From NCBI GenBank assembly GCA_965248255.1, contig CBDFIW010000002.1, positions 276,162 through 340,161 on the forward strand: a DNA stretch of 64,000 bases, written 5' to 3'. Below, piece by piece: positions 1-64,000 of this stretch. Source of the stretch: Bryobacterales bacterium. Lineage in GTDB: Bacteria; Acidobacteriota; Terriglobia; Bryobacterales; UBA6623. Position 1 is the first letter of the stretch; every line of letters starts with the position of its first letter. The notes under the pieces were generated by a model that did no database searches, had not been told where the DNA came from, and was given only the letters and a program-made list of their open reading frames with translations. Both the position numbers and the translations under genes were made by a program.

Positions 1-945
1 TTTGCGGTCTTTGTGATCGTGCACTTCCGTTCGGTCAAAGACGGCGTGAGGCCACTCGCTCGAGAAGAGTTGCCAAGCCTGCGCGTGGAACTGGCCCGCC
101 GGGGCAACATGCTGCTCCCGATCGTCGTGCTGATTGGGTTGCTGTCGATGCAATTCAGCGTCATGTACGCGGCGTTTCTGGCAGTCGTTTGTGCGATGGT
201 GGTTGGCCTGGCGCGGCCCGACACTCGGCTGCCGCCGCGCGGCTTCTATCGCGCCTTCGAAGATGCCATGCGCGGCATGCTTACCTTGACGCCGGTCTGC
301 GCCGGGGCCGGGATCATGATCGGCGTCATGACCGCCACCGGCCTCAATCTCAAGATCACCTACCTGATTGAAGACATCGCCGCGGGGAACCTCTTCGCGA
401 CGCTTGTACTGACAATGGTCGCCTGCATCGTTCTCGGGATGGGTCTGCCGACCGTAGCGGCCTATGTAGTGTTGGCAACACTCATTCCCACGACGCTAAC
501 AAGCTTGGGCGTCAACCCCATAGCGGCACATCTCTTTCTCTTCTATTTCGCGATCCTCTCGGCTATCACGCCCCCCGTTTCGACCGGCGCGTACGTCGCG
601 GCGGGTATCGCCAACACCGATCCGGTGCGCACGTCGTTTACCGCCATCCGGCTTGGCCTGATCAGTTTCCTGCTGCCGTTCGCGTTCGTCTACGAACCCG
701 CGTTGTTACTGCTGGGGGATTGGACCGCCATCGTGTTGCACGTAGGCTCGTGCGCGGCGGGAATCTTCTTCTGGGCCATTGCGATCGAGGGCCACTTCCA
801 AACCCGCGTCCCCGGGCCTGCCCGGGCCGGCTTGCTGTTGGCCGGCGTCCTGCTGATCTGGCCGCAGGTATGGGTCTCGTTCGCCGGCGCGGTCTTGGGC
901 GGGATGACGATGCTAGCGAGCAACCGGCCGGCGAGCAAACGATGA
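1..945 (+). CDS. TRAP transporter fused (4TM/12TM, DctM-like) permease, 5'-truncated by the window edge
   Basis: Highly hydrophobic ORF with GMGLPTVAAY, AAHLFLFYFAILSAITPPV and PFAFVYEPALL, typical of fused TRAP permeases. Confidence 0.85.
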   Translation, partial: FAVFVIVHFRSVKDGVRPLAREELPSLRVELARRGNMLLPIVVLIGLLSMQFSVMYAAFLAVVCAMVVGLARPDTRLPPRGFYRAFEDAMRGMLTLTPVCAGAGIMIGVMTATGLNLKITYLIEDIAAGNLFATLVLTMVACIVLGMGLPTVAAYVVLATLIPTTLTSLGVNPIAAHLFLFYFAILSAITPPVSTGAYVAAGIANTDPVRTSFTAIRLGLISFLLPFAFVYEPALLLLGDWTAIVLHVGSCAAGIFFWAIAIEGHFQTRVPGPARAGLLLAGVLLIWPQVWVSFAGAVLGGMTMLASNRPASKR

Positions 946-1020
946 GCCCCGGCCGAGCCGCTGCCTCACGGTCGTGGGATGGCTAGCCTAGGCTAGAGGG
1001 CGCGTCGGCATGCGAGCACA

Positions 1021-1908
1021 TCACTTGTCCGCCCGCGCCTGCAAGAACTTCAAGAATTCCGCCGCCGTCGATGAGAACGTCTTCTTACGCCGATGGACAA
1101 TCCCAACCGGACGCACAAGTTCCTCGGCTTCAACCTTGCGGGTCACGAGGCGGCCCTCGGTCACCTCCTGCCTCACGGTGCGTTCGGGCAGAATGCTCAC
1201 GCCCGAACCGATCGACAGCGCTTCCTTGATCATCTGGATGTTGTCGAACTCGAGCACCACCGTCCGATGAAGCCCATGCTCACGGAAGAACCGGTCGACG
1301 GCCTTGCGGATCGAAAGATCGGGGTCGAAGCTGACGTACTCTTGGCCGGCGAGATCGGCGACTCTCACTGACGGTTTGTGCGCAAGCGGGTGGCTCGGGT
1401 GGCAGACCAACACCATCTTTTCGACCCGCCAGTCCATGATCTTGAGACCCTTCACCGGGTTCGGATAGCTCACCAGCCCTAGGTCGGCCTGGTCGTCCCG
1501 TACGGCCTCATACACCTTCTCGGGTCGCATATAGTCGAGATGGACGTGAGCCTGCGGATGCAAATCTTCAAACCTCTCGCGGATGCGCCGCATCTCGTAT
1601 AGCCCGATGGAGTAAATCGAAGCGACTCGTACCGAACCGACCAACTCCCCTTTGAGCGAGTTGATCTTCGAGCAAGCTTCTTCGTAGCACCGTACGATGT
1701 CGCGGCTCGCCTCGTAGAACAGCTTGCCCGCCGGGGTCAGCTTCAGCGGCCGGTTGCTGCGGTCGAACAGTTGCACACCCAGATCTTTCTCGAGCTGTCG
1801 CAAGAACTGGCTGGCGGCAGACTGGCTCATGCCGTTCAGCTCGGCCCCGCGGCTCACGCTGCTCGTCTGCGCGATGTCGCGAAAGACCTTGAAGTGACCC
1901 GTGTTCAT
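1021..1908 (-). CDS. LysR family transcriptional regulator
   Basis: N-terminal HTH (SVSRGAELNGMSQSAASQFLRQLEKDLGVQLFDRS..LTPAG) plus substrate-binding domain, 295 aa. Confidence 0.95.
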   Translation of the reverse strand: MNTGHFKVFRDIAQTSSVSRGAELNGMSQSAASQFLRQLEKDLGVQLFDRSNRPLKLTPAGKLFYEASRDIVRCYEEACSKINSLKGELVGSVRVASIYSIGLYEMRRIRERFEDLHPQAHVHLDYMRPEKVYEAVRDDQADLGLVSYPNPVKGLKIMDWRVEKMVLVCHPSHPLAHKPSVRVADLAGQEYVSFDPDLSIRKAVDRFFREHGLHRTVVLEFDNIQMIKEALSIGSGVSILPERTVRQEVTEGRLVTRKVEAEELVRPVGIVHRRKKTFSSTAAEFLKFLQARADK

Positions 1909-1930
1909 GGCGTGTCACCATAAGGATAGC

Positions 1931-1968
1931 TTATTTAGATGTATAGCGGGAATTCACTCTCTAAATAA
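1931..1968. promoter_or_regulatory. AT-rich inverted repeat upstream of the LysR gene, possible autoregulatory operator
   Basis: TTATTTAGA (1931-1939) and TCTAAATAA (1960-1968) in an AT-rich intergenic patch. Confidence 0.35.
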
Positions 1969-2018
1969 TGGTTACCGATTTCCCACGCCAGGCACGGGCC
2001 GGAAATCTCTTTTCCCCT

Positions 2019-2978
2019 TCACGTCACCAACGTCGAGATCGTAGTCGGCGCGTTGCCCTCAAACCGATTGTTGACGAAGATCAGCGCCGGGGCCTGTTTT
2101 CCTGCCTCGTTGATCAAGTGCTTGAGTGCGTCGGTCCCCTCGGGATACGGGTCCTTGACTTCGGTGTAGGGGGAGAACTGCCTCACCGCCTGCTCGTAGC
2201 GGCGGCCCGGACGCAGCAGCGCGCGGCTGACGACAAGGTCCGTCGTCCGCGCCTCGCGGATGGCGCACTGATCCGCCAGGCTTGGCATCTTCGCCCAACT
2301 CGAGAAGACGTGGGCGACTGCATGGTTTCTGAGGGCGGCGAAGTACGAGGTATCCAGGAACTCCTGGTTGCGAATCTCGACTGCGTAGCGGAAGGTCCCG
2401 GGGAGCCGCGCAAGGAAAGGCTTCAAGTCCGCCGCGAACTCACTTGCGCCGCCGGGATACGTACGCCGAGAGAAGGCGCCGAATTCGAAGATCAATGCCG
2501 CGACCCGAGAGCGGTAGGGCGCGAGCGGCTCGAGGAACTGCGACCGCAGGACCTCGGCATCAAGAAACGACGGGTTGCCTGAGCCCGCCCGAGCTCCATA
2601 GCGATCGTGACGCGGCCAAACGGCGACGCTGATCTCCTCGGGAACCTTGAAGGCGAACTGGAAGCGGGCCGGGGCATAAGCGAACAACCGCTCCCAGTAG
2701 TCAGGCGAGGGGACCTGGTAGAACGAGAAATCCCCGCAAACCACCGGGAAGGTCTCCGCGTACTCGGTGAGACAAGTCTGCTCGAACTTCTTGCGGGAGA
2801 AGCGTCCGCGGCTGAGGTAACGTTCGCGTGAGTAGACTTGTCCCAACCAGCCTTCGTATTTCCAAGAGCTGGCGCCGATCAGGATTCCCTCAGCGGAGAG
2901 CTTGCGGAGTTTCTCGGCGAGACGATCGCGAGGGCAGCCACCGATCAGTCGTTCGTCGAAGAGTGGCAGCGTGCTCAA
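2019..2978 (-). CDS. DUF72 domain protein
   Basis: IGASSWKYEGWLGQVY, DFSFYQVP, FAFKVPEEI, AVEIRN and IFVNNRFEGNAP motifs. Confidence 0.9.
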   Translation of the reverse strand: MSTLPLFDERLIGGCPRDRLAEKLRKLSAEGILIGASSWKYEGWLGQVYSRERYLSRGRFSRKKFEQTCLTEYAETFPVVCGDFSFYQVPSPDYWERLFAYAPARFQFAFKVPEEISVAVWPRHDRYGARAGSGNPSFLDAEVLRSQFLEPLAPYRSRVAALIFEFGAFSRRTYPGGASEFAADLKPFLARLPGTFRYAVEIRNQEFLDTSYFAALRNHAVAHVFSSWAKMPSLADQCAIREARTTDLVVSRALLRPGRRYEQAVRQFSPYTEVKDPYPEGTDALKHLINEAGKQAPALIFVNNRFEGNAPTTISTLVT

Positions 2979-3118
2979 TGTGGCTCAAGCCTATCACAGG
3001 CGCACAAGATTCCAGCAACCGCGACGGATTGGGGACCTGTGGCCCCCGCCCGACTGCTCCACCGATGGTGTGCTACCTTTCTTATTCCCGTCAACAGCCG
3101 GCGATGCTTCCTTTCCCT

Positions 3119-4378
3119 ATGCGACACGTGACGAAGCTCCCCGGCCGCCGCCGGCGTTGGGTTGCTGTCATCCCGACGGCTCTGTCTGCGTTTCTGCTCT
3201 CCGCCGTAAGCGCCTCGGAGTGGCCCGAGTTCCGCGGCCCGACAGGACAGGGTCATGCCACCGAAACCGGCCTGCCACTGCGGTGGAGCGAATCCCTCAA
3301 CGTGGTCTGGAAGGTTCCCGTTCCTGGGCTCGGTTGGTCGTCCCCGGTGATCCGGGGTGAAAAGATCTGGATGACCACGGCGACGGAAGAGGGGCGTTCG
3401 CTGCGGGTGGTGTCGGTAGACAAGTCCTCGGGCCGCCTTCTGCAAAACTTTGAAGTGTTCCACGAGGATACTCCCGCCAAGATCCAGCGGAAGAACAGCC
3501 ACGCGACGCCGACACCGATTCTCGAAGGTGACCGAGTCTACGTACACTTCGGCCCGCAAGGTACAGCCGCACTCTCGGGTGCAACGGGCCGGGTGATCTG
3601 GCGCAACCGAGAGCTCCGCTACGTACCGGGGCACGGCCAAGGCGGCTCGCCCGCTCTCGCCGGAGACCTGCTGGTGATCAACTGCGACGGTGTCGACCGC
3701 CAGTACGTTGTCGCGCTCGACAAGAATACAGGCGCGGTCCGTTGGCGCACAGACCGCCGCGACGCTGGTATGGCGTTTAGCACACCGTTGGTGATTCGGG
3801 AGGGACCGCGAGCGCAGGTGGTCAGCGTGGGTGCGAGCGCAACCGTCAGCTACGAGCTCGCCACGGGCAAGGAACTCTGGTTCATCCGCTATGACGGGTT
3901 TTCAAACGTGCCGCGGCCGGTCTACGGTCATGGGCTCGTCTATGTCACATCCGGCTATTACAACCCTGTCCTGTTCGCAGTTCGGCCCGACGGTCGTGGC
4001 GATGTGACGGACTCTCGCGTCGCCTGGCGCTTGCAGCGGGGCATTCCCCTGACACCTTCACCGCTGCTGGTTGGTGACGAGATCTACGTCGTTAGCGACA
4101 AGGGAATCGCCACTTGCCTTGATGCGAGGACCGGCGAGACCCACTGGCGCGCGCGGCTCCAGGGAAACTACTCACCGTCGCCCGTGCTGGCCGACGGCCG
4201 CATCTATTTTCAGAATGAGGACGGCTTGACCACCGTCATTGAGCCGGGTACGACGTTCAAGAAGCTGGCGGAGAATCAAGTTGACGGCCGCACCCTGGCG
4301 ACGATTGCGGTGTCGGACAGCGCCATCTTCTTGCGCACCGGTTCCCACCTGTATCGGATTGAAGAGCGCCCAGACTAG
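3119..4378 (+). CDS. Secreted PQQ-binding-like beta-propeller repeat protein (start uncertain, 3104 or 3119)
   Basis: Signal peptide then WPEFRGPTGQG, GWSSPVI, HATPTP, FSTP, PSPLL and SPVLADG repeats. Confidence 0.85.
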   Translation: MRHVTKLPGRRRRWVAVIPTALSAFLLSAVSASEWPEFRGPTGQGHATETGLPLRWSESLNVVWKVPVPGLGWSSPVIRGEKIWMTTATEEGRSLRVVSVDKSSGRLLQNFEVFHEDTPAKIQRKNSHATPTPILEGDRVYVHFGPQGTAALSGATGRVIWRNRELRYVPGHGQGGSPALAGDLLVINCDGVDRQYVVALDKNTGAVRWRTDRRDAGMAFSTPLVIREGPRAQVVSVGASATVSYELATGKELWFIRYDGFSNVPRPVYGHGLVYVTSGYYNPVLFAVRPDGRGDVTDSRVAWRLQRGIPLTPSPLLVGDEIYVVSDKGIATCLDARTGETHWRARLQGNYSPSPVLADGRIYFQNEDGLTTVIEPGTTFKKLAENQVDGRTLATIAVSDSAIFLRTGSHLYRIEERPD

Positions 4379-4404
4379 TGGAATGTCGCGCAGATTCCTT
4401 GGTC

Positions 4405-5781
4405 TGAACTTACCGGGCCATAGGTAACACTTTATGCCAAGCACATAGGTAACACTTCTCGTCCGGGGTGGGGCCGGACGTAGGGAGCCCGGAGGGCGAC
4501 CGCAGTCCGGTCCCACCCCCGGACGAGTGGCCCGCCGCCGGGTCCGGGCAAGGCCGCAACCGCCACCCCCGTTCGTCGAACAGGCCCAGCTCGTAAAAGG
4601 AAAACCATACCCGCCACACCCCCTCCTCGATCGCCTCCAGCCCCACCCGCTCGCCGTTGAGTCCCTTGCCGACAAACACTCGTTGACGCCGCCAGCGAAG
4701 CTGCCCATCCACCACGCGCCGCACCGCCATCGCCGCCGGATACTCCGGCTCCTTCAGCCGCGAGGGATACTCCCGCCCCGAGCCCTGATAACACTCGCTG
4801 GGCGTCCGCAGCTCCAGCCCCTGGTGCGGTCGCTCTTCGTTGCAATCTTGGCGAAAGCAATCCAACGCCCGCTGCTGCGCCCGCAGGTTCGCCGCCGGCG
4901 GCGAGGCCGTCTCTTGCTTCAGCGTGCGGTGCATCCTCTCATGCCGCCCGTTCTGTTCGGGATGTCCCGGCTCGATCCGCTGCGGATAAATCCCCAACTT
5001 GATCCACCATACCGCCAGCCGTGACAGCCCGTGCACCGCCAGCGTCGCAAACGGCGGCCCGTTGTCGGTGCGCAGCACCCGCGGCAAGCCAAACTCCCGA
5101 AATGTGGCTTCAAACAACGGCTGGACGTGTTCTCGATCCGGTGTCGCCACCGCCTGGCAACGCAATAAGTAACGGCTAGCCGCATCCGAGATCGTCAACG
5201 GATCGCAGCGCTGGCCGTCTTGGGTGCGGAACCAACCTTTGAAGTCGGCGCACCAAACCCGGTTGGGCTCGCTCCCCGGCGTCAGCGGCGGTGCGGTCGG
5301 TGCGGCGCGCGCCCGGCGCCGCCGCGGCACCGTCAGACCGTGTCGCCGCAGCAGATTCCCGATCGTGCTCACCGCCGGCCAAGCCACCTCGGGCTGCGCC
5401 CGCTGCAGCCGCGCTTTCAAGGTGACCGCGCCCCAGCGCGTGTGCTGTGCCCGCAGAGCGAGAATCTCTTGCTCGATCGCGGCCGCGGTCTGCTGCGGAT
5501 GGCGTCGCGCTGCTCGGGAGCGGTCCTGCAATCCTTCCCAGCCCTGCTGCCCGTAGCGCTGCAGCCACTTGTAGCCGGTCTTGCGACTCACGCCGTAGCG
5601 CCGGCACAGCTCGGCCATCGACTCGAGTTTCCTTTCCCAGTCCACCACAAAGCGAGTTCTCTCGTTTCGCACACAGGTCTCCTGCCAAGGCATAGATCAT
5701 TCCCTCTCAGAAATGTTTTATGCCTCAAAGTGTTACCTATGTGCTTGGCATTAGGTGTTACCCATGTCCCCGGTCAATACC
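4405..5781 (-). mobile_element. IS481 family insertion sequence
   Basis: ~50-bp imperfect terminal inverted repeats with internal GGTAACAC repeats (4405-4456 and 5730-5781) enclosing a single transposase. Confidence 0.9.
4410..5693 (-). CDS. IS481 family transposase
   Basis: HTH (LCRRYGVSRKTGYKWL) plus rve core (WCADFKG, LRTDNGPPF, PEQNGRHERMHRTLK). Confidence 0.95.
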   Translation of the reverse strand: MPWQETCVRNERTRFVVDWERKLESMAELCRRYGVSRKTGYKWLQRYGQQGWEGLQDRSRAARRHPQQTAAAIEQEILALRAQHTRWGAVTLKARLQRAQPEVAWPAVSTIGNLLRRHGLTVPRRRRARAAPTAPPLTPGSEPNRVWCADFKGWFRTQDGQRCDPLTISDAASRYLLRCQAVATPDREHVQPLFEATFREFGLPRVLRTDNGPPFATLAVHGLSRLAVWWIKLGIYPQRIEPGHPEQNGRHERMHRTLKQETASPPAANLRAQQRALDCFRQDCNEERPHQGLELRTPSECYQGSGREYPSRLKEPEYPAAMAVRRVVDGQLRWRRQRVFVGKGLNGERVGLEAIEEGVWRVWFSFYELGLFDERGWRLRPCPDPAAGHSSGGGTGLRSPSGLPTSGPTPDEKCYLCAWHKVLPMAR

Positions 5782-6028
5782 GCCGTAGGGGCGGGCCGCT
5801 GTGCCCGCCCGGCTGCCCGTTTACCGGGTTCCTGACCCCTCACTGGCGTTGAGGGCTCGGTTGCTTCAGTGGCACGCTGCTCTTCGATCCTTGACACCTT
5901 TGTGCCGATGTCGATGACGGCCAGAGCAAACCATATCGCACGGGCGTGGCGCGCTACGTACGTAACGGTACCCAGCCGTCCCGTTTTCAATTGATACACA
6001 CGGCCATGGTTGCGACAATGAGGGCAGC

Positions 6029-6889
6029 ATGGCCGATGCTCCCGAGGACCGCGCGGCAGCTCCATCGAGTGGCGGGCCGCGCTCGACCCACCCGGCGTTA
6101 CTCGTCTTCACAGCGGTCGCGCTGCTCATCTCGATCGCGCTGCTGTGGAAGGTGTGGCGTCAGTCGAACGAGCTGGAGGCACGTCTAAGCGATACGGCGC
6201 GGCGGGCCGAGAGTTTGACGGAGAACATGGAGCAGTCGCGTCAAGAAGCCGTGCGGTTCAAGGCAGAGAGCGAAGCCGCCACCGCGCACGCCGCCGAGAC
6301 GGCCGAGCAGGCGCGGCAGTCACGGGACGCACGCATCCGGGCCGAGCTGGAGCGCGAGCTGGCGCGCGAAGACGCCGAGCGCGCCCGCGAAGAGGCGGCT
6401 CGTCTGCAAGCAGAGACCGAGCGCATGCGTAAGCAGCGGGAAGCGGAACTCGACCGCATGCAAACCGCCCTGAGCCATATCACAGAGACCCGCCGAACCC
6501 CCATGGGCATGGTCGTGAACCTGGGTGAAGACTCGTTCCTGTTTGACTTCGATAAAGATACCCTACGGCCCGAGAACCGCGAAATGTTGAGCCGCATCGC
6601 GGGTGTGCTGCTGGCGTCCCACGGTTATCGCCTGCAGGTCTACGGGCACACGGATGACACCGGCCCGGCAGCTTATAACAAAGACCTCTCCACGCGGCGC
6701 GCCCGAACCGTCGGCAGCTATCTGGTGACGGCGGGTATTCCCAAGGAGGTCGTCGAGGTCGAGGGTTTCGGGGAAGCAAGCCCGCGCATTCGAAGCGCCT
6801 CAAGCCAAGCACGACAGAAGAACCGCCGCGTTGAGATCGGCGTCATCGACACCATCATCAATTACGAGCGCGAAATCAAGAATCCGTAG
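6029..6889 (+). CDS. Membrane-anchored coiled-coil protein with C-terminal OmpA/MotB peptidoglycan-binding domain
   Basis: One TM helix, E/R/A-rich coiled coil, then LFDFDK, GHTDDTG..YNKDLSTRRA and NRRVEI. Confidence 0.88.
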   Translation: MADAPEDRAAAPSSGGPRSTHPALLVFTAVALLISIALLWKVWRQSNELEARLSDTARRAESLTENMEQSRQEAVRFKAESEAATAHAAETAEQARQSRDARIRAELERELAREDAERAREEAARLQAETERMRKQREAELDRMQTALSHITETRRTPMGMVVNLGEDSFLFDFDKDTLRPENREMLSRIAGVLLASHGYRLQVYGHTDDTGPAAYNKDLSTRRARTVGSYLVTAGIPKEVVEVEGFGEASPRIRSASSQARQKNRRVEIGVIDTIINYEREIKNP

Positions 6890-6943
6890 CTGGGCTGACG
6901 AATCGTCCTTTGCAGAGCCGCCTTCCGTTAAGGGGGCGGGACG

Positions 6944-7984
6944 TTATCTGCCCTCGGGCAGAAGCTGGAGCTGCCGAAGGCCGGCGAGTAGCGTGTCCCG
7001 CACCAGCGCGTGGCCTTCCGCGGTCAGATGGATATCATCCTCAAACAGGTGGCCTCCACCCCTCTCTTGAAACTCCGCCCACGGATCGAGCAATGGGACA
7101 CCCAAGTCCCCGCACGCGGCAGCCATCAACGCCTGCGGCTTGAGGACATAGTCGCGGTCGCGGGCCAGTAGGTTCGGCCGGAACTGCAAGCCGTAAGGGA
7201 TCATGATCACTACCAGCTTCCCGCCGATCGACCTCATCCGCTCGCGCAGGGCCTCAAGGTTTTCGCCGAACTCGACCCAGCTTCGCTCTTGCCAAGCGAC
7301 CGCGAAATCGGGTTGTTGCTTCCACAAGAACTCTTCCCTCGGGTTGTGCCATAGGAAGAGCGCTAGGCGAATCCGGTAGGCCAGGTAGCTCCAGCGGGGT
7401 AGCCAGGCGAGCGGATCGCCCTCCTCGGGCAGGATGACCCGCCGGGCTTCCAGCGTGAAGAGGAGTCTCGCCTCGGGATCGAACCGGTGAAGGAAGCGGT
7501 GGTTGTCGTTGAGGCAGTACTGCACGACCAAGAGGCCCGGGCGTAGCGGGTAGAGATCTCGCTCGAACAAGACCCGCTCCTGGTAGGTCGTATACCCGGG
7601 GATCGCGGCGTTGATCACTTCGGCGGTGTCCGCTAGGTCGTCACGCAGCATCCCGACAAATCCATCCTCGGGCCAGGCAACGGAATCACCCAACACCACA
7701 ATCCGCATCCGTCCGGCTACCGGCTCCGGTGAGATCTCTGGATGCCGGATGCCGAGGGAGTTGATCCCGTCCATCGCAGGGTTCAGCCGGTAGCCCAGCT
7801 TGGGGTCGGCCACGACCCACTTGCCGGTCCCCATCTCAGAGTGGGGGACAGCGCCGCCGAAGAGCGAGGTCCAAGCAGCGGACCAGGATCCTTCCGTCCG
7901 GACTCCCAGGACCAGTTCGGCCACCCCTAAGACCAGCGTGACACTGAGAAAGACGGTGACGATGCCGAAGAGGGTCCGCTTCAT
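6944..7984 (-). CDS. SGNH/GDSL hydrolase family membrane-anchored protein (paralog 1)
   Basis: LGDSVAW, INAAIPGYTTYQE, CLND and DDIHLT catalytic blocks. Confidence 0.85.
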   Translation of the reverse strand: MKRTLFGIVTVFLSVTLVLGVAELVLGVRTEGSWSAAWTSLFGGAVPHSEMGTGKWVVADPKLGYRLNPAMDGINSLGIRHPEISPEPVAGRMRIVVLGDSVAWPEDGFVGMLRDDLADTAEVINAAIPGYTTYQERVLFERDLYPLRPGLLVVQYCLNDNHRFLHRFDPEARLLFTLEARRVILPEEGDPLAWLPRWSYLAYRIRLALFLWHNPREEFLWKQQPDFAVAWQERSWVEFGENLEALRERMRSIGGKLVVIMIPYGLQFRPNLLARDRDYVLKPQALMAAACGDLGVPLLDPWAEFQERGGGHLFEDDIHLTAEGHALVRDTLLAGLRQLQLLPEGR

Positions 7985-8113
7985 ACGTGGATGGGCCTCT
8001 GGCGAGTTCGGTGACGTATCGGCGAAGCAGACGCGCGTTTCCCGAAGCCGCGGGTACGGCCTGCCGCCCCTACATCACAAGTCGAGGCGTGATCCTCATT
8101 GCGAGAGTACCAC

Positions 8114-9643
8114 CTAGGCCGGCGGGCGGCGGGCGGTGGACGGTGCGGCAGGCTCGCTCTCGGCAGACACAAGCAAGTGGCGCTGGATCTTACCCAGCGC
8201 ATTGCGTGGTATCTCGTTCACGGCGACGATGCGCCGGGGCACTTTGAAGCTGGCTAGATGCTCGCGGCAGCGGGAGCGAAGCTCCTCATCGTCGAGCGTG
8301 TCGCCTTGGCTGGGCACAACGTAGGCCACGGGCGCCTCGCCCTTGAGCGTGTCGGGCTCGCCCACGACAGCAGCTTCCCGCACTTCGGGCTGCTCGTTGA
8401 GAAACTCCTCGACTTCGCGCGGGTAAATATTGAAGCCGCCCGAGATGATGAGCTCCGTCTTGCGTCCCCGGAGGGTGTAGTAGCCATCGGGGGAGCGAAC
8501 GGCGAGGTCGCCGGAGCGGAAATAGCCGTCGGACGTAAACGCCGCTTTCGTAGCCTCGGGCTGCCCCCAGTAGCCGGCGAAGACATTCGGTCCCTTGATC
8601 AGCACTTCGCCCGTTTCGTCGGCAGGCGGTTCCTCCTCGGAGTCGGGCGCGGCCAACCGGATCGAGACGCCGGGCAGCGGATGGCCCACCGAGCCGGGCC
8701 GGCGCTCAGCGTCACAGGGATTCGACAGGTTCATCATCGTCTCGGTCATGCCGTAGCGCTCGAGCACGACGTGGCCGTAGAGCTTCTCGAAGCGTTCAAG
8801 CGTGGGAGCCGGCAGCGGTGCGGAGCCGGAAACGAACAACCGCATGAACGAGCCGATCTCGCGCGCCGTGTCGGATGGCACGTCGAGCAAGCGTTCATAC
8901 ATCGTGGGCACACCGAAGAAAACCGTGGGCCGAAAGTCGAGGAACTGCTGCGAGATGGTCTCCTTGCGGAATCGATCAAGCAAGCGCAGGCGGTAGCCGG
9001 CGAACAACCACGTGTGCAGCCCGTTGCCCAGGCCGTGTACGTGGAAAAGCGGAAGAGGTAATAGCAAGCGGTCGTCGGACGTGATGCGCCAGCAGTCGAT
9101 CAACGCCTCGGCGTTAAAGGCGAAATTTTCGTGCGTGAGCACCGCGCCTTTGGACCGGCCGGTCGTGCCCGACGTGTAGACGATCGCCGCCGGCGTATCA
9201 GCATGGGTGGAGGCCGTGGGGCGCTCAGCGGCTGCGTTGCGGGTGAGGCGGTCGAGGTCCTCGGAGCGGTACAGCAGGGGATCTTTGAGGCTTGCGACCG
9301 CGGGGCGAAGATAATCTTCCAGTTCACCACTTGTGATGGCTCCCTTGGGCTGGGCGTCGGCCACGATGTGAGCGATCTCGCGACCCCGATACAGTACGTT
9401 GATCGGGACGAAGATAAGACCGAGTTTGATCGACGCCAGGTACGCGTCGATCAGCTCGACACAGTTGCTCAAGTAAACTGCTATGCGGTCGCCTGCCCGG
9501 AAACCATCTGCCGCGAAGCGGTTCGCCAGACGGTTGCTGCGGTCTTCGATCTGGTCGAAGGTGAAGCTCTGGCCGGCACACTCGAGCGCCATGCCCTGGC
9601 CCGAGCGCTCCAAAGTTCGATCGAATCGTTCAAGTAAGTTCAT
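8114..9643 (-). CDS. AMP-dependent acyl-CoA synthetase, malonyl-CoA synthetase (MatB)-like
   Basis: YTSGTTGRSKG, LPLFHVHGL, ERYGMTET, FRSGD, GGFNIYPREVE and PRNALGK. Confidence 0.85.
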   Translation of the reverse strand: MNLLERFDRTLERSGQGMALECAGQSFTFDQIEDRSNRLANRFAADGFRAGDRIAVYLSNCVELIDAYLASIKLGLIFVPINVLYRGREIAHIVADAQPKGAITSGELEDYLRPAVASLKDPLLYRSEDLDRLTRNAAAERPTASTHADTPAAIVYTSGTTGRSKGAVLTHENFAFNAEALIDCWRITSDDRLLLPLPLFHVHGLGNGLHTWLFAGYRLRLLDRFRKETISQQFLDFRPTVFFGVPTMYERLLDVPSDTAREIGSFMRLFVSGSAPLPAPTLERFEKLYGHVVLERYGMTETMMNLSNPCDAERRPGSVGHPLPGVSIRLAAPDSEEEPPADETGEVLIKGPNVFAGYWGQPEATKAAFTSDGYFRSGDLAVRSPDGYYTLRGRKTELIISGGFNIYPREVEEFLNEQPEVREAAVVGEPDTLKGEAPVAYVVPSQGDTLDDEELRSRCREHLASFKVPRRIVAVNEIPRNALGKIQRHLLVSAESEPAAPSTARRPPA

Positions 9644-9697
9644 CGGCGCAGGTTGGCGATATCCCTTGCTCGAACCCGGTACTGGCCTCTCGCGGAT

Positions 9698-10759
9698 TCA
9701 CTGCGTCCCTTCACTCGGGACCTCCCCGCGGCCGACGAGTCCGTGGCGTAACAGGTGTGCGTGCAGCACCTCGGCAACAACTTCGTGCCCCTGATCGTCG
9801 AGGTGAATGTTGTCGGGAAGACGCTCTTTGCCCCCGTGTTCGACGATCACGGGGTACAGGTCGAGGAAGGGTATTTCCAACTCCTCGCAGATCTGTTTCA
9901 TCAGGCGCTGGGGCTTGAGAACGTAGTCTCGGTCGCGCTCGAGCAGATCAGCGCCAAACTGCGGACCGTAGGGAAACATGGCCAGCGTGATGCTCCCGCC
10001 GGTTTCACGAATCGCATCTCGCATCGCGGCGAGGTGCTCGCGAAACGGTTCCCAGCGGTCCTCTTGCCACCCGACCGCGAAGTCGAGCTGGCCTTCCCAC
10101 GGGAAGTCGTGCACGGGCGTTCGCCAGCGCATGTAGACAATTCGCAGCCGTAGCCCGAGGTAGCTCCACGTCGGCAGCCACCCAAGAGGATCTCCTTCGT
10201 TCGGCAGCAGCACGCGCCGAGCCTCTTCCGTGAAAAGCATGCCGCTTTCGGCGTTGAAGTTGTGGAGAAAGCGGTGGTTGTCGTTAAGACAGTACTGCAC
10301 GATGAGCAGATCAGGATCGAGCGGCAGCAGGTCGCTTTCAAAGAACATCCGTTCCTGATATGTCGTGTAGCCCGGAATCGCGGCGTTGATGACTTCCGCG
10401 CCGTCGCCCAGGCGGTCGCCCAGCCTTTTGACGAAGCCTTTGGAGGGCCAAGCCACTGAGTCGCCAACCACGATGATGCGTTGCCGGCCGTCGGTCTTTG
10501 TGGGTGAGACCTCGGCGTTGCGGATGCCGAGGGAGTTGATGCCCTCGCGTTTCGGGTTGATCCGGTAGCCCAGGATCGGGTCCGGCAATACGCGGTGTTG
10601 TATCTGCTCGTCAACGTAAGGCCTGCCCCCCGTGATGAGCGTCGTCCAGACCGCTTGCCAGCTTCCTTCGGCGCGAAAGCGTAGAACGAGTTCCACCGCC
10701 GTCACCGCCAGAGTGACGCTCAAAAGAACCGTGACGACGGCGAGGGTCTTTCGTCTCAT
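9698..10759 (-). CDS. SGNH/GDSL hydrolase family membrane-anchored protein (paralog 2)
   Basis: VGDSVAW, INAAIPGYTTYQE, CLND and DNIHLD; collinear with 6944-7984. Confidence 0.85.
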   Translation of the reverse strand: MRRKTLAVVTVLLSVTLAVTAVELVLRFRAEGSWQAVWTTLITGGRPYVDEQIQHRVLPDPILGYRINPKREGINSLGIRNAEVSPTKTDGRQRIIVVGDSVAWPSKGFVKRLGDRLGDGAEVINAAIPGYTTYQERMFFESDLLPLDPDLLIVQYCLNDNHRFLHNFNAESGMLFTEEARRVLLPNEGDPLGWLPTWSYLGLRLRIVYMRWRTPVHDFPWEGQLDFAVGWQEDRWEPFREHLAAMRDAIRETGGSITLAMFPYGPQFGADLLERDRDYVLKPQRLMKQICEELEIPFLDLYPVIVEHGGKERLPDNIHLDDQGHEVVAEVLHAHLLRHGLVGRGEVPSEGTQ

Positions 10760-10791
10760 GGGTGGCTGCGGAAGGTGGGGCCGGAGGTGTC

Positions 10792-10897
10792 TAGTCGAAT
10801 GTCGCGAAGATTCCTTAGGCGTAGGAGTGTAGGGGCGGGCCGCTGTGCCCGCCCGGCTGCTCGTTTACCATCAGGTTTTCTTTGCGACAGTCCACTA
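10792..10897 (+). mobile_element. MITE family X, intact ~106-bp copy with an internal REP-like hairpin
   Basis: TIRs TAGTCGAATGTCGCGAAGA and TCTTTGCGACAGTCCACTA; internal GTAGGGGCGGGCCGCTGTGCCCGCCC. Confidence 0.7.
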
Positions 10898-11251
10898 TTG
10901 GGCGGCTTCGTCGTCGAACCACTCGTCCTGGGGGTCGAAGGCCGGGATGGGAATATTCACGATACGCATGTTCCCGACGGCACGGTGCCGGCAGCCTGGC
11001 TTGATAAAAACCGAGGTCATGGGCCTGACCGGGATGCGCTCGCCGTCCAACTCCATATGGCCCTCGCCTTCGAGTACCAGATAGATCTCGGTCATCTTTC
11101 TGTGGTAGTGGACGCGTGAATCGGCGCTGATGTCGACGACGTGGAGGGTGGCCACTGAGTTGTCATCCGTGGCGAAAGCCCGCCGCGCGGACCCGCAAGG
11201 GCATGGGATGGGCTCGAGTTCGTCTATGTGCGCAATCATGTAGTTCGGCAT
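10895..11251 (-). CDS. Cupin domain protein
   Basis: HYHRKMTEIYLVLEGEG and IKPGCRHRA cupin motifs. Confidence 0.9.
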   Translation of the reverse strand: MPNYMIAHIDELEPIPCPCGSARRAFATDDNSVATLHVVDISADSRVHYHRKMTEIYLVLEGEGHMELDGERIPVRPMTSVFIKPGCRHRAVGNMRIVNIPIPAFDPQDEWFDDEAAQ

Positions 11252-11404
11252 AGCGTCTTCTAACCTATCATCAGCAAGCGGGGAAGGACCGCACGTTGAT
11301 AGGAGCCGCCGTCCGCCTGCTCGAACAGCTCCAAGTCAACGCTGTTACGTCTTTTGAAAGAGCTTATGGGCTCCCTGCGCTTGGACTTCGTTTGGACCGT
11401 AGAT

Positions 11405-11419
11405 AATACGTTACGTATT
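11405..11419. promoter_or_regulatory. Palindrome AATACGT-T-ACGTATT between divergent genes, candidate operator
   Basis: 7+1+7 perfect palindrome in an AT-rich patch 50 bp upstream of 11470. Confidence 0.35.
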
Positions 11420-11469
11420 GTAACTAGCGGTAGACTGAAGCACCATCGGCGCCCCACGCTACTTACACC

Positions 11470-14340
11470 ATGACCTTGACTTTGCGCGGCACGCAACTAC
11501 AACCCACCTGGGCGCACGGCCGGCAGGCGATTCGCGTCTGCGTTGCCGCCGGTGCTCTTTGCCTGACCCTAACGTCTGCTTTCGCTGAGCCTCCCCTCGC
11601 CTTCCGCGTTCAGTTCGGTCTGACCGATCGGACGCCCTCGGATTGGAGCGGGTTGCTTCAGGTGCGCGGCGGCGAGGTGACCCATTTGCGCAACTGGCGT
11701 CCGCGCCCTGGGGATCAGGTCGGCGTGACGAGTTGGCGACTCGCGACGCGCGAAGGGCCGCAGCGTGCCGGTTTGGGCCGCTATGGGAGGCTGCTCTCCT
11801 GGCCGGTTCCCGCCTACCTCACGATTCCCGGCTTGATTGTCTACGTTGAAGCCACACAGGCGACTGAAGTGAGCTTCGAGACTCCGCGGGGCCGCTTTGC
11901 CGTGAGGCCGGTCGAACTGGACGTCGGCGAGCCACAAACGTTCCTGGATGGTGCGGTGGTCGTTGATCGCGTCCCTGCGGCGGTGGCGCTCTCGGACTAC
12001 TATTACCAGGACGATTTCGTCACTCTGCTAGGCGGCCCCGGGAAAGAGTTGTTGGCGGCATGGATCGGCTATCGCACCGGTACCGAGCAAATCCGTGCCA
12101 GGCTCTGGAATGGAGACTCTTGGGAGTATGTGCCAGGTCCGGACCAGGGGCGCGGTGATCACTATTGGGTCAAGCTAGGCCGTGACCGCCTTGGAAAGGT
12201 CTGGGCGGTCTGGTCGGAGCAGATCGATGGCAACTGGGACCTCTACGGCTGCTATCTGCGCGGCGACGAGTGGTCAGCCGCCCAGCGGTTGACGAGCGCC
12301 CCCCAGCCCGACGCGTTCCACAGCCTGGCGACTGATGCCAACGGACAGATGTGGCTCGTTTGGCAAGGGTTCCGCCAGGGACAAGCCGACATCTTCGCGC
12401 GACGGTTCGATGGCGAGGAATGGTCGGCGGAACAGCGAGTTTCTTCGTCCCCTGCCAACGATTGGGAGCCGGCCGTTACGGTCGATGGGGTGGGCCGCGT
12501 GCACGTCGCGTGGGACACCTACGACAAAGGCAACTACGACGTGATGCTTCGGAGCTTCTCGAACAGCGCCTGGTCGGAGCCGATCGCCGTCGCCGATACA
12601 GCAAGGTACGAGGCGCACGTCAGCCTGGCGTGCGATCGGCAGAACCGTCTCTGGGCGGTGTGGAACGAAAGCGGCATTGAGTGGGGCAAGGATACAGGCT
12701 TCCACGTCTTCAAGGAAGGAACGCAGCTCTACCAGTCGCGTTCGATCGGGATTGGCGTCTACGAGAACGGTGTGTGGAAGACTCCGGCGGCCGAAATCAA
12801 TCGCTCGCTACCGGAAGATCTCCGCGACTATAACGACTCCCCACGGGTTCAGATGGATGGCGACGGACGTATGTGGGTCTTCTTCCGTCACCGCCTGCTG
12901 CGGTTCCAGAACCTGCCCAATACGGGGGATGGCGCGCATTGGGCGGCCTGGGAACTCTGGGGAACGGCGTATCAGGGCGACCGCTGGATGACACCGATGC
13001 ACGTGCCCTTCAGCGGGGGACGCCAGGACATGCGCTGGGACCTGGCTCTCGACAGTGAAGGACAGCTTCACGCGGCGTGGCCCACCGACGAGCGCGACTA
13101 CGAGCACTTTCTTTTTCAGGCCGGGGAGGTCTACGCGGCGCGATTGCCGGTGCCGGACGGCCCTGCCCTACCGCCCAAACTGAAACGGCGAGCTACGCCC
13201 GCCATGCTTGCAGCCACGTCGATCCACGCAAACGAGGCGAGGGACGTAGAGGCGATTCGGAACTACAAGATCGAGTCCGGCGGCAAGACGTATCGCATCT
13301 ATCGGGGCGACACTCACCGCCATACTGAATTCTCGTTCGATGGCAACAACGACGGCAGCTTACTGCACGCATACCGCTATGCGCTCGATGCGGCGGCGCT
13401 CGACTATCTCGGTGTAAGCGAGCATATCGGCAAGAACCTGCCCGACGGCACCCGTGGCGCCGCCGGGGCAAGGGAGACCGACTACTACAGTTGGTTTGGG
13501 CAGAAAACGGTTGACCTGCTGACGCTGCCCGGCTCGTTCGTGCCGCTTTACGTCTATGAACGCAGCGCACGCTACCCGAACGGCCATCGCAACATCATCT
13601 TCGCCGAGCGGGGCAACCCCGGCCTGATGATTCCGCCCGAAGAGCAGCAGGGTCCGGTGCCCGCGGCGGCTCTCTACAGCTATCTGCGGAAGTACAACGG
13701 CATTGCCATTCCCCATACACCCACGGGCTCGGGGACGGACTGGCGCGAGAACGATCCCGCCGTCGAGCCGCTGGTCGAGATTTACCAAGGCATGCGGACA
13801 TCAGCGGAGTACGAAGGTGCGCCGCGTTCGCGGCACCGCGACAATCCGCTCACGGGCACGCCTCGGGAGAAGGGGTTTGTTTGGAATGCCTGGGCAAAAG
13901 GCCACAAGATCGGCGTGCAGGCCAGCTCCGACCATATCTCGACGCACATCTCCTACGCCTGCACGATTGCCGAAGGGTTCACGCGCCACGGCCTGCTTGA
14001 TGCGATGCGAAAGCGGCACTCCTACGGCGCCACCGACAACATCATCCTCGACTATCGGCTGCAGGCGGATGGGGAAGAGTACCTGCAAGGCGACGTCGTG
14101 GGGCAGGTGGGGGATTTTCGGCTGTGGGTCAACGTCGTGGGGACGGCAGCGATTCGGCAGATCGATATCATCAAGAACAACACGTTCGTGCATACCCGCC
14201 AGAACCTCCGCCGCGAGGTCAGCTTTACGTTTGTGGACAACGAGTTGGCGCCCGGAGAGAGCTACTACTACGTGCGGGTGATTCAGGTCGATGATCAGAT
14301 CGCCTGGTCGTCACCGATCTGGGTGACCGAGATGGAATGA
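11470..14340 (+). CDS. Secreted multidomain protein: propeller-like repeats plus PHP/DUF3604 (CehA/McbA-like) metallohydrolase domain
   Basis: Signal peptide, repeated W-x-x-W blades, and metal motifs GDTHRHT, GVSEH, GHRN, IPHT, VEIYQ, ASSDH. Confidence 0.7.
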   Translation: MTLTLRGTQLQPTWAHGRQAIRVCVAAGALCLTLTSAFAEPPLAFRVQFGLTDRTPSDWSGLLQVRGGEVTHLRNWRPRPGDQVGVTSWRLATREGPQRAGLGRYGRLLSWPVPAYLTIPGLIVYVEATQATEVSFETPRGRFAVRPVELDVGEPQTFLDGAVVVDRVPAAVALSDYYYQDDFVTLLGGPGKELLAAWIGYRTGTEQIRARLWNGDSWEYVPGPDQGRGDHYWVKLGRDRLGKVWAVWSEQIDGNWDLYGCYLRGDEWSAAQRLTSAPQPDAFHSLATDANGQMWLVWQGFRQGQADIFARRFDGEEWSAEQRVSSSPANDWEPAVTVDGVGRVHVAWDTYDKGNYDVMLRSFSNSAWSEPIAVADTARYEAHVSLACDRQNRLWAVWNESGIEWGKDTGFHVFKEGTQLYQSRSIGIGVYENGVWKTPAAEINRSLPEDLRDYNDSPRVQMDGDGRMWVFFRHRLLRFQNLPNTGDGAHWAAWELWGTAYQGDRWMTPMHVPFSGGRQDMRWDLALDSEGQLHAAWPTDERDYEHFLFQAGEVYAARLPVPDGPALPPKLKRRATPAMLAATSIHANEARDVEAIRNYKIESGGKTYRIYRGDTHRHTEFSFDGNNDGSLLHAYRYALDAAALDYLGVSEHIGKNLPDGTRGAAGARETDYYSWFGQKTVDLLTLPGSFVPLYVYERSARYPNGHRNIIFAERGNPGLMIPPEEQQGPVPAAALYSYLRKYNGIAIPHTPTGSGTDWRENDPAVEPLVEIYQGMRTSAEYEGAPRSRHRDNPLTGTPREKGFVWNAWAKGHKIGVQASSDHISTHISYACTIAEGFTRHGLLDAMRKRHSYGATDNIILDYRLQADGEEYLQGDVVGQVGDFRLWVNVVGTAAIRQIDIIKNNTFVHTRQNLRREVSFTFVDNELAPGESYYYVRVIQVDDQIAWSSPIWVTEME

Positions 14341-14475
14341 GGAGGCTCGCCTCGGGTGTGCCGCCAGCCCAGGGGCACTCCCTTAAGGTCATGGCTCAGT
14401 TTTGGCGGCGTCGGTATCGTCCCGCCACTAGTGTTTTGTTTCAAAAGTTAGCGCACGAATGAAACTACGAAGCGT

Positions 14476-17207
<2,732 letters not shown>

Positions 17208-17218
17208 CCGAGCGGTCC

Positions 17219-17329
17219 GGCTTCGTTTTCGTGGACAACGAGTCAGCGCCCGGAGAAAGTTACTACTACGTGCGGGTGATTCAAGTCGATGATCAAATCG
17301 CCTGGTCGTCGCCGATCTGGGTAACCGAG
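17219..17329 (+). repeat. Diverged duplicate of the last ~37 codons of the 11470-14340 gene
   Basis: Matches 14221-14331 (FVDNE.APGESYYYVRVIQVDDQIAWSSPIWVTE) with mostly synonymous differences. Confidence 0.9.
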
Positions 17330-17485
17330 CCGCGACCGCAAGGGAGTCGCCATGGGCCTACGGCCCACCCAAGGAGATGAAAACCGGTGGGTTTTCGACC
17401 GAGCGGTCTCCGCGAATCAATAATCCGTTCCCGTGTAGGACGTGTTGACGCTCCATTCGAGGAGCCTCCATAGTAGGACTTCCGC

Positions 17486-18871
17486 TTGCTATTCGAGGCC
17501 CGGATGCGCCCTTCAACACGATGTCTTGCTCATCTGCTTCTGTTCTGTTTTTCTTCGTTGACGCCGGCGGCTTCCGCGGAATCCTGGAAGGCCGGCGTTG
17601 CGAAGGTGCGCATCACCCCGGACCGCCCACTGTGGATGGCCGGTTATGGCTCCCGCGACAGGCCTTCCCAGGGGACCGCTCAAGAACTCTACGCCAAGGC
17701 ACTTGCTCTCGAAGACGAACGCGGCAAACGGATCGTGCTGGTCACGACCGACATGCTTGGGTTTCCGCGCGATGTGGCACAACGGGTCACCGGCGAGGCC
17801 GGGCGGCTTTACGAGCTGCCGCGAGAGGCGATCCTGCTGAACTCGTCTCACACCCACGCCGGGCCCGTGGTAGGCCGCAACCTGGCAGCGGCTTACCCGA
17901 CCATGACCCAAGAACAGTGGGCGCATGTGGACGAATATACAAGGCGTCTGGAGGGCCAGCTCGTGCGTCTGATCGGAAGGGCGGTCGATGAACTGACGCC
18001 GGCCCGGGTTCAGTTCGGGCGGACCCGTGGCGGTTTCGCGGTGAATCGGCGTCGAAAGACACCCGCGGGCTATCGAGGCGGGAACAGCAACTGGGAAGCG
18101 CCGGTCGATCACGATGTGCCGATTCTGCGAGTGGAAGACCCGAACAGTGGCCTGCGAGCAGTGGTGTTTGGATACGCTTGCCACAACACCGCCATTCGCG
18201 GGGATTTCTATCAGTTCCATGGCGGCTGGGCGGGCTCGGCGCAAATGCGTTTGGAAGAGAAGCACCCGGGTGCTACCGCTCTGTTCGTCATGGGTTGTGG
18301 CGCGGACGCCAACCCCTACCCCCGCGGCAACGAGCTGCCCGACGTCCATGGCGAAGCGCTGGCGGCGATGATCGAGCAGGCTTTCGAAAAGCCGTTTCGG
18401 CAGGTGCGAGGACCTCTGCGCACAGCCTACGAGGAGTTCCCGTTGGCGTTTGCCGCGCCTCCGTCGCGAGAGAAGCTCAAGGCGGAACAGAAGGGCGACA
18501 ATCCTTACCGCAGCTACCACGCGCGCGAGATGCTGAAGATTCTTGATCGTGAGGGGCGTCTCCCGATCGAGTATCCCTACGCGGCACAAGTGTGGAAGTT
18601 CGGCGACGACCTGACGCTCATCGCACTGGCGGGCGAGGTGGTGGTGGACTACGCCTCGCGGTTGAAGCGCGAGCTGGGCGCCGGGAAACTGTGGGTGGCC
18701 GGATACAGCAACGACGTGTTCGCGTATATCCCTTCGCGGCGAGTGCTGGAGGAAGGCGGCTACGAAGCATCGGGAGCGATGATCTACTACTTACAGCCGG
18801 GGCCGTTCACGCCGGCGGTGGAGGAGACGATCATCCGCAAGGTTCACGCGCTGGTGAGGCGCACACGGTGA
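17486..18871 (+). CDS. Neutral/alkaline ceramidase N-terminal domain family protein
   Basis: WKAGVAKVRITP, MAGYG, SHTHAGP, YACHNT, GCGADANP, AGYSND and EGGYE. Confidence 0.85.
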   Translation: MLFEARMRPSTRCLAHLLLFCFSSLTPAASAESWKAGVAKVRITPDRPLWMAGYGSRDRPSQGTAQELYAKALALEDERGKRIVLVTTDMLGFPRDVAQRVTGEAGRLYELPREAILLNSSHTHAGPVVGRNLAAAYPTMTQEQWAHVDEYTRRLEGQLVRLIGRAVDELTPARVQFGRTRGGFAVNRRRKTPAGYRGGNSNWEAPVDHDVPILRVEDPNSGLRAVVFGYACHNTAIRGDFYQFHGGWAGSAQMRLEEKHPGATALFVMGCGADANPYPRGNELPDVHGEALAAMIEQAFEKPFRQVRGPLRTAYEEFPLAFAAPPSREKLKAEQKGDNPYRSYHAREMLKILDREGRLPIEYPYAAQVWKFGDDLTLIALAGEVVVDYASRLKRELGAGKLWVAGYSNDVFAYIPSRRVLEEGGYEASGAMIYYLQPGPFTPAVEETIIRKVHALVRRTR

Positions 18872-19015
18872 CCGCTGATACCGCGTTCAAGGCGGTGCAT
18901 CCGCCATCGCGAAACAGAGCCGCGGGCGGAAGCCCGCGGTCATCCGCTCCGGACTGGAGACGATCATGCTGAGTAGCTGGTGCGTCAGTCACTTACTTCG
19001 GCGCCAACATCGCTT

Positions 19016-20050
19016 ATGAAAGATGGAATGAATGAAGCGGCGCTCACACCCGTCAACTGGGGGATTCTCAGCACGGCGAAGATCGCGGTCCGGAAAGTGA
19101 TCCCTGCCATGCTGAAGGGCCGACTTGGCCGCGTGTCCGCAATCGCTTCGCGTGACCGCGACCGGGCGCGTGCCGGGGCGCAGGAACTGGGGATTTCCAA
19201 AGCATACGGATCCTACGAGGAACTGCTAGCCGACCCCGACATCGAGGCGATCTACAATCCCTTGCCCAACCACTTACACGTGCCTTGGTCTGCCAAGGCG
19301 GCGAGGGCGGGCAAACATGTGCTGTGTGAGAAGCCACTCGCCATCACGGCCGAAGAGGCACAGACGCTCATCAAAGTCAGAGACGAGACGGGGGTTCTCA
19401 TCCAGGAAGCGTTCATGGTGCGCAGCCATCCGCAGTGGCTGCGGGTGAGGGAATGGGTTCGTGAGAGGCGGATCGGCGAGCTGCGGACGATCCAAGGGTT
19501 CTTCAGTTACACCAATCTCGACCCCGCGAACATCCGCAACCAGATCGATATCGGGGGCGGCGGGATCTACGATATCGGCTGCTACCCCATCACGACGTCG
19601 CGCTTCCTCTTTGAAGCCGAGCCGTCCCGCGCGGTCGCTTTGATCGAGCGCGATCCCGAGATGGAAGTCGACCGGCTGACGAGCGGCATGCTGGACTTCC
19701 CCGGCGGGCAGGCGAGCTTTGTCTGCTCGACGCAGCTCGTGCCGTTCCAGCGTATGCAAGTGTTCGGGACGAAGGGGCGAATCGACATCGAGATTCCCTT
19801 CAACGCACCGCCCGATCGGCCCTGCCGGATCTTTATCGATGACGGCAGTGCAGCGCCTTCGCCGAGTTCGGCCCGAGAAGAGACCTTTGACGTAGTGGAC
19901 CAGTACACCCTGCAAGCGGACCTGTTCTCCCGCGCGATCCGCACTGGTGAGCCGCTCGAGTTTCCGCTGGAGGACGCCGTGCGGAACATCAAGGTCATCG
20001 AGGCGTTGTTTCAGTCGGCGGAGAGCGGCCGGTGGGAGACGGTGGCATGA
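19016..20050 (+). CDS. Gfo/Idh/MocA family oxidoreductase
   Basis: WGILSTAKIA, YNPLPNHLH, HVLCEKP and GGGIYDIGCY. Confidence 0.9.
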   Translation: MKDGMNEAALTPVNWGILSTAKIAVRKVIPAMLKGRLGRVSAIASRDRDRARAGAQELGISKAYGSYEELLADPDIEAIYNPLPNHLHVPWSAKAARAGKHVLCEKPLAITAEEAQTLIKVRDETGVLIQEAFMVRSHPQWLRVREWVRERRIGELRTIQGFFSYTNLDPANIRNQIDIGGGGIYDIGCYPITTSRFLFEAEPSRAVALIERDPEMEVDRLTSGMLDFPGGQASFVCSTQLVPFQRMQVFGTKGRIDIEIPFNAPPDRPCRIFIDDGSAAPSPSSAREETFDVVDQYTLQADLFSRAIRTGEPLEFPLEDAVRNIKVIEALFQSAESGRWETVA

Positions 20051-20115
20051 GCGGGTCATCGGGGAGGTAGGGGCGCGCCATGGCGTGCCGCGGGCTCGTG
20101 GAAAGAGAGGACCGC

Positions 20116-21180
20116 ATGCCTGAGGCGACAAAACTCGCTGTAGTGGGGTTGGGCCGTATTGGAGTGGTCCATGCTGGGCATGTGCAGCAGCTCGCCGCAA
20201 CGGGGGCCTGCCGGTTGGTGGCATTGGTCGACTGCGACCAACCGCGCGCCGAGACCCTGGCGGCGGAGCTAAAAACAGGCAGCAGCGGCATTCGGACGTT
20301 CGCGAGCATCGAGGAGTTGGTCGCCTCCGGGATCAGCAATGCCGCTGTCGTCTCGACGCCCACCGATCAGCATCAACAGCACGCCGAGGCGTTGATCGCG
20401 GCGGGTCATCGTATCTTGCTCGAAAAACCGTTGACGGACTCGCTGGACTCGGATCGTGAGTTTGTCAGCGTGCTGAACAAGACCGCTCCGAACGCTCTGA
20501 TGCTGGCCTTCCAGAGGCGGTTCGACCGGCCTCTCGTGCGCGCCAAACAACTTCTCGACGAGGGCGCGATCGGACGGCCGTTTAAACTGGTCTCGGTTAT
20601 GGAGGACTCGCGTCCTGTGCCTCCGGGATATCGCAGCGGGGGCCTGCTGCAAGACATGTCGGTGCACAATGTAGACGAGGCGCTTTGGTTGACGGGCCAG
20701 ACGCCCACCGCGGCGCTGGCGACGGGCGCGCAGCTCTACAGTCATCGGCTCTCGACGGCAAACGAGGACTTTGACGACGGCTTTCTGCAGATCTGGTTCG
20801 GGCCGGACATGGCGGCGCAGATCCACGTGACCCGCAACCATGTCCCTGGATATCGGGTCGAGACGTGGATCTTCGGTGAGGAGGGGAACATTCACGTGGG
20901 CCACTTCGAGCAGAAGGGAGAGGTCGTCGTCGAGGCCTATGGACGGGAGCGGAGGCTGGCGCGGGATGTTTTTCTGCTGGCTGATTACGGGCGTGAATGC
21001 CCGGAGTTCGTCGCCCGCTTCGGCCAGGCCTATCGCGATGAGTTGGCGTACTTCGTGGAGCAGTGCCGCAGCGGCGAGCCGTTCGCCGTCAACCAAAACG
21101 ACGGGCTGCGCGCGATGGAGGTCATAGACGCCGGTTTGCGCTCTCTGATGGCGCGCGACGAAGCGAGCAGTATTGGTTAG
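20116..21180 (+). CDS. Gfo/Idh/MocA oxidoreductase, myo-inositol dehydrogenase-like
   Basis: VVGLGRIG, LEKP, FQRRFD and SGGLLQDMSVHNVD; RBS GAGAGGA. Confidence 0.85.
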   Translation: MPEATKLAVVGLGRIGVVHAGHVQQLAATGACRLVALVDCDQPRAETLAAELKTGSSGIRTFASIEELVASGISNAAVVSTPTDQHQQHAEALIAAGHRILLEKPLTDSLDSDREFVSVLNKTAPNALMLAFQRRFDRPLVRAKQLLDEGAIGRPFKLVSVMEDSRPVPPGYRSGGLLQDMSVHNVDEALWLTGQTPTAALATGAQLYSHRLSTANEDFDDGFLQIWFGPDMAAQIHVTRNHVPGYRVETWIFGEEGNIHVGHFEQKGEVVVEAYGRERRLARDVFLLADYGRECPEFVARFGQAYRDELAYFVEQCRSGEPFAVNQNDGLRAMEVIDAGLRSLMARDEASSIG

Positions 21181-21288
21181 GGGCCGTGAAAAAATGGGGA
21201 CTGTACCGAGCGGCGCCCACGTAACTTCTTTGTTTTCAGATCCCGCAGGTGGCGCGAAGCGGACTGTCCCCGATTTTTTCACGGTCCC
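21181..21288. mobile_element. 108-bp MITE (family Y) with TTAG target duplication
   Basis: TIRs GGGCCGTGAAAAAATGGGGAC and GTCCCCGATTTTTTCACGGTCCC; TTAG at 21177-21180 and 21289-21292. Confidence 0.75.
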
Positions 21289-21305
21289 TTAGAAGGAGGT
21301 TCCTG

Positions 21306-22394
21306 ATGACAAAGCCGGCGCCGCGCGCGCCTTTTGCAGGTGGGCGCCGCGAGTTCCTATTGGCCGCCGTAGGTAGTTTAGCCGCCTGCGCCCCGCCCGA
21401 TCCGTCGTATCGCGAGCCGGAGGACTTGGTCGTCAACGTCACCTCGCGCGACCAGTGGGCCCGGCGGCGCGAGACCGTGCTCTACAACCTGCAGCTCGTG
21501 ATGGGGGAGTACCCCAAGCATGAGAAGCCACCGCTCGACGTCGAGGAACTCGAGAAGGTCGGCTTCCCCAAGTTCACACGGACGAAGATCACCTACGTCA
21601 GCGAGGAGAACGACCGTGTCCCAGCCTACCTGCTGATGCCGAAGGACCGCCCGGGACTCACGGGCAAGGCAGGCAAGACGGCCGGCATGCTGTGCCTGCA
21701 TCAGACGACCAAGATCGGCAAAGGCGAGCCGGCGGGGCTGGGCGGCAAGCCGGATCTGCACTATGCCAAAGAGCTGGCCGAACGAGGCTACGTGGCCCTG
21801 GCGCCCGACTACCCCAACTTCGGCGACTACCAGTTCGACCCCTACGCAAACGGCTACGTCAGCGCCACCATGAAAGGCATCTGGAACCATGCGCGCGCAG
21901 TCGACCTGCTGCAATCGCTGCCCGAGGTCGACAAAGACCGCATCGGCTCAATCGGCCATTCCCTCGGCGGACACAACACACTCTATGTCGGCGCGTTCGA
22001 CGAGCGCATTCGTGCGCTGGTGACGAGCTGCGGCTTCAACTCCTTCTACAAGTACAAGGGCGGCGACCTGTCGGGCTGGAGCCACAAGGGCTACATGCCT
22101 CGTATCGCCGAGCGTTACGGCAAAGACCCGGCGCAGATGCCGTTCGATTTCACGCACGTCCTGGCGGCCCAGGCGCCCCGCGCGGTCTTCATCAACGCGC
22201 CGGTCGGTGATTCGAACTTCGAGGTCTCAGGTGTGCGCGACTGTGTCAACGCGGCCATGCCAATCTACGACGACATCTTCGGCGCCGGCGAGAAGCTGGT
22301 CGCCGTCTACCCCGACGCCGGCCACGAGTTCCCGCCCGACATTCGCGAACAGGCCTACGACTTTCTCGACCGCTGGGTGGGAATCGCGGCTTGA
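21306..22394 (+). CDS. Exported (Tat/lipoprotein) alpha/beta hydrolase, dienelactone hydrolase-like
   Basis: RREFL..LAAC signal, GHSLGG nucleophile, D and GH catalytic motifs; RBS AAGGAGGT. Confidence 0.85.
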   Translation: MTKPAPRAPFAGGRREFLLAAVGSLAACAPPDPSYREPEDLVVNVTSRDQWARRRETVLYNLQLVMGEYPKHEKPPLDVEELEKVGFPKFTRTKITYVSEENDRVPAYLLMPKDRPGLTGKAGKTAGMLCLHQTTKIGKGEPAGLGGKPDLHYAKELAERGYVALAPDYPNFGDYQFDPYANGYVSATMKGIWNHARAVDLLQSLPEVDKDRIGSIGHSLGGHNTLYVGAFDERIRALVTSCGFNSFYKYKGGDLSGWSHKGYMPRIAERYGKDPAQMPFDFTHVLAAQAPRAVFINAPVGDSNFEVSGVRDCVNAAMPIYDDIFGAGEKLVAVYPDAGHEFPPDIREQAYDFLDRWVGIAA

Positions 22395-22475
22395 GCTCGG
22401 CCTCAGGGGCTCACGACTCTCCCTCATGCAGCGCACCACGATTCGCGGCGCCGCCCCGCACCGCCACGCGGACGC

Positions 22476-22570
22476 GAGCCCCCGAAGGGGGCGGCCCAGA
22501 TATCAGCCCAGTGCGTAAGCGCTGGGCGAGAAAGACTCAAAATCGATCGGGCCCTGTAAGGGCGATTCAA
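22476..22570 (+). repeat. REP-like compound palindrome, family B
   Basis: GCCCCCGAAGGGGGC...CCCAGTGCGTAAGCGCTGGG...GCCCTGTAAGGGCGA. Confidence 0.7.
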
Positions 22571-22574
22571 CTAG

Positions 22575-23402
22575 GGCGTGTTAACACTAACGTAGGGTAT
22601 CGAAACGTAGAGCCTCGACGATGAGGGCGAAGTGGAGGAAGGCGAGGAACATGACGTCGAGCTTGTCGAAGCGGGAGAAGATGCGGCGGAATCCCTTGAG
22701 CCGTCGGAAGAGTCTCTCGATCTCGTTGCGGCGGCGATAGAGCGCTCGGTCGTATTCCCACGGCTCCAGGCGGGTGCGCCGGGGCGGCACGACGGGAATC
22801 CATCCGAAATCCAAAGCCAGTTGGCGTGTCTGATCGTCCTCATAGGCGCCGTCCATCAGCAGCGGCAGCGGCTCGGGCAGTGGCCCCAGACCACCGAGCA
22901 AGTTCGCGGCCCTGCTGGGCGTCGTGCGCTTGGCCGGGCGAGAGAGCGAAGGTTATCGCCGTTCGAGCATTTGCGGCAACCATATGAATCTTGGTGGTCC
23001 ATCCGCCGCGGGATTTGCCGATCGCTCGCGGACCGTTTTTTTAACGCGCCCGTGCCGTCGGGATGAGCCTTCACGATGGTCGAGTCCATTGACACGGCTT
23101 CGATTCGGATGCGGGCCAGCTGCTCGCGCTGCAGTTTCTCGAAGACGGCGTCGAGCACGCCGTTCTTCGACCAGCGGTTCATGCGGGTATAAATGGTGTG
23201 CCAGTTACCGAAGCGTTTAGGCAAGCCGCGCCATTTGCAGCCCTGCTCGGCGACATACAACATGGCGTTCAAAACCGTGAGGTTCGGCAGGCTCACATTG
23301 CCGCGCTGGCGGGGCAGGACCGGCTCGATGCGGCGGTATTGCTGCTCGGTGATCTCCATACCTCCGAGTATAGCAGCTTTTGCGACTTAGTGTTAACACA
23401 AC
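22575..23402 (-). mobile_element. IS5 family (IS427-like) element, copy 1, defective
   Basis: 828 bp between CTAG sites; TIR GGCGTGTTAACACT; orfA 22856-23359 (GCKWRGLPKRFGNWHTIY); A7 slip site; extra base near 22900 breaks orfB. Confidence 0.9.
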
Positions 23403-23605
23403 CTAGCCTCCGGCTCACGCCCCAACGACTTCGGACCCTTGCTCCCGGGCCGTGAGGGAGGCTTCCGTCTACCGTCTCGCAACCACCGTGGCGGACGGCC
23501 CCGCCGCTTCCCCTTCCCCCGCGCCAGAATCTCCAGCGTGCCGATCGCCTGGTTCAACAACTCGCGCTCCTGATGGAGCTCCTTCAACACCGCATGCACG
23601 TCCAT
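23393..23605 (-). CDS. Small helical protein with AT-hook-like KRRGRPP motif, putative DNA-binding, copy 1
   Basis: MDVHAVLKELHQERELLNQAIGTLEILARGKGKRRGRPPRWL; RBS AAGGAGAAG; paralog at 49901; stop codon falls within the IS5 end. Confidence 0.75.
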   Translation of the reverse strand: MDVHAVLKELHQERELLNQAIGTLEILARGKGKRRGRPPRWLRDGRRKPPSRPGSKGPKSLGREPEARLC

Positions 23606-23745
23606 GATGACCTTCTCCTTGCATGAGAAGACCACCACGGACACAGGCCCGTTAGAATGGTAACGTCGCTTTCCACGGGTCTGTGCCGTGGTGGCGAAAG
23701 GCCTCGGCGGAAGGTCTATCTTCCGTCGGGGCCGCTACCATTCTA
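23606..23745. ncRNA. Candidate structured leader or antisense RNA (three-way junction), copy 1
   Basis: TAGAATGGTA/TACCATTCTA outer repeat enclosing two hairpins; stems conserved and loops diverged relative to 49762-49900. Confidence 0.5.
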
Positions 23746-23808
23746 CCGCTTTCCCGTCCCTCCTGCTCACATTTCTCGGGAATCAAAGCGAATTCTATGA
23801 CGCCCCCG

Positions 23809-23995
23809 CAGCCCCCGAAGAGGGCGACCCAGTCAACAGCTCCGGGAGCCCAACTGAACTCCCGTCCGCAAAGCGGACACAGGACCTTAGCCCCCGAAGG
23901 GGGCGGCCCAACTAATGAACCCAGGGTGTCAACCCTGGGAAAGCAATCCACCAATCCGAAGAGAGCCCTGAAAGGGGCGACTCACCTCCCTCCCC
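23809..23995 (+). repeat. REP-like compound palindrome, family B
   Basis: GCCCCCGAAG(A/G)GGGCG twice, CCCAGGGTGTCAACCCTGGG and GCCCTGAAAGGGGCGA. Confidence 0.7.
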
Positions 23996-26032
23996 TTGAC
24001 ACCGCACTCAATCCCATGCCCTTCCGGCACACACGCACCACGACCCTCCGCCGCCCCGCGGTTCACGAATAACGGTCCGGCCTTTCATCTGTGTTCATCT
24101 GTGGTTCCTTCCTCCCCCCACTCCTCCAACTTCCGCCGCACCTTGCCGGCGTTGGGGTCTTCGATCTGCTCGTAGATCGCCAGCGCGTCTCGGGCGCGAT
24201 CGGTAGAACCTGCTCGAAGTACTCGATCGCCCGCCGCGTCTCCCCCAACTGCAAGTAGGCGCCGCCCAGGTTGCCCAGCGCCCTCCCTTCCCCATCTTTG
24301 TTGCCCAGCTTGCGGGCGGCCTTCAGCGAGCCTTCCAGCCAACGGACGCGTTCGCGCGGATGCAGGCGCAGTTCGAGCACGTAAGGGGCTACTCCGCGAA
24401 AGCCCTGTGCCAACGTGGCCGCGCGATCGTCCGAGGACGCCTGCTCCGCCGCCCAGGCCTGCCCCGTCTCGATGTGCGCCCGCTCGCGGTCGAACAAACG
24501 CAACCCTTCTAGCACACCCTCACCGCCTTTCTCGTAGGTGTCGTCGGCTTTTGAAGCGACCCTCAGGAAATGGACGGCATGCCGTCCGGCCGCGCCGTAA
24601 GCCTCTTCTTCACTCCGGCCCTTTCGGGCCAGGTCGCGCATCAGGTCGTGCAGCCGGAAGCGCTCGTCCTTAGCGTCATAGAGCACGAGGCTGCGGCCCA
24701 CCAACGTATCCAACTCCCCGTCCTTGAACTCCCCCACCGCCTCGGCCGCCGCCCTGTTGAACGGTGCTGGAAACACCGCCAGCGATCGCCAGCGCGCCAC
24801 CAGTTCCGGGGCGTCGCGTTCCAGCGCCTCGACGCTGTCGTCCAGCACAGCCATCGCGTCGCGTCCTTCAAAGTGCAGCTCCGAGCGCTTCCCTTCCACG
24901 CGCTTCAGGTAGTCACCCACCGCCAGCGCGGGCGACGCGGCCAGCCGGTTGCCCGCCACCCGCAGCGCCAGCGGCAGATCGCCGCATAGCTCGGCCAGAC
25001 TGTCGAGCTGGCCGTCTTCGGCGGGCTTGTCGCCGAGGATCGCTCGCAACAGTGCTACCGACTCGGGCCGCAGTAACTCGTCGAGGTCGACTCGCTTGAT
25101 GCCACCAAGCTGCACCGTCTGCCGCGAAGTGACCAGCAGCGCCGAGGGCGGCTTCGGCACGAGCGGCCTCACCTGCTCGCTGTCACGGGCGTTGTCGGCC
25201 AGCACCAGCACCGCCCGCTCGGCCAGCAGCCCATGGTAGAGCCCGGCGATCTGCTCGGGCTGGTCGGGCAACTTCTGCTCGGGCTCGACGGCCAGGATCA
25301 CGTTGGCCATGGCCTGCCCCGGCGCAAGCGGCTCGGCCTCGAGCCCGCGCAGGTTCACCAGCACCTGCCCGCCGGGATACAGTTCGCGCACCTCCCGCGC
25401 CACGTAGTACGCCAGCTCGGTCTTGCCGACGCCGCCCTGTCCGCCGATGGCGGTGATCCCCGCGCCCTGGCGGTTGCGCAGCCGCGCGATGAGTTGATCG
25501 GCCTGGCTCGTGCGGCCGGTGAAGTCCGCCACGGGGTCCGGCAGTTGAGGGACGATACGGGCCGTAGCGGCGGCTACTGCGGGCTGGGTCGCCACCGAAG
25601 GTCCGGGACCGAACTGCGGTGTTGATCCGGGGTGAAAATGTGCTTCCTGAATAAAGGTCATCCCCGTTGAGTCTCGGGCGTCGACGTTTGCGATAAGCCC
25701 CTGCTGCTGCCAGTAATTCTGAATCGTCGCTTCTGCCCTCGCTTGCTCAAGCAGCGCTGCTATCTCTTTGGCGAGGTGTGGGTCCGCAGCCAACAACTGT
25801 TGCAGGGGTGCGGTCAGCGCCGGGGCCGAGGGCTTTCCGTCCGCTTGTTCGGCGCTCTCTTCCAGCGCCTTGCCCCCGGGCCTCCCGCGTAGCTTGTCCC
25901 GGAGCTGTTTGCCAAACTCGACAACCTTCTCCGCCCCTTTATCCGCAGCCTTGTCGGCCACTTTGGAATGGACCCGAAAAGCGAGACCAGTAGAGAAGGG
26001 ACAATGAACCAGGGAACGGTAAGGAGGTTCGA

Positions 26033-26419
26033 TTGTCTCGAAGACGATTCACGAAGGAGTTCAAGCTGGCGGCCGTCCGGCGGCTCGAAGCCGGCGAGTC
26101 CGGCTCGGCTCTCGCGCGCGAGCTGGAGGTGAAGCGCGAAAAGCTCTACGACTGGCTGGCACAAGTCGAGCGCTACGGCGTCGAGGGAGCCTTTCCCGGC
26201 GCGGGGCGGCGTCCCGGCGGCAGCGCCCGTGTCGAGCCCGGCCACGAAGCCCAGGCCCGCCTCGCGGAGCTGGAACGCAAAATCGGCCGCCAGGCCATGG
26301 AGATTGATTTTTTGTCCGCAGCCTTGCGGCGTGTCGAGGATCTGCGCCGGCCGAGCATCGTCAGTGGAACCGGCGCGTCGCTGAGGAAGTACGGGCCGCA
26401 AGGCGGCAAGGCAACATGA
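26033..26419 (+). CDS. IS3 family transposase OrfA
   Basis: RRRFTKEFKLAAV HTH and LERKIGRQAMEIDFL; RBS AAGGAGG. Confidence 0.9.
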   Translation: MSRRRFTKEFKLAAVRRLEAGESGSALARELEVKREKLYDWLAQVERYGVEGAFPGAGRRPGGSARVEPGHEAQARLAELERKIGRQAMEIDFLSAALRRVEDLRRPSIVSGTGASLRKYGPQGGKAT

Positions 26420-27246
26420 GCACGCTGAGCACGCGCGATTTGTGCCGCTTGAGCGGACTGGCGCGAGCCAGCCTCTACCGCCAGGCCAAACCCGACAGCG
26501 AGCAGGTCGGGGAACTGCGGCAGGCCATTGTCCACGCCGCCTTGGACCATCCGGCCTACGGCACCCGGCGGACGACCCAACAGCTGCGCCGTCAAAAGCT
26601 GCTGGTCAATCGCAAGCGCGTGCAACGGGTGATGCGCGAAGAGAAGCTCTTGCGGCGACGTCGCCGCACCGTTCCGCGAACGACCGATTCGAAGCACTCG
26701 CTGCGGCGTTATGAAAACCTGACGCGCGATTTCCAACCCACGGGTCCCAACAAACTGTGGGGCTCCGATCTCAGCTACGTACGATTGGGAAACCACTTCG
26801 TCTATGTGGCGGTGGTGTTGGACGTGTATTCGCGGCGCGTGGTGGGCTGGGCCGTGGGTCCGAACCTGAAAACCGAATTGCCGCTGGCGGCGCTGCAACA
26901 AGCGTTGAGCAGCCGGCGTCCGGCGCCGGGCTGGATTCATCATTCCGATCAAGGTTCGCAGTACGCCGCGGAAGCTTATGTAGCCACCCTGCGGCAAGCG
27001 GGCGCGAGGATATCGATGAGCCGCAAGGGCTGCCCGCAGGACAACGCGTACGTGGAAAGCTTTTTCAAGACTTTGAAAAGCGAGGAAGTCGACTGCAGCG
27101 AGTATGAAAGTTTGGCCCAGGCGCAGGCCGAGATCGGCGCTTATATTGAGCGGGAATACAATCGTACGCGATTGCATTCGGCGCTGGGCTATCGGCCGCC
27201 GCAAGAGTATGAGCGGCTGTGGGAAGAGGCGGCTAACGCCGCCTGA
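26416..27246 (+). CDS. IS3 family transposase OrfB
   Basis: WGSDLSY, HHSDQGSQY, DNAYVESFFKTLKSE and RLHSALGY; ATGA overlap with orfA. Confidence 0.92.
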   Translation: MSTLSTRDLCRLSGLARASLYRQAKPDSEQVGELRQAIVHAALDHPAYGTRRTTQQLRRQKLLVNRKRVQRVMREEKLLRRRRRTVPRTTDSKHSLRRYENLTRDFQPTGPNKLWGSDLSYVRLGNHFVYVAVVLDVYSRRVVGWAVGPNLKTELPLAALQQALSSRRPAPGWIHHSDQGSQYAAEAYVATLRQAGARISMSRKGCPQDNAYVESFFKTLKSEEVDCSEYESLAQAQAEIGAYIEREYNRTRLHSALGYRPPQEYERLWEEAANAA

Positions 27247-27409
27247 GTTTTCTTAAGGCATGAGCAGATCTATCGATCCGATGGCGCAGCACAAGGCGGG
27301 ATGCGGCCTCAGTAGGCGAGCACCCCGCCCTCATCGTTGCGATGAGTCTGCGGCCGGGTATTCCTTGGTGGGTTGCTCTCCAGCAGAGCCCGCCTCCGCT
27401 TCCCCGGAT
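27244..27409 (-). ncRNA. Candidate IS3-embedded structured RNA, copy A
   Basis: Strong nucleotide conservation with 57479-57638, compensatory stem changes, upstream TAGCCA-17-CATGAT promoter (27444-27416). Confidence 0.6.
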
Positions 27410-27738
27410 GAGTTGATCATGCCCCCATTGGGCTGGATTGGCTATCCTTTTTCAGTCAACCGCGACCCGTCCCTACTTTCTTGGCCTCGCCACAGGGGTC
27501 CACTCCACTTTGTCCCCGAGCTTCTCACCGGCTTTTTGCAACAAGGCCAAGCGTAACCCAGCAACGGGGCGGCGTACTGCGCTAATTGCTCTAATGAAGC
27601 AGGGTCGATCATCGCTTCGCCGAAAAGCCGCCTCCAGTCTATCAGCGGCCCGCAACCAACACAGGCACCACCAAACGAAACCGAGCCCCGAACGCCAGTG
27701 AGGGGTAAATCCACCCATTGCAAGCAGAAACGCACAAC

Positions 27739-27996
27739 TCACTGGCGCAGCCAGCGGTGGATCGAGCGCTCGCTGACGCCGGATCGGCGGGCGGCGGCCG
27801 CGACGGAGCGGGCCGAGGGCAGGGCAAGCAAGGCCAGTTGCTTCGGCTGGGTGAGGGCCGGTTCCGGGTCGGCGGACGCCACGGAAAGCTTGTTGGCCGG
27901 CTGGAGCCAGCAGGATTTGGCAGGATGTGTCAGGATTTGACGCGGTTTTCGCGGCGATTCTAAGGATTCTTTATGTTCTTCCTGTTCTTCACTCAT
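27739..27996 (-). CDS. Short HTH protein or remnant
   Basis: SVAAAARRSGVSERSIHRWL helix-turn-helix followed immediately by a stop. Confidence 0.45.
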   Translation of the reverse strand: MSEEQEEHKESLESPRKPRQILTHPAKSCWLQPANKLSVASADPEPALTQPKQLALLALPSARSVAAAARRSGVSERSIHRWLRQ

Positions 27997-28114
27997 GGGT
28001 CACCTCGCACGGCACCGGTGCGGATCGGTGACTAGGATTTGTAACTGTGGTGTTCCACCTGCTGTCCTGTTTGGGCGATGGATCGCCGTTAGCCCGCTTT
28101 CTCACCACAAGGTC

Positions 28115-28229
28115 GTAGGGGCGGGCCCCTGCGCCCGCCCGCTGCCGCTATTGACCGCCACTGCCGCGGCAGATTCGATGACGGGCTGGTCACCCGCAAA
28201 GCGGGCCGGCACGGGGGCCGGCCCCTACA
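28115..28229. repeat. Inverted pair of GTAGGGGC REP-like palindromes (REPIN-like, family A)
   Basis: GTAGGGGCGGGCCCCTGCGCCCGCCC ... GGGCCGGCACGGGGGCCGGCCCCTAC. Confidence 0.75.
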
Positions 28230-28711
28230 GGCAAAGGGATTTCATTGCGTATACATCCCCGGGTGGTGAGAAAAGCGGGTTAGGTTTCTTCGCTTCCAGT
28301 ATAGGAGCCGATTGTGGCTGCCGCGGGGTAACTGGAGAGGTAAGTGGTTGAAAGGATGGAGGAAACTATTTTTTAAAATCTGTGACTGAAGGAGAACAAA
28401 CAGCGGGATCGGCACCCTGGGCCGACGCGGGCCTCCGGGCCGATGTCCGGTCCGAATTAGCCGCGAAGCGGCGTTGGATGTCAGGCGCGAAGCGCCTTTG
28501 GATGTCAGCCTAGGGTGAAGCCGTCTGCGGCGGAACCCTAGGTTACTGTTACAAAGCGACAGGAACCCTGAAAGGGTGATGGAACGATGGCTCACAGACT
28601 CACTCTCGACGCTGGGTCCAAGTTGTGTTTTGAACCGAGGGCCGGTGCGACGCCCTGTCAGGGCTGCAAACGTGCAGGGGCCGCGTTCCTCCTCTCAACG
28701 CTGGTGTAAAC

Positions 28712-28857
28712 TATGGACTGTCGGAAAGAAGATTGATGGTAAACGGGCAGTTGGGCGGGCATAGTTGCCCGCGGTCTACAGGGCAGACGGGCGGGCACAG
28801 GGGCCTGCCCCTACAGAGCAGAGCAGTCGGGCGGGCACGGGGGCCTGCCCCTACAGG
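28712..28857 (-). repeat. MITE family X right half followed by two more family-A REP units
   Basis: Reverse complement of 28712-28780 matches 10828-10897; GGGCGGGCAC.GGGGCCTGCCCCTACA occurs twice. Confidence 0.65.
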
Positions 28858-28860
28858 GGC

Positions 28861-30780
28861 ATGGTGGTGAATTTGTCTCTTGAGCGGTATCCCGGAAGCA
28901 GGCATCTCGGAAGCAGGCTCCGTCGGCTGGTGTGCGCGGCCGGCGTGATTGGGTTCTTCGCGGCGCTCGCGTCCGCCGCCGAGACCCTGCCCGAGCCGCA
29001 GATTGTCTCGGTCTATCCCCTGGGCGGACAGCCGGGGACCTCGTTCACGGCAACCATTCGCGGGCAGTCGATCGATGGGGCCTATGCCCTCTGGTTCGAG
29101 AGCAGCGGGATCGAGGGTGCCGTCGAGAATCTCGATGTGGAGCAGCCGCCTCCGGACGCCGCGAAGTCCAAGAAGAAAAAGAAGGAGGCCCAGCTCCTGC
29201 GAGTCCGGTTTCAGATCGGTGCCGAGGCCGAGCCCGGCGAGCACAGCTTCCGTGTGGTGACGTCGCATGGCCTGTCCAACGCCCTGAAGCTCCATCTGCA
29301 CGCTGAGCCCTCGGTCGCCGAGCAGGGCGAGCCGCACGAGTTGCCGACCGCGGCCCAGCCGGTCGCGACCCGTCCGGTGGCCGTCCACGGGCGCATCGCC
29401 GAGGTCGGCGAAGTGGACTACTACTCCTTTGCTGTACGCCAGGGCGAGGAGCTGCACTTCGAGGCTTTGTCGAGCGACCCGCTTGATCCCGCCATCGCCC
29501 TCTACGAGCTGACGGGCAGTTGGTTCAGTCCGGATCGCGCCACGCGGCTGGCTTTTCACGACGAGCCCGTGGCGTACCCGGGTCTCACGACCGAAACCGC
29601 GCTGAACTACCGGTTCGACAAGACGGGCAACTTCCTGGTCCGCGTGAACGGCTTTTGGGGCTACGGTGGCGCGGATCACTCGTACGTGCTTCGAATCTTG
29701 CCGGCTGCAAAAGATGCTGCTCCGCAGCCAGGCGAAACCCAACCGCAGGCGCCCGAGTGGCTGGAACGCACATGGACTCGCCACCTCGACACCGACCGCA
29801 TGAAGGTGCTGTGGTCGCGCTCGGTCCCGGAGTTGGCGCCGGAGCCCCCCAGTCCGGAGCCCCCCAGTCCGGAGCCCCAGAGTGAGGCAGCAAAGCGCGA
29901 AACCGAAGACCACGCGTCAAAAGGCTCCGGCCTGGCCATCCAAGAGATTCCCGTGGTGGATGCCGATGCCGAGCCGACCAAAGTCCCCGTTGAGCCACCG
30001 GTCATCCCGCTGCCGGCTCTCGTTGTGGGAACGATTGAGCGCCCGGGCGACATCGACCGGGTGCAATTCTCGGCTGAGGAGGGAGACAAGCTGATTCTGG
30101 AAGTGGAGACTCCCGACAAGACGATCCCGCTGATGAACCCGTACCTGCGCGTGGTGGATGCCGAGGGCGTCGAGGCGTTTACCAACGTTTACTCGCGGGT
30201 CAACGCCAACGGCAACATCTCGAAACTGAACCAGCCCAAGACGGCCTTCTCGTTTCCCCGTGAGGGAGACTTCACGTTGGAGATTCGGGACGTGACGGCC
30301 AGCTACGGCGACGCCGAGATGCGCTATCGCGTGCTGGTTCGCCCGCAAGTTCCTCACATGGGCGAGGTTCATGTCACACAGGACCGTTTGAATCTCGTCG
30401 CGGGCCAGGCGAAGAAGCTGAGCGTCATGACCGATCAGGAAGAGGGCTTCGACGGGTTCGTGGTGTTGTCGATCGAGGGTTTGCCCGCGGGCGTTCGGGC
30501 CGTCATGGCAACCGAGGTCGAGCCGGACAGCCCTCCGCCGTTCAACGAAGGCAAAAAAGAGCGCTTCACGACGAAAAGTAAGAAGGCGACATTCGTGTTC
30601 CTCTCCGAGCGCGACACGCCGGTGACGCAAATGCCGGTGAGAGCGAGGATCTACGCCCAGCCTGTTGTTGAGGGCCAGTTGGGCGGCCGAATCCCCGTGA
30701 AAGAATTACTCGTCATGGTGGTGCGGCAGGAGGAAGTCCTCAGCAAGAACCAGCCTCCCAAGGCTGCCGGCGGCCGGTAG
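28861..30780 (+). CDS. Secreted protein with pre-peptidase C-terminal (PPC)-like domains
   Basis: SVYPLGGQPGTSF, RVVTSHGLSN, GRIAEVGEVDYYSF and GTIERPGDIDRVQF; internal 15-bp tandem repeat (PEPPS, ~3 units) near 29838-29883. Confidence 0.7.
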   Translation: MVVNLSLERYPGSRHLGSRLRRLVCAAGVIGFFAALASAAETLPEPQIVSVYPLGGQPGTSFTATIRGQSIDGAYALWFESSGIEGAVENLDVEQPPPDAAKSKKKKKEAQLLRVRFQIGAEAEPGEHSFRVVTSHGLSNALKLHLHAEPSVAEQGEPHELPTAAQPVATRPVAVHGRIAEVGEVDYYSFAVRQGEELHFEALSSDPLDPAIALYELTGSWFSPDRATRLAFHDEPVAYPGLTTETALNYRFDKTGNFLVRVNGFWGYGGADHSYVLRILPAAKDAAPQPGETQPQAPEWLERTWTRHLDTDRMKVLWSRSVPELAPEPPSPEPPSPEPQSEAAKRETEDHASKGSGLAIQEIPVVDADAEPTKVPVEPPVIPLPALVVGTIERPGDIDRVQFSAEEGDKLILEVETPDKTIPLMNPYLRVVDAEGVEAFTNVYSRVNANGNISKLNQPKTAFSFPREGDFTLEIRDVTASYGDAEMRYRVLVRPQVPHMGEVHVTQDRLNLVAGQAKKLSVMTDQEEGFDGFVVLSIEGLPAGVRAVMATEVEPDSPPPFNEGKKERFTTKSKKATFVFLSERDTPVTQMPVRARIYAQPVVEGQLGGRIPVKELLVMVVRQEEVLSKNQPPKAAGGR

Positions 30781-30901
30781 GCCAGTGACTGACCGAACTC
30801 GCCCTCCAGCCCGCCCACCTCACGCAAGGGGTCAATCAACTCACGCCGCGGCTCTTGGGCGGACGCGGGGGCCCCCCAGGGTCACGCCTGTCCCGGTAAG
30901 T

Positions 30902-33900
30902 TCAGGTTGCCCTTGTCGGCGTGGTGGCGGCGGGTTCCGGGACCAGGCGGTCGAGGAGCGACTTCAGGTGACCAAACACCTCCTTCGGTCTCCACTCGCC
31001 CTTGTGATGGGACGACCACTCCAGTTGCCCCTGGGGCGAGAAGCTGGCGCCGGGGGTGTCGGCGACGAAGCCCATGAGTTGTTCCGCGTCGACCTTCGAG
31101 TCTTCTCGGAAGCGCATGGTCCAGCGATTGCGCCGCCGCTCGATCACGGCGATGCGCATGCGCTCGGCCCGCGACTTGATCAGTCCATAGTGGATGAGGT
31201 TGAGGACGGGCTGTGGCAGCGAGCCGTATCGGTCCCGTAGCTCGGCAGCGGTCCGCTGCGCCTCGTCGTCCGTTCGGATTTGCGCCAACCGCTTGTAGGC
31301 CTGCAAGCGCTGCGTCTCGTCGGCGATGAAGTTCGGCGGAATGTGAACGTCCAACTGTAGCCGCAAAGACGCGTGGACGGCCTCCTCCACTTCCTCCCCT
31401 TCGAGCTTGCGGACGGTCTCATCAAGCAGCCGGCAATACGTCTCAAACCCGACCGCGGCGATCTGGCCGTGCTGCTCGGCCCCCAGCAGGTTCCCCGCTC
31501 CCCGCAACTCGAGATCCAGCGCGGCGATTTTGAACCCCGAGCCCAACTCGCTGAATTCCTTCAGCGCCGCCAGGCGTTTACGTGCTGCCGACGAGAGTTC
31601 CGCGTTCTCATCCACCAGCAGGTAGGCGTAAGCCCGGCGATTCGAGCGGCCCACGCGGCCACGAAGCTGGTACAGATCAGCCAACCCATAGCGGTCGGCG
31701 TTGTGAATCAAGATAGTGTTGGATAGGGGGATATCGAGCCCATTTTCTACAATAGTAGTAGACAACAGCACATCGCACTCGTGACGCATGAACTTGAGGA
31801 TCACTCTCTCGAGTTCCTTCTCCGCCATCTGCCCATGGCCGACGCCGATGCGGGCCTCCGGAACGAGTCCATGCAGGTAGGAGGCGATCTCCCAGATGTT
31901 TTCGACCCGGTTGTGGATGAAGTAAACCTGACCCCCGCGGACGATCTCCCGCTCGATGGCTGTGCGGATGATCGCATCACTTGTGGCCGCTACGACGGTT
32001 TGAATCGAGAGCCGATCTCGGGGCGGTGTCTGGATGACCGAGATGTCCCGCAGCCCTACCAACGACATATGTAGTGTTCGCGGGATCGGCGTTGCGGTAA
32101 GGGTCAGCACGTCGACGTTGCGGGTGATCTGCTTGAGCCGCTCCTTGTGCCGCACTCCGAAGCGCTGCTCCTCGTCGACCACCAACAAGCCAAGGTCGGC
32201 GAAGACGACGTCCTTCGAGAGCAGGCGGTGGGTTCCGATCACGATATCCACCTTGCCGGCAGCCACACGCTCGACAATCTCCTTCTGCTGCCGCGCCGTG
32301 CGAAAGCGGGTCAGCATTTCGATCTCAACCGGGAAGGCGGCGAAGCGCTGCCGGAAGGTCTCGTAGTGCTGGAACGCCAGGACGGTGGTGGGGGCGAGGA
32401 CCGCCGCCTGCTTGCCGTCTCCCAACGCTTTGAACAGAGCCCGCATGGCGACTTCGGTTTTGCCGAATCCGACGTCGCCGCACACCAAGCGATCCATGGG
32501 CCGATCGGATTCCATATCGCGCTTGATGTCGGCAATGGCGGTGAGCTGGTCGGGCGTCTCGGTGTACTCGAACGCCTCTTCGAACTCTCGCTGCCAGTTG
32601 CTGTCGGGTGAGAAGACGAAGCCCCCGGCTTTCTTGCGGGAGGCATAGAGCTTGAGGAGTTCGTCGGCCATATCGAGCAGCCGGGCCTTGACGCGCGACT
32701 TGGTACGCGTCCAAGTCTGGCCGCCCATGCGGTCGAGCGCCGGGGCGCGCCCGCCGGCGCCGTGGTATTTCTGCAGCAGGTCGAGCCGCGAGAGCGGCAA
32801 ATAGAGCCGGGCCTGCTCGGCAAACTCGATCAGCATCAAGTCTTCGGGCCGGCCGGCATGCTCGATCTGTTTGACGCCGCGATAGCGCCCGATGCCATGC
32901 TCGGCGTGTACCACCAGGTCGCCCTCCTTGAGGTCCTGCAAGTCAGCCAGAAAGGTCGATAGAGCCGACTTGCGCTTCTCCGGTCTGGCGACGAGGTCTG
33001 AGGCGGCGAAGATATCTTCATGCCCATAGAGAATCAGCCCTGCGTCGGCTAGTACCGTGCCCGCGCGAATAGGAGCCTCGGCAAGCAGCGTGCTCGAAAC
33101 CGGGCCCGCCAAATACGCCTTCTCTTCGAGATAGGGGCTGCCGGCTTTCGAGGGATCTCTGAGACCGAGCTGGTAGCTCAGGCGGTATTCACCCAAGATA
33201 TCGGCCATGCGCTCGACATCTCCGGGAGAGTGCACGGCGATCAGAGCCTGTTTGCCGCTCTTGACTTGGCCTTCCAACTCCCGAACAAACTGCGGGATGT
33301 TGCCTTGGAACCGCGGCGTGGGCCGGGACGAGATGTGGAGCGTTTCGCCGGCACTCTCACGCCCCACTCCTTCGAGTCCCAGTTCCTCCAGGTAGATCTG
33401 ATGGACCCTCCCCACACGCTCCTGGAAGCTCTCCAACGTGAAGTAGAAGGAGTCCGGAGGCGGCGCATCCGAGCCAACCATTCTGTGCGCCGAGGTCAGG
33501 CGCTCGCGGTGCTTCTCGGCTTCCGAGGCGATCGCGGCCGCTTCGCTCCACACCACCAGAGGCCTCTCGATCAGCGCGAGCAGGCAGTGGGAGCGTGCTT
33601 CGGCCGAGGTGGCATCAAACTCCCAGCCGGTGGGCAGGAACGAGGTCTCCTCATCGGCATCCGCGCCGACGGGCTCGCCATCCAACGGGTACTCCGTCAA
33701 TGGCAGCAGCAGCACTTCGTCGACACGCTGTACCGACTTCTGTGACTCGGGATCGAACTCGCGCATAGACTCGACTTGGTCACCGAACAGCTCGATCCGC
33801 ACCGGATACGAGGCCTCGGGCGGATAGACGTCGACGATCCCACCGCGGACCGCGTACTGCCCCACCATCTCAACCGGTTCGTGGCGTTCATAGCCGACCG

Positions 33901-34414
33901 CGATCAAACGGCGCTCGAGATCCTCGACCGCCAGCTGATCGGCCGTCTGCACCCGCAGCGCCAGGTCTTTGACAAAATCCGGTCCCGCGACCCGTAGCAA
34001 CGCCGAACGGATGGGTGTCACGACGACCGACGCGCTGCCGTCCACCATGCGCCACAAGCCCATGCCGCGCTTCTCACCGATCTCGGCGTGAGGCGAGAGC
34101 CCGTCGTAGGGGGTGACATCATGCGCGGGCAGGACAAGCGGAGGGCACCGATGCTGAGACACGTCGAGCAGCTCGAGAAAAGCCGCCAGTGCCTCCGTCA
34201 TCGTCTCGGCGACCGAGCCGTTCTCGACCAGCATCACTACGGGGCGGTCGGTCTGCTTGTAGAGAAACGCAGTGTAGAGGGCCTTGGCCGTCGCGTTGAG
34301 GCCCGTCAGGTGGCACGTTACGGGCGGTCGGCCTTGCAGAGACTCCAGCGCCACCCGCAACGAGGGATGGCGCGCCGCACGCTCGAAGAACTCTCGCAGA
34401 CCGGGAAGAATCAA
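30902..34414 (-). CDS. mfd: Transcription-repair coupling factor
   Basis: UvrB-like module, VHAEHGIG, CGDVGFGKTEVA, DEEQRFG, TATPIPRTL, QLRGRVGR and DLELRGAGNLLG. Confidence 0.97.
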   Translation of the reverse strand: MILPGLREFFERAARHPSLRVALESLQGRPPVTCHLTGLNATAKALYTAFLYKQTDRPVVMLVENGSVAETMTEALAAFLELLDVSQHRCPPLVLPAHDVTPYDGLSPHAEIGEKRGMGLWRMVDGSASVVVTPIRSALLRVAGPDFVKDLALRVQTADQLAVEDLERRLIAVGYERHEPVEMVGQYAVRGGIVDVYPPEASYPVRIELFGDQVESMREFDPESQKSVQRVDEVLLLPLTEYPLDGEPVGADADEETSFLPTGWEFDATSAEARSHCLLALIERPLVVWSEAAAIASEAEKHRERLTSAHRMVGSDAPPPDSFYFTLESFQERVGRVHQIYLEELGLEGVGRESAGETLHISSRPTPRFQGNIPQFVRELEGQVKSGKQALIAVHSPGDVERMADILGEYRLSYQLGLRDPSKAGSPYLEEKAYLAGPVSSTLLAEAPIRAGTVLADAGLILYGHEDIFAASDLVARPEKRKSALSTFLADLQDLKEGDLVVHAEHGIGRYRGVKQIEHAGRPEDLMLIEFAEQARLYLPLSRLDLLQKYHGAGGRAPALDRMGGQTWTRTKSRVKARLLDMADELLKLYASRKKAGGFVFSPDSNWQREFEEAFEYTETPDQLTAIADIKRDMESDRPMDRLVCGDVGFGKTEVAMRALFKALGDGKQAAVLAPTTVLAFQHYETFRQRFAAFPVEIEMLTRFRTARQQKEIVERVAAGKVDIVIGTHRLLSKDVVFADLGLLVVDEEQRFGVRHKERLKQITRNVDVLTLTATPIPRTLHMSLVGLRDISVIQTPPRDRLSIQTVVAATSDAIIRTAIEREIVRGGQVYFIHNRVENIWEIASYLHGLVPEARIGVGHGQMAEKELERVILKFMRHECDVLLSTTIVENGLDIPLSNTILIHNADRYGLADLYQLRGRVGRSNRRAYAYLLVDENAELSSAARKRLAALKEFSELGSGFKIAALDLELRGAGNLLGAEQHGQIAAVGFETYCRLLDETVRKLEGEEVEEAVHASLRLQLDVHIPPNFIADETQRLQAYKRLAQIRTDDEAQRTAAELRDRYGSLPQPVLNLIHYGLIKSRAERMRIAVIERRRNRWTMRFREDSKVDAEQLMGFVADTPGASFSPQGQLEWSSHHKGEWRPKEVFGHLKSLLDRLVPEPAATTPTRAT

Positions 34415-34884
34415 GGGTTTCGATCGAGGATCGCCTGGACCAAGTCGGTCGTCGAGTACCCAGGCTCAACGGGAATCGGGAAGACCCGGCCTCCGGCGTC
34501 TTCGACGATCTCGCGGCCCGCGATCCAATGGGACCAATCGGCGCCTTTGACGAGGATATCCGGGAGCACGCGTTCAAGCAACTCGCAGGGTGTTTCTTCT
34601 TCGAAGATGGTCACGGCATCGACGGCCGCGAAGCCGGCCAGCGTTTGCGCGCGTTCGGTCTCAGGAAGGATGGGCCGCTCGGGACCCTTCAGCCGACGAA
34701 CGCTCTCATCGCCGTTAATCGCCACCAGCAAGGCGTCGCCCTGGGATCGCGCCGCCTCGAACAGACGAGCGTGACCCGGGTGTAACAAGTCGAAACAGCC
34801 GTTCGTGAATACCGTGACTTTTCCCTGCCGGCGCAGAGCCTGGCGCAGAGCCACGAACTCTTCCTGTGAGACGGCAACTCCCAT
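34411..34884 (-). CDS. RfaE domain II-type nucleotidyltransferase (heptose-1-phosphate adenylyltransferase-like)
   Basis: FTNGCFDLLHPGH, SVRRLKG..RP, LVKGAD and GYSTT. Confidence 0.9.
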   Translation of the reverse strand: MGVAVSQEEFVALRQALRRQGKVTVFTNGCFDLLHPGHARLFEAARSQGDALLVAINGDESVRRLKGPERPILPETERAQTLAGFAAVDAVTIFEEETPCELLERVLPDILVKGADWSHWIAGREIVEDAGGRVFPIPVEPGYSTTDLVQAILDRNP

Positions 34885-34974
34885 CAAGGTTTCCCTCAAT
34901 TCTAACCTTTATCCCGGGCCAGGATACGGTCTCTGCTCGGTGACAGCAGGGGTATTTCCTCCCAGCGGCGCCTA

Positions 34975-36068
34975 TTGAGTCCCGCAAATTATTATGACAC
35001 TTTTTGACAGTGTGGAGCATCTATATATGTATGGGCAACCCCAAAGGTGTGAAGCGGGATTTCAAGGCGCTGGAGAAGCGCCGTTTCGAAGCGATGCGGC
35101 TGCTCCACCAAGGCCACAATCAGTCCGAGACGGCGAGACGGCTGAACGTCGCTCGCCAAACCGTCAGTGAGTGGCGGCGGCAATACCGCGAGCAGGGTGC
35201 GGCCGGACTCCGCCAGGCCGGGCGCGCCGGACGCAAGCCGCTCCTCGATGCCGCACAACGCGAACGCCTGACGTCGCTGCTGCTGGAAGGCCCGGAAGCC
35301 CACGGCTTCCCAACGCCCCTGTGGAGCTGTCCGCGGGTGGCTCGGCTGACCGGAGACGAGTTCGGGGTCGCATACCACGCAGGCCACGCCTGGAAGATCC
35401 TGCGAGCGCTCGACTGGAGCCCGCAACGCCCGGCCGGAAAGGCGCGCGAGCGCAACGAAGAGCGGATCCGCACCTGGAAGCGCAAGACCTGGAAGCGCAT
35501 TAAAAAAAAGCCCAAAACGAAGGCCGTACGCTCGTCTTCATCGACGAAAGCGGATTGAGTCAGAAGCCGCATCGCTGCCGCACCTGGGCGCCACGTGGCC
35601 AAACACCGGTGCTGCAGTTTAACTTCAACTGGGAGAAGCTTTCCGTCTCGGCGGGGCTGACGCTGCGTAACTTCTACTTCCGGCTCTATCCCGGTGCGAT
35701 CGGCAAAGAGCAAGTGACCGACTTTCTCAAGGCGTTGGTACGTCATATCGATCGCCCGCTGCTGATCGTCTGGGATCGGCTGCCGGCGCACCGTAGCCGC
35801 CTGGTGCAAGAGTTCATCGAACTCTCCGAAGGCCACATCGCAACCGAGTACTTGCCACCCTATGCGCCGGAGTTGAATCCGGTGGAATACATCTGGGCTT
35901 ACTGGAAGCAGCACGAGTTGCCGAACGTCTGTCCGAAAGACTACGGCGAGCTGAACGAGCGGGCCCGCAAGGCACTCCGCCGCATGTACCGCAAACCGCG
36001 TTTGATCACGGCCTTCTGGAAACAGTCTTCTCTTTGTTTTGACTGACTCTATATTATGCGGGAGTCAA
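34975..36068 (+). mobile_element. IS630 family element, two ORFs (35031-35558 and ~35510-36046) joined by an A8G slip site
   Basis: TIRs TTGAGTCCCGCAAATTAT and ATATTATGCGGGAGTCAA, TA duplication; FIDESG, VWDRLPAH and PYAPELNPVE motifs. Confidence 0.92.
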
Positions 36069-36176
36069 TAAGGGGGCACGCCCAGGCGATATCAGCTATG
36101 ACGCCCATAGCCGCTATCAGGGTGCTTCTGATAGAATCCGTAACAAGAAACCACCTTTCTGCTCTAGAAAACTGCG

Positions 36177-37466
36177 ATGGCCAGCTCTTCTACTTTCGAA
36201 CCCGCTACCCCGACGGGACCTTCTCCCCACTACGGTGACCGCTTCTTCCCTCGCGCCCCCGAGGGCGCCCTCGACCTGGGTGTGCCGCACAACATTCTCG
36301 TCGACTTGATGCTGAAGATGACGATGCTCGAGGGCGTCACGACCCTGAGCCGTCTCTCCAACACCATGAAGGTCTCGGTGCCGATCTGCGACTCCACTTT
36401 TCATCACCTGCGCCACGAACAGTTCGTCGAAGTCAAGGGGATGAAGGGCAATGACTACGAGTTCTCGCTGACCGCGACGGGACGCAAGGTGGCCCAGGAC
36501 CGCTATGCCATCAGCCAGTACGTCGGACCCGTGCCCGTACCGCTCGACACCTATACCCAGGCCGTGCGCGAGCAGGCCGCACGGAACCGCGTCAGCCGGG
36601 AATATCTGAGGAAGGTCTTCTACGACCTGGTGCTGCCCGACGAGACGCTCGACCAGTTAGGTCCGGCGATTATCTCGAACTCGCAGATCTTCCTCTACGG
36701 CTCGACCGGCAACGGCAAGACCAGCATCGCTGAGAGGCTCGTGCGCATTTTTGACGACACGGTTTATCTGCCCTACGCCATCGAGGTGCAAGGGCAGATT
36801 CTCAACGTCTTCGACTCCGTGGTCCACCAGCCTCTCGAGAGCGAGGAAAACTCCGACGAGCGCTGGATCCGTTGCGAGCGGCCGTGCATCGCGGTGGGCG
36901 GCGAGATGGTGCAGGAGATGCTCGAACTGCGCTATGAAACCACGCTCGGCTACTACACCGCTCCGCTGCAGATGAAGGCCAACAACGGCCTTTTTATCGT
37001 CGACGACTTCGGTCGCCAGATGATCACCCCGCGCGATCTGCTCAACCGCTGGATCGTGCCACTGGACCGCGGCATCGACTTTCTGTCTCTGCGGACCGGC
37101 GTGAAGTTCCCGATCCCGTTCGAGACAATGGTCATCTTCTCGACCAACCTGGATCCGCGCCAGTTGGCGGACGAAGCCTTCTTGCGGCGCATCCAGAACA
37201 AGATCAAGGTCGAGACCATCTCGCCCGAGATCTTCGATAGGATCCTACAGCGCATCTGCGAAGCGGCCAAGATCCCGTGGACGCCGGAGGCTTCTGAGTA
37301 CGTGCGCCAACGTTGCTGCGCTGACGGCCGCAAGCCCCTGCTGCGGGCCTGCTATCCGCGCGATGTCGTTTTGATCCTCCAAAACATCGCGGAATACGAG
37401 AACCGTGAGCCCAGTCTCGACCCGGCCGACGTCAATCGGGCCATCGGACTCTACTTCGCCCGCTAG
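36177..37466 (+). CDS. AAA+ ATPase of unknown function
   Basis: YGSTGNGKT Walker A, MKANNGLFIVDDFGRQ Walker B, FSTNL and DEAFLRRI. Confidence 0.8.
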   Translation: MASSSTFEPATPTGPSPHYGDRFFPRAPEGALDLGVPHNILVDLMLKMTMLEGVTTLSRLSNTMKVSVPICDSTFHHLRHEQFVEVKGMKGNDYEFSLTATGRKVAQDRYAISQYVGPVPVPLDTYTQAVREQAARNRVSREYLRKVFYDLVLPDETLDQLGPAIISNSQIFLYGSTGNGKTSIAERLVRIFDDTVYLPYAIEVQGQILNVFDSVVHQPLESEENSDERWIRCERPCIAVGGEMVQEMLELRYETTLGYYTAPLQMKANNGLFIVDDFGRQMITPRDLLNRWIVPLDRGIDFLSLRTGVKFPIPFETMVIFSTNLDPRQLADEAFLRRIQNKIKVETISPEIFDRILQRICEAAKIPWTPEASEYVRQRCCADGRKPLLRACYPRDVVLILQNIAEYENREPSLDPADVNRAIGLYFAR

Positions 37467-37477
37467 CCTTAAACTAG

Positions 37478-38305
37478 GGCGTGTTAACACTAAGTCGCAA
37501 AAGCTGCTATACTCGGAGGTATGGAGATCACCGAGCAGCAATACCGCCGCATCGAGCCGGTCCTGCCCCGCCAGCGCGGCAATGTGAGCCTGCCGAACCT
37601 CACGGTTTTGAACGCCATGTTGTATGTCGCCGAGCAGGGCTGCAAATGGCGCGGCTTGCCTAAACGCTTCGGTAACTGGCACACCATTTATACCCGCATG
37701 AACCGCTGGTCGAAGAACGGCGTGCTCGACGCCGTCTTCGAGAAACTGCAGCGCGAGCAGCTGGTCCGCATCCGAATCGAAGCCGTGTCAATGGACTCGA
37801 CCATCGTGAAGGTTCATCCCGACGGCACGGGCGCGTTAAAAAAACGGTCCGCAAGCGATCGGCAAATCCCGCGGCGGATGGACCACCAAGATTCATATGG
37901 TTGCCGCAAATGCTCGAACGGCGATAACCTTCGCTCTCTCGCCCGGCCAAGCGCACGACGCCCAGCAGGGCCGCGAACTTGCTCGGTGGTCTGGGGCCAC
38001 TGCCCGAGCCGCTGCCGCTGCTGATGGACGGCGCCTATGAGGACGATCAGACACGCCAACTGGCTTTGGATTTCGGATGGATTCCCGTCGTGCCGCCCCG
38101 GCGCACCCGCCTGGAGCCGTGGGAATACGACCGAGCGCTCTATCGCCGCCGCAACGAGATCGAGAGACTCTTCCGACGGCTCAAGGGATTCCGCCGCATC
38201 TTCTCCCGCTTCGACAAGCTCGACGTCATGTTCCTCGCCTTCCCCCACTTCGCCCTCATCGTCGAGGCTCTACGTTTCGATACCCTACGTTAGCGTTAAC
38301 ACGCC
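37478..38305 (+). mobile_element. IS5 family (IS427-like) element, copy 2, defective
   Basis: 828 bp, near-identical inverted copy of 22575-23402, CTAG on both sides, same extra base near 37980. Confidence 0.9.
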
Positions 38306-39044
38306 CTAGTCCATCCGCACCTGCGCGAATTGCGTCTCGTGCGTCTTCCTCGGTAGCGACGTGAACAACCGCCAACTTCTCTCTGTGATGAGTCGCTCTG
38401 ACAAGTGCGGACAACGTTTCGGAAGTCAGCTTCGGCAGCGCATTCCCCTCACCCTGCAAAGCGGCCAAGTCGTCGTAAATGATCTTGATGTAGTCAGACC
38501 CCTCCGCGATGCGAGCATCAACGAACACCTGGGCTTCTTCCGCTCTTGAAATCGTTGGAACCTCCGCTGGTCCTCCCATCTGCGTCGGATGGCCACCGGG
38601 CGCGGTTGCGCCGAAGCCCGCCGTCCGAAGATCCGCCAATCCGGGGGGATCCTCTGACTCTATTCTCTTGAGAGTGTTCAGTCTTTCGCCGCCGCTGAAC
38701 ATGTCAAGAACGGTGGTGACTCCTAGTGAGAGCGCTTGGCCCAGCGAGTTCTTCGGCGGTCCGGCAATATGTACGTGCGAATCGATGAGTCCCGGAAGAA
38801 GGGTCAGTCCATCTCCGGGAATGACGGTTGCCCCTTCTACCTCGGGCCGGGACTGGCCCACGTGCGAAATCCGGCCGTTTTGGAGAACCACGTTGCGTGA
38901 GGGCAACAGTGTTGTACCGTCAAAGACTCGAACATCACGGATTAGCACGAAGTCGCTGGACGGCTGGCAAATCGCACGAGGCACCCACGAGAGCGGGGTC
39001 AGCGAGCCAACGAATGCAATGACGTAGGCGGATGGTCTTCGCAC
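38306..39044 (-). pseudogene. Amidohydrolase family protein, 3'-truncated at IS5
   Basis: LIRDVRVFDG, LLPGLIDSHVH, GVTTVLDM, GSDYIKI and VVHV; ends at AGADGL at the IS boundary. Confidence 0.85.
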
Positions 39045-39190
39045 GCGGGACTATCCTCTACGAAGCACTACGAGACTTGCGGTGCTTAAGTTCCGACAAG
39101 TCCCGGTTTGAGGAAGTCGGTGGGGCTAGTGGAACTAACCCCTGCCCTCCGTCTTTGTGCCCCTCCGCACCACCATGCTAGATTTCGTGG

Positions 39191-40786
39191 ATGGCCGGAG
39201 CGCCCCCTAGCCGCACATGGACCGCCCTTCTGCTCGAGCGCCCCCTGCCCTGGTTCCTGCTCCTCCAGTTCGGCCTGCTGTTCCACAACCTGGACCTGCT
39301 TCCCATTTGGGGCGACGAGCAATTCACCCTCAACGTCATCCGCCAGCCCTGGTCGGCGATTCCTCCGATCCTGCAAGCCGACATTCACCCACCGATCTAC
39401 TACTTCCTCGCCCGCCTGTGGACGCAACTGCCTTGGCCCGGCAGCGACATCGCCGAGCTGCGCGCCCTCTCGGCAGCGATCTGCTTGCTCTCGACGGTCG
39501 TTGTCGATTTCCTGTGGGTCCGCAACACCTCCAAGACGACACGCCTGTGGTTCCTCACGCTGTGGTGCCTCTCACCGACGCTGCTGATGTATTCGCGCAT
39601 GGGACGCTCGTATAGCCTGCAGTTGCTCGTTTCGGCCCTGACGATCCACTTCGCCGTGCGGTTTCTCGAAGAGCCTTCGTCCCGCCGCCGGCTGCTGACC
39701 TATTCCTGCGCCGCGGGGGTGCTGCTCTACATTCACTACCTGCCCGGACTCGCCGTCGCCGTCGCCACGGCCCTGATCTTGGCCGTACGATGGGTTCGGC
39801 AGCGGCAACGTGACCTCGTAGCGCCGCTCCTTGTCTCGAACGGCATCGTGGCCCTGCTCTATCTCCCCTGGGTGGCGACGCTGGCTGAATCGATATCGCG
39901 TGTTTCTCGTGTCGAGCCCTACCGGCTCGTTCAAGACTTCGTGCTCGAAACCGCGGTCAAGCTCGCCTACTGGTTCACGTCGTTCACGTTCGGCGAGGCC
40001 TTTCCAATCTGGGCCATCCTGCTGGGCCTGCTTGTTGGACCGGGGGCCCTTTGGCTGCTGTGGCACGGGTGCAAGACGGAGCCCCAGCCGTCCAAGCAGC
40101 TCCGCTGGCCGGCCTTGGTGGGCCTAGTCGCCCTGATCGGCTATCTCGGCGCCACGGCCTGGGTCACCTTCGCCTTCGTGGGCGCCCGCCTGCTATTCGT
40201 GCTTCCGTTCTACTTGCTGTTGTTGCTCGCCGGACGCGAGCGCAGGCCTCGCGCTGGAACCGTTATCTGCGGGGGCCTGCTCGTGGTTTCGCTCGGATCT
40301 CTGACCTCGTACTTCAGCAAGCAAGGCTTTCTGAACCAGGGTTATCTGGTTCCGTTCGGCGAGATCGCCCGCTACGTCCACGCGAACTCGACAGCCGCCG
40401 GGGCCCCCGCTACCAGAACCCTGCTGCTCGTGGAAGGCTACAACACCGACCCCTCACCTCTGCTCACCTCGCTCGACGGACAGATCGAAACCATAAAGAT
40501 CCGGGGCGAACCAACCGAAACCCTGGCGTCGAAACTCGTCAACGAGCGACGCCTCGACACCATCTGGTACCTACGCAACACGCACGACATCTCACCCGGC
40601 GGCGTCATCAGCCGGATCGAGTCAGAAGCCGCGGCACACTACCACGCCCAAGAGCATCTCTTCGTGCCCTACTCCACGGCGGACCAGTGGATGGCGCGGC
40701 TGCTCGGCTGGCCGCCGCGGACGCACCACTACCGGCTGACTGAATTTCGCAATCCGCAGGAAACATCGACGCCAGAACAACGTTGA
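39191..40786 (+). CDS. GT-C fold membrane glycosyltransferase (GT39/ArnT-like)
   Basis: IWGDE, DIHPPIYY, YSRMGRSYSL and YIHY with multiple TM helices. Confidence 0.8.
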   Translation: MAGAPPSRTWTALLLERPLPWFLLLQFGLLFHNLDLLPIWGDEQFTLNVIRQPWSAIPPILQADIHPPIYYFLARLWTQLPWPGSDIAELRALSAAICLLSTVVVDFLWVRNTSKTTRLWFLTLWCLSPTLLMYSRMGRSYSLQLLVSALTIHFAVRFLEEPSSRRRLLTYSCAAGVLLYIHYLPGLAVAVATALILAVRWVRQRQRDLVAPLLVSNGIVALLYLPWVATLAESISRVSRVEPYRLVQDFVLETAVKLAYWFTSFTFGEAFPIWAILLGLLVGPGALWLLWHGCKTEPQPSKQLRWPALVGLVALIGYLGATAWVTFAFVGARLLFVLPFYLLLLLAGRERRPRAGTVICGGLLVVSLGSLTSYFSKQGFLNQGYLVPFGEIARYVHANSTAAGAPATRTLLLVEGYNTDPSPLLTSLDGQIETIKIRGEPTETLASKLVNERRLDTIWYLRNTHDISPGGVISRIESEAAAHYHAQEHLFVPYSTADQWMARLLGWPPRTHHYRLTEFRNPQETSTPEQR

Positions 40787-40804
40787 AACAGGAGAGGCCT
40801 TGAC

Positions 40805-41701
40805 ATGGCCGCTACCCCGCTCCGCATCATGGTCGCCCGCCATTCGGCGTTCTACAGTCCACTCATTTCGACGATCGCCGGCGGCTTTCTCCAGGACGAA
40901 GGCATCGAAGCCACCTACGCCGAGCTGCCGCCCGGCGACCGCTCGCATCCGCTCCTCAAAAGCGGTCAAGTGGACGTTATGCAGTCGGCGCCCGGCTCGA
41001 ACTGGGGCCCGATGGAGCGCGGCGAGAGCGACCTGCCGGTTCACTTCGCGCTGATCAATCGCCGCGACGGGTTCTTTCTCGCCTCACGCCGGCACGAGTC
41101 GCATTTCGGCTGGAAGAACCTAGAGGGCTCCACCCTACTCGCCGATCACGGACGCCAACCGCTGTTGATGCTCCAGTACGCGGTCCACGTACAAGGTGTC
41201 GACTGGAGCAAGATCGACGTGCTCGACGCCGGCCGCGTGGACGAGATCGACGCTGCGTTCCGGTCGGGCCAAGGGGACTATGTCCATCAGCAAGGCCCCG
41301 CGCCGCAGCAGCTTCAGCGCGAGGAGCGGGCGCACCTAGTGGCCTCGGTTGGAGAGGCTATGCCCGAAGTAGCGTTCAGCACCCTGATGGCGACTCGCGA
41401 GTTCCTCGCTACCAAGAGGGCTCTAGCGTTTCTCCGCGCCTATCGCCGCTCGCGCGAGTGGGTGCGGGAAGCGCCGCCGGACCAGGTGGCGGAGAAGGAA
41501 GCCTCATTCTTCGACGGCATCGACCCCCAAGCTCTCAGCACCACGATCGCGCGCTACCAACAGGTCGGGTGCTGGACCGGCGACCTGATCATCGCCCGTG
41601 ACCTCTACGAACAAGCCTTGACCGTGTTCCTGCACGGCGCGGCCATCACCAAACGCCACCCCTACGAAGAGGTTGTCGTTCCTCCTCCCGCCGAGCCGTG
41701 A
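40805..41701 (+). CDS. NMT1/THI5-like ABC substrate-binding fold protein
   Basis: HSAFYSP, GFLQDEGIE, RDGFFL and FGWKNLEG; no obvious signal peptide. Confidence 0.7.
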   Translation: MAATPLRIMVARHSAFYSPLISTIAGGFLQDEGIEATYAELPPGDRSHPLLKSGQVDVMQSAPGSNWGPMERGESDLPVHFALINRRDGFFLASRRHESHFGWKNLEGSTLLADHGRQPLLMLQYAVHVQGVDWSKIDVLDAGRVDEIDAAFRSGQGDYVHQQGPAPQQLQREERAHLVASVGEAMPEVAFSTLMATREFLATKRALAFLRAYRRSREWVREAPPDQVAEKEASFFDGIDPQALSTTIARYQQVGCWTGDLIIARDLYEQALTVFLHGAAITKRHPYEEVVVPPPAEP

Positions 41702-41721
41702 CCGTAAGGGAGCGGTCCGGT

Positions 41722-42519
41722 TTAGGTGCCGGCGTGGATCGTCTCAACGATTCCACCGATAGTTCGCTTTGCGCTCAGGATGGCGAGGAGGCTTGTCTTC
41801 GGGTTCGCACTGGGCTTGTTTTCGGCTTTGACCGTAATCGTGCCGAAGTCGCCCTTGCAAACGACTTCATGCATGTTTGACGTTGCGGCGGGATCGGCGA
41901 CCACGTTGACCCGCAGGTCTTCAAATCCCGATGTGACAAACAAGGTAGCGGCCACGTTCACGTTCTTCGGAAAACCACGAACGACTTCCGCGAGACCACC
42001 GGAGAAGATCGTTGTGGCGGAAGACAGCCCGGCAAGATCGATGCCGGTTTCGACGACGTACGGCGCTCCTGCCAAGCCCGCGGGCGGCTTGGTCGTCGTC
42101 AACGTCAGGGAGGAAATGCGAGTTGCCACCGCCTTGATCGCATCCAACCCGGCGATCGCGCCGGACGGCAAAAAAACCTCGCAATGCTTCAGGCGTCTGA
42201 CCCGATCACGGTTTTCTATCAATGCCGACGTGCTTAGCAGAAAAAGCCTTCTTCCGGGCATGTCGAGCCGCGGGTGAGCGAGGATAGCGCAGGCGACGTC
42301 CTTGTTGGCCGTTTCGACGATGAGATCGACGGCATCGACCAAGTCGGCTAGATCGGGGGTTTCGAACTGGGCCGGCTGGATCTCGGTGAGCAGTCGGCGG
42401 ATCGGCTCCGGCTCCACGTCGCAAACAGCCTGGAGGGTAAACGCCTCGTGCTGATGCACAAAACGGGCAAGCTCCAGGCCGATGTTGCCGCAGCCGACAA
42501 TGCCGACGCTAAGAGCCAT
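41722..42519 (-). CDS. nadX: L-aspartate dehydrogenase
   Basis: GIVGCGNIG, PSGAIAGLD, LTTTKPP, FPKNVNVAA and NKPSANPKTSLLA. Confidence 0.85.
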   Translation of the reverse strand: MALSVGIVGCGNIGLELARFVHQHEAFTLQAVCDVEPEPIRRLLTEIQPAQFETPDLADLVDAVDLIVETANKDVACAILAHPRLDMPGRRLFLLSTSALIENRDRVRRLKHCEVFLPSGAIAGLDAIKAVATRISSLTLTTTKPPAGLAGAPYVVETGIDLAGLSSATTIFSGGLAEVVRGFPKNVNVAATLFVTSGFEDLRVNVVADPAATSNMHEVVCKGDFGTITVKAENKPSANPKTSLLAILSAKRTIGGIVETIHAGT

Positions 42520-42563
42520 AGGCGATCTGGTGGCCGCTCTCGAACTCCGGCCGGCTTAGGCTG

Positions 42564-45500
42564 TCACAATCCCGCGCGCAGGTACTCGATGACGTCGGCG
42601 ATGTCTTGGCGGGACATGTCTTCTTCGAGGCCGTCGGGCATGAGTGAGACGGTGGAGGTTCGTATCTCGGCGAGGTTCTTGCGCAGGATGGTAACGTCCT
42701 CGTACTCGCCTCGAAGTTTGATGGCCTCGGCCGTTTCTCCGGCCAGCAGGCCGTCGTAGATGCGGCCTTTGTTGTCCACGGCGATGTAGTTCGCATAGCT
42801 GGGCCGGATGTCGTAGCTGGGATCGAGGATGGTGAGCAACAGCTCGTCGCGGGTCTTGTTGTTGACGCCGGAGAGGTCAGGCCCGATGCGGCCGCGCTCA
42901 CCTTGCCGCAGGTGGCACTTGCCGCAGTGGTCTTCGAAGACTTGTTTGCCGTGCCCGACCTTGCCGGCGAGGGCCAGCGTGTCCTGATAATCTTCCACTA
43001 CCTTCGACCGGTCGCTGACTTCGCCTTGGAGCAGCGTCTTGGCGCGCTCTTGAATGGCGGGGTCGGGGTATTGCGTGAGGCGGATCTTCGAGACGGCGTC
43101 GATCGACGGGGCGGGGACGTCACCGGCTTCGACCGCTGTCAACAGCGCTTGCGCCCTTTCCTTCTTGCGCATCATCGCCTGCGCGACGCGCTCCCGAACC
43201 GGCGGGCCGTAGCCGCTCCAACCGGCCAGCAGCGTTTCCGAGACTTCGGCCTCGTCGAATGCCGACAGCGTGTCGGCGGCGGCGGCCTGGATGTCTTGGG
43301 GCGTCGGTGTCGTAAGAATCTCGGCGAGCACAGCAGAGACCTGTGAATACGCGCCTCCGCGCAAAGCACTGACGGCGCGTATGCGCTGCTCGATCGCGAG
43401 ATCGTCGTTGCCCGCTTCCGCAAGCGATTGCCGCACGAAGGCGGGCAGGGCAAAATACTGGGCTGCCTCACGCGCGGCAGCTCCCACGTCGTCGGACGGG
43501 TCGTTGACCAGCTTGATCATGATGCGGCGCACGGAAGGAATCCCTAGGCCGCGGGAGCCCTCGATGGCGAGGCCTCGCGCCAGTCCCGCGAGGGCGGCGC
43601 GACGCCATTCGTCCGGCCGCAGCGCCGGAGTATCGGTGATCGCCATCAGGAACAGCGATATCGCGTCCGAATTGCGACCCGCTCCGACGAGCGAGGAGAG
43701 CTGCGAGAGGAAATCTTGCCTGCCTTCGGACGGTTCGCTGAAGAACCGCCTGTGGCGCGTCAGCAGCCGGTTGAGCACCCTCATGCCCGAGCCGCCGACC
43801 GAACTAAGCAGCGCACTGCGGAACCAGGGGTCGTCGGCGTGTTCGGGAATCAGGCTCGCCAGCGTGCGGTGATTGCCCGGTATGAGTCCCAGAGTCAGGA
43901 TCAGTTGGAATCGGACGCGCGGATCTTCGTCCTTGGTCCTGGCGGTCAAGGCCGCCGACAGCTCGGGCAGAAACGCCTCGGCCATCTTGATGGCGTTCTC
44001 GCGGATGCGCGGATGGCCGTCGCGCAGGGCTTCGCGGACCATCGAAGCTTCGAGCGCGCCGAGTCCTTCGAGCACCCATAGCGCGTGGAGCCGTGCTTGC
44101 GGGAACTCGCTTGCCGTCAGTTCCTTGAGCAAAGGCACAGCCTGTTGGTCTTGCTTCTCGACCAGCAATCGATGAGCCGTGCGGCGATGCCAGCCGTTAG
44201 CATGCTCGAGCGTCTCGACCAACTCCGCCGTGGTCGCGGTGCCTAGGTTGGGTTTAAGGCTCCGCTGCTGACGCGGATTCTCGGGAACGATGCGGTAGAT
44301 GCGGCCACGGTCGCCGCCCCGGTAGAAGTCCATTTGCAGCTTTTCCTGCAGCGCCATCGGGATCGAGCGCGGCTCTTCGATGTACTCACGGTAGATGTCG
44401 ACGACGTACAGGTTGCCATCGGGCGCATTGGCGAAGTTCGCCGGTGAGAACCAGTTGTCCGGCGCAGCCAGAAATTCGCGTTCGCCTTGCGGGGCTCGAT
44501 GGGCTTGGTACGTCGCGCCGTCGACCGTCATCACATTGCGGCGCACGAGGTTTCCGTTCACTTCGCCGATGAAAATGTTGCCGGCGTACTCGTCGGGGAA
44601 GTTGTCGCCGACATAGACGGTCGCGCCGGTGGCGGCCGAGAAGCGTCCCCACAGGACTTCGGTGCGCCCGGGACGCGTTTCGTCGTAGCGTTTCTGGCGC
44701 GCCGCGGTCCGTTCGATGCGCCACTGCTGCGGCTTGGTGAGCGGGTAGATGAAGTTCTCCTTATCGTCGTGCTCGACGGTGAACTGCATCATCCGCGGCG
44801 GCGAGAAGAAGCGATTCCGCAGGATGTAGCGCGCAGGCAGCACGGCGTGGCTGAGAAAGATCGTGTTCCGCGAGCCAAAGCGATGGCCCCACTCATCGAA
44901 CGACATGCCGTATTGCGTCGAGCCCCCTGCGGGCTCCCAAGCGCCGGTGCCGGGGTGAAAGCGGAAGTCGTATCCGCGTACGACGACGCCGGGTTTGTCG
45001 GGATATTTGGGCGACGTGACCGTGCCCGGCCGGCCGCCGTTGGCGGCGTAGATCCAGTTGTCAAGGCCGTATCGCAGGCTGTTGACACGGGCTTCGGGGG
45101 ACGCCTCACGGCCCTGAAAACCGGTGAACCAGACTTCGCGGACATCGGCCTTGTGGTCGCCGTCGGTGTCTTTGAAATAGAAGATCTCGGGCGCGGCCGT
45201 GACCAGCACACCGCCCTTCCAGGGCATGACGCTTGAAGCCTGCAGAAGGTTATCGACGAACAGGGTCGCCGTCTCGAAGCGGCCGTCGCCGTCCTGGTCT
45301 TGGAGAAAGCGGATGCGGCTGCGGGGCTGCTCCCCTTCTTCGGGGTCGAAGGGGTAGTCGAGCATCTCGCAGACCCACAGGTCGCCGTTTTCGTCGAAGG
45401 CGATATCGACCGGATCGACCACTTCGGGTTCAGCCGCGACAACTTCGACGCGAAACCCGTCGACGATTTGCATCGCCTGGGCGGCCTGCGCGGGTGGTGT

Positions 45501-45626
45501 CGGGTCCGTATCGTAGGGGCCCTTCTCGGGACCGCTCGAGCCGCAACCGAAAGCCAGCCATGCAAGCAGGAACGCTAATGGGGGAGGCGTCAACCGCTTT
45601 CGTGACGGGGTGTTCGCTATGTGCAT
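42564..45626 (-). CDS. PVC-type membrane-bound dehydrogenase with heme CxxCH domain (lipoprotein)
   Basis: VAAEPEVVDPV, propeller, HEAT-like repeats, CGKCH, IGPDL and SLMPDGLE. Confidence 0.88.
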   Translation of the reverse strand: MHIANTPSRKRLTPPPLAFLLAWLAFGCGSSGPEKGPYDTDPTPPAQAAQAMQIVDGFRVEVVAAEPEVVDPVDIAFDENGDLWVCEMLDYPFDPEEGEQPRSRIRFLQDQDGDGRFETATLFVDNLLQASSVMPWKGGVLVTAAPEIFYFKDTDGDHKADVREVWFTGFQGREASPEARVNSLRYGLDNWIYAANGGRPGTVTSPKYPDKPGVVVRGYDFRFHPGTGAWEPAGGSTQYGMSFDEWGHRFGSRNTIFLSHAVLPARYILRNRFFSPPRMMQFTVEHDDKENFIYPLTKPQQWRIERTAARQKRYDETRPGRTEVLWGRFSAATGATVYVGDNFPDEYAGNIFIGEVNGNLVRRNVMTVDGATYQAHRAPQGEREFLAAPDNWFSPANFANAPDGNLYVVDIYREYIEEPRSIPMALQEKLQMDFYRGGDRGRIYRIVPENPRQQRSLKPNLGTATTAELVETLEHANGWHRRTAHRLLVEKQDQQAVPLLKELTASEFPQARLHALWVLEGLGALEASMVREALRDGHPRIRENAIKMAEAFLPELSAALTARTKDEDPRVRFQLILTLGLIPGNHRTLASLIPEHADDPWFRSALLSSVGGSGMRVLNRLLTRHRRFFSEPSEGRQDFLSQLSSLVGAGRNSDAISLFLMAITDTPALRPDEWRRAALAGLARGLAIEGSRGLGIPSVRRIMIKLVNDPSDDVGAAAREAAQYFALPAFVRQSLAEAGNDDLAIEQRIRAVSALRGGAYSQVSAVLAEILTTPTPQDIQAAAADTLSAFDEAEVSETLLAGWSGYGPPVRERVAQAMMRKKERAQALLTAVEAGDVPAPSIDAVSKIRLTQYPDPAIQERAKTLLQGEVSDRSKVVEDYQDTLALAGKVGHGKQVFEDHCGKCHLRQGERGRIGPDLSGVNNKTRDELLLTILDPSYDIRPSYANYIAVDNKGRIYDGLLAGETAEAIKLRGEYEDVTILRKNLAEIRTSTVSLMPDGLEEDMSRQDIADVIEYLRAGL

Positions 45627-45859
45627 TCGGGGAGCGGCCTTGTTTCCTAGTGGCGTGTACGCAGAGCTTCAGACCGATGAATGCAACCTTGCACACTCCA
45701 TTCTATCGTGCATCCCGCGTGGAGCCGTTCCGCCCCAAATCCGTAAGTAAGCCTCGACGACCGCTTGACGCCTCGGCCCGGTGTGACCAACCCAGTCGCC
45801 ACGTTAGAGCCGCGGACGGGAGTCCGCGGTTGGTGTAGGGTGGAAGCGTCGCGCTGTCT

Positions 45860-46150
45860 CACGGCGCAAGGCGATGCCTCCGCGCACGGTTCCTAGCCCC
45901 GGCAGGGGCGTTTGAAAGTAGCCCACCGCGCAAGCGGTGGGTCAACCGTGCCCAACGATCCCCAGCCCCGGCAGGGGCGTTTGAGATTTGTTTTCCTGGC
46001 ACCCGGTGGGTGGGGAACAGGAGAAACACGTAGGCTCTTCGAGGCTCGGCCTGTTGCTGTTGCGGATCGCACAGCGCAACCTGCAGCCTCCTTACGGACG
46101 GATTACGGTCCGCGGGCACAACCCTTCGGTCGCGGGGACTCTTACGCCGG
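45860..46150. repeat. REP-like compound palindromes, family B variant
   Basis: AGCCCCGGCAGGGGCGTTTGA twice and CCCACCGCGCAAGCGGTGGG. Confidence 0.6.
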
Positions 46151-46248
46151 GGTGATAAAATCCGTCTGAGCGGCGCGTGTTCCCCCCGTGCCCGACGGCT
46201 TGGCCTTGCGGCTTGGGGCGGGCGACTTCGTTTGCGGGAGATGGATCG

Positions 46249-47139
46249 TTGCGCACACTGGTACTAGGAGCGGGCGGGCAGCTCGGCACGGAGCTGGTGG
46301 CTGCGCTCCAGCGGCGTGGACATCAGGTCGTCGGGCTGGGCCGGCAGCAGCTCGATATTACTGCGTCCGCGCAAGTCGACCAAGCGTTCGAACAGCACAG
46401 GCCCGAGTGGGTCATCAACTCGGCCGCCTACAACCAGGTGGACTTGGCCCAGAAAGAGCCCGAGGCGGCGATGCAGGTGAACGGTCTCGCCGTGCGTTTG
46501 CTGGCGATGGCGTCGCAGCGTACGGGCGCCACGTTCATGCACTTTTCCACCGACCACGTGTTCGACGGCACCAAGACCGATCCGTACACCGAAGAGGACC
46601 TGCCGAACCCCCCTTCGGCCTACGCCGTATCGAAACTGGCCGGCGAGCTATACGCCAGGGTGTACTGCGACAAACTGTTTTTGGTGCGCGTCGCCGGTGT
46701 GTTTGGGCCGGCGGGCCGCTATACGAAGCGCAGCAATTTCCCGGAGCTGATCTTGCGTAAGGCGGCCGAGGGCAGTCCGCTACGGGTGGTCGAGGATTTC
46801 TTCGCCACTCCCACCTACTCGCCAGCATTGGCGTCACGGGCGATCGACCTTCTCGAGGGCGCCCCTGCCGGGCTATATCACATCGGCGGCGGCACCACGA
46901 TCTCGTGGTACGACTACGCGCTGCAGATCCTGGCACTGGCGGGTCTCAAGGCCGACATCGAGCCGAGCAACTATCGCGAGTACGTAACCCCGGCACGGCG
47001 TCCCCGGCACGCGGCGCTGTCAAACGCCAAGCTGGAGTCGCTGGGTATCGCGAAGATGCCGCCCTTGGAGGAGGCGCTCAGAGAGTATCTCGAACGGCGG
47101 GAAGCCGTGCCGGATCCATCGCAGGGAGCAGCGACGTAG
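46249..47139 (+). CDS. rfbD: dTDP-4-dehydrorhamnose reductase (TTG start)
   Basis: GAGGQLG, NSAAYNQVD, STDHVFDG, YAVSK, TPTY and PARRP. Confidence 0.9.
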   Translation: MRTLVLGAGGQLGTELVAALQRRGHQVVGLGRQQLDITASAQVDQAFEQHRPEWVINSAAYNQVDLAQKEPEAAMQVNGLAVRLLAMASQRTGATFMHFSTDHVFDGTKTDPYTEEDLPNPPSAYAVSKLAGELYARVYCDKLFLVRVAGVFGPAGRYTKRSNFPELILRKAAEGSPLRVVEDFFATPTYSPALASRAIDLLEGAPAGLYHIGGGTTISWYDYALQILALAGLKADIEPSNYREYVTPARRPRHAALSNAKLESLGIAKMPPLEEALREYLERREAVPDPSQGAAT

Positions 47140-47244
47140 GGAGCAGGACACCAGTGCGCTGTCGCAGCTCTTCCCTGACCTGAGAGCGGTCCGGCGGTTT
47201 CTCTGCAACGGTCGCTGTCGCAGCCCTCGGTTGGCTGCTCGGTA

Positions 47245-47505
47245 TGCCTGGTGTTGAGTGTTCCGGCGCATGACGACGACCGCGCTCTGGTAACGCTGGC
47301 GCCCCATACCACGAGCGTCCGCGGTTCCCGCTTCGAAGTGAGCGTCCAGGTCAGGTTCCTGCGCCCAGGCGCCTTCAACGCTCAGGGCTTGGTCACCGTA
47401 CCCAACGCCAAATTGGTGCGAAAGGCCGCCGCTCTGTCGGCGGATCAGTTGTCGGCCGTCGAGGGCGCCGTTCGGAGATGGCTCGGCCTGCACGAAACTA
47501 CCTAG
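47245..47505 (+). pseudogene. 5'-truncated PemK/MazF family toxin
   Basis: CLVLS..RALVTLAPHTTS.RGSRFEV..QLSAVEGAVRRWLGL; the N-terminal RGEVW..K.RP segment and an antitoxin are absent. Confidence 0.65.
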
Positions 47506-48388
47506 CCGTGCGCAGGACCGTCGACCCCGTCCGGCTCGGCGGGACACGTTTTCGGGGAGCAGGTCAACGGGACCGCGCATCAAAGACCGCGTCAAGCTCA
47601 CCGGCAACCCCAACGTCAAGGACGATGGGCACACCAACCCAAGACCGGCGAGTAAATCGACTTCATCACCTTCGCCGCAGCGAAGACCGCTTCTCCTAGC
47701 ACTTTGACAAAGACGGCAGCCCCTCCGAAGAGATGCTCCTGGCCCAGCAAGACCGCCTGGAGAACTGGCAGTTGCTGCAGGAGCTGGCGAGGATTAAGGA
47801 GTAGGCCGCAAGCCACTTCCAACGTTCTTACCCTGGCTAGCTCCAGTAGCCCGAGCGCCCGTCCGCAAAGCGGACCCGGGAGAATAGCCCACAGGTTCAC
47901 TTGTGGGTGAACAAAGCCACAACGAGAAGCCCTGGAGGGGTGACGCAAGGCCCTTCGCTTACTCGCGGATTTGGGGCTCTCCTCCCGGAAGGGCTCCGTC
48001 ACCTTTTGACCACCCACCTTTTGACCTCGGACTCTACGTCTCACCGTACTGCGAGTAGTTTTGCGCAACTGTCCCGTACTTGCCTCGGGACCTGAAAAAG
48101 GCGAACGACCTGGACTCGCGAGCCCCGGATCACGCGGCGGACACCGTTCGCTACGCCGTGCTGAGACGGAGACAAGAGACGACTGCACGTCCGCTAGAGT
48201 GGTGAGGGGGGCGTTTCCGGGCCCACCGTGTCAACCTCGCACTTGTTCACCATCATGGTCCTCGTACAATGAGAGCTGGGTCAGGCCAGCGTTGTCAGTT
48301 ACAGCCACGCTGTAGGAGAAAACAGAGCAGCTAGGCATGCGAAGAGGTATCGCATATGGGCTTCACGCGGCACGCAACAGACCTTATC

Positions 48389-49164
48389 TCAAAGAGAATC
48401 GGCGCGGGGCATGCACTCGGCGATCACGCTGCCGTCAAGGCTGTTGAGCGCCGCAAACAGGGTGGTCGTGCCGTTGCGCTTGTAATCGTGGGTCATCGTT
48501 TGGCCGCGTCCCTTTTTGAGCGGCAGGCCGGGCTGGGTGCGATCGAGGGCTTGGATTTGGGACTTCTCATCGAGCGAGAGAACCAGAGCATGCTCAGGCG
48601 GATTGAGATAGAGTCCGACGATGTCGTCGAGTTTCTCGGCGAAACGCGGGTCATTGCTGAGCTTGAGGGTCTTGACGCGGTGGGGCTTGAGGCCATGGGC
48701 GCGCCAAATCCGTCCCACGGTGGAAGCGCTGACGCCGGCCGCGGCGGCCATGGTGCGGCGGCTCCAGTGGGTGGCGTTGGACGGTTTCTCGCGGGTGGTC
48801 TTGTGGATGATCTGCTGTACTTTCTGCTTCGAGACGGCAGGTTTACGACCGGGCCGTGGGGCGTCTTTTGCAATGCCGGCGATGCTGCTTTCGAGAAAGC
48901 GCGTGCGCCAGCGGGCCACCAACTGCCGCGAGACACCGAGCTGTGCGGCGATCTGCTTATTCTCGAGACCGTCGGCGGCCAGCAGGACAATCCTGGCTCG
49001 CAGGGCGAGACGAACGGCGACTTGGCGGCCGCGCGCGTAGCGGTCCAACTGCTTGCATTGCGCTGTGTTCAAAGTTACTGGTTGTGCTCTTCGCATCCCA
49101 TGCCTCCTGTTAATAGAGACGATGGGAAGCCAATATAAGTTACATTATTTATGGTGCACTACAC
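48389..49164 (-). mobile_element. Truncated IS630 family element (left end plus 5' part of transposase, 48389-49096)
   Basis: [36 protein letters not shown] and [15 protein letters not shown]; end CTAGTGTAGTGCACC; later DDE residues missing. Confidence 0.85.
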
Positions 49165-49589
49165 TAGCACGGTCACAGTATACACCCGCGCTGCCCCGAA
49201 TGCCACGTCTTTTCGGGCTGAACGCTGCACATGATCTCGGCTGACCTTGGGGCAGTTTTGGGGCAGTTCGGGGACAGAGCCCGAACTCGGGTTGGCAAGG
49301 CGACCTCGCGGCGCTCCTCGACCTGGTCCAGCGTTACACAACGATTCCGCTGTGCAACTTCCTCTATCGTCGGAACCCCAGTCACAGAATCTTCATCCCA
49401 CAGAATCAATTACTTACGGCGAAAACGGCCGATTACCACAGACCGGTGCGCTATCCTGAGACCGGAGAGGGGAGCGTGACAACCCATGAATGACAACCTT
49501 GCCGAAATTGCCGAAAACCTTGCCAAACTGTCCAAAAGGCCAGCCAGCCGTCCCAGGCCCCGAATCTTTACAGGGACTGGCACGTGATG

Positions 49590-49700
49590 CGGGGGAGGAA
49601 GGTGAGTCGTCCCTTGCCGGGCTCTCTTGGGATGGGCGGATTGCTTTCCCAAGGTTGACACCTTGGGCTGATCGTTGGGCCGCCCTCTTCGGGGGCTCCA
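49590..49700 (-). repeat. REP-like compound palindrome, family B (homolog of 23890-23995)
   Basis: Reverse complement reads GCCCCCGAAGAGGGCGGCCCAA...CCCAAGGTGTCAACCTTGGGAAAGCAATCC. Confidence 0.7.
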
Positions 49701-49761
49701 TGGCCGTCATAAAATTCGTTCGGATTCCCGAGAAATGTGCGCAGGAGGGACGGGAACGCGC

Positions 49762-49900
49762 TAGAATGGTAGCGGCCCCGACGGAAGACTACACTTCCGC
49801 CGAGGCCTACGCCACCACGGACAGAGCCCGTGGTAAGCGACAGTACCATTCTAACGGGCTTGTGTCCGTGGTGGTCTTCTCATGCGAGGGGAAGGTCATC
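49762..49900. ncRNA. Candidate structured leader or antisense RNA, copy 2
   Basis: Same fold as 23606-23745 with different loop sequences. Confidence 0.5.
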
Positions 49901-50089
49901 ATGGACGTACGTGCAATGTTGAAGGTGCTCCACCAGGAGCGCGAGTTGCTGAACCAGGCGATCGTCACGCTGGAGATTCTGGCGCGCGGCAAGGGGAAGC
50001 GGCGCGGCCGTCCGCCGCGTTGGCTGCGCGAGGGGAGGCAGCCCTCACCGCCCAAGCACCCGGGGCGGAAGCTCTTGCATCGTGAATAG
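49901..50089 (+). CDS. Small helical protein with AT-hook-like KRRGRPP motif, copy 2
   Basis: MDVRAMLKVLHQERELLNQAIVTLEILARGKGKRRGRPPRWL. Confidence 0.75.
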   Translation: MDVRAMLKVLHQERELLNQAIVTLEILARGKGKRRGRPPRWLREGRQPSPPKHPGRKLLHRE

Positions 50090-50108
50090 CGAGGCGCGCG
50101 GGACAGCA

Positions 50109-50645
50109 GCAGCCCCGAAGCGGGCGACCCAAGCAACAGCCCAGGGTGTCAGCCCTGGGAAACCATCCCCACAGGACACGAGCCCTGTAAGGGGGGACTC
50201 AACTCACGCGAAAGGAGGCCCTTTCGAAGAGGCAGAAGACCGACTGCGGGCCCAAGCATCGCTTTTCGCGTTGAGGTAGCGCCACAAGCCTTGGCTGACC
50301 TCGACGGACGGGCAGCCACTCAACCCATTCCGCACCCGCGAGTCACAGATTTTCAGAAGAAATTTCCCCCATCCTTTCAATCACTTGCCTTCCCAGCTAC
50401 CCGTCAGCCCCAAAACTGAATCGTATACTGTGGGCGAGGAAAGCCTTGGCAGAGATTTCACCAGCATGCGGAAGGGCGCTCCGTATTCATAAGGGCTCCA
50501 CGGGTGCAAGGCCAAGTGCACGTCCGAATGCCCGCCACGACGGCGAACCCCGTAGAGGTGGTCCAGGTAACAGCCCTGGGCGTGAGCCCAGGGAAACCGA
50601 TCCCCGCCAACATCTCTTGAGCCCTGTAAGGGCGGCTCAACTCCC
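50109..50645 (+). repeat. Two family-B REP-like blocks (50109-50205 and 50545-50645)
   Basis: AGCCCAGGGTGTCAGCCCTGGGAAACC...GAGCCCTGTAAGGG and AGCCCTGGGCGTGAGCCCAGGGAAACC...GAGCCCTGTAAGGGCGG. Confidence 0.7.
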
Positions 50646-50839
50646 GCAACGATTCCGGCCACCGGGCCATACCAGGGCCACCCGTGGTCACACCATGCGT
50701 AAAGGATTTGTACAGGCCTTTGCAGATAGGGGTCAATCGCGGCCAAGAGCGGATAAAAGAGGACAGCGTGGCCGCCCCCGAAGCCCCCCAAGGCGACCCT
50801 CAGCAACGGCGCCTGCCAGATGGCAGCAGCGATCGCCGC

Positions 50840-52366
50840 TCACTTCTTGATGTTGTAGAGGAAAGCAAACTGCAAACGCACCTCCGTGCCGGAGTAATCC
50901 GGCGGCAACGGCGGGAAAGGGTTCGAGGCGCTGATGCCGGCGACCGCGGCGCGGTCGAGCGGGCTGGCACCCGACGATTTGGCGATTACAAGCTTCGAGA
51001 CCGTTCCATTGCGGACGATGGCGAGCTGGATATGCACTCGCCCCCGGCTCATGCCGAGCCGGGCGCTTTCGGGGACGACGGCGTACCAGTTGCGCCTCAC
51101 GGCTGCGAGGATCTGAATCAAGTAAGGACGGAAGTCGACTCCTTTCGGATCACTCAACAGCTCGAGGTTGCTCCCGGTGTTACCTGACGACGGTGGTAGG
51201 TAGCCGCCCGGCCCACCGGTCCTGATTGTGTCGCCGACCGCCTGCCGCGAGGGCCTTCCGCCGCTCGTGGAAAGGCTTTGGATCGCCCCCTGGACGATCT
51301 GTCCCGGCCGAGCATTCAAACCCAGACTGCCAAGCTCCAGCGGCCCTTCACGTCCTGGTAGCCCGCTCCTGGGATCCTGGAGCGCGAGCTTTGGCGGACG
51401 AGTCGAGCGGGACGGCCGCCGGGGCATCGGCAGCTCACTGGGTCCCCATTTCCGCGACAGTCGAGCACCGGGCCGGAAGTCCTCGGGATTCGGGCTCTGC
51501 GCAGCCTTAGGGGCCGGAGGCTGCTCGGTGGGTGCTTCTTCAGGCTTCGGTGGTTGCGGTTCGACTTCGATCTTGGGAGGCTCTGGCTCGGCCGCGGTTT
51601 CCGGCGTGGGCTCGGGCGAGGGGGGCGCCGGCGTCGGCTCCTCGGGAAACACGAGCGCAGGCGTGGCGGTCTCCTTAGGTCCTTCGAACTCCAAGGTGAG
51701 AGGTCCCTTGCTTGGCCCAGGCTGCGTCAGCTCGCGTAGAACCGAGTCCGGCGGGGCCAGCAAGGTAATCTCGGGAAACGATCGAGCCTCGCGCAGATCC
51801 CGCGGCTGGACCACGACGAAGCCGGGCTGCAGCAGCAAAAGGGTCACGAGCACCGAATGGACGGCCAGCGAGAGGACCCCCGCCATGCGCGCGCGAGGGT
51901 GGCTAAGATGCCGGTCCCATTCGACTTCGACGTCCAGACTCTGCTCAGCGCCGCCGAGCACTTTGAACGGCTTGTGGCTGCCAAGAGCCCGCTCGGGCCC
52001 GATAGCAGGCGCGTGAGCACCGTTGTCCGCCCAGGGCTTAGGGGCCAAAGGACTACTCGGCTCATAGTCCTCGAGTAGGAGCTTCGGGCCGGGAAGCTTC
52101 GAGCGGCGAGCGGCCTCAGCGGAACGCTGCGCGGCGGCTTCGTCGAACCCATCCCACCAGCGGGTCGATCGCGAGCCGTAATCATCGAGCAGGAGAAGAA
52201 CGTCTTGAGACGGCCTTGTCCGCACGGGCGGCGCGCTTCGAGCGGACCCCTGTGCGCTCGTCCCGCCGGTCAGGGCCGCCGACTGGTCGAGCCACTGCCC
52301 GGTTCGAGTCCCGTAGTCCTCGATGAGCAGCTTGAGTTCACTTTTCGGACTGCTCTGCGGTTTCAC
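50840..52366 (-). CDS. TonB/TolA family protein
   Basis: TM SLAVHS motif, Pro-rich linker, and C-terminal GVDFRPYL..VRRNW..SSG..LDRAAVAGI..PFPPLP. Confidence 0.85.
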   Translation of the reverse strand: MKPQSSPKSELKLLIEDYGTRTGQWLDQSAALTGGTSAQGSARSAPPVRTRPSQDVLLLLDDYGSRSTRWWDGFDEAAAQRSAEAARRSKLPGPKLLLEDYEPSSPLAPKPWADNGAHAPAIGPERALGSHKPFKVLGGAEQSLDVEVEWDRHLSHPRARMAGVLSLAVHSVLVTLLLLQPGFVVVQPRDLREARSFPEITLLAPPDSVLRELTQPGPSKGPLTLEFEGPKETATPALVFPEEPTPAPPSPEPTPETAAEPEPPKIEVEPQPPKPEEAPTEQPPAPKAAQSPNPEDFRPGARLSRKWGPSELPMPRRPSRSTRPPKLALQDPRSGLPGREGPLELGSLGLNARPGQIVQGAIQSLSTSGGRPSRQAVGDTIRTGGPGGYLPPSSGNTGSNLELLSDPKGVDFRPYLIQILAAVRRNWYAVVPESARLGMSRGRVHIQLAIVRNGTVSKLVIAKSSGASPLDRAAVAGISASNPFPPLPPDYSGTEVRLQFAFLYNIKK

Positions 52367-53321
52367 TCTTTCCGCCGGCTAGAGTTCGGGCGACGACCTG
52401 AGAATGCCGCTCGATCTCCTCTATTATTCTAAGTCCGACTTCGAGAACGCCCCGGGCGTCTTCCCCTGCAATGCGCGGTCGCCGGCGCTCGGCGACCGCA
52501 GCCACGAAGGCTTCGGCCTGGCGGACCAGCGGCTCCGCCTTCGAGACGGTCAATGGGCGGTACTGGATCTCAAACGACCCATCGACCCCCGAGGCATACC
52601 CGTCCTGGCGTGCGTAATCGATCGACATGTATTGACGAGGCTCGAACAGCCGCAGTTTCCGGATCTTTTCGGTCGAGATGCGGCTGGCAGTGAGGTTCGC
52701 GACGCACCCGTTCTCAAAGATCAAACGAACGCTGGCGATATCCGCCTTGGCCGAAAGAATCGGGATGCCGCTGGCTTCGAGCCGCTGGATGGGACTGTCG
52801 ACCATGCTCAGCACGATGTCGAGGTCGTGGATCATCAGATCGAGGATCACATCCACATCGAGACTACGGGGCGAGAACGTACTCATGCGGTGGATCTCGA
52901 AGAATAGCGGCAGCGTGGCCGCCTGTTGCACGGCTTCGACGACGGGGTTGAAGCGCTCAAGATGCCCAACCTGCAGGATGCGGCCGTTGGCCTCGGCGGC
53001 GTCGATGAGGTCCTGCGCAGACTTGAGATCCGGGGCGATCGGTTTCTCGACGAGGACGTCGATGCCCGACTCGAGCAGGGCGATCCCCACGGCAGCATGC
53101 GCCGCCGTGGGAACGGCCACCACGGCGCTGTCTACCTTCCCCGCGAGTTGCTTGTAGTCGGTGAGGGCGCGGCAACCGAATTCACCGGCGACCGCCTCGG
53201 CGATCCCGGGGTCTTGGTCGACTACCGCGACAAGCTCTGCGCCCGGCAGTGACGCCAAGACGCGCGCGTGTTGCCGGCCGAACGTGCCGACACCAATGAC
53301 GGCGATGCGGGTTGGCGGCAT
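52338..53321 (-). CDS. Gfo/Idh/MocA oxidoreductase (GnnA-like)
   Basis: VIGVGTFG, LVEKPIA, VGHLERFNP, DVILDLMIHDLD and ANLTASRIS. Confidence 0.85.
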   Translation of the reverse strand: MPPTRIAVIGVGTFGRQHARVLASLPGAELVAVVDQDPGIAEAVAGEFGCRALTDYKQLAGKVDSAVVAVPTAAHAAVGIALLESGIDVLVEKPIAPDLKSAQDLIDAAEANGRILQVGHLERFNPVVEAVQQAATLPLFFEIHRMSTFSPRSLDVDVILDLMIHDLDIVLSMVDSPIQRLEASGIPILSAKADIASVRLIFENGCVANLTASRISTEKIRKLRLFEPRQYMSIDYARQDGYASGVDGSFEIQYRPLTVSKAEPLVRQAEAFVAAVAERRRPRIAGEDARGVLEVGLRIIEEIERHSQVVARTLAGGKSETAEQSEK

Positions 53322-53363
53322 GATTGGGGACTATCGGTCGCGGCGTGGCGTGACCCGAGGGAG

Positions 53364-54692
53364 TTACGCCTTGCGCGGCGGCTTGTCGACGACTTTCTCT
53401 CGTGCGGGATCGAAGTAAAGCACCCGGCCGCGGCGGTAGCTCTCGACCGCCATCGAGATGGTCACCTGCGCGCGGTAGGCCGTCTCGGCATCGAGGACGG
53501 GCTTCTGGCGGGTGCGCATACATTCGAAGAAGTTCGCCATGTGAGAATCTCTGGGCGTTGGGTCCACGGGGATTTGCACTGACTTGTAACCCCACTTGCC
53601 GACGAACTTCTCCTGATGGGGCCGCTCACTCGAAACGGTGATGTAATCGGTGCGGCCCTCGAACTTGCCGTGATCGACCATGGTAATCGTGCCCTCTTGG
53701 CCGCGAATCAATCCCGGGATATGAGTCGAGTTGGCCATGGACGAGCTGAGCACGAGCGAATGGCCCTTGGCGAAGTCAGCCAGCAGGTTAAACGTGTCAG
53801 GCACTTCACGGTCCTTGAAAGCGTAGACGCCGCCGCTAGCGGTGACGCGGTACGGGAACTGGGCCTCACCCCAGCAGATATTAAGTGGCGCTACGACGTG
53901 ATAGAAGAGGTCGGTGGCAATGCCGCCCGAGTAGTCCCAGAACTTGCGGAAACGGAAGAAACGCTCGGGATCCCGCGAACGTTTGGGCGCCGGACCCAGC
54001 CAGGTTTTCCAGTCGATGTAGTTCTCGCCGCCGGCTTGCGGGCCGGCATCGGCATCGATATCCCAGTTCCACTCACCACGGATCAAATTGCGGTGGTAGG
54101 ACCCTTGGCTCGTCAGCAGCGTGCCGATCATGCCATCCTCGATGGCTTTACGGGCGTGCCACCACTGCTGGGCCGAGGTCGTCTGTGAACCGACCTGAAG
54201 CACGCCGCCTGTTTCCTTGACTTTGCCGGCGACCCTGCGGGCCTCTTCGATGGTGTGGCACATCGGCTTTTCGAGGTAGACGTCTTTGCCCTGGTCGAGA
54301 GCCTCAAGCGCGATTTTTCCGTGCCAGTGGTCAGGCGTGGCCACGACGACCGCGTCCACATCGGGCCGCGAAAGCACTTCGCGGTAGTCCAGGGTCGCGA
54401 ACTCCGCCTTGGAGCGTTCTTGGGCCAGCCGTTTGCGCTTCTCATAGACATCGCACACAGCAGTGACCTGCAAGTCGCCGCGCTCCTCGGCCATGCGAAG
54501 GATCAGGCGCATCAGGCTGCCGCCGCGTCCGCCGACGCCGACCAGGCCGACGTTGATGCGGTCATTGGCTCCGACGACTCGGCCGGCAGCGGGCCTGGCG
54601 GCTGCTGCAACCGCCGGCGAAGCGGCGGCCAGCGACCCGACGCTCACCGCGGTCCTGACAAAGTCTCTGCGGTTCACACCTGGTTTCGGCAT
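53364..54692 (-). CDS. Tat-exported Gfo/Idh/MocA oxidoreductase
   Basis: NRRDF signal, [28 protein letters not shown] and WDYSGG. Confidence 0.9.
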
Positions 54693-54960
54693 CTTTGTTC
54701 CAGTCCCTTCAGGGTCGGACTCGGCTCCTGCTTCCCGCCGGACCCTCGCGAGGATTCTAGCAGACAGTGTGAGCGGACCCCCTTGGGAGGTGTCTGAGTT
54801 CGCTGGCCGAGCGCCTGCGCCACCGAATGTGTTGCAGGGTCGAGACGGGCTTCCTCGGGCGTCTCCTGGTGGAAGACGCTCTTTGTACCGCCGCCAATCA
54901 TTTCCAGGCATTTATGTTTAATGGATTGACATTCCTGATCCCCGCTGCTATTCGATACCC

Positions 54961-57152
54961 ATGCCCACCCTCAGAATCACCGATGCTCTCGGCTTCGTCG
55001 TGGAGGCCGAAACCGATCCCGACGCCTCGATCACCAGGTACTTCAGGGACGTCTTGTCATTGAACCTGCGCAAAACGGTCCTCAACCTTCGAAACGCCAC
55101 CCTCAAGGATTTTCCGCTTGCGTCGGTTCGGACCGGACTGGAAGTTGAACAGGACGTTGAAATCGGCAACGAGGACACGGAGTTGACCCTGTCGGCAGGC
55201 GCCACCGCCGGCTTCACGGTTTTCAAAGAGAAGGACGAACCTGTGGTTCCTGGGCGTTTTGGCGAAGCGGCAGCAGTCAAGGTCGGTGAAAACGAAGCCT
55301 GGGTGTCCTTCGACATCACTCCCATGCTCTCGCTGGGGCTGGCCAACCAACGGGGCGATCTGACATTCGGCTTTGAGGCGGGCAAGGAGCTGTCGATCTT
55401 CAACTACCGCCCGTTCGCTCTGACCAACGGGCAACCCACGCTCGCGGGCGCCTTGGCCGACACTGTCAAGGCCTTCAGCGTCCCCGGCGACGTCGATGAC
55501 CTCAAGGCAATGAAGCCCCGGACCATCTTGAGCGTCAAGGGCACGGCGTCGCTGAGTTTCACGGCCGGTCTCGATGTGTCCGCCCGGCCGAACCCGCTCG
55601 CCAGCATCAGTGCTCCGGGTCTGCCCGGATCGATCGACGTGAAGGTTGGCGCTTCTGTCGGTGTGAAATCGTCTTACGCGTTGAGCAGTGATTTCGAGCT
55701 GCGAGCGCGCAAGGTGGAAGGCCAGCGCGTCGAGTTCGGCTACTACAAGAAGCCGGGTGGCGAGTTTAAGGTCGAAGTCACCGGCAGCGCCGGTCTCTCG
55801 GTCGGCCCGGGCGACCGCGATCTCACCGGCCTGATCATGGGGGCCATCAGTAGCAGTCCCGAGGTCGACGAAGAGGAGTTCAAGAATGCGGGCCTCGACG
55901 ACGACAAGATCAAGGCCATTGAAGATGCAGTGAAGGCCGGGATCGACCGCAGCCTCGAGCTCAGTCTGGCCTCTGAGTTCAGCTCGTTGAGAGCGGGCAG
56001 CGCGGCCTTCCTCTACGCGATCGATCTCTACCAATTGCAGGAAGAAGGAGACGCCGCGGTCCGCCTTGCGCTCGACGGCGATCTCACGGGACTGACGGTT
56101 CCCGAGGACGAGCTGCCGGCCGGCATAACGATCCAAACCAGCATTTTCAAGACCATTCGCGAAAGGAAGACCTCAGTAAAGATCAACCTGCTCGGGATCT
56201 TCAACTTCATTTCGGTCACCAAGCTATTGGTTGAGGGCGAAGTTCTCTATAGCCACGAGGCCGGCGAATTGGTGCTCACCGACAAGGCTGCGGCCGAGCG
56301 CATTCGCGCCACCGTACGCAACTTTGCCGCCGACCCCGAGAAGCTTCACAAGGTGCAGATGGAGAGTTTCCTGTTGACAGCCGCCTGCCGTGGAAGCAGG
56401 CTCGCCGTCGCGCCCCCCCTGCTGAAGTCCACGCACGGCTACTTCGAGCTACACGCCCGCACGAACGGGCAGACGATGAAGGACAACCTGGATGTTGCCG
56501 AGGCTCTCCGCCTGATGTCGGCTTCGACGAAAGCCGAACTTCTGGAAGGCAGGAACGACTTCGGGCGCTCGACGCTGTATGCCGAGACGGGCTACGAGAA
56601 CGAACTTCTGGCGATGGCCTTTCTCGACTCTGAAGACAATCCCCGCCCAAGGGAGTTCTACGAACGGGCCGGTCGAGGTGCCCTCAAACTCCTCTACCAG
56701 ACGAACGACCCTGACCGTTATCGGCAACGGTCCGCCCTCGATGATGATTTGTGGAAGAAAATGAAGGCCGCCGGCAGCGCGCCCAACGTGATGGCTCTCT
56801 TCCCGGATCTCAACGAGGTTGAAAAAAGAGTAGTCCACTCCGACTACTTGGTCATCGTTTGGTGGGCGAACGCGATGTGCAAGCTAGCCGAGGAGATGGT
56901 CACCGTGCGCAAGTTTTCGACGACCGTCCGGACGCATCGCCCAGTGGTAACGCGGTCAGGAAGGTTCGCGAACGCTTCCGCAAGAGAGTTGCCGAGGTGG
57001 CCAAGACCACCAAGAAGCAGTTCGGGGACCCGTGGGGACTCATTGCGATGGACTTGGCGACCGAACAGCGGGCCTCCGCCAGCGTGCGTTTCACCGGCGA
57101 TGTGGTCGCTTACTACGAAGAGAGGGAACAGGCCGAAGGTGCACCTGTGTAG
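54961..57152 (+). CDS. Large hypothetical protein (~730 aa) with an apparent frameshift near 56915
   Basis: Long ORF with genome-like codon usage; after AAGTTTTCG the protein-like reading continues in the frame of ORF 56859-57152 (KQFGDPWGLIAM). Confidence 0.65.
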
Positions 57153-57478
57153 AACCGCCTTTCCGGGCCGCGCCTGTGGAGGAGCGGGTTGATGAGGCGG
57201 CAAGCTCGCCGCTGAAACTGATAGGCGCTTAGTTACTGCCTCCACATCGACAGGAATTCTTGACGTGCAGGCGATAAGCGCCCAAAAAGGCGTTCAACAC
57301 AACAGGCACCTAGTCCGCGAAGCGGACGGCGGACAATAGCCCACGGTGGAGCCGCAGGCGGAACCGTGGGTCAAAGAACCTAGCGTGGACCCCAAGGCCG
57401 AGACAAGCAGTTAACCCCGCTTTTGCCATTCGCTGAAAAATCGTTGTCTTGCCAGCCGGCTGGGTGCACAATGGCCCT

Positions 57479-57638
57479 AGCTGGTGAAGCGGAGGCCGGC
57501 TCTGCTGGAGAGCAACCGGCCAAGGAATAGCCAGCCGGAGACTCATCGAAACGATGAGACAGGGGGCGGCCACCTCGCCGCTCCCTGCTTCTGTCCCCCC
57601 ATCGGATCGATAGATCTCCCGATGCCTCAAAAAACTCA
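57479..57638 (+). ncRNA. Candidate IS3-embedded structured RNA, copy B
   Basis: TTGTCT-17-CACAAT promoter (57444-57472) followed by a multi-stem sequence homologous to 27244-27409. Confidence 0.6.
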
Positions 57639-58493
57639 TGCCCCCACCTCCACCGCACCCGCCCCGCGGCGCAGCTGCCGCTCGAATTCCGCCGGCGGCC
57701 GATACCCCAACGCCGAGTGCAGCCGTCGCTGATTGTAGGTCCGCTCCAGGAAGTCACCGATCCGTGCCTGCGCGTCGGCCAGGTCGCGATACTCGCTGCG
57801 ATCCACTTCCTCGCCCTTGAGCGTTCGGAAAAAGCTCTCACGGCGCGCGTTGTCGTAGGGGTTCCCCTTCCGACTCATGCTGATCCGAATCTGATGCTGG
57901 GTGAGCAACTGCGTATAGGCCTGGCTAGCATACTGCACGCCGCGGTCGGAATGATGCACCAGCCCTGGCCGCACCCGCCGCTTCGCCAGCGCCATCTGCA
58001 GCGCCGCCAGCGGCAGCGTGTGATCCAGGCCCGTTCCCAGCTGCCAACCGATCACCCGCCGCGAATAAGCGTCCAGCAACACCGCCAGATAGAGGAACTC
58101 CTCGTTGAACCGGATGTAGGTGAGGTCTCCCACCCACAGCTGATTCACCCCGTCCAGAGCCAGCGTCGGCGCCAGGTTCGGGTACACCGCCAGCCCGTGT
58201 TGCGCATCGCTCGTCACCACAAACTTGCGTTTGAGCCGGCACAACAAGTTCTGTTCCCGCATCTGGCGCTGGACCCGCTTGCGGCTCACTCGCCAACCTT
58301 GTCGCCCGAGCTCTTGGCGGATGCGCCGGCTGCCATGGCTGGGCCATTGCAGCGCCAGCTTGCGGATCTGGCGACGCAGTGGGGGCTCTGGCTCGGCGGG
58401 CTGCGACGCACTCGGTCGGCGGTAAAAACCGGCCCGGCTCAGCCGCGCTAGTTCGCACATCCTCTGCACCGTCAGCTTCGTCGCCCCGCTCAC
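57636..58493 (-). CDS. IS3 family transposase OrfB
   Basis: WVGDLTY, HHSDRGVQY, DNARRESFFRTLKGE and RLHSALGY. Confidence 0.92.
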   Translation of the reverse strand: MSGATKLTVQRMCELARLSRAGFYRRPSASQPAEPEPPLRRQIRKLALQWPSHGSRRIRQELGRQGWRVSRKRVQRQMREQNLLCRLKRKFVVTSDAQHGLAVYPNLAPTLALDGVNQLWVGDLTYIRFNEEFLYLAVLLDAYSRRVIGWQLGTGLDHTLPLAALQMALAKRRVRPGLVHHSDRGVQYASQAYTQLLTQHQIRISMSRKGNPYDNARRESFFRTLKGEEVDRSEYRDLADAQARIGDFLERTYNQRRLHSALGYRPPAEFERQLRRGAGAVEVGA

Positions 58494-58834
58494 TTCCTTC
58501 TCGATCTGTTCGTAGACGTTGCGCCGCCAGGCAGAGCCCGCAGCAGGCGCTGTTCCTCGACACGCTGCCAGGCTCGCTTTAAAAAATCGATCTCCATGGC
58601 CTGCTGGCCGATCTTGCGTTCCAACTCGGCCTCGCGGCCGGGCGGGGGACGCTTTTGGCCCTGGCCGGAGAAGGCGCGCTCACCCTGCGTGCTCAACTCC
58701 CGCCGCCAACGGCGCACATCACTGGGATCCATCTCCAGTGCCCGGGCCACTTCGTTGACCGACTCCCCCGCCTCGATGCGCCGCAGCGCCGTCAACTTGA
58801 ACTCCCTGCTGAACTTCCTACGAGACTTCTTCAT
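58490..58834 (-). CDS. IS3 family transposase OrfA
   Basis: RRKFSREFKL HTH and LERKIGQQAMEIDFLK; GTGA overlap with orfB. Confidence 0.9.
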   Translation of the reverse strand: MKKSRRKFSREFKLTALRRIEAGESVNEVARALEMDPSDVRRWRRELSTQGERAFSGQGQKRPPPGREAELERKIGQQAMEIDFLKRAWQRVEEQRLLRALPGGATSTNRSRRK

Positions 58835-59201
58835 GACTCCAGTTTCTCCTTTCGCTGTACGAAAGGGGTTAACTGGCTGTCTCAAATCCTGGGTCCATTC
58901 CAACCAGTAGAAAGGAGCAGCCCCGGTAGGGGCGTAGGAGGGTTGCCGGAGAACCCTTGGCATCGATTTTTCCTGCGCCCCTTGCGGGGCTTGGGTCCAC
59001 TTCTTCCTGGCTACCCGCGGTTTCGCCCTGACGGGCTTCACCGTGGGCTACTTTCCAGCGCCCCTGCCGGGGCTGAGCCCCTTCGGGGCCATTGAAAAAA
59101 AATGGCTTGCGCAACTTCGACAATTCCTTTTCGATGTGGAGGCGCTAGGCGGCTGGCGGAGGGGTCCCGACGGATGGCCAGGGTGCACATGGCTCTAGGC
59201 A

Positions 59202-60056
59202 TCAGGACGGTCCCGTGAGCCGCCGGCGCGCCTGCCGCGCCGATCGAAACTCCTCCTCCAAGCCTTCCTTGTGGAGGCCCTCTCGAAAGCGCTCGAGCTT
59301 CTCGAGATAGGCCGTCAGCGCCTGCTCAACGTTCGAGGTATTGGTCGCCAAGATGTCCTTCCAGATCTCGTAAGGGCTCTCGGCGAGTCGCGTCATGTCG
59401 TGCAGTCCGGGGCCAGCGATCTCGAGGTGCTCATCGCCCGGCAACTCGTCCGCCATCGCCGACGCCAAGGCGGTCGAGAGGAGTTGCGGCAAATGCGACG
59501 TCCAGGCAACCACCCGGTCATGAGCCTCGGCGGACAGGACAACGGGCTTGGCTCCGATTTTCGTGATCCAACCGGCAAACTCCCTTACGACCGGCTCGTC
59601 CGGCAGGCGCGCTTTCGGGGGAGTCAGCACATAGGTTGCGTCTCGAAAGAGATCCGCGTCCGCAAGCTCGACGCCGCGCTGCTCTTTGCCGGCCATGGGA
59701 TGCCCGCCCACGAACCAAGGCCGCCCGCTGAACAGCTCCTCCGCACGTGTGACGATCTCGCCCTTCGTGCTGCCCGCGTCGGTCACCAGGGCATGCGGGG
59801 GTGTCAGTTCCCGAACCTCCGGCAGCAATGTCAAGATGCGCGAGATCGGCTGGGCCAGGTAGACAAGGTCGCTTTCAGGTACAGCCTCTTCGAGCGCCGC
59901 GCCACGCTCAATCGCTCCTTTTGCGATCGCCGCTTCAACGGTCCGGGGCGAACTGACTCCCAGGATCCGCCCCCGGAAGCCGGCTGCTCTCAAGGCCAAA
60001 CCGAACGAGCCGCCGATCAGGCCGACGCCGACAATCGTTACGGTCTCGATGGCCAT
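59202..60056 (-). CDS. tyrA: Prephenate dehydrogenase
   Basis: VGVGLIGGS, TDAGSTK, GGHPMAG, SHLPQL and DMTRLA. Confidence 0.92.
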   Translation of the reverse strand: MAIETVTIVGVGLIGGSFGLALRAAGFRGRILGVSSPRTVEAAIAKGAIERGAALEEAVPESDLVYLAQPISRILTLLPEVRELTPPHALVTDAGSTKGEIVTRAEELFSGRPWFVGGHPMAGKEQRGVELADADLFRDATYVLTPPKARLPDEPVVREFAGWITKIGAKPVVLSAEAHDRVVAWTSHLPQLLSTALASAMADELPGDEHLEIAGPGLHDMTRLAESPYEIWKDILATNTSNVEQALTAYLEKLERFREGLHKEGLEEEFRSARQARRRLTGPS

Positions 60057-60117
60057 GGGGTCAGATCCGCGTGGGAAGCGGCCCTCGGTCGGGTTGCGGG
60101 GCCGCCGAATGGAGCCG

Positions 60118-60402
60118 TCAATGCGACGAGTTGCGAGCGGCGTCCCCTTCTTGCACGGCGCGCATCTCTTTCATGATGGCCTCGAAGATGCGCCGCACCG
60201 CCTCGTCACTCAGGGGGCCGCGATTGTGGCCTTGCAGATTGTGGACGACTTGCTCTTCCCGTTCGGGTGCGCGGACGGGGATGGAGTTTTGCCGCTTCAG
60301 GGGAGCCAACTGCAAGACATCTTGGGCCCGTTCATTCAGTAGCTCGAGGATCCGGCAGTCGAGTTGATCGATCCGCTCTCGCCATTCAGATACATCATCC
60401 AT
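60118..60402 (-). CDS. Chorismate mutase (AroQ type)
   Basis: WRERIDQLD..ILELLNERA..K..PERE, 94 aa. Confidence 0.9.
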   Translation of the reverse strand: MDDVSEWRERIDQLDCRILELLNERAQDVLQLAPLKRQNSIPVRAPEREEQVVHNLQGHNRGPLSDEAVRRIFEAIMKEMRAVQEGDAARNSSH

Positions 60403-60421
60403 AGGCGACTCCCACCCCCTA

Positions 60422-61231
60422 TCAGGCCGCGCCGTCGAGCCTCAACCCAGCCTTCAGTTGCGCGGCGAGATCTTCGAGCCGTGCGGCCAAGTCGGGCGCG
60501 GCTCGATGTTCTTCGATGACTCGCATGAACGCGCTTCCCACCACCGCTCCGTCGGCATACGGCGCCAGCGCACGCATATGCTCGGGTTTCGACAGCCCGA
60601 AGCCCACCGCCAGCGGCAATGACGTCACGCGGCGCGTGCGTTCGATCAGCGCGACGGCTTGATCGGAGACCGAATCGCGTTCGCCCGTGACCCCTGCCCT
60701 CGAAACAAGATATACGAAACCGGCACTCGATTGCGACAGTTTTTCGAGGCGGCCGTCGGGCGTGGTCTGCGAGACGAGAAAGACCGGGTCGAGACCGTGC
60801 CTGCGCATCTCTACTAGGTAAGGTCCGGCTTCCTCGATGTTGAGGTCGGTCAACAATGCTCCGTCGGCGCCGGCTGCGGCGGCATCCGCCGTAAACGTGT
60901 CAAAGCCGTATCGCAGAATCGGGTTGAGGTAACTGAATACGATGATCGGAATTTCCGACCGGGCGCGGAGGTTCTTGAGGATTCCAAGCACCTTGTGGAG
61001 AGTCGTCCCCGCTTCGAGCGCCCGCTCACCCGCCTTCTGAATCACCGGCCCGTCGGCGATGGGGTCGGAAAACGGCACGCCCAGCTCGATGATGTCCACA
61101 CCACCCTGTTCAAGCGCCAGGACCAGTTCGACGGTGCGGTCCGGGCTGGGGTCGCCGGCGGTAATGTAGGCAATCAGAGCGCGGGTATTCTCTTGCCGAA
61201 GGCGCTCGAAAGTGGTGGTGATACGGCTCAG
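60422..61231 (-). CDS. trpA: Tryptophan synthase alpha chain (apparent CTG start)
   Basis: Frame extends upstream of the listed ORF through LSRITTTFERL..ALIAYITAGDP; ELGVPFSDPIADGPVIQ, GVTG, VGFG and VVGSA. Confidence 0.95.
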   Translation of the reverse strand: MSRITTTFERLRQENTRALIAYITAGDPSPDRTVELVLALEQGGVDIIELGVPFSDPIADGPVIQKAGERALEAGTTLHKVLGILKNLRARSEIPIIVFSYLNPILRYGFDTFTADAAAAGADGALLTDLNIEEAGPYLVEMRRHGLDPVFLVSQTTPDGRLEKLSQSSAGFVYLVSRAGVTGERDSVSDQAVALIERTRRVTSLPLAVGFGLSKPEHMRALAPYADGAVVGSAFMRVIEEHRAAPDLAARLEDLAAQLKAGLRLDGAA

Positions 61232-61236
61232 TTTGT

Positions 61237-62445
<1,209 letters not shown>

Positions 62446-62447
62446 CG

Positions 62448-63110
62448 TTATTTCGCTTCGGCCGGTGGGGCTCTCCGCGCGGCTTCCCGGGCCGCTTCCC
62501 GGGCCGCTTCGACGTATCTTCGCACCTTATCATGATCCTTGAGGCCGGGTCCGCGCTCGAGCTTCGAGCTGGCATCCACGCCGAAGGGTTGTGCACGGCG
62601 AATGGCCTCGCCGACGTTGTCCGCATCCAGCCCGCCGGCCACGATCACACGGCCGTAGCGCCTGACATCGACGGCGCGCGACCAAGGGAAAATCTGTCCC
62701 GTTCCGCCGTAGAGGCCGTCACCCGCCGTGTCGAGAAAGAACGCCTCACAAGAAAACGCGGCCGCCTCCGCCGGCTGGAAATCCTCGCCTACACGAAGCA
62801 CCTTCCACACCCGCAGCGGCGCAACCGCGGCACAGACCTCGGGCGATTCATCACCGTGAAGCTGCGCCACGTCGAGCCCAGCGTCCCCGGCGATCTTCAA
62901 GACAGTCTCGGGCTCTTCGTTGACGAACACCCCCACGCGAACCACGTCCTTGGGTACGGCAGCGGAAATCCGAGTTGCCGTTGCCGAATCCACATAGCGC
63001 GGACTGCCCGGATAGAAGATCATCCCCAGTGCCGAGGCTCCGTTCTCCGCGGCGAACTGTGCGTCCTCGACGTTGGTGATGCCGCAGACTTTGATGATCT
63101 CAAGAGGCAA
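62448..63110 (-). CDS. trpF: Phosphoribosylanthranilate isomerase (start approximate)
   Basis: KVCGITN, SPRYV, QLHGDES, GGTG, AGGL and GVDASS. Confidence 0.95.
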
Positions 63111-63921
63111 GGTCGCGGGTCCCCTCAATGAGCTTTGCCAGCGCCCCGCCCGGTTCGGCTTGCTTCATCAAGCTTTCGCCTACCAGGAACGCTTGATAGC
63201 CCGCTGCCATGAGCCGCCGAACGTCCGTCGAAGTCCGAATCCCGCTTTCACTCACGCGGAGCACATCGTCGGGCATCTGCTCGGCCAAACGCAATGACGT
63301 TTCGAGCGAAACCTCAAGCGTCTTCAGGTTGCGGTTGTTCACGCCGATGATGTCGGCGCCCGCGGCCAGGGCCCGCTCGAGTTCGGTCTCATTATGCACC
63401 TCGACGAGCGCGTCCAAGTCCAGCTCGCGAGCCTGAGCGAGCAGCTCGGTCAGATCGCAGTCCGAGAGCGCCGCCACGATCAGCAGGACGGCATCGGCAC
63501 CTGAGGCCGCCGCCTGCAATAAGTGATAGCGGTCGAGCGTGAAGTCCTTTCGCAGGACGGGCAGCTTGACGGCGGCACGGGCCTGCTCGAGATGTTCGAG
63601 CGAGCCTTGGAAGAACTGCTTGTCCGTCAGAACCGACAGCGCGGCCGCCCCGCCCGCCTCGTAACCCTGGGCAATCGCCCCGGGGTCGAATTGCTCGGCG
63701 ATGACACCCGCCGACGGTGACGCCTTCTTGATCTCGGCGATGACCGCCGGACGCCGCATCTCGAGCGCTTCGCGAAAGCTCCTGCGCTCGGCCCGAGGAG
63801 CCTCTTCCAGTTGCTCGATGGGCGCCAGCGACCGCTCGGCGAGCAGCTCCGCCCGCTTGCGGACGACGATCTGGTCGAGCACTGTCAGTTCCGTAGCGTG
63901 CACGGAAGTCTTTGAGGACAT
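63100..63921 (-). CDS. trpC: Indole-3-glycerol phosphate synthase (start approximate)
   Basis: IAEIKKASPSAG, LSVLTD, LRKDF, GVNNRNL, SESGI and LVGESLM. Confidence 0.96.
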   Translation of the reverse strand: MSSKTSVHATELTVLDQIVVRKRAELLAERSLAPIEQLEEAPRAERRSFREALEMRRPAVIAEIKKASPSAGVIAEQFDPGAIAQGYEAGGAAALSVLTDKQFFQGSLEHLEQARAAVKLPVLRKDFTLDRYHLLQAAASGADAVLLIVAALSDCDLTELLAQARELDLDALVEVHNETELERALAAGADIIGVNNRNLKTLEVSLETSLRLAEQMPDDVLRVSESGIRTSTDVRRLMAAGYQAFLVGESLMKQAEPGGALAKLIEGTRDLAS

Positions 63922-64000
63922 GGCCTGCAGGGGGGACCTCCTCATCGTAGCCACCCGCCGAAAGAACCGTCAATGAAGCAGCCGCTACCTCCGCTGCTTG

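Follow-up and report, generated by a model that had tools for sequence, protein, structure and literature searches.

The DNA analyzed here, referred to below as the window, is a stretch of 64,000 nucleotides from the Bryobacterales genome GCA_965248255.1. It carries on the minus strand a small monocistronic gene, which is preceded by a leader in which several RNA helices can form. A preliminary description of the locus had pointed out three stems (here P1, P2, and P3), a sequence complementary to the second hairpin (here box A), a TCTTCTC/GAGAAGG hairpin, and an open reading frame containing the motif KRRGRPP, and all of these were found where it had placed them (Table 1).

Table 1 Features of the gene and its leader, with a second copy of the module. 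Positions are those of the window.
Feature	Position	Strand	Remarks
Small gene, 70 aa	23393-23605	-	ATG 23603-23605, stop 23393-23395; open reading frame and translation
Sequestering helix, 3' strand on mRNA, GAGAAGGUCAUCAUGGAC	23600-23617	-	Shine-Dalgarno region, AUG, and codon 2; mRNA-strand folds, alignment A6
Sequestering helix, 5' strand on mRNA, GUCCGUGGUGGUCUUCUC	23625-23642	-	3' half of box A' plus anti-SD; mRNA-strand folds, alignment A6
Promoter-like site, + strand (antisense) RNA	23629-23658	+	AGACCA, 18 nt, TAGAAT (23653-23658); relaxed scan, 7-8/12 matches, fixed place in 20 copies; putative function
Box A, CCACCACGGACACAGGCCCG (+ strand)	23632-23651		Complementary to 23676-23694 (P2 3' half and loop); duplex energies
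P1 5' arm, TAGAATGGTA	23653-23662	+	Position 3 is G-C, A-U, or C-G depending on the copy
Hairpin P2, TCGC UUU CCACGG / CCGUGG U GGCGA	23666-23697	+	Loop 23679-23685; box B is 23676-23694
Hairpin P3, GGCCTCGGCGGAAG / CTTCCGTCGGGGCC	23700-23733	+	14 bp, loop 23714-23719; two invariant G-U pairs (+ strand)
P1 3' arm, TACCATTCTA	23736-23745	+	23740-23745 reads TAGAAT on the minus strand
Promoter-like site, mRNA	23740-23769	-	TGAGCA (23764-23769), 18 nt, TAGAAT (23740-23745); 8-9/12 matches; putative function
Right flank, conserved, A/T-rich runs CATTTCTCGGGAATC..GAATTCTATGAC	23746-23805		Clade-1 identity 0.749; alignments
Second module copy (C2_325837)	49754-50089	Junction 49754-49878, model strand minus; gene 49901-50089, +	136.7 bits with model R1

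The gene product is a basic, hydrophilic protein. AlphaFold2 models residues 3-29 as one long amphipathic helix (pLDDT above 90), which is followed by the AT-hook-like sequence GKGKRRGRPPRWL and then by a variable disordered tail in which K, R, G, and P are abundant; in the window gene the last three codons and the stop codon lie within the end of an inserted IS element. PMC4822317 defines an AT-hook as a G-R-P core with flanking K/R residues, and the KRRGRPPRW of the product has both core and flanks. R35, P38, and P39 are invariant among 54 family members, and R34, G36, and R37 are present in at least 90% of them. As a Pfam scan of the protein (E ≤ 10) gave no match, the AT-hook assignment is a motif match only. 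Searches of NCBIfam and PHROGs with the protein returned nothing significant, and a profile search against PDB sequences gave only matches of E ≥ 1, which were to designed coiled coils. A homodimer prediction for residues 1-46, run without controls, scored 0.15 against a mark of 0.42. The family profile matched 2114 cluster representatives (E ≤ 1e-3). The gene is real and evolves under purifying selection, with a dN/dS of 0.35 for clade-1 comparisons and of 0.27 for those across genera.

Upstream of the gene, positions 23653-23745 form a three-way junction of P1, P2, and P3. The predicted minimum free energy (MFE) of the junction is -59.4 kcal/mol on the + strand, which is antisense to the gene (z = -6.15, 0/200 shuffles as good), and -53.4 kcal/mol on the - strand (z = -5.6). 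A cmscan against Rfam 15, which the preliminary description had called for, was run on 22800-24600 at E ≤ 10 and placed no family on 23628-23753, the segment that holds the junction. The nearest match was a weak one to Acido-Lenti-1 at 23889-23939 (23.4 bits versus a gathering score of 37), which is a separate repeat. ARAGORN found no tRNA or tmRNA genes across the whole window, and a full-text literature search found nothing on this RNA element or on a bacterial protein with this motif. Because GAAA sits between P2 and P3, a hammerhead or other ribozyme was considered and rejected, the core motifs being absent and Rfam giving no match. A 47-residue + strand reading frame (23657-23800) that begins at an ATG within TAGAATGG was also rejected since loop and insertion lengths differ among copies, which shifts the frame.

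On the mRNA, box A (box A', GGGCCUGUGUCCGUGGUGG) has two alternative partners, B' in the P2 region or the Shine-Dalgarno (SD) sequence and AUG. In the window copy the second pairing is the 18-bp helix GUCCGUGGUGGUCUUCUC / GAGAAGGUCAUCAUGGAC, which buries both SD and AUG; four of its pairs are G-U and are available on the mRNA strand alone. The strand bias of this helix was computed for the window copy only and was otherwise judged by inspection of the folds and of alignment A6, in which indels shift the register of the helix between clades. The TCTTCTC/GAGAAGG hairpin of the preliminary description does cover the ribosome-binding site, but it is only a part of this longer helix. The outer GUCCGU:AUGGAC segment is near-invariant, and the anti-SD/SD part differs between clades with pairing kept (alignment A6). 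When the mRNA was modeled from a start at P3', A':B' was the MFE structure in 20/20 copies, and when the first ~66 nt of the same RNA were forbidden from pairing, A':SD/AUG was the MFE structure in 20/20. Alternative leader folds that control ribosome access, as in type I toxin-antitoxin (TA) systems, are predicted in all 20 copies folded. Transcripts modeled from upstream of P1' gave the junction plus the 18-bp SD/AUG helix in 6/19 cases (the window included) and A':B' in 12/19, indicating that the two states are close in energy. If box A is placed on the same + strand RNA as the junction, A:B displaces P1 and P2 in the MFE structure. The mutually exclusive pairings proposed at the outset were both kept across copies, as judged from folds and duplex energies.

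The preliminary description had also remarked that the G-U pairs of the hairpins work on the strand antisense to the gene. This proved general, for the + strand gives the stabler junction in 32/32 distinct copies (mean -51.8 versus -38.3 kcal/mol). The mRNA-strand junction is weaker by 5.9 to 19.9 kcal/mol because the wobble positions become A-C mismatches. The A:B duplex shows the opposite preference, the mRNA strand giving the stabler form in 26/29 distinct copies (mean difference 4.5 kcal/mol); the window copy is one of the three exceptions in which the duplex is better on the + strand. Wobbles favoring the mRNA strand are A-C at position 3 of P1 (6/25 copies) and single P2 changes in copies L034 and L023. 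A junction whose wobbles favor the + strand, together with a box A duplex whose wobbles favor the mRNA strand, is in keeping with a sense/antisense pair.

The module of gene plus leader is present in 10 copies in the source genome, with 78-88% identity among them. In this genome the P3/P2 core occurs only within the 10 modules, each with the small gene at a fixed distance. Searches with model R1 found the module junction in 10/151 Bryobacterales genomes and in 0/150 genomes of other Acidobacteriota, and a family gene follows the junction in three sequence subclades among the R1 hits. The preliminary description had asked if the leader might be absent or unstructured in homologs of the gene; it is present and structured, and the junction, box A, and the anti-SD helix all accompany the gene in three sequence subclades from four genera. 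Spacing between element and family gene is fixed in 30/32 copies (R1 matches, E ≤ 1e-4), and the element keeps a fixed register relative to the SD and AUG of the small gene, whereas REP- or MITE-type repeats occur in many copies that are independent of any particular gene. Junction-like elements lacking the small gene do occur in one genome, G013. Modules often adjoin IS elements, and IS copies are the only neighbors that they have in common; no conserved neighbor gene was found, no transposase, Rep, or relaxase travels with the module, and there is no replicon or rep gene and no phage context. A P3-pattern scan of the genome collection gave 6 loci, all in Bryobacterales MAGs, and a metagenome scan with a 21-nt core gave 1 locus only. 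A search for sequencing runs gave no RNA run. Contigs from four runs were metagenomic and fragmented, with breaks at the repeats, and the one contig guessed to be RNA spans only 23760-23965.

The stems are frozen and the loops evolve rapidly. Between genera, where silent sites are saturated (dS 1.31, 4-fold-site identity 0.53), the 3' strand of P2 and the P3 stems are 0.98-1.0 identical. Within clade 1 (dS 0.184, 4-fold-site identity 0.899) the P3 loop has an identity of 0.449 (JC distance 1.0) versus 0.99-1.0 for its stem, and the P2 loop has 0.575 (JC distance 0.63) versus 0.98 for the 3' stem strand; J1/2 identity is 0.76. Both hairpin loops change three to five times faster than silent sites. 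Loop pairs are distinct in all 10 copies of the source genome, in 6/7 copies of genome G001, and in 5/5 of genome G105, and the P3 loops TTTGCG, TTTGCC, and TTCGTG were each seen in more than one genus. A search in cis for a partner of the P3 loop gave none that recurs at a fixed place. The stems are unchanged in two copies with a frameshifted AT-hook. Compensatory changes were seen in subclade 3, in P3 (U-G to A-U, A-U to G-C, and A-U to U-A) and also in pairs of P2, and P1 is fully compensated (TGAGTAGAGG/CTTCTACTCA) in two G013 copies that have no neighboring gene. The covariation score of a 20-sequence alignment was no better than that of shuffles (312/500 reach it) because the stems do not vary. 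A riboswitch-type aptamer has a conserved junction and loops with covarying stems; here the reverse is seen, the stems being invariant and the loops and J1/2 variable.

Face-to-face -10 boxes had been suggested from the TAGAAT at both ends of the junction. Both sequences are present, and TAnAnT is kept in both arms in all gene-linked copies. On the mRNA strand the sigma-70-like site that scores best is TGCRCA-N18-TAGAAT, which occupies the same position in 18/20 copies scanned. A strict consensus scan called no promoter at the junction and no intrinsic terminator was found. Note that another family gene in the source genome has a standard TTGACA-N17-TATAAA promoter upstream, which makes a box without a good -35 weak evidence. 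From these sites the + strand RNA would be expected to start near 23665, at the foot of P2, and the mRNA near 23733, the first base of P3'. The -35 and upstream elements for the mRNA would then lie in the right flank, which may also be bound by the AT-hook protein or form the 3' portion of an antisense RNA.

We propose that the ten modules are paralogous and that the leader of about 128 nt is a translational switch, probably set by a cis-encoded antisense RNA. We would put the odds of this reading at roughly one in two. The analysis shows the structures, how they are conserved, their strand asymmetries, and, in folding, the predicted outcome of blocking the 5' end, whereas we infer the two promoters, the antisense RNA itself, the sense in which it regulates, and what the protein does. 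In the off state A' would pair with SD-AUG-GAC and, together with the anti-SD, form a helix of 16-18 bp. In the on or half-on state A' would instead pair with B' (the 5' strand and loop of P2'), such that a 6-7 bp anti-SD hairpin would remain and the AUG would be free. From the opposed TAGAAT boxes, transcription would begin at the foot of P3' for the mRNA and at that of P2 for the + strand RNA, giving a head-to-head overlap of about 69 nt that takes in P2 and P3. The + strand RNA, which would bear two very stable stem-loops, is predicted to pair with the 5' end of the mRNA and remove B', upon which A' would close the SD and AUG and translation would stop. The hypervariable loops would make the first contacts and keep the ten pairs partner-specific. 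The protein may bind A/T-rich DNA or structured RNA, and could exert feedback through the A/T-rich region around its own promoter. The earlier interpretation as an RNA switch or sense/antisense pair is in part supported by the conserved leader, the stems, the two pairings, the opposite wobble bias, the TAnAnT pattern retained in both boxes, and the purifying selection on the gene. Counting against the antisense model, P1 would form in neither of the proposed RNAs, yet A-U and C-G variants occur at its position 3; these variants and the compensated P1 of G013 argue that some RNA spans both arms.

The antisense model can be carried further, to a reading that we hold only tentatively. The modules would be ten mutually orthogonal sense/antisense switches homogenized by concerted evolution, from which only the two kissing loops would escape. 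The loops would be under diversifying selection, each antisense RNA addressing its own mRNA only, and the module would be an Acidobacteria-specific relative of type I TA systems with a nucleoid-binding helix-plus-AT-hook product. Were this so, the same loop alleles would be maintained across genera.

It is also conceivable, although we doubt it, that there is no antisense RNA and that an mRNA started upstream of P1' carries the whole junction as a sensor. The folded junction would lock B' and A' would close the SD and AUG (off), and a factor that opens or fails to stabilize the junction would let B' take A' (on); such a factor might be a protein (the small gene product or some other RNA-binding protein), temperature, or pH through its effect on the A-C pairs. 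The folds of upstream-start transcripts, which divide between the junction with the SD/AUG helix and A':B', are in keeping with such a switch, as are the compensated P1 variants and a mRNA-strand junction that is far better than shuffles. RNA binding by the product would also have precedent, AT-hooks being reported in PMC4822317 to bind structured RNA besides DNA. However, the junction is weaker on the mRNA strand in every one of the 32 copies, the best promoter-like site places the mRNA start inside P1, and invariant stems with variable loops and junction nucleotides are the reverse of a ligand-binding aptamer. Moreover, a leader acting alone would not explain why the loops outpace silent sites.

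Less likely still, the junction could belong to a separate small RNA gene on the + strand that acts in trans, for example through a protein partner or guide-like loops, and that only happens to share the intergenic region with the small gene, whose anti-SD hairpin would work unaided. The + strand wobble bias of all 32 copies would suit such an RNA, and so would the stems that persist beside frameshifted AT-hooks, the gene-less elements of G013, and identical P3 loops in different genera. Against this, the link between box A and P2 is one of the mRNA strand, the distance to the family gene is fixed in 30/32 copies, and the P3 loop lacks a cis partner. Furthermore, A:B would replace P1 and P2 if the RNA included box A, so that a promoter could hardly be fitted into the space between box A and P1. 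Finally, the multiple copies, often beside IS elements, the perfect 10-bp and 14-bp inverted repeats, and P1 arms resembling two copies of one A/T-rich site might suggest a DNA-level element (a site for protein binding or recombination, a repeat of the REP/MITE kind, or a single-strand origin) rather than RNA, but we consider this very improbable given a consistent wobble asymmetry that runs in opposite directions for different helices, which is not expected of double-stranded DNA sites, a P3 hairpin found only inside the module, the fixed register with the SD and AUG, and the lack of an accompanying transposase, Rep, or relaxase.

Returning to the antisense model, several known systems resemble the module in part. 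Type I toxins are as a rule hydrophobic membrane peptides of less than about 60 residues. The hok/sok, ldr/rdl, and ibs/sib loci share with the module a small monocistronic gene, a long structured leader whose alternative folds set SD access, and a cis antisense RNA over the 5' region (here predicted), as well as several paralogs per chromosome with copy-specific recognition sequences and a narrow taxonomic range. Unlike those loci, the module encodes a 70-residue protein that is basic and hydrophilic, combines a helix with an AT-hook, and belongs to a very large family; it is not a short hydrophobic membrane peptide. According to PMC5367252, chromosomal type I TA loci have a narrow, lineage-specific, and duplicated distribution.

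The copy-control RNAs of plasmids (R1 CopA/CopT, IncI-alpha Inc RNA/repZ, and ColE1 RNA I/II) likewise have a stable stem-loop antisense RNA opposite the leader (predicted in our case). In these systems loops that differ among otherwise similar elements determine specificity, and antisense binding chooses between leader structures that open or close the ribosome-binding site, as we propose for the module. In contrast to them, the module has no replicon or rep gene, ten chromosomal copies coexist, and the target is a putative DNA-binding protein. The face-to-face promoters of coliphage 186 (pR/pL), IS10 (pIN/pOUT with RNA-OUT), and P22 (Pant/Psar) resemble the opposed -10-like boxes, which are about 80 bp apart here. 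The transcripts would overlap at their 5' ends, and transcriptional interference could add to RNA pairing. These pairs differ in that the promoters of the module are predicted (7-9/12 matches) and that its overlap consists of two conserved hairpins and leaves the ribosome-binding site itself uncovered.

The preliminary description had drawn an analogy to P1 C4 and P4 CI, RNAs that are cut from the same strand as their target, which they block. The module does resemble them in that leader RNA is complementary to a downstream site of the same transcript beside the ribosome-binding site (B'/A'). However, pairing within the one strand would here open the ribosome-binding site, the junction is stabler on the opposite strand, and there is no phage context. 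As C4 and CI are processed from the same strand, the analogy fits less well than those to cis-antisense type I TA systems and to plasmid copy-control RNAs.

Acidobacteria are among the most abundant soil phyla and, to our knowledge, their regulatory RNAs are almost unexplored. The comparative signal at this locus is unusually clean, with stems frozen across genera, fast loops, and two competing helices of opposite strand bias, and it leads to concrete, testable predictions as to the existence of two RNAs, where each of them starts, and what each pairing does. The module also offers a first handle on the helix-plus-AT-hook family, which comprises more than 2000 sequence clusters, is unnamed, and has no described function. 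If the antisense model is true, type I-like copy-specific antisense control would reach a new phylum and a DNA-binding-type protein, and the ten modules would be a natural case of many orthogonal RNA switch pairs in one cell.

The three-way junction, its hairpins, the complementarity of box A and the minus-strand ORF of the preliminary description were all present when the sequence was read over 23100-24300. Primed names denote copies on the minus strand, which is the mRNA strand of the small gene. The three-way junction is the plus-strand fold (-59.4 kcal/mol, z = -6.15, equalled by 0 of 200 shuffles), and the minus-strand fold of the same segment gave -53.4 kcal/mol with z = -5.6. An Rfam search at E<=10 gave no match on the junction and a tRNA/tmRNA search found none.

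Coordinates of the leader, the small gene and neighboring features in the window
Feature	Position	Detail	Basis
P1	TAGAATGGTA 23653-23662 with TACCATTCTA 23736-23745		sequence reading, 23100-24300
P2 hairpin	23666-23697	loop 23679-23685	sequence reading, 23100-24300
P3 hairpin	23700-23733	14 bp, loop 23714-23719	sequence reading, 23100-24300
Box A	23632-23651	complement of 23676-23694 (box B), the 3' part plus loop of P2	
Small gene ORF	ATG at 23605, stop at 23393	minus strand	
Second module copy	49754-50089		
IS element	22571-23406	adjoins small gene	
IS terminal inverted repeats, 20 nt	22571-22590 and 23387-23406	CTAGGGCGTGTTAACACTAA / TTAGTGTTAACACAACCTAG	
REP-like repeats	22477-22507, 23810-23840, 23889-23995		
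NB-ARC plus TPR protein	24063-25961	minus strand, 632 aa	

The small gene encodes MDVHAVLKELHQERELLNQAIGTLEILARGKGKRRGRPPRWL followed by a variable tail. Over codons 1-30, dN/dS was 0.35 within 18 close copies and 0.27 between close copies and two copies of another genus. The small gene is genuine, and its family, which has no name, is large: when 1.84 billion proteins were searched with a 15-member profile, 2114 cluster representatives matched at E<=1e-3 and 633 at E<=1e-10, and no Pfam or NCBIfam family was found on the members. The AlphaFold2 model consists of a single helix (residues 3-29, pLDDT above 90) plus a disordered basic tail. Among 54 family members E13, I21, R35, P38, and P39 are invariant, and R34, G36, R37, and W41 nearly so. 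The motif previously called AT-hook-like does match the AT-hook definition given in PMC4822317, a G-R-P core with basic residues on either side. The same paper reports binding of AT-hooks to DNA and also to structured RNA, and a binding role of the small protein is putative.

Two module copies (G000:C1:395569-395984, L042, in the source genome and L022 in genome G001) have a one-base frameshift within the stretch that codes for the AT-hook, with unchanged junction stems in both. In many copies tandem 7-nt repeats (CACGAAT / CACGGAT) lie directly 3' of the small gene (seen in the left flank of the alignment at L022, L023, L028, L033, and L036) and extend into its 3' end, so that part of the variable tail is encoded by them. 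The window has one TTCACGAAT at about 24062-24072. The top scorer against the general family profile, G000:C3:1930872-1931078, has a textbook TTGACA-N17-TATAAA promoter upstream, just upstream of which lies an A/T-rich palindrome, ACAAUAAAUUUGUUCUG..CAGAACAAAUUUGUUG, perfect over 16 bp, that could be an operator for an AT-hook protein.

The module (gene, leader, and about 60 nt of upstream flank) is present in 10 copies in the source genome at 78-88% identity, two of them in the window. That genome has 14 family genes in total, the remaining four having unrelated leaders. The genes around the module differ from copy to copy, those in common being IS elements, and the small gene stands alone. 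The IS element in the window has inserted at the extreme 3' terminus of the gene, whose last three codons and stop it contributes. The transposase is of the IS4/IS5 type, encoded in two frames with DUF4096 in the first, and identical transposase ORFs are present near other module copies. Two successive hairpins, GCCCCCGAAGGGGGC being the first, make up a dispersed REP-like repeat in the window, for which query part 497-603 had at least 10 genome matches; one copy weakly resembles Rfam Acido-Lenti-1 (23.4 bits against a gathering score of 37, E 0.013). The same strand also encodes, directly upstream of the module, the STAND-type protein (NB-ARC plus TPR).

R1, a covariance model that we built for the junction from 20 copies, matched 10 of the 151 Bryobacterales genomes sampled; in a sample of 150 other genomes from the phylum the junction was found in none. 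Strong matches are confined to two genera. In a third, more divergent subclade (L056, L068, and L080; 47-53 bits) a family gene again lies downstream of the junction. Genome G013 has two weaker matches without an adjacent small gene (L057:1501-1624, 36 bits; L064:1501-1623, 27 bits), which directly follow the stop of a 422-aa ORF or its partial duplicate and both have a fully compensated P1.

The stems are frozen and the loops evolve fast. Between the close copies (clade 1) and the other genus four-fold-site identity was 0.53 and dS 1.31, and identity of the P2 3' strand and both P3 strands was 0.98-1.0 in all copies. Within clade 1 the corresponding site values were 0.899 and 0.184, with identities of 0.449 for the P3 loop (JC distance 1.0), 0.575 for the P2 loop (0.63), and 0.749 for the right flank. 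Where two copies have 1-2 differences over the 77 positions of stem and junction, they have 3-11 over the 13 positions of the loops; the sole exception is a recent duplicate. The P2 plus P3 loop combination is distinct in 10/10 copies of the source genome, 6/7 in G001 and 5/5 in G105. The P3 loops TTTGCG, TTTGCC, and TTCGTG each recur in different genera (L010/L029, L038/L047, and L035/L048), which suggests that the repertoire is restricted or that the loop alleles are old; the other variable parts of copies sharing a 6-nt P3 loop across genera differ. Note that many P3 loops start with a Y-U-N-R-like tetranucleotide on the plus strand. Formal covariation in a 20-sequence alignment was no better than in shuffles because the stems do not vary. 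In the divergent subclade P3 has compensated pairs (U-G to A-U, A-U to G-C, and A-U to U-A), as does P2. Across the copies position 3 of P1 occurs as G-C, A-U, or C-G.

When both strands were folded, the junction was more stable on the plus strand in 32/32 distinct copies (mean -51.8 vs -38.3 kcal/mol; P2 plus P3 alone, -44.2 vs -31.6 kcal/mol), since its G-U pairs, of which two in P3 are invariant, become A-C mismatches on the mRNA strand. This bears out the claim that these pairs work on the antisense strand. The box A/box B duplex has the opposite preference: in 26 of 29 distinct copies it is more stable as formed by the mRNA (mean difference 4.5 kcal/mol), and in the third subclade the margin is 6-10 kcal/mol. 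The window copy is among the three exceptions. Box A tracks P2 loop variation in part, with an imperfect match, and on the mRNA strand cognate duplexes are on average 5 kcal/mol more stable than non-cognate ones.

On the minus strand GUCCGUGGUGGUCUUCUC, made up of the anti-SD and the 3' half of box A', pairs with GAGAAGGUCAUCAUGGAC, giving in the fold an 18-bp helix with four G-U pairs that buries the SD and AUG. In an alignment of 28 copies (A6) the outer part, GUCCGU:AUGGAC, is near-invariant, and the variants AUGGAU and GUGGAC keep wobble pairing; the inner part is clade-specific with pairing kept (UCUUCUC:GAGAAGG, CUUUUCC:GGGAAGG, GGUUCC:GGAGCY, and GGUUC:GAGCC). Mutually exclusive pairings had been proposed for the mRNA strand, and both are predicted in folds: box A' can partner B' or the SD/AUG, never both at once. 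For transcripts modeled from upstream of P1' the MFE structure was the junction plus the long off helix in 6/19 copies and A':B' plus a 6-bp anti-SD hairpin in 12/19. Transcripts modeled from the first base of P3' gave A':B' in 20/20 copies, and barring their first ~66 nt from pairing, as a stand-in for an antisense RNA, shifted the MFE to A':SD/AUG in 20/20.

A strict consensus scan called no promoter and no terminator at the junction. In a relaxed scan over 20 copies the best mRNA-strand match was TGCRCA-N18-TAGAAT, at a fixed position in 18 of them (8-9/12 matches), with a mirror site, AGACCA-N18-TAGAAT, on the plus strand (7-8/12). By the usual 7-nt spacing the mRNA would start with the first P3' base (about 23733) and a plus-strand RNA at the foot of P2 (about 23665), giving a 69-nt head-to-head overlap that equals P2 plus P3. 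T1, A2, and T6 of the hexamer are kept in both arms of all gene-linked copies and positions 3-5 vary (TAGAAT, TAAAAT, TACACT; TAGTAT, TATACT, TACAAT), as is typical of -10 boxes. The face-to-face -10 boxes proposed earlier stand as a conserved hexamer pattern with relaxed matches at the predicted sites, and fall short in the strict scan. The compensated variants of P1, complete in the gene-less G013 elements, argue that some RNA spans both P1 arms, which counts against the predicted start sites.

We favor, with a probability of about 0.5, an mRNA-leader translational switch whose state is set by an antisense RNA encoded in cis and carrying two stable stem-loops. Convergent transcription might add interference. 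An alternative that we think rather unlikely is a leader-only switch, with the entire junction within the mRNA and opened or stabilized by a factor, possibly the small protein; it accounts for P1 but leaves the plus-strand wobble bias and the fast loops unexplained. The fixed register with the SD/AUG and the opposite strand biases make an independent plus-strand small RNA improbable, and for the same two reasons we give a DNA-level element hardly any weight. The earlier switch or sense/antisense interpretation passed the comparative test and is partly supported overall, control of the gene being predicted.

The module is laid out like chromosomal type I toxin-antitoxin loci and like plasmid copy-control antisense systems. 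Type I loci are described in PMC5367252 as duplicated and of narrow, lineage-specific distribution. The module is a member of neither group, because its product is not a membrane peptide, it has no replicon, and it matches no Rfam family. Of the suggested analogy to phage P1 C4 and P4 CI, the same-strand B':A' complementarity held and the remaining likeness did not. The junction is an undescribed RNA motif ahead of an uncharacterised protein family, and under the antisense-set switch the ten RNA pairs would each owe a specificity of their own to the variable loops of the junction.

Follow-up and report, generated by a model that had tools for sequence, protein, structure and literature searches.

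Insertion sequences (ISs) are thought to carry only what movement requires, and to our knowledge the RNAs known from them, antisense regulators and guide RNAs, are each private to one family. In the window, by which we mean the whole stretch of 64,000 nucleotides that was analysed, two diverged IS3-family elements, here called A and B, share a segment behind their transposase genes, and the question is whether this segment is an RNA and, if so, what it would do for the elements that carry it. An earlier note on this DNA had proposed that selection acts here on RNA structure and not on a peptide. Our comparisons support this by helix covariation, a pseudoknot, a G.A/A.G exchange in an internal loop and broken reading frames, and we take them to show that a structured RNA element, selected for one particular three-dimensional fold, resides inside transposons of several families. 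As a widespread RNA module of insertion sequences it is apparently undescribed.

Position of the module in elements A and B

Element A occupies positions 25964–27507 on the plus strand, with ends reading TGGAA...CTCCA, and carries orfA (approximately 26033–26419) and orfB (26416–27246); element B (57381–58902, minus strand) is a second, diverged IS3-family element with orfB at 57636–58493 and orfA at approximately 58493–58834. The Pfam domain HTH_Tnp_1 was found in both orfA products and HTH_21, rve and rve_3 in both orfB products, and A and B both show the layout of the IS3 family, an HTH-containing orfA followed by orfB with the DDE rve core. The termini of A (25964 and 27507) were the same in 43 full-length copies in the genome, which are 99.5–100% identical, and those of B (57381 and 58902) were set by 8 full-length copies in the same genome. 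Since the true ends of both elements were placed by these copies, the module is a tail in the sense that it lies inside the transposon, in A and B alike between the orfB stop codon and the right inverted repeat, on the strand opposite to the transposase. The comparison of the 43 copies also allowed TGGA(A/G)TGGACCC to be read at both ends of A; target duplication was inconsistent, with matching 3-bp flanks in only a few of the 43. On the transposase strand, the end of orfB in A bears a terminator-like hairpin followed by GAGTTTTCTT (27227–27254, plus strand), and the T-run of this hairpin is the complement of an A-run in the RNA described below.

Homologues were collected by a 30-position degenerate pattern made from the conserved core, which gave at least 109 stretches in one-genome-per-species contigs, where 80 loci were studied, and at least 120 stretches in metagenome contigs, where 80 among the matches listed were studied. 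One of the 80 genome matches (L102) was a chance match in coding sequence, and five of the eight pattern matches in the viral collection IMG/VR were likewise due to chance in coding sequence.

Covariation in the first domain

The first domain (D1) consists of a closing stem P1, an 8×8 internal loop (J1/J2) that is purine-rich and conserved, a stem P2, a small bulge and a hairpin P3 of the form UGCU-GGNN-AGCA. In element A it lies at 27354–27407 on the minus strand (82.7 bits against the covariance model R1) and is made up of P1 CCGGG/CCCGG, J1 GAAGCGGA, P2 with a C.A mismatch, P3 UGCU-GGAG-AGCA with its loop at 27381–27378, and J2 AAGGAAUA. In element B it lies at 57480–57535 on the plus strand (R1 score 93 bits), with the P3 loop at 57507–57510. 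The change of the closing stem with retained pairing, one of the observations of the earlier note, was confirmed, as P1 reads CCGGG/CCCGG in A and GCTGG/CCAGC in B.

The paired positions covary in a deeper alignment as well. For 16 pairs in 67 sequences, 93.0% of cells were paired compared to 80.8% in shuffles, and 131 cells showed a double change compared to 35.3 in shuffles; the observed values were reached by none of the 500 shuffles, with the reservations that several D1 columns were fixed by the search pattern, that the never-varying pairs of P2 and P3 are uninformative, and that the sequences are related, so that cell counts overstate independent events. When the partner was moved by 1–3 columns as a control, at most 50% of cells were paired. 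Within the internal loop, position 3 of J1 and position 4 of J2 were G/A in 46 and A/G in 14 of the unique genome-set sequences, accounting for 60 of 60, and the same G.A/A.G exchange was seen in 63 of 64 sequences of the independent set from metagenomes and viruses.

A pseudoknot between the P3 loop and the 3′ tail

The module ends in a 3′ tail made of AUGCCU, 1–3 bases, an A-run and three bases complementary to positions 2–4 of the P3 tetraloop. In A the tail (27244–27261, minus strand) reads AUGCCU (27261–27256), UA, AGAAAA (27253–27248), CUC (27247–27245) and A, where CUC is the partner of the P3 loop and the tail overlaps the orfB stop codon (27244–27246); in B, AUGCCU (57622–57627), the A-run (57629–57634) and CUC (57635–57637) follow each other on the plus strand, and the whole module spans 57444–57638.

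The loop-tail complementarity held in 60 of 60 unique genome-set sequences, as GGAG-CUC (40, plus one with CUU), GGGG-CCC (8), GGCG-CGC (6) and GGGA-UCC (5). This hypothesis and that of the G.A/A.G exchange came from the genome set, and the metagenome and viral set served as their test; none of the columns concerned is constrained by the search pattern. In the 64 unique modules of the independent set, the pseudoknot fitted 58 as parsed and 60 after correct reading of the tails of L207 and L264. The exceptions were L198 and L257, whose tails are cut by another IS, and L218 and L244, which pair at two of three positions; a new pair type, GGCA-UGC, also appeared in this set. The tail was recognised in 68 of the 85 modules of the first set, some of the misses being contig ends or failures of the regular expression. 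A pairing of AUGCCU with J2 (AGGAAU) fits five of six positions and one variant (L107), with variation too low for a test. Altogether, the sequences predict an RNA fold with an H-type pseudoknot, formed by the P3 loop and the last three bases of the tail, and the A-run probably sits in the groove of P3.

Alternative pairings in the second domain

Between D1 and the tail lies a second domain (D2), a rod of helices P4–P7 that varies in sequence and is long in the acidobacterial type. D2 of A (27264–27351, minus strand) is closed by P4, GCAGA (27351–27347) with UCUGC (27268–27264), and contains the hairpin CUCAUCG-CAA-CGAUGAG (27346–27330), the variable hairpin P7 (27329–27295) and CAUCGGAUCGAUAGA; D2 of B lies at 57537–57619 on the plus strand. 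Two further differences between the copies had been described before and were found again: the variable stem is GGCGGGGTGC/GCATCCCGCC in A (27329–27320/27304–27295) and CAGGGGGCGGC/GCCGCTCCCTG in B, and the loop of the CTCATCG hairpin is CAA in A and AAA in B. The words CATCG and CGATG are repeated in D2, near the inverted repeat.

The P4 helix occurs in many variants (GGAGA/UCUCC, GCAGA/UCUGC, GGAAA/UUUCC, GACAA/UUGUC, CAAGG/CCUUG and others), with 90.6% pairing compared to 71.0% in shuffles, and none of 1000 shuffles reached the observed value, so that the paired positions covary here as in D1. Further inside D2, AUCNN was paired with NNGAU in 82.1% compared to 70.0% in shuffles, again with none of 1000 shuffles reaching it. 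D2 contains four segments that can form either a local hairpin (1:2) or a long-range rod (1:4 and 2:3). Since the loop bases of the CTCATCG hairpin covary with the distant segment 4 (AUCCA/UGGAU, AUCAA/UUGAU, AUCCG/CGGAU, AUUCC/GGAAU), the local hairpin and the long-range rod exclude each other. Bacteroidota and Cloacimonadota have a simpler stem of different sequence as their D2, regardless of the adjoining transposase. D2 thus tracks the host lineage and not the IS family, and the internal loop and the tail are nearly invariant across phyla. P7 was considered as an internal terminator and rejected, as at least five T in the next 8 nt were found in only 14 of 95 modules, with a mean T count of 2.5 compared to 2.1 for the other strand.

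Evidence for an RNA on one strand and against a peptide

The proposed strand was favoured by two comparisons, and also by the promoter positions given below. Among the D1 pairs, G.U occurred 63 times and A.C 21 times, 29 of the 63 coming from one pair, and in 103 of 121 unique modules the proposed RNA strand folded more stably than the complementary one, with a mean difference of −6.4 kcal/mol, a comparison of related sequences whose p-value is not a probability. We consider it very probable that the module is a real structured RNA on this strand.

The frame of B that starts with MSFLRH (MSFLRHREIYRSDGG) is broken in A by a one-base shift and a TAG, as previously reported: the words of this frame in A (VFLRHEQIYRSDG) are shifted by one base relative to the stop/ATG and meet a TAG after 22 codons, and the in-register frame ends after 6 codons. 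In D1 an indel polymorphism of 1 nt was observed, one base of J2 missing in 19 of 60 sequences, and the distance from D1 to the tail falls into all three classes modulo 3 (30, 17 and 17). These 1-nt indels, the spacings in all three classes and the broken frames of A exclude a conserved peptide. A coding test by stop codons was uninformative in GC-rich DNA, at least one open frame being present in 57 of 62 modules. Regarding the claim that conservation ends at the orfB stop codon, the position stood, as the identity between A and B collapses directly after AAAACTCA, the complement of that stop. This end of conservation is the end of the RNA fold and not an effect of the reading frame; modules without a stop codon at this place have the same tail. 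In Mutator-like genes, the last residues (EFLKA, GFFKA and similar) are encoded on the complement of the RNA tail.

A predicted promoter that changes with the host phylum

Promoter-like hexamers at equal offset in A and B, separated by unrelated spacers, could be read in the sequence as had been pointed out: TAGCCA (27444–27439), 17 nt and CATGAT (27421–27416) in A (27416–27444, minus strand), and TTGTCT (57444–57449), a 17-nt spacer and CACAAT (57467–57472) in B (plus strand), where CATGAT and CACAAT each stand 13 nt before GAAGCGG. Each single site is weak, matching 8 of 12 consensus positions, and a promoter scan at a threshold of 9/12 returned no site in the module region of either A or B; what rises beyond chance is the conservation of position across about 150 homologues, not the match of a single site. 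Of the unique upstream regions, 48 of 67 and 52 of 81 have the best −35/−10 pair placed so that its −10 hexamer begins 21–19 nt before AAGCGG, and with the −10 at this fixed distance the RNA would start at the base of P1. Homology does not begin at the promoter but runs on at lower identity to the IS terminus.

The consensus TAnnTTTG is the promoter element of the Bacteroidetes type. It was found with at least five of six matches within 40 nt upstream in 10 of 10 loci labelled Bacteroidota and in 2 of 68 other loci, and in 8 of the 10 it takes the position of the −10 box. By sequence, then, the type of promoter signal switches with the host phylum and its place is kept, and an independent transcript from a promoter of its own is a well-supported prediction. 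In metatranscriptomes (Logan contigs of four runs of one study), 10–12 contigs covered D1 at a summed depth of 600–1100 and the depth over orfB was 7–30, but these sums pool many related elements, with strand, start and end not visible, and give only a hint of expression. After the RNA tail, a terminator was recognised in only 12 of 52 modules.

The module adjoins transposases of several families

The genome from which the window is taken (8.0 Mb, 4 contigs) holds 62 copies of D1 by the covariance model, which fall into five or more diverged element types. Among sampled genomes of the phylum, 13 of 401 carried the module by BLAST and 12 of 151 by the model, both counts including this genome. 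Carriers among the matches listed were Acidobacteriota (Terriglobia, Bryobacterales, Pyrinomonadaceae), Bacteroidota, Chlorobiales, Planctomycetota, Cloacimonadota, Hydrogenedentota, Sumerlaeota, Nitrospira, Desulfobulbaceae, Magnetococcales and others; a blastn search of PLSDB with the module of B gave no match among plasmids.

The context of 163 loci (80 and 83, among the matches listed) was assigned by Pfam searches of the nearest ORFs and tblastn with the proteins concerned; some assignments are weak and a single element can account for several of the loci, so that counts refer to loci and not to events. A transposase gene converges on the 3′ end of the RNA at 90 loci (IS3 orfB 64, HTH-type 10, IstB 6, Mutator-like 6, other rve 3, IS110 1), lies upstream on the same strand at 20 (rve 11, IS110 5, IstB 2, IS3-like 2) and is divergent upstream at 5 (ISL3 4, IS3 1). 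At 48 loci, L102 included, no transposase was found, and 21 of the 26 such loci in the second set have little flank; 5 of the 83 second-set loci are orphan modules, with no transposase despite enough flank. ORFs downstream on the same strand formed no consistent class (DDE transposase, MCP, esterase, none). The earlier description as an IS3 tail proved too narrow, the object being larger: the module adjoins IS3, IS21, IS110, ISL3, Mutator-like and other rve/HTH transposases. It is portable, and in many phyla it stands beside transposase genes, which belong to six or more families.

One RNA fold, kept to single tertiary contacts, is common to IS3, IS21, IS110, ISL3, Mutator-like and other elements from Acidobacteriota to Bacteroidota and Planctomycetota. 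Its sharing across families, together with a promoter fitted to the host, implies a function that concerns the life of transposons in the cell in general and passes from element to element. With about 165 nt and a predicted pseudoknot, the RNA is compact and could also give a new handle on the control of transposition in little-studied bacteria.

Possible functions of the RNA

As a whole, the module is best explained as a regulatory RNA of the IS end, a plausible but tentative reading in which the function is what we infer. An RNA of about 165 nt, counted from its predicted start to the pseudoknot, would be made from its own promoter opposite the transposase. In the IS3 arrangement it would converge on orfB and overlap its stop codon and the T-run of the terminator, and transposase expression would most likely be restrained by convergent transcription and antisense pairing at the 3′ end. 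The pseudoknotted core may bind a conserved ligand or host factor; such a partner, suggested by the invariance of the core, would set the activity of the RNA. Stated in this detail, the mechanism is possible but doubtful. Antisense pairing cannot be the function common to all copies, because 20 of the 163 loci are co-directional and 5 divergent. Pairing with the first 170 nt at the 5′ end of the transposase mRNA was tried and rejected, since the duplex energies did not surpass those of shuffles (−106.3 compared to a shuffled mean of −109.1 for A, and −86.4 compared to −98.0 for B).

Since the co-directional and divergent loci argue against a common function that depends on antisense, three other readings stay alive. 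The module could be a cargo RNA acting in trans, whose core binds a conserved cellular protein or RNA (as a decoy, a sponge or a component of an RNP) and helps any IS that carries it in either orientation. This is consistent with the variable orientation (90 convergent, 20 co-directional and 5 divergent loci), with the near-invariance of internal loop and tail across phyla while D2 follows the host lineage, and with a promoter of its own that is adapted to the host; a precedent is the sRNA Ssr9, which is carried by ISPpu9 and also exists in orphan copies (PMC8450116). However, a recognisable terminator in only 12 of 52 modules is unusual for a trans-acting sRNA, the partner is only putative, and carrier genomes, just 12 of 151 in the phylum, usually have 1–2 copies, which together leave this reading a limited chance of being right.

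In a riboswitch-like sensor, D1 and the tail would form an aptamer that recognises a small molecule or an ion, the alternative pairings of D2 would be the switch, and the output would be read-through from the IS end, inward as antisense into orfB or outward across the IS end or circle junction. A conserved aptamer core with covarying helices, as expected of a riboswitch, is present: the conservation is aptamer-like, with the G.A/A.G internal loop and a pseudoknot with an A-rich strand, D2 has mutually exclusive pairings in which the loop of the local hairpin covaries with segment 4, and no fixed terminator follows the tail. We nevertheless regard a sensor as unlikely, as there is no consistent downstream ORF and the module is not in the 5′ leader of one gene class, the pseudoknot partner is downstream of D2, which puts the switching platform inside the fold, a U-run follows P7 in only 14 of 95 modules, and no related aptamer was found in Rfam.

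Trimming of transcripts at the IS end by a self-cleaving ribozyme would explain both the sharp end of conservation and the missing terminators. The core is compact and pseudoknotted with invariant unpaired bases, the module is multi-copy and linked to mobile elements in either orientation, and conservation stops directly after the pseudoknot strand. But no ribozyme family of Rfam 15 matched, and the module has its own promoter placed exactly at P1, and we judge self-cleavage to be improbable. A broader formulation is speculative but may prove correct: unrelated IS families would acquire the module as a horizontally exchanged plug-in, a structured RNA of a class not recognised before, and its core would respond to a conserved signal of the cell, or act as a catalyst, and would tie the activity of the transposon to host state. 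If true, this would be the first case of a sensor or ribozyme devoted to DNA transposons across phyla. A module without any RNA function, acting either as DNA (through subterminal transposase-binding sites or a cruciform) or as the gene of a short peptide, would account for the CATCG/CGATG repeats close to the inverted repeat and for the stop-free frames (at least one in 57 of 62 modules), but is highly improbable, because one module serves unrelated transposase families, the excess of G.U, the folding asymmetry, the non-Watson-Crick G.A/A.G exchange and the 3-bp long-range pseudoknot are signatures of RNA, and the 1-nt indels and spacings in all classes modulo 3 exclude a conserved frame.

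Relation to known RNAs of transposons

Rfam 15 gave no match at the module in the window, in either tail (E up to 10) or in 18 other loci. A full-text literature search returned no description of the module, and the supplementary motif lists of discovery papers may hold one. The transposase-linked motif MRSC-65-2, as presented in excerpts of PMC11109978, is a single long stem with UYCCGG repeats and in this respect differs from the RNA described here. The nearest precedent in layout is Ssr9/Asr9 of ISPpu9 (IS110 family, Pseudomonas putida). According to PMC8450116, this sRNA gene is about 180 nt long, has a promoter of its own and lies inside the IS, downstream of the transposase gene and on the same strand; it has orphan copies, pairs with a second sRNA and takes part in the control of transposase expression. 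The module resembles it in having its own promoter, in lying between the transposase stop codon and the IS end, and in its orphan copies. Compared by description and not by sequence, Ssr9 is known from one IS in one species group, whereas the module spans several IS families and phyla, mostly converges on the transposase gene and shows conservation of a tertiary fold.

Two other RNAs share single features with the module. The preQ1-I riboswitch has an H-type pseudoknot aptamer with an A-rich 3′ strand, and here too a hairpin loop pairs with a few bases ending an A-rich tail; it differs from the module, which has a second domain of 60–130 nt before the tail, a tetraloop fully used in pairing, no regulated ORF and no Rfam match. 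RNA-OUT of IS10 is a stably folded antisense RNA made from an internal promoter, which overlaps the 5′ end and the ribosome-binding site of the transposase mRNA. The module is likewise a folded, IS-encoded RNA that has its promoter within the element and runs against the transposase transcript, but it is located at the 3′ end, has no 5′-end complementarity beyond chance and also occurs in co-directional arrangement.

Each kind of guide RNA (the bridge and seek RNAs, and the omega RNAs of TnpB/IscB) belongs with a single protein family and has variable loops that match target or donor DNA. The bridge RNA of IS110 and the seekRNA of IS1111 are presented as transposon guide RNAs in excerpts of PMC11187229. 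The module shares with them that it is a structured non-coding RNA in the non-coding end of a transposon, adjoining the transposase gene. Unlike guide RNAs, it is found with DDE, DEDD and AAA+ (IstB) genes, with no exclusive tie to one recombinase or nuclease family, as rve, IstB, DEDD/Transposase_20, ISL3 and Mutator-like genes all occur beside it, and its unpaired parts are near-invariant and would not be programmable.

Element A (25964-27507, + strand), one of the two diverged IS3-family insertion sequences discussed here, is present in 43 full-length copies in the genome, namely that at 25964-27507 and those at 42 other places, which share 99.5-100% identity. Only a few of the 43 copies have matching 3-bp flanks, and later recombination between copies may account for this scarcity. 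Within the predicted structured RNA of A, P2 bears a C.A mismatch, which was absent from all 10-12 contigs covering domain 1 in each of the four metatranscriptome runs (T>C at 27369).

In co-directional modules, where the transposase gene lies upstream of the RNA on the same strand, a conserved hairpin, CCGCCC-GNA-GGGCGG, directly follows the 3' tail (L093, L098, L107, L152 and C1:13259-13421 of the source genome); this hairpin is not followed by a U-run. When the two copies L098 and L109 were compared, divergence began approximately 35 nt past the hairpin, indicating that the RNA gene there forms the extreme end of the insertion sequence and reads outward.

Three modules on Bacteroidota contigs (L088, L091 and L114) accompany a transposase-like protein of approximately 210 amino acids with a weak Mutator-family match; the bases encoding its C-terminus, EFLKA or GFFKA, are the complement of the RNA tail, so that the same bases serve both the protein C-terminus and the RNA pseudoknot. 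In L077 and L151 (Terriglobia contigs), which lie 3' of an IS110-family gene, the domain 2 3' segment and tail (TTTTTTCAGGCATGCAGATCTATC) occur in an inverted copy immediately preceding the forward domain 1, an arrangement that is rearranged or nested. L093 (Hydrogenedentota contig) carries an additional hairpin of approximately 45 nt in domain 1, between P3 and the P2 3' strand, and keeps the remaining fold and the tail despite this insertion.

An Rfam search of the 64-kb window matched Acido-Lenti-1 RNA at 45895-45941 (- strand; 41.4 bits, gathering score 37) and no other family. The second IS3-family element, B (57381-58902, - strand), is flanked on both sides by a 30-nt inverted repeat (57324-57353 and 59034-59063, 80%), which is a hairpin-forming, REP-like sequence, and a repeated extragenic element may enclose B. 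The word TGGACCC occurs a second time near 58999, approximately 100 nt beyond the left end of B.

Follow-up and report, generated by a model that had tools for sequence, protein, structure and literature searches.

What lies behind the transposase genes of two insertion sequences (IS), which have clearly divergent transposases and yet share long, nearly identical stretches of DNA beyond the orfB stop codon? The two elements, A and B, are found in a window of 64,000 nt (the whole stretch of Bryobacterales DNA analyzed here). It was originally predicted from the letters alone that the tail of element B contains a conserved, structured noncoding RNA of about 160 nt, read inward from its own promoter and antisense to orfB. 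We find that the tails of A and B hold a putative portable gene for a structured RNA of at least ~160 nt, predicted to fold into two domains and a pseudoknot. The core of the prediction is thus supported by covariation, fold and reading frames, and the coordinates of the features are collected in Table 1.

Two IS3 Elements with Conserved Tails

Both elements belong to the IS3 family, as the orfA products of A and B carry HTH_Tnp_1 and both orfB products carry HTH_21, rve and rve_3 (Pfam). The extent of element B follows from its eight full copies in the genome, which have the same ends and different flanks. Tails of ~260 nt past orfB had been claimed for both elements, and the distance from the orfB stop to the IS end is indeed 255 nt in B (end at 57381) and 261 nt in A (from the stop, which ends at 27246, to 27507). 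The OrfB proteins are 52% identical, whereas the tails have a mean column identity of 82% (~80% for the core). Two of the tail blocks quoted as nearly identical were searched for, and each occurs exactly twice in the window versus zero times expected from shuffles, in keeping with the claim of conserved tails behind diverged transposases. In A and B alike the RNA module lies wholly within the IS, ~98 nt from its end. At its other side, the UCA of the conserved RNA end ACUCA is complementary to the TGA stop of orfB in B. This ACUCA overlaps the orfB stop in both B and A, and the istB stop in two IS21 loci (by ORF coordinates).

Table 1. Positions in the window of the two IS3 elements and of the predicted RNA with its parts
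Feature	Position	Strand	Details
IS3-family element A	25964..27507	+	44 full genomic copies; 39-nt inverted repeats
RNA module copy, element A	27244..27409	-	Covariance model R1, 142.8 bits, E 5e-33; -10-like CATGAT 27421-27416, -35-like TAGCCA 27444-27439
IS3-family element B	57381..58902	-	Ends TGGAATGGACCC... and ...GGGGTCCACGCTA; 8 full genomic copies with identical ends and differing flanks
orfB of element B (rve transposase)	57636..58493	-	TGA stop at 57636-57638; HTH_21, rve, rve_3 (Pfam)
-35-like hexamer TTGTCT	57444..57449	+	Below threshold of sigma-70 scan
-10-like hexamer CACAAT	57467..57472	+	13 nt before GAAGCGG
Structured RNA (predicted)	57479..57638	+	Minimal extent, inferred start to conserved ACUCA; antisense to orfB
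Domain 1	57480..57535	+	P1 57480-85/57530-35; P2 57494-99/57516-21; P2b 57503-05/57512-14
Domain 1, unpaired parts		+	J1/2 GAAGCGGA 57486-93; bulge CUC 57500-02; hexaloop UGGAGA 57506-11; J2/1 AAGGAAUA 57522-29
Domain 2	57537..57619	+	P3a 57537-41/57615-19; P3b 57545-48/57608-11; P3c 57552-56/57600-04; P4 57560-70/57577-87
3' tail, conserved	57620..57638	+	CGAUGCCUCAAAAAACUCA; CUC 57635-37 predicted to pair with GAG 57508-10 of P2 hexaloop (pseudoknot)

Covariation, Strand and Coding Potential

Two alignments of the module were evaluated. Alignment A2 is an unfitted MAFFT alignment of 86 distinct homologues, for which the structure was written from visible compensatory changes. In it, 91.6% of cells are paired (80.9% in shuffles), and double (compensatory) changes are seen at 31 of the 37 pairs: 6/6 in P1, 4/6 in P2, 1/3 in P2b, 5/5 in P3a, 4/4 in P3b, 4/5 in P3c and 7/8 in P4. 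The covariation score of 0.344 compares to 0.156 for shuffles, none of 500 of which reaches it, and to 0.05–0.10 for controls in which the partner was slid. The second alignment, A3 (98 sequences), was fitted to the covariance model, and its values of 94.8% paired cells and double changes at 33/37 pairs are biased toward that model. Covariation among the homologues, on which the original prediction had staked its case, is therefore strong.

On the strand antisense to orfB, G-U and U-G cells outnumber A-C and C-A cells by 233 to 97, and for this reason we take the RNA strand to be the plus strand of the window in B. A conserved reading frame is not seen: the best frame is open in only 55 of the 86 homologues, and the lengths of the modules are spread over all three classes modulo 3, as expected if the module is noncoding as predicted. 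The ORFs that follow orfB in A and in B lie in different frames (by eye).

Fold of the RNA

The covariance model built from these sequences (R1) matches element B at 57474–57638 with 172.4 bits (E 4e-40). In the predicted fold, P1 encloses P2 together with two invariant strands, GAAGCGGA and AAGGAAUA, which form a large internal loop. Directly after P1 comes the long-range P3, which consists of three segments with conserved internal loops between them (in B, CUC/AGA and AAA/GAU) and in turn encloses a variable linker and the GC-rich hairpin P4, variable in both sequence and length. The RNA ends in a nearly invariant A-rich 3' tail of the form AUGCCU-NNN-AAAACUCA. Conservation breaks off sharply after ACUCA, at the point where coding sequence begins on the opposite strand. 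The minimum free energy fold of B alone recovers P1, P2, P3 and P4, with z-scores of -4.12 on the plus strand and -2.91 on the minus strand. RNAalifold finds domain 1 de novo and does not recover the gappy long-range part.

An unbiased mutual-information scan is topped by the model's own pairs. The pair at rank 5 lies outside the model and joins position 4 of the P2 hexaloop to the U of ACUCA. Among the 86 sequences this pair is A-U in 69, G-C in 14 and something else in three, and the pairs flanking it are G-C in 84/86 and 82/86. Correspondingly, a UGGAGA loop goes with an ACUCA-type tail in 71 sequences, UGGGGA with an ACCC-type tail in 12 and UGGGAA with AUCCC in one, leaving two exceptions. 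Our interpretation is a pseudoknot of 3 bp with an A-rich strand ahead of it; one of its pairs covaries, having changed in several lineages. A pseudoknot had been suggested for an alternative hairpin whose loop would pair downstream. One does seem to exist, with other partners than those proposed: the loop of P2 joins the 3' tail.

The stems originally listed fared unequally. Three of the six are borne out by covariation, i.e., GCTGGT/GCCAGC (P1), GGCCGG/CCGGCC (P2) and CAGGGGGCGGC/GCCGCTCCCTG (P4), and the other three are not. None of the GCTCT/AGAGC pairs has a double change, and the stem is disrupted in 14/86 sequences, the same 14 in which a 3-bp UGC/GCA stem is compensated. CTCATCG/CGATGAG is at most a local alternative, since covariation prefers long-range pairing with CATCG...CGAT at 57600–57611. 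The long-range pair 78–238 has 29 double changes, compared to none, with 36 unpaired cells, for the local pair 78–84. As a possible alternative, the local hairpin CUCAUCG/CGAUGAG is conserved (85.3% pairable). GATC-GATA-GATC, paired in 69.7% of cells, is weak. The idea that P4 terminates a short sRNA can be set aside, as the covarying P3 encloses this hairpin.

Promoter Signal, Ends and RNA-Library Contigs

A promoter reading TTGTCT-17-CACAAT had been proposed, and both hexamers and the 17-nt spacer are present. A sigma-70 scan of 57300–57800 does not call it, the two hexamers matching at 8/12 positions. Among homologues, a NANNNT hexamer ends 13–14 nt ahead of GAAGCGG in 80% of the 86 sequences, compared to 1%–17% for other offsets. 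Given that the position of this -10-like box is fixed, we place the start of the RNA at the purine-rich base of P1 (57479–57480 in B), which fits the start near 57479 suggested before. Bacteroidota copies have TAACTTTG or TAAGTTTG as the box at this position (by eye), which we take to be of the TAnnTTTG type, the promoter type of that phylum. For this putative gene, comparative data underlie the helices and the strand as well as the positional promoter signal.

The 3' end is less sharply marked. No terminator was found in a scan of 57300–57800, and in a looser scan a terminator-like hairpin follows within 90 nt downstream in only 31/86 sequences. The RNA may therefore continue as a long antisense transcript, 160 nt being its minimal extent. 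The module is covered by RNA-library contigs of three studies (four metatranscriptome runs); these are unstranded assembled contigs that do not prove transcription, carry no information on strand, ends or level of expression, and are uninformative where they leave parts uncovered. One of the metatranscriptome contigs, 598 nt long, starts at 57483 and extends into orfB; it is unstranded as well, and its record states an RNA library only. The summed depth of contigs is highest over the conserved part, a consequence of the larger number of relatives that map to it.

Distribution of the Module

The genome that contains the window (8.0 Mb in four contigs) has 62 matches to the covariance model, which comprise at least five sequence types. 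Types A to D lie antisense behind IS3 orfB, and type E shares the strand of an IS3-like orfB, which it follows at 17 nt. One of the copies is interrupted by another element. A regular expression recovers only 52 of the 62 modules, so that a count of IS3 copies free of the module is uninformative.

In other genomes of the phylum the module is sparse, being present in 12 of 400 in a BLAST survey and in 11 of 150 with the covariance model. It is spread widely nonetheless: an exact-pattern scan of species-representative genomes gave at least 113 loci, with labels of six phyla. Among the matches listed, most are from Acidobacteriota (Bryobacterales, Terriglobia and Pyrinomonadaceae), and others, on long contigs, are labeled Cytophagales, Bacteroidia, Planctomycetaceae, Alphaproteobacteria, Acidimicrobiia and Desulfobacteraceae. 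One of the Bryobacterales carriers is strain F-183 (AP025252.1, locus L071). Five of these genomes with labels other than Acidobacteriota were searched whole and contain 23, 6, 1, 3 and 6 copies; the 23 copies belong to the Cytophagales genome, in which sense orientation occurs. A plasmid collection gave one match, an unannotated domain 1 by itself on a 3,986-bp MobV/RepA plasmid of Hymenobacter aerilatus (NZ_CP095055.1). Carriage by phages is not indicated, with one match in 2.9 million viral contigs, at a contig end.

As had been claimed, the RNA is not assignable to a known family. With Rfam 15 the whole window yields only Acido-Lenti-1, at 45895–45941, and nothing on the module. Allowing E up to 10 in 57200–57800 adds six chance-level matches, none over the gathering threshold. 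A description of this RNA was not found in the full-text literature searched, and the motif lists of Weinberg 2017 (PMC5737381) are represented by Rfam 15. Small RNAs borne by IS are known as a kind, whereas this one is absent from Rfam 15 and undescribed in the literature found.

Neighboring Transposases

An IS3-type orfB lies antisense immediately behind the module at 73 of the 113 loci listed from other genomes, and two more have one further away. Another two have an upstream rve gene in sense orientation, and 36 have no match to the three queries used (seven of the 36 are cut by the end of the locus). Pfam identifies IstB of IS21, antisense, at three loci (L044, L052 and L073), and the same ORFs were recognized by eye in five more. 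DEDD transposases of the IS110 type are found by Pfam at five loci, antisense in four (L063, L118, L120 and L146) and sense in one (L102). The remaining Pfam neighbors are other rve proteins and one weak fragment of the Mutator family, and loci with partial modules have a DNA methylase or phage-type integrases beside them. The same RNA thus travels with chemically unrelated transposases and in both orientations. The module had originally been seen as a part of IS3 elements, a view that is too narrow given the IS21, IS110 and other rve neighbors and the plasmid copy, and the option of a transposase cofactor is weakened, since the module is not specific to IS3. The unrelated transposases and the two orientations argue against a transposase-specific cofactor, and also against a conserved function in antisense pairing. 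Where a transposase adjoins the module, the two are convergent at about 96% of loci; these loci reflect few independent acquisitions, but the preponderance would also suit a cis-antisense role.

The core of the RNA, domain 1 plus the tail, persists where domain 2 has been replaced. In the plasmid and Planctomycetes copies, domain 1 is joined to another 3' part, and no transposase gene follows. The core remains ~79% identical where OrfB proteins have fallen to 20%–40% identity, and co-divergence of RNA and OrfB is weak (Mantel r 0.34, with 5/999 permutations as high). On both counts, the RNA is under a strong constraint of its own.

Guide, Antisense and Partner Roles

Several specific roles were examined and rejected. 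The variable parts of the RNA, compared to the IS ends and flanks of A and B in a crude test for a guide function, have longest matches of 6–7 nt against a shuffle mean of 6.9. Antisense pairing with the 5' region of its own transposase gene is no better than with those of other elements (-85.1 versus -84.3 kcal/mol, uniform ranks) by whole-sequence duplexfold, a blunt measure. There is also no overlap with the translation start of the transposase of the kind that a cis-antisense RNA like RNA-OUT would have, the module being at the 3' end of orfB. CsrA and Hfq as obligate partners are disfavored, each being found in two of five carrier genomes, which are metagenome-assembled genomes (MAGs) in which absence is not proof; neither was found in the MAG of the Cytophagales with 23 copies. 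Local alignment to the RNase P and SRP RNAs of the same genome gives scores of 21 and 13, within the ranges of shuffles.

Comparison with Known Systems

Resemblances to known RNAs are partial. Pseudoknotted aptamers of the preQ1-I type are H-type, with an A-rich 3' strand. They resemble the present RNA in the pairing of a hairpin loop to a short 3' segment that follows an A-rich run, but here a large extra domain intervenes between hairpin and tail, and the position is not upstream of a metabolic gene. As for a riboswitch more generally, the core is aptamer-like, but there is no regulated ORF downstream, and only a minority of copies are followed by a terminator. Antisense regulators of IS include RNA-OUT of IS10, art200 of IS200 and RNA-C of IS30, which are likewise transcribed within the IS and opposite to the transposase gene. 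However, they are element-specific and work through their complementarity to the mRNA of their own transposase, whereas the present RNA is a 3'-end feature that is conserved in different families and has sense copies too.

Bridge RNA or seekRNA (IS110/IS1111) and omega RNA (TnpB and IscB) are also structured RNAs from noncoding IS ends, and five of the present loci adjoin IS110 transposases, as bridge RNAs do. Bridge and omega RNAs each go with one protein family and have guide segments that match target or donor DNA; in contrast, the present RNA is found beside unrelated transposases, and its variable parts are without complementarity to IS ends or flanks. In the window its neighbors are IS3 OrfA and OrfB and not a dedicated DEDD partner, and no protein of the TnpB or IscB type is among the neighboring ORFs scanned with Pfam.

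The nearest precedent, set beside the present RNA by description only, is Ssr9 of ISPpu9, an IS110-family element of Pseudomonas putida. In the parts of the published accounts that describe it, Ssr9 is encoded within the IS by an sRNA gene of ~180 nt that follows the transposase gene and has a promoter of its own; the RNA is a module that also occurs detached, is dispensable for transposition of ISPpu9 and is described as a selfish element (PMC8450116; PMC12288879). The same parts report it only from P. putida KT2440 and close Pseudomonas strains, in sense orientation, and consider it a sponge of its own Asr9 RNA (PMC8450116; PMC12288879). Like Ssr9 as so described, the present RNA is a putative sRNA gene inside an IS, 3' of the transposase gene, with a promoter signal of its own (here a positional one). 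It differs in being common to IS3, IS21, IS110 and other elements in several phyla, in its conserved and apparently pseudoknotted fold, and in being mostly antisense.

What the RNA May Do

We consider it about an even chance (a probability of roughly 0.5) that this is a self-contained, trans-acting RNA whose invariant core targets a partner that many phyla have in common, and which insertion sequences carry as selected cargo. Its own promoter would give an RNA that starts near 57479 and is read inward, and the conserved core (domain 1 and the tail) would bind a partner present in many phyla. As elements with DDE and DEDD transposases and a plasmid share the RNA, the target is probably universal in the cell; candidates would be a universal protein or RNA, or a small molecule. 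The RNA would be neither the cofactor nor the guide of one transposase, and it would not pair with the transposase start. In the layout seen in IS3 and IS21, its transcription would converge on the transposase gene, and dampened transposase expression might be a side effect. Insertion sequences would bear the RNA as cargo, and selection would retain it. Counting against this trans-acting reading are the missing promoter and terminator calls in the sigma-70 scan and a pseudoknot with one covarying pair. Also counting against it, the two obvious protein candidates, CsrA and Hfq, have been removed.

An unlikely explanation, which we nonetheless take seriously, is a cis-acting sensor or leader, i.e., a riboswitch-like 5' domain that gates antisense read-through into the transposase gene and so tunes transposition to a cellular signal. 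It would make sense of a promoter signal with a 3' end that abuts or overlaps the orfB or istB stop, of the lack of a clear terminator in most copies, and of the 598-nt RNA-library contig that runs from 57483 into orfB. The compact, pseudoknotted core with its invariant loops is aptamer-like as well, and the conserved alternative hairpin CUCAUCG/CGAUGAG could be a switch. Yet the sense copies (type E, and those in the Cytophagales genome with 23 copies) keep the core where no antisense effect is possible, the plasmid and Planctomycetes copies have a different 3' part with no transposase gene to be gated, and neither a ligand nor an expression platform can be defined. More doubtful is a new class of self-cleaving ribozyme on mobile elements, in which cleavage would set the RNA end after ACUCA or at the 5' end. 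Its size, pseudoknot and concentration of invariant nucleotides in internal loops would suit a ribozyme, as would multiple copies tied to mobile elements and the frequent absence of terminators. The abrupt stop of conservation at ACUCA can be added to these, but it is also where coding sequence starts on the other strand, and no ribozyme family of Rfam 15 matches, even at E up to 10.

The module might instead be a purely selfish hitchhiker, an sRNA module that spreads by any adjacent transposase and does the IS no good, which we hold to be slightly less probable again. At least four types of transposase adjoin it, in both orientations, and it occurs on a plasmid; Ssr9, in the parts of the accounts that treat its role, sets a precedent as an RNA not needed for transposition of ISPpu9 (PMC12288879; PMC8450116). 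However, the module in A and B has no flanking IS-end copies of its own and abuts the orfB stop, it has been kept with IS3 while OrfB diverged so far (with the weak co-divergence noted above), and the strongly constrained fold would be left without explanation, so that a molecular activity would still be needed. It is very improbable that the signal comes from something other than a plus-strand RNA, such as a single-stranded DNA structure or a protein-binding site with a part in transposition, or a structured 3' UTR of the orfB mRNA. The helices are mirrored on the other strand, which also beats its shuffles, and comparative methods, by the one passage of a published account that bears on this, cannot tell single-stranded DNA from RNA (PMC5737381). 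The excess of G-U over A-C cells speaks for the plus strand all the same, as do the fixed position of the -10-like box with its host adaptation (by eye), the sense-oriented copies, the sharing of one module by DDE elements, DEDD elements and a plasmid and, weakly, the RNA-library contigs of three studies.

Implications for Mobile Elements

Twice before, with the omega RNAs of TnpB and IscB and the bridge RNAs of IS110, RNAs in supposedly noncoding IS ends have turned out to be central, reusable machinery. It is possible, if not likely, that the present RNA is likewise an active component shared by insertion sequences, either a switch that senses a ligand or protein and licenses transposition or a new class of self-cleaving ribozyme. 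The elements concerned, IS3, IS21, IS110 and perhaps IS256, transpose through circular copy-out-paste-in intermediates. If such a shared active component is what we have found, it would be the third kind of functional RNA encoded by IS, after omega and bridge RNAs.

There is a real chance that this RNA has an activity of a new kind. The RNA is better conserved than the transposases that accompany it, is present in 62 copies in a single genome and occurs under the labels of six phyla. The 250-nt tails of these insertion sequences are not junk, and recognizing them would improve IS annotation. The RNA adds a new predicted fold to the orphan structured RNAs, and finding its partner would reveal a new interaction between mobile DNA and its hosts.

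Genomic surroundings of the elements

REP-like palindromic repeats surround element B, one of the two IS3-family elements of the window whose tails carry the RNA module, at all eight of its copies in the 8.0-Mb genome, and this setting suggests that such repeats are the target of this element. Targeting of REP-like repeats is known for some IS3-family members. Element A, the other IS3-family element of the window, has 44 copies, around which the direct repeats are irregular; on inspection by eye the right flank is frequently NNN(N)GTCCCC or GTCCCT, a sequence that is similar to the element's own inverted repeat and hints at a target preference. One D-type module (one of at least five sequence types in this genome) has its P4 interrupted by an unrelated insertion, and in one D copy a different sequence is substituted upstream of the promoter region; the elements therefore insert into each other. 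The window also contains a full Acido-Lenti-1 motif, and a weak look-alike lies ~25 nt beyond the end of element B, outside the IS.

Coordinates of motifs, repeats and modules
Feature	Location	Strand	Details
Acido-Lenti-1 RNA motif (RF01687), full	window 45895-45941	-	41.4 bits
Weak Acido-Lenti-1 look-alike	window 57312-57358	-	19.5 bits, under threshold
REP-like repeats near element B	window 57324-57353, 58918-59075		types CCCACGGT / ACCGTGGG, ACCCAGGG
Disrupted or altered D-type modules	G000 (own genome):C4:743659-743825 and C1:369200-369420		
Plasmid-borne copy with RNA domain 1	L150 (NZ_CP095055.1) 3733-3890		3986-bp Hymenobacter plasmid

Module variants and gene dosage

In the MAFFT alignment, several Bryobacterales loci, L073, L085, L106, L112, L121 and L139 (modules from other genomes) share a conserved extra insert (GGCCGACCAACGGGAGGCG...) within the P4-P3 linker, probably an additional hairpin of one subgroup. 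The copy on the Hymenobacter plasmid is unannotated and lies downstream of an SMR efflux gene; after its domain 1 come two hairpins, in which a GGUUCGCCCUCUGCUG segment is repeated, and a U-rich terminator.

Elements A and B alone (44 and eight full copies of ~1.5 kb each) make up ~1% of the genome, and the RNA would be abundant there if all 62 gene copies are transcribed.
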